Notes under the pieces: model-generated
Told to the model about the DNA's origin: nothing
Seen by the model: only the letters and a program-made list of their open reading frames with translations
The model's database searches: none
In this document: piece after piece, positions 1 to 11,425 of the stretch
Layout of the letters: the number at the start of each line of letters is the position of its first letter
Numbering within the stretch: the stretch's first letter is position 1
Program-made: the position numbers and the translations under genes
IMG/VR virus record: IMGVR_UViG_2695420523_000016
Reading direction: 5' to 3' (one strand)
Length of the DNA: 11,425 bases
Source of the DNA: a virus
Lineage: Duplodnaviria > Heunggongvirae > Uroviricota > Caudoviricetes

Positions 1-71
1 GTGCTTTTGCCGTTACGCACCACCCCGTCAGTAGCTGAACAGGAGGGACAGCTGATAGAAACAGAAGCCAC
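1..71 (-). CDS. insA: IS1 InsA, N-terminal fragment (GTG start at 69-71 on the minus strand; gene continues beyond the window)
   Basis: Hand translation of the reverse complement of 1-71 gives (M)ASVSISCPSCSATDGVVRNGKS, matching the InsA N-terminus from memory. Confidence 0.75.
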   Translation of the reverse strand, partial: MASVSISCPSCSATDGVVRNGKS

Positions 72-126
72 TGGAGCACCTCAAAAACACCATCATACAC
101 TAAATCAGTAAGTTGGCAGCATCACC
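1..126 (-). mobile_element. IS1: IS1 insertion sequence, partial: terminal 126 bp ending in the left inverted repeat (IRL at 104-126); the element body lies beyond the window start
   Basis: Window 1-126 is the reverse complement of the IS1 left end as I recall it; 104-126 atcagtaagttggcagcatcacc is the reverse complement of IRL GGTGATGCTGCCAACTTACTGAT. The minus-strand reading of 1-71 gives the InsA N-terminus. Confidence 0.9.
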
Positions 127-727
127 TAAACCGAAGCTTAAAGAACAATTAATTCAGCTAGCAAATATACTTTCAGATGAAGACAATGAACTATCTGTAA
201 TTGACATGAATGATGATCCTGACGGTTATGGGTTTGATTGTTTGACACTTTGTTTTAGGGACCGTATGACTGGAAACATGCGTCAGGAGACTACTAAGGA
301 ATACACAAAATATAACCATCATTGGCAAAAAGGGGCAGCGTTATCAATTACCTATAGTGCAACGGGTGCAGTCCATATGATTATATTTCCTTCTACTTCT
401 GAAGACTCGCTAGCTAAACATGACTCATTGATTTTGCATCATTCATACAATGTAAAAGATATAACATCTAAAAAATTAGAGAAAGCTGTCAAAAACTTAC
501 TTCATTTCCATCGCGTGACAGGTGTTTTACATAAGGCAACGTTAATAGATGTCTTGATAGTAAAACTCTTGAGACTAAAAATGTATTTCATTCAATATGC
601 AGATAAAGAAAGTAAATTTAAAAGAGTTACTGCTCTGTATATACCCTTATTGAGTCTGCTAATATCACTATCTGCTGCTGTTGCTAGCATACTTGCATTG
701 ATAATAACTATGAAAAATGCAAGTTGA
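113..727 (+). CDS. Hypothetical protein with a C-terminal transmembrane helix; the 5' end is probably disrupted by the IS1 insertion
   Basis: 204-aa ORF in the track. The frame opens only after a TAA at 101-103 inside IS1, and the listed TTG start at 113 lies inside the IS1 IRL. The first in-frame ATG after the IS1 boundary is at 206. C-terminal hydrophobic stretch ALYIPLLSLLISLSAAVASILALII. No family recognised. Confidence 0.35.
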   Translation: MAASPKPKLKEQLIQLANILSDEDNELSVIDMNDDPDGYGFDCLTLCFRDRMTGNMRQETTKEYTKYNHHWQKGAALSITYSATGAVHMIIFPSTSEDSLAKHDSLILHHSYNVKDITSKKLEKAVKNLLHFHRVTGVLHKATLIDVLIVKLLRLKMYFIQYADKESKFKRVTALYIPLLSLLISLSAAVASILALIITMKNAS

Positions 728-800
728 GGTAACGATTACGGTATTGTACAAAAAAAGGTGGGCTTTATAATGGAAATATTCATGTATATGTGAGGCTGGT

Positions 801-1268
801 ATGAGTTTGGTGTCTTTAGCAACAAAATATAAAGATGTTTTAACTGTCGGATTTTCAATGGTATCATTTATTATTGCATGCACATCCTTGTTCTTTTCAG
901 GAAGAACTGCATGGCATGATAGAGCAAGATTAAAAATTAAAGGAAGAGTTGTATATGATGCCGTTTACAACAAAGCTTATAAAATTGAAGTTACAGTTCT
1001 CAATATTGGCAGGCGTGATGCTGTATTGGAAGGCATCCTTTGTCACTATGAGAGCGGTAAAACTAGGCATAGTTATGAAAAAGAAGGCATTGCAATTAAA
1101 GAAAAACAAAGGAAAGTATTCATTGTGGAAAATTTTGACCTGATCATTTCTGATGACGAAGGTGAGGTATATCAGCTAGAAGATATTACTATATTAGATA
1201 TTGAAGGGAAGGAGCATGAAATACCTAACTCTTATAATATAGTTTCCAAATTTATTAAAGATGTATGA
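801..1268 (+). CDS. Hypothetical membrane-anchored protein (one N-terminal TM helix plus a soluble domain of about 120 aa)
   Basis: 155-aa ORF; GAGG at 793-796 about 5 nt upstream of the ATG at 801; N-terminal hydrophobic segment VLTVGFSMVSFIIACTSLFF. No family recognised. Confidence 0.5.
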   Translation: MSLVSLATKYKDVLTVGFSMVSFIIACTSLFFSGRTAWHDRARLKIKGRVVYDAVYNKAYKIEVTVLNIGRRDAVLEGILCHYESGKTRHSYEKEGIAIKEKQRKVFIVENFDLIISDDEGEVYQLEDITILDIEGKEHEIPNSYNIVSKFIKDV

Positions 1269-1479
1269 TTCGGTAAATTGAATTCGGCTGTAAAATAGCA
1301 GTTGAACTGCTGCTTTCCCCGAGTAGTAGGAGGAATGAAAAGGGGCTTTATAAGGCACTATAGCCAAACGGAGATCGCAATTTATCGTCAAAGTACTGCT
1401 ATTCCTCAGATTCAGCCAATACGAGCAGCCAGTGAACTACGAAATCGTTTGTCACAGATACACAAATCAGGATAAAACG

Positions 1480-1540
1480 AGTTGTCACGGAGAAATATCT
1501 AATATATATAGATCTACTTGTAAATTCTTCCGTGACAACT
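1480..1540. repeat. Perfect 12-bp inverted repeat (agttgtcacgga / tccgtgacaact) around a 37-nt AT-rich spacer; operator-like
   Basis: 1480-1491 agttgtcacgga and 1529-1540 tccgtgacaact are exact reverse complements. The spacer contains tatatata and agatct. A related half-site (tttgtcacaga) sits at 1447-1457. Confidence 0.4.
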
Positions 1541-1615
1541 ATCTACTGCCTCGATCCAGTGATCATGTGCGTCAGAATGAGGACAATTAGATTCGGATAT
1601 GCTCAGATCAGATTG

Positions 1616-2326
1616 CTAAAATGTTATAAATAGTTTTCTCAAATCGCGGTCGTTTGAGAATATATAGTTCTTCGCTTCAAATAGATTATGAGCGTTTTTT
1701 ACAGTTAGAGGAATGATGCTTTTGAAGGAGCTATATGATTTTTGTCTTACATGTTCGAATTCTGACATTTTTAAGCCACGCAGGGTCATTATTATAGTTC
1801 TAATGGATTGAATTATAAGTTCTATGATATTGATTAAGCCAAAATGTATTTTATCGAACTCATGAACGGGCTTGTATCTGAATAACTTCATAGTGTTAAG
1901 GTCGTTTGCTAAAAGCTGAGTTGTGACTTCTAATTCAGTTATTGTATCAAGCAAATATGATTTCATTGATTCGAGAACCGAGTCCTTAAGATGATGGTCA
2001 TAGCCGTTGATTCTAAATTGATAATTTTTAAGTTTAAACTCCAATTCCTCTACGGTATTGAAAATTTTAGGGTAGTGTTGAGTTATTATTTGTTTTTGTA
2101 TTGTGTATGCGTCATCCCTATATTTCTCTTTTTGCCAGTTCGAATATACATAGCCAGCAAAGATGAGAGTGATGACGCTAGAGCCAGCACTTAACAAATC
2201 AGATACGCTCCCCCATTCGAAACTATCAGAACTAGAAAAGAGTACTTTAATGAAAGCTAATATCGCTACCCATAGAAGTACTATGACGGTAGCAACTAAC
2301 AATTTGTTCCATCCTTTAACTCTCAC
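1616..2326 (-). CDS. Hypothetical inner-membrane protein (two N-terminal TM helices, cytoplasmic helical domain of about 170 aa)
   Basis: 236-aa ORF with a GTG start at 2324-2326 and a weak SD. Hydrophobic segments LLVATVIVLLWVAILAFIKVLF and SSVITLIFAGYVY. No family recognised. Confidence 0.5.
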   Translation of the reverse strand: MRVKGWNKLLVATVIVLLWVAILAFIKVLFSSSDSFEWGSVSDLLSAGSSVITLIFAGYVYSNWQKEKYRDDAYTIQKQIITQHYPKIFNTVEELEFKLKNYQFRINGYDHHLKDSVLESMKSYLLDTITELEVTTQLLANDLNTMKLFRYKPVHEFDKIHFGLINIIELIIQSIRTIIMTLRGLKMSEFEHVRQKSYSSFKSIIPLTVKNAHNLFEAKNYIFSNDRDLRKLFITF

Positions 2327-2498
2327 ATTCTTAACCCGTAGCCTGGTTCATGGATGAAAAATTTTACCATTTGCAGTTATGTTTCGTAAATGATCATCGG
2401 AAAGTGATAATTTAACTTAAGTGGCAGTTGCAACGTAGTTAGGTGGAGTAGTGCTGGCTGAGATCACTATTTCTTTGAAAAAAACGGGGCAGGTTGCT

Positions 2499-2528
2499 TT
2501 GAACTGGTTAACATAGTGGGATTATAAG
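2499..2528 (+). promoter_or_regulatory. Candidate sigma70 promoter for the HNH operon (-35 ttgaac at 2499-2504, 17-18 nt spacer, -10 ttataa/tataag at 2522-2528)
   Basis: Hexamers read directly; positioned about 30 nt upstream of the SD AGGAGG at 2549-2554. A palindrome gaagta-g-tacttc at 2533-2545 overlaps the expected transcription start. Confidence 0.3.
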
Positions 2529-2558
2529 CACCGAAGTAGTACTTCAGCAGGAGGCGAT

Positions 2559-3287
2559 ATGAACAGAAAGCAATTCATCCAGTCACACGGAGCTACTTGC
2601 AGTAACTGGACGTGGAGTTGGTCATTTGTTAACCATGAAAAGAAGATGGTCATCTTTGGGTCATGGGATGTTGAGAGTGAGCATGAGCGATCTGTAATAC
2701 TCCGTGAGAAATGGGAATACAACTCAAACAACAAAAAACAACCGGGATACACCCAGGCTCTGGAACACATCAGGTTAGTCCATGAAGGCTACGAACTTTA
2801 CACCTTCAATATGGTTTTCGCAGAACATCCGGATAATCCCGAAATTGCAGTAATCAAAGATTTTGAGCGTAAATTAAACAAGCGATATCTTCGTAAAGAA
2901 GGCGTTGTTTGGTATGCAGACTTCTTACCTAATCCATTCCCCGATGAAATTCCTTCAGGAGAGAGTTTTGTTGAAGGTGCAAAGACTCAAGTAACAGTGA
3001 ACTACTACGAACGCGATCCAAAGGCCAGACAAGCCTGCATCCAGCATCACGGTACTACCTGTAAATGCTGTGGCTTCGATTTTGAGAAGGTCTATGGTAC
3101 ACATGGCCGTGGGTTCATTCATGTACATCACATCAAGCCGCTTCATACGATTGGGGAAAACTATGTAGTAAACCCCGTAACAGATATGATCCCATTATGT
3201 CCAAACTGCCATGCAATGGTACATCGTGGAAGCGGTGTACTTCCAATTGCAGACTTGAAAAAAAAAATGACATTATGGAGCGAGTAA
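2559..3287 (+). CDS. HNH-family nuclease: unassigned N-terminal domain of about 150 aa fused to a C-terminal HNH (McrA-like) motif
   Basis: 242-aa ORF with SD AGGAGG at 2549-2554. The C-terminal region CKCCGFDFEKVYGTHGRGFIHVHHIKPLHTIGENYVVNPVTDMIPLCPNCHAMVH shows the Cys pair, HVHH, and CPNCH-x3-H pattern of HNH nucleases. The N-terminal region (FIQSHGATCSNWTWSWSFVNHEKK...) matches no signature I can name. Confidence 0.85.
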   Translation: MNRKQFIQSHGATCSNWTWSWSFVNHEKKMVIFGSWDVESEHERSVILREKWEYNSNNKKQPGYTQALEHIRLVHEGYELYTFNMVFAEHPDNPEIAVIKDFERKLNKRYLRKEGVVWYADFLPNPFPDEIPSGESFVEGAKTQVTVNYYERDPKARQACIQHHGTTCKCCGFDFEKVYGTHGRGFIHVHHIKPLHTIGENYVVNPVTDMIPLCPNCHAMVHRGSGVLPIADLKKKMTLWSE

Positions 3288-4079
3288 ATGGATTTATCAC
3301 AATTGAGTAACGTCGAATTGATGCAACTGAATCAGTTGACGCTTGATGAGTTAGAACGACGAGAGGTTATCAGAACCAGAAACAATCCTATCAGTGAGTA
3401 CACTGAATGGCTGATTGCGGAAAAGATGCAAATGGTACTGGCTGCACCTAGTACTAAAGGGTATGACGCTACAACGATTGATGATCGAAAAATTCAGATT
3501 AAGTCTCGTAAGAATAATTTAAAAAACCGAACGTTAATTCTTGGAATTATCAGAAATTATGATCTGAACCAATTCGATGAACTCATTGCCGTAATATATA
3601 ACCATGATTTCTCAATTCGTTATGCTATATCCATACCACATGGATTAGTGAAGGAATATGGTTTTTATAATGAGCACCAGAATGGTTACACTCTAAGAAT
3701 CAGCAATTTATTACTTAATGATCCACGTGTAACAGATATCATTGAATTCATTGATCCAGACACTGAACGTTCAAAGGAAGAGATCACGGTGAAGCCAGAT
3801 TCAAACACTATTCGGGATGTACAGACAATAGGAATGCAGACATTTGTTGAGTACTATCAATATGTTGAAGGTGGAATGGACACAACTGATCTTGTTGAAA
3901 AGATGATAACTGACCATCCAGAGTGGAAGGAAAGTACTGCAAGAACAAAGGCATCTTCAATGCGAAGAGTATTCAAGAATGGCGACAACATTGAGGTACT
4001 AAAAATCATCTATAAGTCGAATCACCCAGCAATAACGCATGAGATTAAGAGTAAACTGATGACGCTTTGGGATAAATGA
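3288..4079 (+). CDS. Hypothetical protein, translationally coupled partner of the HNH nuclease; possible PD-(D/E)xK-like N-terminal region
   Basis: 263-aa ORF. Its ATG at 3288-3290 directly abuts the upstream TAA at 3285-3287, with GGAG about 9 nt upstream. The segment EYTEWLIAEKM...GYDATTIDDRKIQIKSR has an E...D...QxK spacing compatible with a restriction-endonuclease-like fold. No Walker A or methyltransferase motifs. Confidence 0.7.
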   Translation: MDLSQLSNVELMQLNQLTLDELERREVIRTRNNPISEYTEWLIAEKMQMVLAAPSTKGYDATTIDDRKIQIKSRKNNLKNRTLILGIIRNYDLNQFDELIAVIYNHDFSIRYAISIPHGLVKEYGFYNEHQNGYTLRISNLLLNDPRVTDIIEFIDPDTERSKEEITVKPDSNTIRDVQTIGMQTFVEYYQYVEGGMDTTDLVEKMITDHPEWKESTARTKASSMRRVFKNGDNIEVLKIIYKSNHPAITHEIKSKLMTLWDK

Positions 4080-4125
4080 ACAAAGTTTGGGTTATATTTT
4101 TGACACAAAAAGATATAATTGTAGT

Positions 4126-4175
4126 ACTTCCACCATTCGCATTTGGGTAGGTTTGTTTGGGCGATTGGTGGAAGT
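4126..4175. terminator. Imperfect 15-bp inverted repeat (14 of 15 pairing) with a 20-nt loop between convergent genes; possible terminator or protein-binding site
   Basis: 4126-4140 acttccaccattcgc pairs with 4161-4175 gcgattggtggaagt, with one mismatch. No clean T-run on the plus strand; a modest T-rich tract follows on the minus strand. Confidence 0.25.
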
Positions 4176-4178
4176 GTA

Positions 4179-4490
4179 TCAAAACGGTAATTCTCCCTGC
4201 TCACAAAACCATCCATCTTTATCATGCTGCTTATAGACTGCATTCTCACTACTCAGATATTGCAAACCTTCCAGTACTGAACATAGCTGCGTTTCCAGTA
4301 TGAACACGAAGCAAACACGCTCAATCGTGCCTAACCAGTAAGTACCTTGCTGGTGCTGGAAGAATACGCGATCCCCATATACAAACTTATCAAGGCTGTA
4401 TCCCCAATAGCAGACAGTAGCCCACTTGCCTAAATGTTCAAACTGCTGTGTACCGCTTTTGATTGCCGGATCAAAACCATTCTTGCCCAT
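4179..4490 (-). CDS. Hypothetical protein (103 aa)
   Basis: ORF in the track; GAGGG about 8 nt upstream of the ATG on the minus strand. By eye this stretch has higher GC than the flanking genes. No family recognised. Confidence 0.4.
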   Translation of the reverse strand: MGKNGFDPAIKSGTQQFEHLGKWATVCYWGYSLDKFVYGDRVFFQHQQGTYWLGTIERVCFVFILETQLCSVLEGLQYLSSENAVYKQHDKDGWFCEQGELPF

Positions 4491-4670
4491 GTTACACCCT
4501 CGCTACCGATACTGTTTATCCATACAGTTTGTCACCACATTTCGCACAGATCCAGCCATCAAGAGCACTTACCACTAAAAATGGTAGAAATTAAAATATC
4601 GATCATTTTAATTTGATCATAAGTTAAAAGTGATTAATTATCAATCAGTTATGGAAACTGAGAGAGCAAC

Positions 4671-5180
4671 ATGAAACTCGAACATTTGGCAATTCCGATC
4701 ACTTCATTGAATGGAAAATTACTCGGCGTTGAGCTGGAAACACGTGTACTTATAGATGGTTGCCGGGTGTTGGTTGGTATAGGTAAGGAAAGTGAATACA
4801 TACGTCACGTGGTCTATCAGAACCAGCTAAGAATGATTCAGGGCAAAGCCGCATGGTTTAAAGAAAAGGGGCTGTTGTGCGTGCTCAGTACTGGCAGGGG
4901 TACACGGTATGACGATCTACCATTCATACGGTACATGGCTGCTGAACCACTGCTAACCGACGGTTACGACGTAATACGACTAAATAGACGGTTCACTGAA
5001 GAACACATCGAAAGGCTGATTTTCCCGGTACTCATCAAGAACATCATGCAGTACTGCGACAAGGTGATCGTACAAGTCACTGGCAATAACAATCACAGGA
5101 TTCTACGAGAGTCGGGGATATGGGCAGTACAGGGAGAGTACAGGCCAATCCGCTTTGAACAATGCGAACAACTTCTATAG
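4671..5180 (+). CDS. Minimal or degenerate EAL-like protein (c-di-GMP phosphodiesterase-like fold, probably non-catalytic)
   Basis: 169-aa ORF with GAGAG upstream. The N-terminal PI-x-SLNGKLLGVELETR resembles the EAL-domain start motif (QPI...G.L.G.EALLR). The C-terminal VIVQVTGNNNHRILRESGIWAVQGEYRPI resembles the AEGVE...QGY motif with Glu replaced by Gln. The central DDFGTG region is absent. Confidence 0.5.
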   Translation: MKLEHLAIPITSLNGKLLGVELETRVLIDGCRVLVGIGKESEYIRHVVYQNQLRMIQGKAAWFKEKGLLCVLSTGRGTRYDDLPFIRYMAAEPLLTDGYDVIRLNRRFTEEHIERLIFPVLIKNIMQYCDKVIVQVTGNNNHRILRESGIWAVQGEYRPIRFEQCEQLL

Positions 5181-5190
5181 GGAAATAACA

Positions 5191-5514
5191 ATGAAAATAC
5201 TAATCGTCATGTTGGTAGTACTGCTCACATGCTGCGGCAGCGTACATCACTCATTCATGGATAAAGCCTTTGTAGGCACCGTAGATAACAAAGCTACAAT
5301 AGTACTGTTCGACGCTGGCACACGAAACGGGGTGAAGTACTACCGGCCTCAGTTTCATAGTGATTGTGGCCGCACCTACAATCCGATTTACCAGGTGGAC
5401 AATGGCAGTACTATGTGCTTAATACGAGATACACGTATTACTCATTTAAAATTATACAATATGTATATGGTTAAAGTTATTCCCAATGCAAACGACAGTA
5501 TCTATGAGAGGTAA
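5191..5514 (+). CDS. Putative small lipoprotein
   Basis: Signal peptide MKILIVMLVVLLTCCGS with a lipobox-like LLTC. I prefer the ATG at 5191 (AGGGA about 10 nt upstream) over the track start at 5155, which would put 12 residues ahead of the signal peptide. Confidence 0.5.
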   Translation: MKILIVMLVVLLTCCGSVHHSFMDKAFVGTVDNKATIVLFDAGTRNGVKYYRPQFHSDCGRTYNPIYQVDNGSTMCLIRDTRITHLKLYNMYMVKVIPNANDSIYER

Positions 5515-5691
5515 GGGGATAAAGACTGTGGTTGTATGTAATTAACAATCAATAAAAGAATACACTTAATCCTTCTAATATGGCTCTGACACCTGATGTA
5601 ACTTTTTAGTTGCAAAGTAAAATTTATGGTCCATAATCGATTTATATTGCTGGTTGGAGCAGGTTTAAACTAAGATAATTAATGGTGCGAA

Positions 5692-6153
5692 ATGAAAATT
5701 ACAGAAGAGTTAATTTATAAAACATTCAGTAATACCTTTGAAGGAACAATGATATTATTAAAGATTTCAATTCTTAGTACACTAATAACTTTATTCATTC
5801 TTATTAATGGTGCAGATCCTGGGGCGATAGAATCCATAAAGGTGGTCTTTGCTACACTTGCATTGTATGCGATGTCTGTAGGGATTGGCTTAGGTGCAAT
5901 GTTGCTTTCACCAATTACCTATAAAGTGGCTGATTGTTTCGAACTTAAAGCAAATAGCCCCTTATGCAAAGTGATTAGTATCGTATATGGGATGGTGTAT
6001 TTTGCTACAACATATGTAATAGCTACTTATTTGACTTATCTGATTACTGATAGTTATAGGACAGGAAAAGAATTAGTAGCTGTTTACGTAATTAGTACTG
6101 TGACAATATCTTTTATCCAAGCACGTCGTCTCTATAAACTCATTGGTCAATAA
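5692..6153 (+). CDS. Hypothetical integral membrane protein (about four TM helices)
   Basis: 153-aa ORF, AT-rich, with four hydrophobic segments (for example ILLKISILSTLITLFILI and LALYAMSVGIGLGAMLL). No family recognised. Confidence 0.5.
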   Translation: MKITEELIYKTFSNTFEGTMILLKISILSTLITLFILINGADPGAIESIKVVFATLALYAMSVGIGLGAMLLSPITYKVADCFELKANSPLCKVISIVYGMVYFATTYVIATYLTYLITDSYRTGKELVAVYVISTVTISFIQARRLYKLIGQ

Positions 6154-6182
6154 ACTGGCCGTGGTTATTGATGATTTAGTAA

Positions 6183-6202
6183 AGGCCCACAGAAGCGGGC
6201 CT
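6183..6202. terminator. GC-rich hairpin (aggccc / gggcct, 8-nt loop) between convergent genes; candidate terminator, more plausibly for the minus-strand gene
   Basis: 6183-6188 aggccc pairs with 6197-6202 gggcct. On the minus strand it is followed by a modest T-rich tract; no T-run on the plus strand. Confidence 0.3.
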
Positions 6203-6219
6203 GTTAATAATATATCAAA

Positions 6220-6579
6220 TTAAAATTCATCTAAAGTACTTCTTTTCTCGTCTATTACATTAAACTCTAAAAGTCCATCATTAACCTCAAAAGTAACGGT
6301 GGTTGAATATGAATCATCAATATCCATATCCTTACACATGTTATAAATGAAGTAGCTAATGCTATAATGCAAAACGTAGATATTTTCGTCTAAGTATTCA
6401 ATATCATCTATAATGAAATAGTCAGTAGATTGTGCTCTTGAATCAATGAAATCTAAATCAATATCCAAAATCTTTTTTAAAGTTATGTCACTATGATTTT
6501 TATCTAAGTAGTCATAGAGAATTTTTTCAGCTTCTTTCCCGTGGGTTGGAAGTGTTAAATTGAATGGATAGGTAGTCAT
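6220..6579 (-). CDS. Strongly acidic small protein (119 aa) in the moron position upstream of terS, on the opposite strand
   Basis: ORF in the track with AAGG upstream. By hand count about 26 Asp+Glu against about 9 Lys+Arg. No family recognised. Confidence 0.5.
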   Translation of the reverse strand: MTTYPFNLTLPTHGKEAEKILYDYLDKNHSDITLKKILDIDLDFIDSRAQSTDYFIIDDIEYLDENIYVLHYSISYFIYNMCKDMDIDDSYSTTVTFEVNDGLLEFNVIDEKRSTLDEF

Positions 6580-6753
6580 TACATAAACCTTTAGTCAAAT
6601 AATTAATGGTTAACTTTATAAGTACTAAAATAGCATGATGAATTAAAATATTCAATGAAAAGAGAAGGTACTCCCAACACAACTACCAATACGCGAGTTT
6701 TCGGCACCGAATGCTTTCATTCGTATGTGACATTTTAGATGTACACAAAACAT

Positions 6754-9193
<2,440 letters not shown>

Positions 9194-9205
9194 TAAGGAT
9201 ATTAA

Positions 9206-11425
<2,220 letters not shown>

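Follow-up and report, generated by a model that had tools for sequence, protein, structure and literature searches.

A gene for an HNH nuclease abuts a second gene of the same orientation in the 11,425-nt stretch of viral DNA analyzed here (the window), which raises the question of whether the pair works as one two-component restriction or anti-phage module or as two enzymes that act on their own. The reading that fits best, with a probability of roughly 0.7, is that of two independent orphan modification-dependent nucleases, each self-sufficient, which are co-expressed in a prophage cargo hotspot. The features of the locus, with both frames taken from the ORF listing and the sequence, are as follows:

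2499-2528, plus strand: possible sigma-70 promoter, read from the sequence (-35 TTGAAC at 2499-2504, 18-nt spacer, -10 TATAAG at 2523-2528)
2549-2554, plus strand: Shine-Dalgarno sequence AGGAGG of ORF1, read from the sequence, 4 nt ahead of the ATG at 2559
2559-3287, plus strand: ORF1, 242 aa, N-terminal domain, linker and McrA-type HNH; predicted type IV modification-dependent restriction endonuclease
2559-2933, plus strand: ORF1 N-terminal domain, aa 1-125, alpha/beta; predicted sensor of DNA or of modified bases
2934-2999, plus strand: ORF1 inter-domain linker, aa 126-147, delimited by pLDDT and alignment
3000-3284, plus strand: ORF1 HNH (beta-beta-alpha-Me) nuclease domain with CX2C...CX2C zinc site, aa 148-242
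3277-3280, plus strand: Shine-Dalgarno sequence GGAG of ORF2, read from the sequence, within the 3' end of ORF1 and 7 nt ahead of the ATG at 3288
3288-4079, plus strand: ORF2, 263 aa, Eco15I-type BisI-family type IIM modification-dependent restriction endonuclease, assigned by homology
3288-3752, plus strand: ORF2 nuclease domain, aa 1-155, PD-QxK fold, catalytic E40/D60/Q70/K72
3801-4076, plus strand: ORF2 C-terminal six-helix domain, aa 172-263, homologous to Eco15I_Ctd
4126-4175, no strand assigned: stable hairpin that separates ORF2 from the convergent minus-strand ORF at 4179-4490

The gapless junction described in the initial annotation was confirmed, with the TAA of ORF1 at 3285-3287, the ATG of ORF2 at 3288-3290 and 0 nt between them, and the strong Shine-Dalgarno sequence ahead of ORF1 is likewise present. 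The promoter is more doubtful. Its hexamers are readable, with 9 consensus matches in 12 positions, but the -10 lacks the conserved T at its end, and the promoter is regarded as plausible only, because a consensus promoter scan called no plus-strand site upstream of ORF1. The hairpin reported after the second gene has 15-nt arms (4126-4140 and 4161-4175) that are 93% complementary, and the fold of 4080-4200 gives z = -2.4 against shuffles. It was ruled out as a canonical intrinsic terminator, since it has no plus-strand T-tract and the terminator scan made no call there. ORF1 and ORF2 are probably co-transcribed, with coupled translation.

ORF2 had been described as an unassigned partner, a description that no longer holds, as the protein is a member of the characterized BisI/Eco15I family. 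It matches crystallized Eco15I (PDB 8q5m) with an E-value of 1.6e-32 in phmmer and NhoI with 6.9e-19, and it is recognized by the PADLOC mREase_II model (E 3.4e-61). In BLASTP, the match to Eco15I is full-length, aligned through aa 244, at 31% identity overall (E 2e-43). The catalytic residues E40, D60, Q70, and K72 align to E49, D69, Q79, and K81 of Eco15I and are invariant or nearly so within the clade. In the alignment, the C-terminal domain shares the invariant residues G18, F22, Y25, R55, L74, and S80 with Eco15I_Ctd. PHROG 24787 also matches ORF2 over its full length. The GenBank phage collection contains no match to the protein. The family has been characterized both biochemically and structurally; it cuts only multiply modified GCNGC carrying two to four 5mC or 5hmC, and both Eco15I and its N-terminal domain alone cut methylated GCNGC in vitro (PMC4926085; PMC11347163). 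DUF6998 is the nuclease domain of this crystallized family. Homologues of ORF2 in RefSeq are named "hypothetical" or "DUF6998 domain-containing"; a literature search on "DUF6998" found no paper, and a preprint on END nucleases was set aside as it concerns an unrelated family.

The methyl-binding pockets of ORF2 depart in part from those published. The internal pocket of the family is described by the signature (H/R)(V/I/T/M) together with an Arg from the proximal subunit. ORF2 retains this Arg (R89, equivalent to Eco15I R98) and carries the dipeptide H130-Q131, the second residue of which is outside the published set and is invariant in 27 members of the ORF2 clade. The external pocket, with R84, Q96, and S98 in NhoI, involves mostly main-chain contacts, and according to the published analysis, only some half of the family members retain R84. 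Of these residues, R84 is kept in ORF2 as R74, Q96 is replaced by I84, and S98 by G86. The departure from the published motif means that the specificity may differ from GCNGC/5mC. Judged from the residues, the H-Q dipeptide would lower confidence in an identical specificity, not in family membership by homology.

The C-terminal HNH motif reported for ORF1 is intact, comprising C168/C171, H188-V-H190-H191, C214-P-N216-C217-H218, and H222, and its four cysteines together with H188, H190, H191, N216, H218, and H222 do not vary across 40 homologues. The Pfam HNH profile matches at 28 bits (cut-off 21.4). The initial likening of the motif to McrA-type nucleases was upheld: the closest sequence to this domain is EcoKMcrA (6ghc), matched by aa 131-233 with an E-value of 1.8e-6, or 6.4e-9 with a profile. 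Matches to the 6ghc sequence are confined to the HNH half, and the NEco 5mC-binding domain was not found in ORF1; its likeness to McrA thus lies in the nuclease domain, and it is not an McrA orthologue. The JGI annotation calls its homologues McrA, a label that rests on the HNH domain, and in PHROGs the HNH region is named just "HNH endonuclease". Elsewhere, the same HNH module is joined to EVE, DUF3427, or the RNAP alpha-CTD. Between the two domains, residues 126-147 have pLDDT values below 50 and align to a gapped and variable region. Literature searches found no characterized member of the ORF1 family.

The N-terminal half of ORF1 contains the invariant motif N16-W17-x-W19-S20-W21-S22-F23, belongs to no Pfam family, and has no detected sequence relationship to SRA, EVE, ASCH, or NEco. 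Its relatives form approximately 259 clusters at 50% identity. They occur with EVE and HNH (P0206), with EVE (P0209), with a C-terminal NOV_C/DUF3883 nuclease domain of the PD-(D/E)XK type (P0223), and with VWA (P0229), and the domain also stands alone at approximately 125 aa. It behaves, then, as a module whose nuclease or reader partner varies. It may reasonably be taken as a candidate for a new domain that reads modified DNA, and the residual novelty of the locus is best read as lying in this undescribed, sensor-like domain.

The surroundings of the pair agree in part with the initial annotation. The phage-derived nature of the cargo was borne out, but the claim that it is flanked by insertion sequences was not, as only one is visible (IS1, at about 11160-11425). 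No methyltransferase domain was found in the window ORFs scanned or among the genes tabulated for related loci, in keeping with the earlier view that this is not a classical restriction-modification system; the accompanying statement that ATPases are missing does not hold, since the phage terminase gpA contains an ATPase domain. Besides this terminase, no methyltransferase or ATPase partner was identified. As for a known multi-gene defense system, only the mREase_II and mREase_IV models of PADLOC match the locus. The same hotspot in sister elements carries DarTG and other defense-type cargo. The window DNA has no match in the GenBank phage collection.

Co-occurrence of the two genes bears directly on whether they form a unit. 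The pair recurs in other genomes, and does so in at least three contexts: a serine-recombinase element, an ffs island found in nine genomes of E. coli, and, in Buttiauxella, a locus beside a CI-like repressor. Homology at the nucleotide level stops almost exactly at ORF1 plus ORF2, and the cassette measures 1.55 kb. In the close ORF2 clade (at least 65% identity), ORF1 lies upstream at every locus examined. In a viral-contig sample seeded with ORF1, ORF2 is nearby at 4 of the 28 full-length ORF1 loci and absent from the other 24; at one locus (L018), the ORF1 is 98% identical and the element otherwise syntenic, with another gene in the ORF2 slot. Relatives of ORF2 without ORF1 are found at L013, L093, L006-8, and L014-16 and at the Eco15I-type locus L099/100. 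A contig scan for ORF2 relatives used narrow peptide patterns, which is why it returned only four loci, and does not amount to an exhaustive census. The amino acid identities of the two genes to those of the window are discordant across loci (97/85, 90/84, and 45/61%). Each gene thus occurs without the other, and the co-occurrence is not obligate.

This pattern weakens the proposal, made initially, of an uncharacterized two-component module, since either gene often occurs without its partner. In such a system, ORF1 and ORF2 would act as a complex or in sequence with neither protective alone, for example, with ORF2 recognizing the modified site and the HNH domain of ORF1 delivering or extending the cut. 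The travel of the cassette as a unit between three contexts speaks for this, as do the TAA-ATG junction or 1-nt overlap kept in window-type and short-form pairs and the room left by Eco15I's C-terminal domain for a partner-binding role. However, such close spacing is seen beyond this pair: in three sister elements (L021, L035, and L037), ORF1 overlaps an unrelated membrane-protein gene of 151-155 aa by 4 nt, and a third gene (L003 and L028) or a 186-nt gap (L092) can separate ORF1 from ORF2. ORF1 pairs with ORF2 forms both with and without the C-terminal domain, which therefore does not track with ORF1. The activity of Eco15I and of its N-terminal domain alone in vitro also argues against mutual dependence, and an obligate system is considered distinctly unlikely. 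A stronger version, in which the N-terminal domain is an unrecognized class of modified-DNA sensor and the two proteins form a true, interdependent two-nuclease system, is held to be quite improbable; there, the BisI-like enzyme may mark or nick densely modified sites, with the HNH enzyme then brought there or switched on. That at least three contexts have inherited the pair as a unit could nevertheless point to a functional linkage, and it counts against two stacked enzymes, as does the presence of ORF1 upstream at every locus examined in the close ORF2 clade.

Other alternatives concern what ORF1 does. Its N-terminal domain could read something other than modified cytosine, such as phosphorothioate, 6mA, hypermodified thymine or guanine, or DNA structure, so that the two genes cover different classes of invader. 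Toxicity in Dcm+ cells is seen with SRA-HNH enzymes such as TagI and MsiJI, yet ORF1 resides in E. coli, which is normally Dcm+. The lack of a sequence match to SRA, EVE, or ASCH points the same way, together with a weak NCBIfam match to a phosphorothioate-dependent endonuclease (E 1e-3), which covers the HNH region only. Against this, the best structural neighbors of the domain are SRA readers, all of them readers of cytosine modification, although this fold similarity is weak and a Foldseek search against the PDB, run to firm up the SRA assignment, gave nothing significant. The domain also co-occurs with EVE, and the McrA label of the homologues, for what an HNH-based name is worth, leans toward cytosine; a non-cytosine reader is on balance unlikely. 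That ORF1 is instead a phage housekeeping HNH protein, either a packaging nuclease or a homing endonuclease, with ORF2 as unrelated cargo, is very improbable indeed. The small and large terminase and the portal are encoded 2.7-6 kb downstream of ORF1, and the plain PHROGs label would suit such a role. However, this is a lambda gpA-type terminase, which has a nuclease domain itself, and approximately 2.7 kb of mixed-orientation genes separate ORF1 from terS. ORF1 has 242 aa and a conserved extra domain, whereas the packaging HNH proteins cited in PMC4926085 are small, e.g., 124 aa, and an HK97 gp74-like terminase-associated HNH was rejected on these same grounds of size, extra domain, distance, and terminase type. 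The ORF1 family is spread across non-phage bacterial genomes of many phyla and occurs in the non-phage ffs island, and among 50,697 GenBank phage records, there are matches to the HNH domain only and none to full-length ORF1.

Two stacked, independent enzymes remain the preferred reading, and the earlier suggestion of a modification-dependent, type IV-like function fits both, as the ORF1 HNH is nearest to EcoKMcrA and ORF2 falls in a family acting on 5mC/5hmC-modified GCNGC. The bicistronic cassette would ride in the variable part of a prophage-like element that has decayed and would encode two nucleases without a methyltransferase that attack modified DNA only, i.e., DNA with methylated or hydroxymethylated cytosine. 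By homology to Eco15I and NhoI, ORF2 would be a homodimeric PD-QxK nuclease that reads densely 5mC/5hmC-modified GCNGC-like sites in the intact duplex without flipping a base, its cut falling within the site. The architecture of ORF1 suggests that its N-terminal sensor docks on modified DNA and that the flexibly linked HNH/zinc-finger domain cuts nearby. Neither protein would require the other in vivo. Co-transcription and probable coupling would therefore provide the host with two different filters against phages that carry modified cytosine in place of cytosine.

Known enzymes offer a counterpart for each half. Eco15I from E. coli 541-15 (PDB 8q5m/8q5o; NhoI, 8q5n/8rpx) resembles ORF2 in its PD-QxK domain of approximately 155 aa, its helical C-terminal domain of approximately 100 aa, and the identical positions of the catalytic E/D/Q/K, and it too is an orphan without a methyltransferase on a mobile element with IS1 nearby. 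The two differ in sequence (31% identity), in the internal pocket (H-V in Eco15I and H-Q in ORF2), and in neighborhood, since Eco15I lies behind an XRE regulator with no HNH neighbor while ORF2 lies directly behind an HNH gene. ORF1 shares its layout of N-terminal sensor, flexible linker, and C-terminal HNH with EcoKMcrA (NEco-HNH), TagI/ScoA3IV (SRA-HNH), and VcaM4I/TspA15I (EVE-HNH), which are likewise orphans of approximately 240-290 aa with a CX2C...CX2C zinc site; its N-terminal domain, unrelated in sequence to NEco, SRA, and EVE, is a family of its own. The relative P0223 has the sensor-plus-DUF3883 layout of the YenY4I/McaZI DUF3427-DUF3883 (NOV_C) nucleases (PMC6765204). At the level of the whole locus, clustered restriction regions likewise combine complementary specificities in a variable, horizontally acquired region. 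The immigration control region of E. coli K-12 (mcrBC-hsd-mrr) places restriction functions side by side, and the pEFER island reportedly does so with BREX and type IV restriction. In contrast to these clusters, the window has two small single-chain enzymes in one operon with abutting frames, on a 1.55-kb traveling cassette.

The locus is ordinary in kind and leaves the understanding of restriction unchanged, and its value lies mainly in annotation and enzymology. Because DUF6998 is the BisI/Eco15I nuclease domain, the RefSeq homologues can be renamed as putative 5mC/5hmC-dependent restriction enzymes. The invariant H-Q clade could yield a BisI-type enzyme with an altered modification preference, useful for epigenetic mapping, and the ORF1 N-terminal domain could be screened biochemically at low cost, in the manner of Lutz et al. 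2019 (PMC6765204). For the biology of the host, the cassette would illustrate how several filters against cytosine-modified phages are stacked in prophage cargo hotspots.

ORF1 and ORF2 are read here, with a probability of roughly 0.7, as one operon encoding two independent orphan modification-dependent nucleases. The abutting reading frames and the HNH motif of ORF1 described in the initial annotation hold: the TAA of ORF1 (3285-3287) is followed directly by the ATG of ORF2 (3288-3290), and C168/C171, H188-V-H190-H191, C214-P-N216-C217-H218 and H222 of ORF1 are invariant in 40 homologues. The genes and the signals seen in the sequence are as follows:

2499-2528, + strand: proposed promoter, TTGAAC (2499-2504), 18-nt spacer, TATAAG (2523-2528)
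2549-2554, + strand: AGGAGG before ORF1
2559-3287, + strand: ORF1, 242 aa
3277-3280, + strand: GGAG of ORF2, within the 3' end of ORF1
3288-4079, + strand: ORF2, 263 aa
4126-4175: hairpin with 15-nt arms

Of the regulatory elements proposed earlier, the Shine-Dalgarno sequence of ORF1 and the hairpin are present, and 4080-4200 folds with z = -2.4, but the hairpin is without a T-tract and was not called in a terminator scan, and the proposed promoter, in which the conserved last T is absent, was not called in a promoter scan; as regulatory elements of the pair, promoter and hairpin are plausible only.

ORF2, which had been described as an unassigned partner and for which a profile search had been proposed, is assigned to the characterised BisI family by several independent lines of evidence. 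The PADLOC model "type II methyl-directed restriction enzyme" covers its aa 1-154 (E 3.4e-61), and a sequence search of the PDB returns Eco15I (8q5m, E 1.6e-32) and NhoI (8q5n, E 6.9e-19), members of the BisI family of type IIM modification-dependent restriction endonucleases, which target G5mC^NGC with 2-4 methylated or hydroxymethylated cytosines and cut inside the site as homodimers without base flipping (PMC4926085, PMC8281217, PMC11347163). E40, D60, Q70 and K72 of ORF2 align with E49, D69, Q79 and K81 of Eco15I, the residues at which mutation kills Eco15I_Ntd (PMC11347163). The published internal methyl pocket of the family is (H/R)(V/I/T/M), being H139-V140 in Eco15I and NhoI (PMC11347163), whereas ORF2 has H130-Q131 at this position, with Q131 replacing V/I/T/M and invariant in 27/27 clade members. 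S98 and Q96 of the NhoI external pocket are changed to G86 and I84, respectively, while R84 and R101 of NhoI are kept as R74 and R89. On this evidence, the fold, chemistry and BisI membership of ORF2 are settled, unlike its exact specificity. The naming problem of ORF2 is an annotation gap rather than an unknown protein: Pfam labels this BisI nuclease domain DUF6998 (PF22522), "family of unknown function", which Eco15I itself matches with 37.3 bits (cut-off 27), and RefSeq homologues of ORF2 are therefore named, uninformatively, "DUF6998 domain-containing" or "hypothetical". A literature search found no mention of DUF6998.

Profile libraries recognise only the C-terminal third of ORF1, which has a Pfam HNH match. 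ORF1 is also matched by PADLOC mREase_IV (E 1e-7, model positions 182-257 of 277) and, over aa 131-233, by EcoKMcrA (6ghc; E 1.8e-6, or 6.4e-9 with a profile). In the AlphaFold model, aa 1-125 form an alpha/beta domain of high confidence (pLDDT about 90), and a disordered linker (126-147) connects it to the HNH domain, whose structural neighbours are EcoKMcrA (6.3), Cap5 (6.2), TagI (5.8) and Cas9. Literature searches turned up no ORF1 family member that has been characterised.

The N-terminal 125 residues are the most conserved portion of ORF1, with N16, W17, W19, S20, W21, S22, F23, F33, G34, W36, W52 and H70 invariant across homologues from Enterobacterales, Pseudomonas, Verrucomicrobia, Omnitrophica and Ignavibacteria, and they match no family in Pfam, NCBIfam, PADLOC or PHROG. 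Their structural neighbours are SRA-type modified-cytosine readers, consistent in theme but all weakly matched: SUVH5 (5.9; 96 residues, 3.2 A), ScoMcrA SBD-SRA (5.8), UHRF1 (4.6-4.7), AbaSI (4.6), LpnPI (4.5), PvuRts1I (4.5), SauUSI (3.8) and MspJI (3.7). Because these matches are weak and Foldseek against the PDB returned nothing at E up to 0.001, the modelled "SRA-like" resemblance is kept as a lead, not a result. Domain architecture is the stronger evidence for the predicted sensor role. With aa 1-125 as query, a full HMMER scan over 1.84 billion representatives gave 259 clusters, 171 of them at E up to 1e-10; some of the proteins stand alone at about 125 aa, and others are longer fusions. 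By Pfam, the fusions are, in N- to C-terminal order, EVE + N-domain + HNH (P0206), EVE + N-domain (P0209), VWA + N-domain (P0229) and N-domain + NOV_C/DUF3883 (P0223), the last carrying the PD-(D/E)XK nuclease type found in YenY4I/McaZI enzymes. The ORF1-type HNH module (aa 125-242, about 50% identity) is in turn fused to EVE, DUF3427 or an RNA-polymerase alpha-CTD-like domain in other viral contigs. Type IV modification-dependent enzymes are defined by just such swapping of sensor and nuclease domains (PMC6765204, PMC11347163). The earlier view of the locus as type IV-like and not a classical R-M system was right.

The pair had also been proposed as an uncharacterised two-component module, and its recurrence speaks for a unit. 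It is present in 10 of 5,426 complete E. coli genomes at two different places: one locus adjoining yeaG, in the serine-recombinase/terminase element type of the window (95% identity), and an ffs-adjacent island in nine genomes (83% identity), whose homology block, window 2556-4112, is almost exactly the two genes. Pairs also occur in Buttiauxella, beside a CI-like repressor, and in Leclercia, with ORF2 split by a frameshift; some have a short ORF2 (156-157 aa) that has no C-terminal domain and shares 1 nt with ORF1. Against obligate linkage, ORF1 pairs irrespective of the presence of that domain. In addition, an IMG/VR scan seeded with ORF1 gave 28 loci with full-length ORF1, in which ORF2 abuts in three, lies one gene away in one and is absent within 4 kb in 24. 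ORF2 relatives occur without ORF1 in Escherichia sp. ESNIH1 (60% identity), L093 (59-61%), L006-8 (41%) and three distant phyla (39-45%), the Eco15I-type locus has no ORF1 and carries an XRE regulator upstream, as originally described, and Eco15I and its N-terminal domain are each active alone in vitro (PMC4926085, PMC11347163). The loci L018 and L019 are otherwise syntenic, and their ORF1 copies are 98% and 97% identical to that of the window, but ORF2 is present in L019 only; its slot in L018 is taken by a homologue of window ORF 113-727. In L003 and L028, ORF1 and ORF2 are kept apart by a third gene, and in L092 by a 186-nt gap. Identities of ORF1/ORF2 to the window are discordant across loci (97/85, 90/84 and 45/61%), indicating recombination between the genes. 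Close junctions of this kind belong to the hotspot rather than to the pair: homologues of window ORF 801-1268 (membrane proteins of 151-155 aa) overlap ORF1 by 4 nt in L021, L035 and L037 and abut ORF2 in L092. The cassette is recurrent but non-obligate, consisting of a BisI-family member and a predicted sensor-HNH type IV enzyme, and the two-component reading is not supported.

The window spans the cargo region together with the packaging module of a prophage-like element, which uses a large serine recombinase to integrate; positions 23-7284 match 1-7262 of IMG/VR contig UViG_2695420412_000018 at 100%. The packaging side contains:

6789-7370: terS
7285-9193: gpA-type terL, split by a frameshift near 7781-7806
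9206-9736: head-tail joining protein
9721-11241: portal gene
11176-11421, - strand: IS1 InsB C-terminus

Against an intact homologue, terL residues 1-159 lie in frame 1 (7330-7806) and 151-621 in frame 2 (7781-9187), so that the gene is a pseudogene unless the shift is a sequencing error. Because the portal gene reads into the IS1 copy (IS1 end about 11160), the single IS visible in the window, the element is a degraded, decaying prophage with the nuclease cassette still intact. GC content ranges over 31-47%. Full-length ORF1 or ORF2 was found in none of 50,697 GenBank phage records.

In sister elements, a variable cargo hotspot lies between the large serine recombinase and terminase genes (L001, L003, L006, L009, L021, L091), with cargo such as DarT+Macro (DarTG), EAL, DUF2971, DUF3800, Tlde1, RipA, Hcp and a group II intron; integration sites vary (beside yeaG, inside ybhA, beside a radical-SAM gene). 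The predicted membrane-protein family of 151-156 aa (window 801-1268; L021 4720-5187; L035 and L037 4729-5184; L033 4826-5293; L092 4689-5159), with no Pfam, PADLOC or PHROG match, lies upstream of the pair in the window and directly after ORF1 or ORF2 in sister elements. A further protein family, 191-226 aa long with a hydrophobic C-terminal segment and matching no named family (window 113-727; L018 4325-5005; L003 5321-5896; L028 4096-4767) occupies the ORF2 slot in L018 and lies between ORF1 and a short ORF2 in L003 and L028. Divergent from ORF1, a 236-aa ORF (1616-2326, - strand) has only a weak PADLOC match, to Csm6 (E 2.7e-4, aa 40-220), and homologues of 27-66% identity near ORF1 in many sister elements. 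The viral contig L026 encodes a second, divergent HNH protein (2535-3443, - strand, 302 aa), which resembles ORF1 in the HNH half alone and is situated about 560 bp upstream of, and on the opposite strand to, a full-length ORF1 homologue. The ORF2 homologue P0146 (L006 6001-6810, also L007 and L008; 41% identity) keeps the C-terminal domain, has three of four catalytic residues replaced (E40L, D60N, K72L) and follows an EAL-domain gene and a LuxR/GerE-like gene with no HNH neighbour; it is possibly a catalytically dead, repurposed BisI-like protein. Those small stand-alone proteins homologous to the Eco15I C-terminal domain that were checked (L099 3483-4345, L100 3471-4345, L101 3547-4339) are downstream halves of frameshift-split long-form genes, not independent genes.

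By homology, ORF2 dimers would bind densely 5mC/5hmC-modified GCNGC-like duplex sites and cut inside them, with a specificity possibly shifted by the H-Q pocket, and the domain architecture of ORF1 suggests that its N-domain would dock on modified DNA while the tethered HNH domain cuts nearby. Dcm+ is the normal state of E. coli. BisI-type enzymes can be found together with Dcm-like methylation (PMC4926085). For SRA-HNH enzymes, TagI and MsiJI among them, toxicity in Dcm+ cells has been described (PMC6765204); the occurrence of ORF1 in E. coli therefore suggests that it may ignore sparse Dcm marks and target 5hmC, glucosyl-5hmC or dense modification. The main points of interest are the unnamed N-domain of ORF1 and the altered methyl pocket of ORF2, and together the two enzymes would give lysogens wider protection against cytosine-substituted phages.

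Follow-up and report, generated by a model that had tools for sequence, protein, structure and literature searches.

The closest described relatives of the protein analysed here are modification-dependent Type IIM endonucleases of the BisI family, of which Pan13I and Eco15I each cleave modified DNA as single purified proteins (PMC4926085, PMC11347163). Pan13I was active on GCNGC carrying 3-4 m5C (Xu et al., 2016, Table 2, PMC4926085), and the family includes specificity variants such as Esp638I, with GCNNGC (PMC4926085, PMC8281217). According to PMC11347163, crystal structures of BisI-family enzymes contain the canonical alpha1-beta1-beta2-beta3 PD-(D/E)XK core and an extra N-terminal dimerisation helix; the 'PD' of the motif is represented by AD or WD and the '(D/E)XK' by QIK or QVK, and a helix Glu completes the site. 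The same paper gives PvuII, a Type IIP PD-(D/E)XK enzyme with a similar dimer arrangement, as the nearest structural relative of the family that is not modification-dependent. PvuII is set apart by its description, in that it cuts unmodified CAGCTG, has a cognate methyltransferase and has no methyl-binding motif.

The stretch of DNA analysed here (the window) is 11,425 nucleotides long and comes from a virus of the Caudoviricetes (IMG/VR record IMGVR_UViG_2695420523_000016). On sequence grounds its ORF at 3288-4079 is a member of the known BisI family, with the architecture of Eco15I and with Pan13I nearest to it, and not a new kind of system. Pan13I from Pantoea ananatis PA13 (WP_014606222.1; P0032, in the P0017 cluster) shares 69% identity with the window protein over 153 aa with no gaps and is, by this comparison, its closest characterised relative. 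The two share the catalytic tetrad as well as I84, G86 and H130-Q131, and the genes of the 90%-identity cluster of Pan13I lie directly downstream of an HNH gene (84% identical to that of the window) in a similar prophage hotspot; unlike the window protein, Pan13I is only 157 aa long and has no C-terminal domain. Eco15I from E. coli 541-15 (PDB 8q5m and 8q5o, N-terminal domain) has the same two-domain architecture, and its C-terminal domain of ~110 aa is acidic (pI ~5.6), like that of the window protein. Across both domains, identity between the window protein and Eco15I-type proteins is 32%, and Eco15I differs from the window protein in its length (~290 aa), its longer N-terminus and linker, its Q/S/V variants at three recognition positions and its solitary genes. 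BisI and NhoI share with it the PD-(D/E)XK core with 'xD...QxK', the helix Glu and the Arg and His residues of the methyl pocket, but are more distant and lack the C-terminal domain.

The features of the locus are as follows.

2559-3287, + strand: upstream HNH gene, 242 aa, encoding a putative Type IV modification-dependent endonuclease
2559-2972 (residues ~1-138 of the HNH protein), + strand: N-terminal domain with an SRA-like fold predicted by structure prediction
Residues ~145-226 of the HNH protein, + strand: McrA-type HNH nuclease domain, from Pfam HNH and the EcoKMcrA alignment
3277-3290, + strand: gene junction, with a GGAG ribosome-binding site (3277-3280), the TAA of the HNH gene (3285-3287) and the ATG of the BisI-like gene (3288-3290)
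3288-4079, + strand: BisI-like ORF, 263 aa plus a TGA stop, ATG start; homologue of BisI-family (Eco15I/Pan13I-type) Type IIM endonucleases
3288-3752, + strand: nuclease and DNA-recognition domain of the BisI family, residues 1-155
3405-3503, + strand: catalytic codons E40 (3405-3407), D60 (3465-3467), Q70 (3495-3497) and K72 (3501-3503)
3753-4076, + strand: C-terminal accessory domain, residues 156-263, homologous to Eco15I_Ctd

The nuclease domain and its recognition residues

The ORF at 3288-4079 was confirmed in the ORF listing, and the peptide that a sequence-only reading of this DNA had quoted from it, EYTEWLIAEKMQMVLAAPSTKGYDATTIDDRKIQIKSR, corresponds to residues 37-74. In HMMER searches of PDB sequences, residues 1-155 matched Eco15I_Ntd (PDB 8q5m) with E=1.6e-32 in a gap-free alignment, and NhoI (PDB 8q5n) with E=6.9e-19. 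Supportively, the PADLOC model mREase_II PDLC03212, for Type II methyl-directed restriction enzymes, matched residues 1-154 with 3.4e-61. Pfam DUF6998 gave 24.1 bits, slightly under its 27-bit gathering cutoff; the E. coli orthologues are named DUF6998 in RefSeq, and no mention of DUF6998 was found in the literature searched. From the gap-free alignment of residues 3-155 to the solved structures, we infer that the window protein has the alpha-beta-beta-beta core, whose absence the sequence-only reading had named as a ground for refutation, together with the N-terminal dimerisation helix.

The sequence-only reading had proposed a PD-(D/E)XK-like second nuclease from an E...D...QxK arrangement, and this proposal was borne out by the BisI-family homology and by the near invariance of the helix Glu, the D, the Q and the K. 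The residues it had picked out proved to be the catalytic residues of the family: its helix Glu is E40 (with E37 and E45 as alternatives), the D of its GYD is D60, and its QIK is Q70-I71-K72. E40 and D60...QIK align with the helix glutamate and with the AD...QIK or WD...QVK catalytic motifs of Eco15I and NhoI, and mutation of the equivalent catalytic residues abolished the activity of Eco15I, as reported in PMC11347163. The bare pattern, by contrast, is at chance level and was rejected as evidence by itself, since 91% of 2000 shuffles of the protein contained the loose motif E-x(10-30)-D-x(8-20)-[DEQN]-x-K, on average 4 times; it is through the homology to Eco15I and NhoI that the arrangement gains significance. 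Conservation of the candidate residues, the lack of which had been named beforehand as a ground for dropping the proposal, was found in 129 of 132 homologues for E40 and in 131 of 132 for each of D60, Q70 and K72. The alternative of a regulator, which had been left beside that of a nuclease, found no support for this protein, in which the catalytic residues are all intact and whose near relatives are proven nucleases. No match to a methyltransferase family was obtained among the window ORFs scanned, as expected for modification-dependent enzymes.

The residues of NhoI that contact DNA or the methyl groups, N42, S65, R84, R101 and H139, align with N32, S55, R74, R89 and H130 of the window protein, and among the 132 homologues these were conserved in 129, 128, 131, 131 and 124, respectively. 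Three other positions, which contact methyl groups or the paired guanine, are changed relative to NhoI (Q96 to I84, S98 to G86 and V140 to Q131), so that the window protein carries I84, G86 and Q131 where enzymes of the Eco15I/NhoI type carry Q, S and V. The published internal-methyl motif, (H/R)(V/I/T/M), does not include Q131, which is present in 40 of the 132 homologues, among them Pan13I. Because of these deviations from the Eco15I/NhoI type, the fine specificity could differ; I84, G86 and Q131 are nevertheless common to the window protein and the active enzyme Pan13I, and a Pan13I-like specificity is therefore expected, with some reserve. The substrate proposed for the window protein is extrapolated from an enzyme of 69% identity.

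The C-terminal helical domain

About 170 residues of the protein had been regarded in the sequence-only reading as unassignable by eye, and these can now be assigned to the remainder of the BisI-type nuclease domain (to about residue 155) and to a C-terminal helical domain of the Eco15I type (residues 156-263). This domain comprises 108 residues with a pI of 5.6 and was predicted by structure prediction to be a six-helix bundle, the model being all-helical; no Pfam model covers residues 156-263. [quoted passage not shown] For Eco15I, PMC11347163 describes the C-terminal domain as dispensable for cleavage and modification sensing, as not binding DNA, as acidic and as of 'function unknown'.

When the C-terminal-domain profile was run against 1.84 billion representative proteins, 957 clusters (at 50% identity) were matched, with proteins P0256-P0402 among the matches. 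Many of the matches were only 90-105 aa long, and one of these, P0257, was a longer gene cut off by the end of its contig; others were fusions in which the domain lay at either end or in tandem. The partner domains found in 55 fusion proteins included HEPN_Swt1, HSDR_N_2, NOV_C, DUF559, PDDEXK_3, HNH, HNH_2, MUG113, T5orf172, MIT_C (PLD-like), a HigB-like toxin (RelE/HigB-type), DUF6998 and UbiE-type methyltransferases; HSDR_N_2, NOV_C and DUF559 we take to be PD-(D/E)XK-type families, and MUG113 and T5orf172 presumably belong to the GIY-YIG group. The C-terminal domain thus looks like a promiscuous accessory module of nuclease effectors, and our guess would be that it is regulatory or a protein-protein adaptor.

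Short homologues that seemed to stand alone were of several kinds. One (L118) turned out to be a BisI-like gene truncated by the end of its contig, and another lay on a contig of 938 bp. In L119, a stand-alone homologue of 100 aa (4001-4303) directly follows hsdM-hsdS-hsdR of a Type I R-M system and precedes a 90-aa ScoMcrA_N-like ORF. A scan of viral sequences with a second alignment (A2) retrieved close relatives only.

Two other identities of the domain were considered and rejected. In earlier papers the Eco15I C-terminus was said to resemble 'putative HNH endonucleases' (PMC4926085, PMC8281217). The domain of the window protein has no Cys/His motif and no Pfam HNH match, and its model is all-helical; the older wording probably goes back to proteins in which a homologue of the domain is fused to an HNH domain. 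A role as a module for interaction with the HNH partner was likewise set aside, given that the Pan13I clade has the HNH gene without the domain and the Eco15I clade the domain without the HNH gene.

The HNH partner and the pairing in prophages

The protein encoded upstream matched Pfam HNH with 28.0 bits against a cutoff of 21.4 bits, and its HNH domain aligned best with those of EcoKMcrA and ScoMcrA, with Cys and His residues that are invariant in 31 homologues. Its family is large (4351 matches of ~250 aa in many phyla) and is often labelled mcrA by JGI. The N-terminal half is highly conserved and contains an invariant GATCxNWxWSWSF motif, and no sequence-level match of this domain to Pfam SRA, Pfam EVE or TagI was found. 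This motif of its own distinguishes the partner from the SRA-HNH Type IV enzymes (TagI, ScoA3IV and the SRA domain of ScoMcrA) and from EcoKMcrA. The HNH partner, whose N-terminal domain has a predicted fold similar to that of SRA readers of modified cytosine, probably also targets modified DNA. A packaging HNH protein or a homing endonuclease was set aside in view of the length of 242 aa, the conserved reader-like N-terminus, the McrA-type HNH domain and a distance of 3.5 kb from terS. YenY4I was also discarded as a relative of the partner, being an unrelated 600-aa PD-(D/E)XK protein (PMC6765204).

In the sequence of the junction, the HNH stop codon abuts the ATG of the BisI-like gene with zero spacer, and the GGAG Shine-Dalgarno sequence lies 7 nt 5' of this ATG, within the HNH gene. 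Because of this arrangement, the two genes are likely co-transcribed and may be translationally coupled. The junction was similarly tight in seven relatives (L001, L002, L003, L008, L044, L046 and L047), in which 3-6 nt separate the aligned gene ends. The GC content drops across the junction, being 42.9% for the HNH gene and 37.1% for the BisI-like gene, and this step counts in favour of the independence of the two. Promoters and terminators were sought on the + strand around the cassette, and no convincing one was found.

The pair was found in E. coli AREA_C483, in a prophage of the same type with 95% DNA identity, and in IMG/VR contigs, in one of which (L044) both proteins are 100% identical to those of the window. 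It was also found in nine other E. coli genomes, at ~82.5% DNA identity, in an integrase-bearing island near ffs that carries a type III restriction subunit as well, and in the metagenomic or NCBI contigs L003 and L004; in L008-L011, an HNH gene precedes genes of the Pan13I cluster. Among the pairs, the HNH/BisN identities to the window were 96/96, 90/87, 88/86, 84/71 and 72/68%. In L012, L013 and L055 an unrelated gene is inserted between the two, and in L121 a BisI-like domain 75% identical to that of the window is accompanied, ~200 nt apart, by an HNH partner of only 45% identity, a combination that hints at a selected linkage and leaves room for cooperation. No description of the recurrent HNH/BisI-like pairing was found in the literature searched.

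Each gene was also found frequently without the other, so that the co-occurrence expected of an obligate two-gene system was not observed. The BisI-like gene occurs with no HNH gene in L022 (96% identical), L023 and L120, in all Eco15I-type loci and in the distant short forms; the family alignment retrieved 22 GTDB genome loci, none of which has an HNH gene within 4 kb, and no HNH neighbour was seen in L014-L021 or in 13 Eco15I-type genome loci. Reciprocally, the BisI-like gene was absent from 27 of the 31 IMG/VR contigs that carry a full-length HNH partner, among them L045, whose HNH protein is 98% identical to that of the window, and in these HNH-only viral contigs other cargo genes follow the HNH gene. 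The sequence-only reading had called a second nuclease coupled to an HNH nuclease unusual, which holds in so far as the pairing is optional on both sides and fails in so far as it recurs in one enterobacterial clade. As each gene often occurs alone, and as Pan13I and Eco15I cut DNA alone, two independent nucleases are the best reading of the pair.

L022, from Scandinavium lactucae, is a natural deletion or replacement of the HNH partner. Of the HNH gene, no more than the final 22 codons survive (3933-4000) in front of the 96%-identical BisI-like gene, and the DNA upstream of this remnant contains an unrelated 159-aa ORF, a ResIII-like helicase and a NUMOD4/HNH_3 homing-type endonuclease.

The prophage that carries the cassette has a lambda-like terminase, and the cassette is located in its variable region, with the integration module (serine recombinase) on one side and terS, terL and the portal gene on the other. 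Relatives have DarTG, EAL-domain genes or Uzume (UzuA) in this region, and the best reading of the cassette is that of an ordinary, neatly stacked anti-phage cassette in a prophage defence hotspot. This hotspot shuffles a small set of cassettes. Two ORFs of the window, 113-727 (204 aa) and 801-1268 (155 aa), have no family match and each contain, by eye, a hydrophobic, apparently membrane-spanning stretch; their homologues lie directly 3' of the HNH gene in L045, L048, L055, L060, L061 and L063 and of the BisI-like gene in L121. The 236-aa ORF at 1616-2326 (- strand) has a hydrophobic N-terminal stretch, a weak PADLOC match to Csm6 (2.7e-4) and no Pfam family, and may be another defence cargo gene. 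The 169-aa ORF at 4671-5180 weakly matches the C-terminal end of the EAL c-di-GMP phosphodiesterase model PRK11596.1 (NCBIfam, 1.9e-6), and full EAL-domain genes occupy the same hotspot in L005 and L012.

L005 also encodes, at 6001-6810, a 269-aa homologue (P0026) that is 41% identical and has both domains; in it E is replaced by L, D by N and K by L, and Q is kept. P0026 has no HNH neighbour and lies in the same hotspot directly upstream of a UzuA homologue at 6872-7678 (PADLOC, 2.6e-51). In E. coli AREA_C483 (L001), an IS3 fragment and a group II intron (ltrA) at 9514-13090 are inserted ~10 nt before the stop of the BisI-like gene, which swaps its last codons and lengthens the ORF to 286 aa.

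In the window itself, the GpA-type large terminase is split into the overlapping ORFs 7285-7809 and 7778-9193, with the break at position 134 of the GpA_ATPase profile, and in relatives the terminase is one gene of ~623 aa (L005); the frameshift implies either a defective prophage or a sequencing error. An incomplete IS1 transposase gene (DDE_Tnp_IS1, 1.2e-44) lies at the window end on the - strand (11176-11421), with only its C-terminal 81 residues inside the window; it abuts or overlaps the portal gene (9721-11241) at the 3' end of the latter, so that IS1 appears to interrupt the prophage.

Proposed mechanism, alternatives and significance

The ORF at 3288-4079 most probably encodes a BisI-family Type IIM endonuclease of the Pan13I/Eco15I kind that acts in parallel with an independent HNH nuclease, and we hold this explanation with good confidence on the basis of homology, catalytic-residue conservation, architecture and gene-neighbourhood statistics; the substrate, the dimerisation, the defence in vivo and the independence of the two enzymes we infer. 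After the solved homologues, the N-terminal domain would homodimerise and bind double-stranded GCNGC with several 5-methylated or 5-hydroxymethylated cytosines. By alignment, the methyl groups would be sensed without base flipping in a pocket formed by R74, R89 and H130, with N32 and S55 making groove contacts. Both strands would be cut inside the site, with one metal ion held by D60 and Q70 and with E40 and K72 completing the PD-(D/E)XK centre, and no partner methyltransferase would be required. The C-terminal helical domain would serve as an accessory module, one that in Eco15I is not needed for cleavage. Working in parallel, the two enzymes would most likely allow the prophage to exclude a wider variety of phages or plasmids with modified cytosines.

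A different role for the pairing would be that of an obligate or cooperative two-nuclease system, in which the proteins form a complex or act sequentially, one of them, for instance, sensing and nicking the DNA and the other finishing the break, and in which neither defends alone. The abutting stop and ATG, with the Shine-Dalgarno sequence inside the upstream gene, fit such a system, as do the retention of the pair across divergence (from 96/96 to 72/68% HNH/BisN identity), its presence in two different mobile contexts, and the HNH protein of a different lineage (45%) in L121, which suggests repeated or selected association. It is nonetheless decidedly unlikely: the BisI-like gene occurs alone in L022, L023, L120 and the whole Eco15I clade and the HNH gene alone in 27 of 31 viral contigs, an unrelated gene separates the pair in L012 and L055, the presence of the C-terminal domain does not track the HNH gene, and Pan13I, although natively encoded behind an HNH gene, is active as a lone purified protein (PMC4926085), as is Eco15I.

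We also regard it as unlikely that the same fold and chemistry serve another target, be it a different cytosine modification, a different number of modified bases or a variant site comparable to the GCNNGC of Esp638I. The specificity variants known in the BisI family (PMC4926085, PMC8281217) and the differences of I84, G86 and Q131 from NhoI and Eco15I at methyl or guanine contact positions speak for this; the same three substitutions are, however, present in Pan13I, which is active on GCNGC with 3-4 m5C and aligns at 69% identity with no gaps. Least of all is to be expected a catalytically silent DNA binder or a regulator of the HNH nuclease, such as a specificity or anti-toxin-like subunit, which we consider highly improbable. 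The protein retains the whole catalytic tetrad, each residue of which is conserved in 129-131 of 132 homologues, and the close relatives are proven nucleases; non-catalytic relatives do exist, as seen in P0026 (41% identical, with the same architecture), whose tetrad positions read L, N, Q, L, three of them changed, but this silent homologue has no HNH neighbour. The C-terminal domain is the other point that such a regulator would accommodate.

Beside the preferred explanation of two parallel nucleases, it is conceivable, if rather doubtful, that the C-terminal domain gates or targets nuclease effectors in vivo, for example by binding a phage or host protein, or that the HNH pairing amounts to real cooperation, or both. 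If true, the cassette would be more than two independent restriction enzymes. The recurrent HNH pairing and the widespread Eco15I-type C-terminal domain are accordingly the points of remaining interest, and the role of this domain, together with whether the HNH linkage gives more than additive protection, are questions that have now been made testable.

For the family, the analysis turns 'DUF6998 domain-containing' or 'hypothetical' proteins of E. coli, Enterobacter, Pantoea and related prophages into putative BisI-family endonucleases with named catalytic residues. For the prophage, the locus represents the stacking of two enzymes that both probably attack cytosine-modified DNA, and such stacking would hinder T-even-like or Xp12-like phages from escaping by a change of modification.

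Follow-up and report, generated by a model that had tools for sequence, protein, structure and literature searches.

What can a phage do with an EAL domain from which a quarter of the barrel is missing? This question is raised by an open reading frame in the IMG/VR virus record IMGVR_UViG_2695420523_000016. The stretch of DNA analysed, referred to below as the window, has 11,425 nucleotides and about 38% GC, and the whole of it is identical to a second IMG/VR contig, IMGVR_UViG_2695420412_000018. The initial annotation had described the product of this reading frame as a minimal, catalytically degenerate EAL-like protein which, by analogy with YdiV, could act as a protein-binding regulator of host motility or biofilm behaviour.

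The gene and its predicted product

The gene is preceded by a Shine-Dalgarno-like GAGAGAG (positions 4660-4666), located 5 nt 5' of its ATG. The features of the gene, of its protein and of the immediate flanks are collected in Table 1. At the N-terminus, 'AIPITSLNGKLLGVELETR' aligns with 'YQPVVDL..G.....EALSR', the start of the EAL domain of a GGDEF-EAL protein (P0093), and also with the STM1697-like proteins. The terminal 'VQGYY' motif has its counterpart in 'GIWAVQGEY' at the C-terminus. Both terminal EAL motifs recognized in the initial annotation were thus recovered by alignment.

An AF2 model was computed from the family alignment (mean pLDDT 81, pTM 0.77). The model was confident outside the junction. 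The N-terminal hairpin, formed by strands 2-11 and 17-28, reached a pLDDT of ~92, and residues 75-89 had values below 50. The segment of STM1697 which has no counterpart at this junction contains the ExxE strand with the helix after it, and also the DDFGTG-type loop.

Table 1. Positions in the window of the EAL-like gene, of segments of its product and of the adjacent elements
Feature	Position	Strand	Remarks
Conserved upstream block, AAAA(A/G)TGAT(C/T)AA(T)TATCAATnnnnTTA (also AAAAATGATCAA(T)TATCAATnnnnTTA)	4626..4651	+	Ends 20 nt before the ATG
ORF of the 169-aa miniature STM1697-type EAL-like protein	4671..5180 (stop codon included)	+	ATG to TAG
N-terminal EAL hairpin 'HLAIPITSLNGKLLGVELETR', residues 5-25	4683..4745	+	Keeps the EAL-motif Glu (E21) and Arg25; from alignments
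Junction, residues 75-92, low-confidence linker	4893..4946	+	~60 residues of the parental fold absent here (STM1697 82-141)
Equivalent of the FlhD-contacting STM1697 segment, residues 108-131 'FTEEHIERLIFPVLIKNIMQYCDK'	4992..5063	+	Alignment to STM1697 and interface of PMC5622320
Gln137, in place of the catalytic EGVE Glu	5079..5081	+	From alignment; Pro or Gln in other family members
'WAVQG', residues 151-155, retained terminal QG motif	5121..5135	+	Invariant across the short family
107-aa ORF with N-terminal signal or lipoprotein-like sequence (MKILIVMLVVLLTCCGS)	5191..5514	+	Begins 10 nt after the stop codon of the EAL-like gene

Descent from the STM1697 branch of EAL-like proteins

When the single 169-residue protein was compared with the PDB sequences by phmmer, it matched STM1697 of Salmonella Typhimurium (PDB 5HXG) at E=3.3e-17. 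The match consisted of two collinear segments, in which residues 5-78 of the query correspond to STM1697 5-81 and residues 90-169 to STM1697 142-223, and the homology was significant in both halves of the protein. With a profile of 20 family members, STM1697 was reached at E=1.4e-30. Identity between the two proteins is only about 30%. STM1697 was the best match by sequence and by fold, the EAL-like fold of the 169-residue protein being closest to that of STM1697. On the basis of the phmmer, family-profile and AF2 results, the protein is an EAL-fold derivative of the STM1697 branch, and the EAL origin proposed in the initial annotation stands.

A search with the EAL profile had been suggested as a check of this origin, the lack of a significant match being taken to speak against it. 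No Pfam match was obtained for the 169-residue protein, even at E≤10, so that by Pfam EAL (PF00563) the assignment would formally fail; EAL descent is nevertheless upheld by the match to STM1697. The Pfam criterion is too strict, because STM1697, whose EAL-like nature was established by crystallography, itself scores 23.7 bits, below the gathering score of 31.3 bits. The longer members of the short family score 16-19 bits. Since STM1697 falls under the gathering threshold and the 169-residue protein has no match, a clade of EAL-derived regulators escapes those surveys of c-di-GMP-related proteins that rely on Pfam.

The analogy with YdiV is close, but the nearest relative is STM1697, the second anti-FlhD4C2 factor of Salmonella, and not YdiV. 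Similarity to YdiV/RflP (STM1344; PDB 3TLQ and 4ES4) was marginal (E=3.7e-4 with the family profile) and concerned only the N-terminal part. From these comparisons, the protein appears most like STM1697 and more loosely like YdiV/RflP. Like STM1697, it is a stand-alone single domain without catalytic residues. The two proteins differ in that STM1697 has 235 residues, forms a complete EAL-like barrel and is encoded on the chromosome, whereas the 169-residue protein is prophage-borne and has no equivalent of STM1697 residues 82-141.

Reduction of the barrel and loss of the catalytic residues

The alignment of the relatives showed a graded shortening. Full-length STM1697-like proteins contain 221-242 residues. 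In the short family (176-195 residues) the ExxE strand and the next helix are absent and 'WLDD[VL]G' is kept at the place of DDFGTG. In the 169-residue form and its close orthologues, a further 15-21 residues are gone, including 'WLDD[VL]G'; the absence of the DDFGTG loop, pointed out in the initial annotation, therefore corresponds to a deletion exactly there. With ~60 barrel residues missing, the protein is indeed of minimal size, and a complete (beta/alpha)8-type EAL barrel of about 240 residues is absent, a quarter of the barrel having been lost. The closest full-length relative (P0030, 224 residues) is found in an ordinary chromosomal context, which fits the capture of a chromosomal gene by a phage lineage, followed by its reduction.

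The catalytic and metal-binding set is reduced to E21 of the EAL motif, R25 and Q154-G155, and the proposed catalytic degeneracy was thus borne out. The metal-site Asn is replaced by Leu/Ser, Lys-x-Asp has become Arg103-x-Asn105, and ExxE and DD are deleted. Gln137 occupies the column of the first EGVE Glu ('VIVQVTG' against 'VIVEGVD' and 'VVVEGLE'), as the initial annotation had it. For comparison, the EAL domain of the GGDEF-EAL protein has the EAL, ExxE, DD, Lys and QG motifs, with Leu for the first EGVE Glu.

These losses bear directly on the idea of a working c-di-GMP phosphodiesterase or c-di-GMP receptor. Such an activity could be argued from the EAL-fold descent, from the four retained residues and from a weak match of the last 70 residues to the NCBIfam PdeH model (NF008617; E=1.9e-6, 27 bits against a cut-off of 190). 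However, the protein has neither the metal-site Asn nor the two Glu of ExxE nor the two Asp of DDFGTG, Lys-x-Asp and the EGVE Glu are substituted, the barrel is incomplete and Pfam EAL is not matched. Furthermore, full-length STM1697 and YdiV neither bind nor cleave c-di-GMP (PMC5622320). An enzyme or a c-di-GMP receptor is therefore scarcely conceivable here, and this explanation was rejected on account of the motif loss. In contrast to PdeH/YhjH and to the domain described by Pfam EAL, the protein is devoid of metal and substrate residues and of a quarter of the barrel, and it does not belong to the enzymatic EAL phosphodiesterases (PdeH/YhjH type). From the motif alignment, it is predicted with high confidence to be without enzymatic activity. 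Binding of c-di-GMP would be very unlikely, because the full-length relatives already fail to bind it.

A fixed accessory gene of a prophage family

Relatives of the gene were present in 27 loci, from E. coli, Scandinavium, Lelliottia, Pseudescherichia, Phytobacter, Buttiauxella and metagenomes. In all of the loci extending far enough (25/25), the EAL-like gene lies 0.7-2.6 kb upstream of TerS and is followed by TerS, a GpA-type TerL, the head-tail connector and the portal gene. Variable cargo separates the EAL-like gene from a large serine recombinase encoded 8-10 kb upstream, and the IMG/VR contigs carrying longer forms of the gene measure 27-37 kb. The EAL-like gene is a fixed accessory gene of a serine-recombinase prophage family of the Enterobacteriaceae. 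In the window, it is located in a prophage of ~38% GC between defence cargo and the terminase and portal genes, in agreement with the horizontal acquisition initially supposed.

The general layout of these prophages (loci L004, L005, L024 and others) has the large serine recombinase at one end, then the 8-10 kb in which the cargo differs greatly between elements (HNH/mREase, DUF3800, DUF2971, Hcp, 8xMP and others) and, beyond the portal gene, a protease-capsid fusion followed by a Peptidase_S74 tail fibre. In several hosts the prophage is integrated beside yeaG(prkA)/mipA. The cargo of the window includes an HNH endonuclease (2559-3287) with a weak match to PADLOC mREase_IV, and a DUF6998 protein (3288-4079), the N-terminal 154 residues of which match PADLOC mREase_II, a type II methyl-directed restriction enzyme, at E=3.4e-61. 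The HNH/DUF6998 pair recurs in many E. coli chromosomes with about 82% DNA identity and is probably anti-phage defence cargo of the prophage. No PADLOC defence-system model matched the 169-residue protein.

The window prophage is damaged. Its GpA-type TerL is split into two overlapping reading frames in different frames (7285-7809 and 7778-9193), whereas TerL of the relatives is a single ORF of ~630 residues (for example 13050-14942 in locus L007); either a frameshift inactivating packaging or a sequencing error would account for this. In addition, an IS1 end (GGTAATGACTCCAACTTATTGATAGTG...) occupies positions 11161-11425, with the region coding for the C-terminus of InsB on the minus strand. 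As a result, the lambda-type portal gene (9721-11241) is disrupted at its 3' end, and the last residues of the portal ORF are read-through into IS1.

The gene is rare. One of 5,426 complete E. coli genomes carries the short family (169-195 residues with the window protein included), and among 1.84 billion representative proteins 70 were found at E≤1e-3, only about five clusters being of the short form. In the curated phage genome collection, the window gene had no DNA match and the short family was absent. The sole protein match in that collection was a 2-kb record which is really a copy of STM1697, and STM1697 used as query retrieved only ydiV or host-like inserts, in few records. The BFVD viral structure library gave no match at E≤0.001. 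The PHROGs entry phrog_32988, listed under 'unknown function' and with a profile 229 positions long, represents the full-length STM1697-like family and matches STM1697 at E=4e-27. Phage records with genes of this type resemble host-DNA inserts, such as P1 grown on MG1655 and the 2-kb 'phage' record.

Purifying selection on the shortened form

Homologues of the protein numbered 26 at E≤1e-3, the best non-self match having E 1e-97. Values of dN/dS were calculated by the Nei-Gojobori method with two 169-residue orthologues which carry the identical deletion, one from E. coli AREA_C483 and one from Scandinavium lactucae. The window gene gave a dN/dS of 0.13 (dS 0.39) with the former and of 0.15 (dS 0.27) with the latter, and the two orthologues compared with each other gave 0.28 (dS 0.16). 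These values are among the lowest of the neighbourhood, where the HNH gene has 0.09-0.11 and the flanking small ORFs have ~0.3. Because of the 26 homologues and of the purifying selection (0.13-0.15), the reading frame is not a chance ORF.

The same data were used to weigh a decaying, functionless fragment in a defective prophage. The damage to the window prophage, the loss of a quarter of the parental domain and the truncation of the gene in some relatives would all suit such a fragment. However, the 169-codon frame with the same deletion is found in at least 7 loci, and the substitutions between the 169-residue orthologues mostly fall in the low-confidence junction, residues 106-169 being almost invariant. 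Together with the low dN/dS against two independent orthologues, this clustering and the shared frame argue against decay, as do the confident model outside the junction and the conservation of the upstream block. A decaying fragment is thus quite improbable, and it was rejected in view of the dN/dS values and of the conserved frame.

Truncated copies are a separate observation. In the Buttiauxella lineage (L011, 10001-10390; L028, 6537-6926) the gene stops early, after 'FPVLL', and encodes 129 residues, and on one IMG/VR contig (L017, 8322-8729) only an N-terminally shortened ORF of 135 residues is left. Because of these copies, the gene appears to be in the course of being lost in some elements, and in these two lineages it is dispensable.

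Comparison with the FlhD-binding interface of STM1697

STM1697 binds the peripheral FlhD subunits of FlhD4C2 and excludes RNA polymerase, which leads to the repression of class II flagellar genes (PMC5622320). Its contacts with FlhD are V115, L116, L136, V147, F160, K167, L172, L173, K175, H176 and Y180. The interface is centred on F160 and L173, and binding is lost in the variants F160A/L173A and L172A/L173A/H176A (PMC5622320).

Eight of these 11 positions are kept in the 169-residue protein. Both hot spots are identical (F160 is F108 and L173 is L121), as are K175 (K123) and Y180 (Y128); V147, K167 and L172 are conservatively replaced by L95, R115 and V120, and H176 is changed to N124. The other three, V115, L116 and L136, were lost with the deleted segment. 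An Asn at the position of H176 is also found in a Citrobacter STM1697-like protein which passes the Pfam EAL threshold. Throughout the short family, the positions of F160, K167, L172, L173, K175, H176 and Y180 are occupied by F/Y, R, V/I, L/I, mostly K, N/S and mostly Y, respectively. The EAL domain of the GGDEF-EAL protein P0093 has unrelated residues at the FlhD-contact positions.

The FlhD-contacting helix of STM1697, 'FPLLVKHIRHYCDK', corresponds to 'FPVLIKNIMQYCDK' in the 169-residue protein. Over a length of 15 residues, STM1697 and the short family are most alike at 171-185, the FlhD-binding helix, and F118, P119, C129 and K131 of this segment are invariant in the family. When the FlhD-contact positions were tested by permutation for an excess of similarity, however, the trend observed was not significant (P=0.08 against random positions, 0.15 within the C-terminal half), and conservation specific to the interface is not claimed. 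The helix could therefore be conserved for folding alone, and the invariant WAVQG and GVE motifs indicate a constraint outside the putative interface.

Proposed function

Since eight of the 11 contact positions are kept, the most similar window is the FlhD-binding helix and four further residues are invariant in the family, an anti-FlhD4C2 role is the most likely function. The putative effect on host motility supposed in the initial annotation gains some strength from the conserved FlhD-contact residues. By analogy with STM1697, we consider that there is about an even chance that the protein is a minimised, prophage-borne anti-FlhD4C2 factor acting in the same mode. The dN/dS of 0.13-0.15 in spite of a decaying prophage and the fixed position upstream of TerS were counted in support of FlhD as the partner. 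The three contacts located in the deleted segment were counted against it, and a barrel lacking ~60 residues may expose new surfaces and acquire another partner.

According to the proposed mechanism, the partial EAL barrel would still present the helix pair by which STM1697 docks on helices 1 and 4 of FlhD. The protein would in this way bind the peripheral FlhD subunits of FlhD4C2, which would then be unable to recruit sigma70 RNA polymerase to the class II flagellar promoters, and the lysogen would carry fewer flagella. Plausible pay-offs would be the exclusion of flagellum-dependent phages, a reduced exposure of flagellin or a saving of resources. YdiV, which contacts FlhD through F155, F168, F181 and A184, opens the FlhD4C2 ring and strips it from DNA at high dose (PMC5622320); nothing indicates the same ring-opening and DNA-release mode for the 169-residue protein.

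A protein-binding EAL-like module might also be directed to a partner other than FlhD, which could be a different regulator of the host or a product of the prophage, for instance one connected with the neighbouring gene under probable SOS control or with the regulation of late genes or packaging. A role in the phage life cycle would suit the position of the gene, which is fixed in the prophage family just upstream of the packaging module and usually stands beside the divergent gene with the LexA-like box described below. Degenerate EAL proteins have varied partners, as illustrated by BluF-BluR. The deletion of three FlhD contacts and the lack of a significant enrichment at the interface are in line with such a partner too. 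On the other hand, both mutationally validated hot spots and at least four more contacts are identical or conservative, and no alternative partner is suggested by any of the data. In addition, STM1697 and YdiV, the nearest characterised relatives, both bind FlhD (PMC5622320). Another partner appears less likely, although it is the principal alternative, and FlhD is kept as the preferred one.

With FlhD as the partner, the history of the gene could be read as follows: one family of temperate phages of the Enterobacteriaceae would have captured a chromosomal STM1697-like gene and cut it down to a partial barrel of ~170 residues which still shuts off FlhD4C2. We put this account forward tentatively, as one that falls somewhat short of an even chance. 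No report of a phage- or prophage-encoded EAL-like anti-FlhD4C2 factor was found in the literature. If the account is true, the protein would have no known precedent among phages as an antagonist of the flagellar master regulator, as far as the literature and the phage collections searched extend. It would also be the smallest functional EAL-fold derivative, defining a minimal FlhD-binding module, and lysogens might be protected from flagellotropic phages.

The remodelling of flagella by phages through unrelated means is already known, TldR guiding the repression of flagellin in Enterobacter prophages (PMC13418256), and so are phage inhibitors of type IV pili, such as PlzR (PMC11461919). If the FlhD hypothesis is right, the likeness to TldR and PlzR would be that a temperate phage alters an appendage which is both a phage receptor and an immune target; the proteins and mechanisms are unrelated, and the comparison is a functional one only. 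Binding to FlhD would add temperate phages to the agents which rewire flagellar synthesis at the master switch. It would also provide a natural experiment on the extent to which an EAL barrel tolerates deletion without loss of its protein-binding surface, and a compact, genetically portable motility inhibitor for enterobacteria. If FlhD is not bound, the gene would still be a conserved prophage gene under selection, of modest interest.

Neighbouring ORFs and putative regulatory sites

The co-oriented 107-residue ORF directly follows the EAL-like gene in 17 of the 27 related loci and is probably its operon partner. Its dN/dS is ~0.3, and no match was found for it in Pfam, PHROG or PADLOC.

Upstream of the EAL-like gene, 200 nt were aligned between loci. 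The block listed in Table 1 was kept in 16/16 of them, whose proteins are only 43-92% identical, and it is a probable regulatory site of the gene. By pattern matching, a perfect IHF core consensus, WATCAANNNNTTR, was located within this block at 4639-4651. The consensus has three matches in the window, another of which lies at the IS1 end, a known position of an IHF site. In a scan for sigma70 promoters around the gene, 7 matches were found against 11 expected in shuffled sequence; because they are no commoner than in shuffled sequence, no promoter is claimed. Rfam returned nothing at its gathering thresholds over the whole window, so that no c-di-GMP riboswitch or other known RNA is placed near the gene.

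A LexA-box-like CTG-N10-CAG (TACTGTTTATCCATACAGTT) was found at 4512-4527, the only CTGT-N8-ACAG of the window. It lies 22 bp upstream of a divergent 103-residue ORF (4179-4490, minus strand, phrog_2100) and is kept in 12/12 aligned loci having this ORF, the products of which are only 44-59% identical. Because of this conserved box, the divergent gene is probably SOS-inducible, and it could possibly encode a Tum-type antirepressor. At about 145 bp, the box is too far from the EAL-like gene for control of the latter to be assigned to it.

Between the EAL-like operon and TerS, an AT-rich stretch (28-33% GC) contains an ORF for a predicted multi-pass membrane protein of 153 residues (5692-6153, plus strand) and another for an acidic protein of 119 residues (6220-6579, minus strand, phrog_13663). 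Among the loci examined, these two ORFs occur only in the window and in its identical IMG/VR contig. The TerS gene starts at 6789. Immediately 5' of it, at 6754-6783, lies a strong inverted repeat of 12 bp (AGTCCTCCTGAT...GTCAGGAGGACT) with a T-run after it. The repeat could act as a terminator; a function in packaging or regulation is another possibility.

What the first reader, a model, noticed from the sequence alone, without database searches (positions are those of the whole stretch)
6220..6579. Strongly acidic 119-aa protein in the lambdoid moron position: candidate DNA mimic, anti-restriction or immunity protein
The net charge is about -17 by hand count. The gene sits between the upstream accessory genes and terS on the opposite strand, the same position and orientation as I recall for bor in lambda. 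Small, very acidic phage proteins such as Ocr and ArdA are often DNA mimics that inhibit restriction or other DNA-binding defences. This is speculation on composition and context only.
Basis: inference. Interest (0 to 1): 0.45.

Follow-up and report, generated by a model that had tools for sequence, protein, structure and literature searches.

The report
Orphan acidic partner of defence nucleases
The acidic 119-residue gene is real and belongs to an undescribed protein family that elsewhere sits in the same operons as phage-defence DNA nucleases, so it is more likely a nuclease-binding regulator or inhibitor than a relative of the known DNA mimics Ocr or ArdA; its function is untested.

Summary
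ORF 6220-6579 (-) encodes 119 aa with net charge -17 and pI 4.1. It diverges from terS in an E. coli prophage remnant.

About 50 homologue clusters exist. All intact members are acidic (net -8 to -23) and nearly all end in R-x-T-x-D-E-F.

Their contexts are the main result:
- third gene of GajA-GajB operons, with ATGA overlap
- directly upstream of an OLD-family ATPase-nuclease or an Mrr-type endonuclease
- directly downstream of a PLD nuclease, in the same slot beside terS in a Pseudocitrobacter sister prophage

The window copy has no partner. Neither do the chromosomal copies in Phytobacter, Kosakonia and Yokenella, yet these are under purifying selection (dN/dS 0.07-0.2).

Best reading, at confidence 0.4: an immunity- or antitoxin-like inhibitor of DNA-nuclease effectors, here as an orphan. 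No function was tested.

The parts
6220..6579 (-). CDS of the 119-aa acidic protein ('S' family; identical to E. coli hypothetical proteins CTT60629.1 etc.)
   Evidence: ORF list; composition; exact-match cluster; homologues; AlphaFold model pLDDT 87
6588..6592 (-). Candidate Shine-Dalgarno sequence AAAGG, 8 nt upstream of the ATG
   Evidence: Read from the sequence; inference only
6627..6655 (-). Candidate sigma-70 promoter: TTGAAT, 17-nt spacer, TATTTT (8 of 12 matches, below the scanner's threshold)
   Evidence: Read from the sequence; not reported by the consensus scan; weak inference
6183..6202 (.). G+C-rich hairpin AGGCCC-N8-GGGCCT between the convergent stop codons at 6153 and 6220; candidate bidirectional terminator
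   Evidence: Sequence; the T-run is weak, so this is inferred
6154..6690 (.). Variable cargo cassette holding the gene. Homology to the related E. coli G3/10 prophage backbone starts at 6691, and G3/10 carries a DUF3800 gene in this slot instead.
   Evidence: blastn and annotation

Best explanation
The gene is a partner-less ('orphan') copy of an undescribed family of small, very acidic alpha+beta proteins, called S here. S proteins travel with DNA-nuclease effectors of anti-phage defence systems. The most likely mechanism is that S binds such nucleases and holds them in check, as an immunity- or antitoxin-like 'safety catch'. It would use its acidic surface, its conserved acidic loop (Y-N-G-C-x-D-M-D-x-D-D) and its conserved flexible C-terminal tail (R-x-T-x-D-E-F-COOH) to occupy a DNA-binding or active-site region. 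In this E. coli prophage remnant S is a monocistronic cassette in the variable cargo slot next to terS. There it either neutralises a cognate nuclease encoded elsewhere (in the host or a competing element), or it is the surviving half of a PLD-nuclease/S pair like the one in the Pseudocitrobacter sister prophage. Shown here: the gene is real, the family is acidic, the fold was modelled, the operon couplings exist, and the orphan copies are under purifying selection. Inferred: binding, inhibition, and the roles of the tail and the loop.
For: 1. Acidity and the C-terminal DEF tail are conserved across clades that share only about 30% identity.
2. In 8 loci S is the third gene of GajA-GajB-S, with the S start overlapping the GajB stop (ccggATGAgc). 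The neighbours are bona fide GajA (PDLC00067, E 7e-230) and GajB (PDLC00132, E 1e-245).
3. S is followed by an OLD-like ABC-ATPase/TOPRIM protein of 655 aa, with a conserved ~57-nt spacer, in L006, L029-31 and an Acidovorax plasmid. This holds even though those S proteins are only 50-57% identical.
4. S is followed by an Mrr_cat endonuclease at a gap of about 10 nt or with overlap in L008, L028 and L033.
5. In the sister prophage of Pseudocitrobacter faecalis a PLDc_2 nuclease (E 5e-20) sits directly upstream of the 53%-identical S, in the same slot beside terS.
6. The partners have unrelated nuclease folds (TOPRIM, PD-(D/E)xK, PLD). This favours a generic inhibitor that mimics nucleic acid over a fold-specific subunit.
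7. Orphan copies are what toxin/immunity pairs leave behind. Chromosomal orphans between the gst and rimO genes in Phytobacter, Kosakonia and Yokenella have dN/dS of 0.07-0.2, so S has value without an adjacent partner.
Confidence: 0.4

Rival explanations
1. S is a free-standing anti-defence protein of mobile elements: a DNA mimic in the manner of Ocr or ArdA that blocks the recipient cell's restriction or other DNA-binding defences. It would lie near defence genes only because both kinds of cargo collect in the same hotspots of prophages, plasmids and ICEs.
For: Strong, conserved acidity. The carriers are prophages, a T7-like podophage contig (L038, Head-tail_con portal), and plasmids or ICEs with T4SS genes. 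The window copy is monocistronic in a moron-type slot. Orphan copies are functional.
Against: S has start/stop overlaps with defence genes and conserved S-nuclease units. There is no similarity to any known anti-restriction family or fold. It is absent from 50,697 GenBank phage records. Conserved orphans occur among housekeeping genes in several genera.
Confidence: 0.2
2. S is a positive defence component: either a sensor or adaptor that couples different nuclease effectors to a common phage or host cue, or an independent small defence gene 'embedded' in larger systems such as Hma.
For: The most conserved element, the C-terminal R-x-T-x-D-E-F tail, stays the same while the neighbouring nucleases change. 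This suggests a common target other than the neighbour. S often lies after HmaC (DUF499), where embedded defence cassettes are frequent (bioRxiv 10.1101/2024.01.29.577857). L036 and L037 are defence islands (dCTP-deaminase-like; PD-T7-1, E 7e-165).
Against: At 119 aa with no recognisable catalytic or nucleotide-binding domain, S is an unlikely effector. Orphan copies lack any adjacent effector yet are conserved. There is no PADLOC model hit.
Confidence: 0.2
3. S has a function unrelated to nucleases or defence, for example a small metal- or ligand-binding protein of the NTF2-like kind that hitch-hikes in variable islands.
For: The weak fold resemblance is to NTF2/SnoaL/cystatin-like rolls. The D-x-D-x-D-D loop and the invariant Cys could bind a metal. 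One member gave a marginal EF-hand hit.
Against: In the non-enterobacterial clades the gene next to S is, in most loci read, a nuclease or defence gene on the same strand. The structural matches are at noise level.
Confidence: 0.1

Closest known systems
Ocr (T7 gp0.3) and ArdA DNA-mimic anti-restriction proteins
   Same: Small, very acidic (pI about 4), carried by mobile elements, and plausibly acting on DNA-binding enzymes.
   Different: No Pfam or PDB sequence match. The predicted fold is a compact alpha+beta roll with a four-strand sheet, not the all-helical Ocr dimer or the elongated three-domain ArdA. S is co-transcribed with defence nucleases instead of being an early phage or plasmid leading-region gene.
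Protein inhibitors of nucleases encoded beside their nuclease (barstar, colicin Im proteins, NuiA of Anabaena NucA, CdiI/Tsi-type immunity proteins, type II antitoxins); comparison made from general knowledge
   Same: Small acidic protein encoded immediately next to, and often overlapping, a nuclease gene. Orphan copies are frequent. The conserved C-terminal tail could reach an active site, as NuiA's C-terminus does.
   Different: No detectable homology or fold match to any of them. One S clade pairs with several unrelated nuclease folds, whereas classical immunity proteins are partner-specific. Neutralisation has not been tested.
Gabija (GajA-GajB) defence system
   Same: In at least 8 loci S is the translationally coupled third gene after true GajA and GajB.
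   Different: Canonical Gabija has two genes. Other Gabija subtypes lack S. The published 'GajC' of type II Gabija is a MazF-like nuclease unrelated to S (PMC13069673). The window contains no GajA or GajB.
phrog_13663 (PHROGs family of unknown function)
   Same: The only library family hit: E 1.2e-5, covering residues 4-107 of S against 5-102 of the 111 profile positions.
   Different: The match is weak and the family carries no annotation, so it says nothing about function.
Lambda Bor (moron between the lysis genes and cos/Nu1)
   Same: Same geometry: a small gene on the opposite strand just upstream of the small terminase gene.
   Different: Bor is an outer-membrane lipoprotein with a signal peptide. 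S has no hydrophobic segment, no lipobox and no Lambda_Bor Pfam hit.

Membership tests
Ocr (T7 gp0.3-like DNA mimic) | Sequence match to the Ocr family | tested here: not met
   No Pfam hit for S at E up to 0.1, or for 22 family members at E up to 1. No PDB sequence or profile hit.
Ocr (T7 gp0.3-like DNA mimic) | All-helical banana-shaped dimer that displays a B-DNA-like array of carboxylates | tested here: not met
ArdA anti-restriction | ArdA sequence family and elongated three-domain fold | tested here: not met
   No Pfam, PDB or fold-search match.
Functional DNA mimic (any fold) | Competes with DNA for binding to a DNA-binding enzyme | not testable with these tools
   Only composition (net -17; family mean -15) and nuclease neighbourhood are available.
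Toxin-immunity / type II toxin-antitoxin pair | Adjacent, co-oriented toxin (nuclease) gene | tested here: not met
   In the window there is no gene on the same strand next to S and no remnant of PLD, Mrr, OLD or GajB. The feature is met for homologues: PLD-S, S-Mrr, S-OLD and GajAB-S.
Toxin-immunity / type II toxin-antitoxin pair | The small protein neutralises the toxicity of its partner | not testable with these tools
   Needs co-expression experiments.
Gabija system component | Encoded in an operon with GajA (ABC ATPase-TOPRIM) and GajB (UvrD-like helicase) | tested here: not met
   PADLOC finds no GajA or GajB among the window proteins. The feature is met only for the 118-aa clade of homologues.
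Imm-NTF2 / NTF2-like immunity proteins | Sequence membership or a clear NTF2-like cone fold | tested here: inconclusive
Lambda Bor lipoprotein | Signal peptide with lipobox; Lambda_Bor domain | tested here: not met
   The N-terminus MTTYPFNLTLPTHGKEAE has no hydrophobic core or lipobox Cys. No Pfam hit.
phrog_13663 | Significant full-length profile match | tested here: met
   E 1.2e-5, 26.7 bits, residues 4-107 against profile positions 5-102 of 111. The family has unknown function.

The most novel reading that the evidence does not exclude
S is a protein nucleic-acid mimic that serves as an interchangeable 'safety catch' for many unrelated DNA-nuclease defence effectors. This would define a three-component Gabija variant plus S-OLD, S-Mrr and PLD-S modules. 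S would play the caging role that msDNA plays for OLD-type retron effectors. Its SSB-like acidic C-terminal tip ending in Phe (…DEF-COOH) would be the handle that a phage or host factor pulls to release the nuclease. Orphan copies in prophages and chromosomes would then act as broad anti-nuclease, anti-defence shields.
Probability: 0.15. Interest if true: 0.75.

Novelty: new variant of a known kind. Interest (0 to 1): 0.5.

Why it matters
If S is a nuclease-restraining subunit, three things follow. Some Gabija, OLD-family, Mrr and PLD defence modules would be three-part or toxin/antidote-like systems, with regulation that current two-gene models miss. Orphan S genes in prophages would be ready-made, possibly broad, inhibitors of nuclease-based immunity, which matters for phage therapy and for conflicts between prophages. 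The family would also add a new fold to the small set of protein inhibitors of DNA enzymes. For this window alone the finding is modest: one conserved hypothetical cargo gene in a decaying prophage, now with a testable hypothesis and defined partner candidates.

Tried and rejected
- **Family libraries.** Pfam, NCBIfam and PADLOC scans of S gave no hits. A Pfam scan of 22 family members gave only noise.
- **PDB sequence searches.** phmmer and a profile search found nothing below E 0.08.
- **Structure.** The single-sequence AlphaFold model was unusable at pLDDT 45. Only the 38-sequence alignment gave a good model.
- **Phage and plasmid collections.** Searches of GenBank phages by DNA and protein found no match. 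S itself has no match in plasmids.
- **Locus searches.** The first attempts with broad alignments failed for lack of a conserved stretch. The metagenome scan added only one locus.
- **Partner remnants.** Looked for PLD, Mrr, OLD, GajB and the 534-aa protein in the window and at the enterobacterial orphan loci; none found.
- **Literature.** The published 'GajC' is an unrelated MazF-like nuclease. No paper describing this family was found.
- **Rejected readings.** Bor-like lipoprotein (no signal peptide) and chance ORF (conserved homologues, low dN/dS).

Full report
**1. The observation**

The minus-strand ORF 6220-6579 exists as described: ATG start, 119 aa. It has 26 Asp+Glu against 9 Lys+Arg, giving net charge -17, pI 4.11 and 14.1 kDa. 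At -0.143 charge per residue it is the most acidic of the window's 14 main ORFs. It is 29% G+C in a 38.6% window.

The gene stands alone on its strand.
- Upstream it diverges from the small terminase gene (6789-7370; phrog_57, E 3e-19).
- Downstream it converges on a membrane-protein ORF (5692-6153). A G+C-rich hairpin (6183-6202) lies between the two stop codons.
- A weak promoter candidate (TTGAAT-17-TATTTT, 6655-6627) and an AAAGG ribosome-binding site (6592-6588) precede the ATG. Both are inference from sequence.

**2. Where the window comes from**

The window is 100% identical to IMG/VR contig UViG_2695420412_000018 and 99.97% identical to E. coli assemblies. It is part of a prophage with this layout: large serine recombinase, then about 10 kb of cargo, then terS, a gpA-type terL, a lambda-type portal, and a protease-capsid fusion.

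- The cargo includes an HNH protein abutting a protein that matches PADLOC mREase_II at E 3e-61. The region is therefore a defence hotspot.
- The prophage is decaying. terL is frameshifted in every copy examined, and in this window IS1 copies bracket the segment.
- The exact S protein occurs in 266 blocks of the assembly collection, always in this context and always annotated 'hypothetical'.
- It is absent from 5,426 complete E. coli genomes and from the 50,697 GenBank phage records.
- In the related E. coli G3/10 prophage (inserted in ybhA), homology starts at window position 6691 and the same slot holds a DUF3800 gene. S therefore sits in an exchangeable cassette of about 0.5 kb.

**3. What the protein is**

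No Pfam, NCBIfam or PADLOC model matches it. The only hit is phrog_13663, of unknown function, at E 1.2e-5. Nothing in the PDB matches by sequence or by profile.

An exhaustive HMMER scan of 1.84 billion representative proteins found 22 relatives. A profile search added the rest, for about 50 clusters in all. Conserved features are:
- a D-L-D/S-x-I-D-x-R-A segment
- a Y-x-[YW]-x-[IV]-Y-N-G-C-x-D-M-D-x-D-D loop, with L38 and C82 invariant
- the extreme C-terminus R-x-T-x-D-E-F

All 48 intact members are acidic, with net charge -8 to -23 and mean -15.

With a 38-sequence alignment AlphaFold gives a confident model (pLDDT 87, pTM 0.77). It has a short N-terminal strand, two helices (15-27, 32-38) and a four-strand antiparallel sheet (49-64, 67-78, 87-100, 103-107). 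The conserved tail is disordered.

**4. Genomic company of the homologues (the main result)**

| S clade | Context | Loci |
|---|---|---|
| 118 aa (Burkholderiales and other proteobacterial plasmids/ICEs) | GajA-GajB-S, with the S start overlapping the GajB stop (ccggATGAgc). Neighbours score GajA PDLC00067 E 7e-230 and GajB PDLC00132 E 1e-245. Flanks vary (Hma/DUF499, NYN, T4SS, type I R-M). | 8 |
| 118 aa | S follows, with overlap, an unknown 523-535-aa protein family | L007, L011, L029-31 |
| 118 aa and Acidovorax plasmid | S is followed, after a conserved ~57-nt spacer, by a 655-aa OLD-like ABC-ATPase/TOPRIM protein, although these S proteins are only 50-57% identical | L006, L029-31, L039 |
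| 115 aa | S is followed at about 10 nt, or with overlap, by a 290-301-aa Mrr_cat endonuclease | L008, L028, L033 |
| Other | 2 nt upstream of a 351-aa unknown protein in a T7-like phage contig; near PD-T7-1; in an island with a dCTP-deaminase-like gene | L038, L037, L036 |
| 119 aa (Enterobacteriaceae) | PLDc_2 nuclease (312 aa, E 5e-20) directly upstream of the 53%-identical S, beside terS, in a Pseudocitrobacter faecalis prophage with a homologous packaging module | L010 = L022 |

The window has no PLD remnant.

**5. Orphans**

In Phytobacter, Kosakonia and Yokenella, S (40-46% identical to the window copy) is a solitary chromosomal gene between a glutathione-S-transferase gene and rimO. 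In Buttiauxella and Dryocola it lies among other housekeeping genes. No partner-gene remnants are present.

Where synonymous sites are not saturated, dN/dS is 0.07-0.2. One copy (L025) has an in-frame stop. S therefore keeps a selectable function without an adjacent partner.

**6. Interpretation**

S is repeatedly operon-coupled to DNA nucleases of three unrelated folds: TOPRIM, PD-(D/E)xK and PLD. This, together with family-wide acidity, a conserved acidic loop and tail, and frequent conserved orphans, fits best a nuclease-binding inhibitor or regulator of the immunity/antitoxin type, probably mimicking nucleic acid (confidence about 0.4). The window copy is an orphan. It is either a leftover of a PLD-S pair or a stand-alone shield against a nuclease encoded elsewhere.

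Points against this reading:
- Near-identical S proteins sit beside different neighbours.
- Other Gabija subtypes lack S.
- DNA mimics are reported to trigger, not silence, PARIS and Gabija (bioRxiv 10.1101/2024.01.29.577857).
- The most conserved part, the tail, does not change with the partner. That hints at a common target other than the neighbouring nuclease.
- There is an invariant cysteine.

The rivals are a free-standing anti-restriction mimic (0.2), a positive sensor/adaptor or embedded mini-defence gene (0.2), and an unrelated ligand- or metal-binding protein (0.1).

From general knowledge, the acidic tail ending in Phe resembles the C-terminal tips of bacterial SSB and T7 gp2.5. This is a lead only and was not tested.

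**7. Comparison with what is known, and novelty**

- Membership in Ocr, ArdA and Bor was tested and not met.
- The Gabija-component and toxin-immunity criteria are met for homologues but not in the window.
- NTF2-type immunity membership is inconclusive.
- The literature searches found no description of this family. The published 'GajC' is an unrelated MazF-like nuclease.

I rate it a new variant of a known kind: a small acidic modulator of DNA enzymes with a new fold and family, whose function is inferred only. Interest is 0.5. The window gene itself is an ordinary hypothetical cargo gene. The family's tight linkage to Gabija, OLD, Mrr and PLD modules is a concrete, cheaply testable lead for research on defence systems.

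Noticed in passing
window 7267-9193: The large terminase gene is split by a frameshift near 7781-7806. Frame 1 matches residues 8-185 and frame 2 matches residues 177-622 of the intact 642-aa TerL of the Pseudocitrobacter prophage. The same split is called in most of the E. coli copies examined (in others no terL gene is called), so this is a defective prophage or, less likely, a programmed frameshift.
   Followed up: partly
window 1-126 and 11160-11425: Both ends of the window are 100% identical to IS1 sequence of E. coli G3/10. Other E. coli copies (L001) continue as prophage beyond these points. The 11-kb prophage piece is therefore bracketed by IS1 in this genome, and the right-hand IS1 cuts the end of the portal gene.
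   Followed up: partly
window 6754-6783: A perfect 12-bp-stem hairpin followed by a T-run ends 5 nt before the terS ATG (6789), and its 3' arm contains the AGGAGG Shine-Dalgarno sequence. It could be a terminator and/or a translational block on terS.
   Followed up: no
window 2559-4079: Two abutting genes. One is an HNH-domain protein (242 aa; Pfam HNH E 2e-6; weak mREase_IV). The other is a 263-aa protein matching PADLOC mREase_II PDLC03212 at E 3e-61 (also DUF6998, phrog_24787). Together they look like a restriction-like defence cassette in the prophage cargo. The sister prophage keeps the HNH gene but has a different second gene.
   Followed up: partly
window 4671-5180: This 169-aa ORF matches only the C-terminal ~70 residues of an EAL-type c-di-GMP phosphodiesterase model (NF008617, E 2e-6; phrog_32988). 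It may be a truncated or degenerate EAL domain.
   Followed up: no
window 1616-2326 (-): A 236-aa protein with an N-terminal membrane segment and a weak PADLOC Csm6-like hit (E 2.7e-4). A 236-aa ORF occupies the corresponding position in the Pseudocitrobacter prophage cargo region (L010 9814-10524); their homology was not tested.
   Followed up: no
L035 (E. coli G3/10, NZ_CP060075.1 3424351-3437038): A related, more degraded prophage is inserted in ybhA. It carries a DUF3800 gene in the slot that holds S in the window, plus Hcp, STM2901-family and RipA-like octameric membrane protein genes and IS1/IS3 insertions. This shows that the terS-proximal slot is a cargo-exchange hotspot.
   Followed up: partly
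L007 4397-6004, L011 4433-6004, L029 4397-6001: An unknown 523-535-aa protein family (78-93% identical to one another) has no Pfam, PADLOC or PDB match. It lies immediately upstream of S and overlaps its start. In L011 it is inserted between GajB and S. It is a candidate new defence or effector protein.
   Followed up: partly
L025 516-872 (Phytobacter sp. V69): The orphan S copy here carries an in-frame stop codon (…GNT*VLYY…), so it is a pseudogene, whereas the neighbouring species keep intact copies.
   Followed up: no
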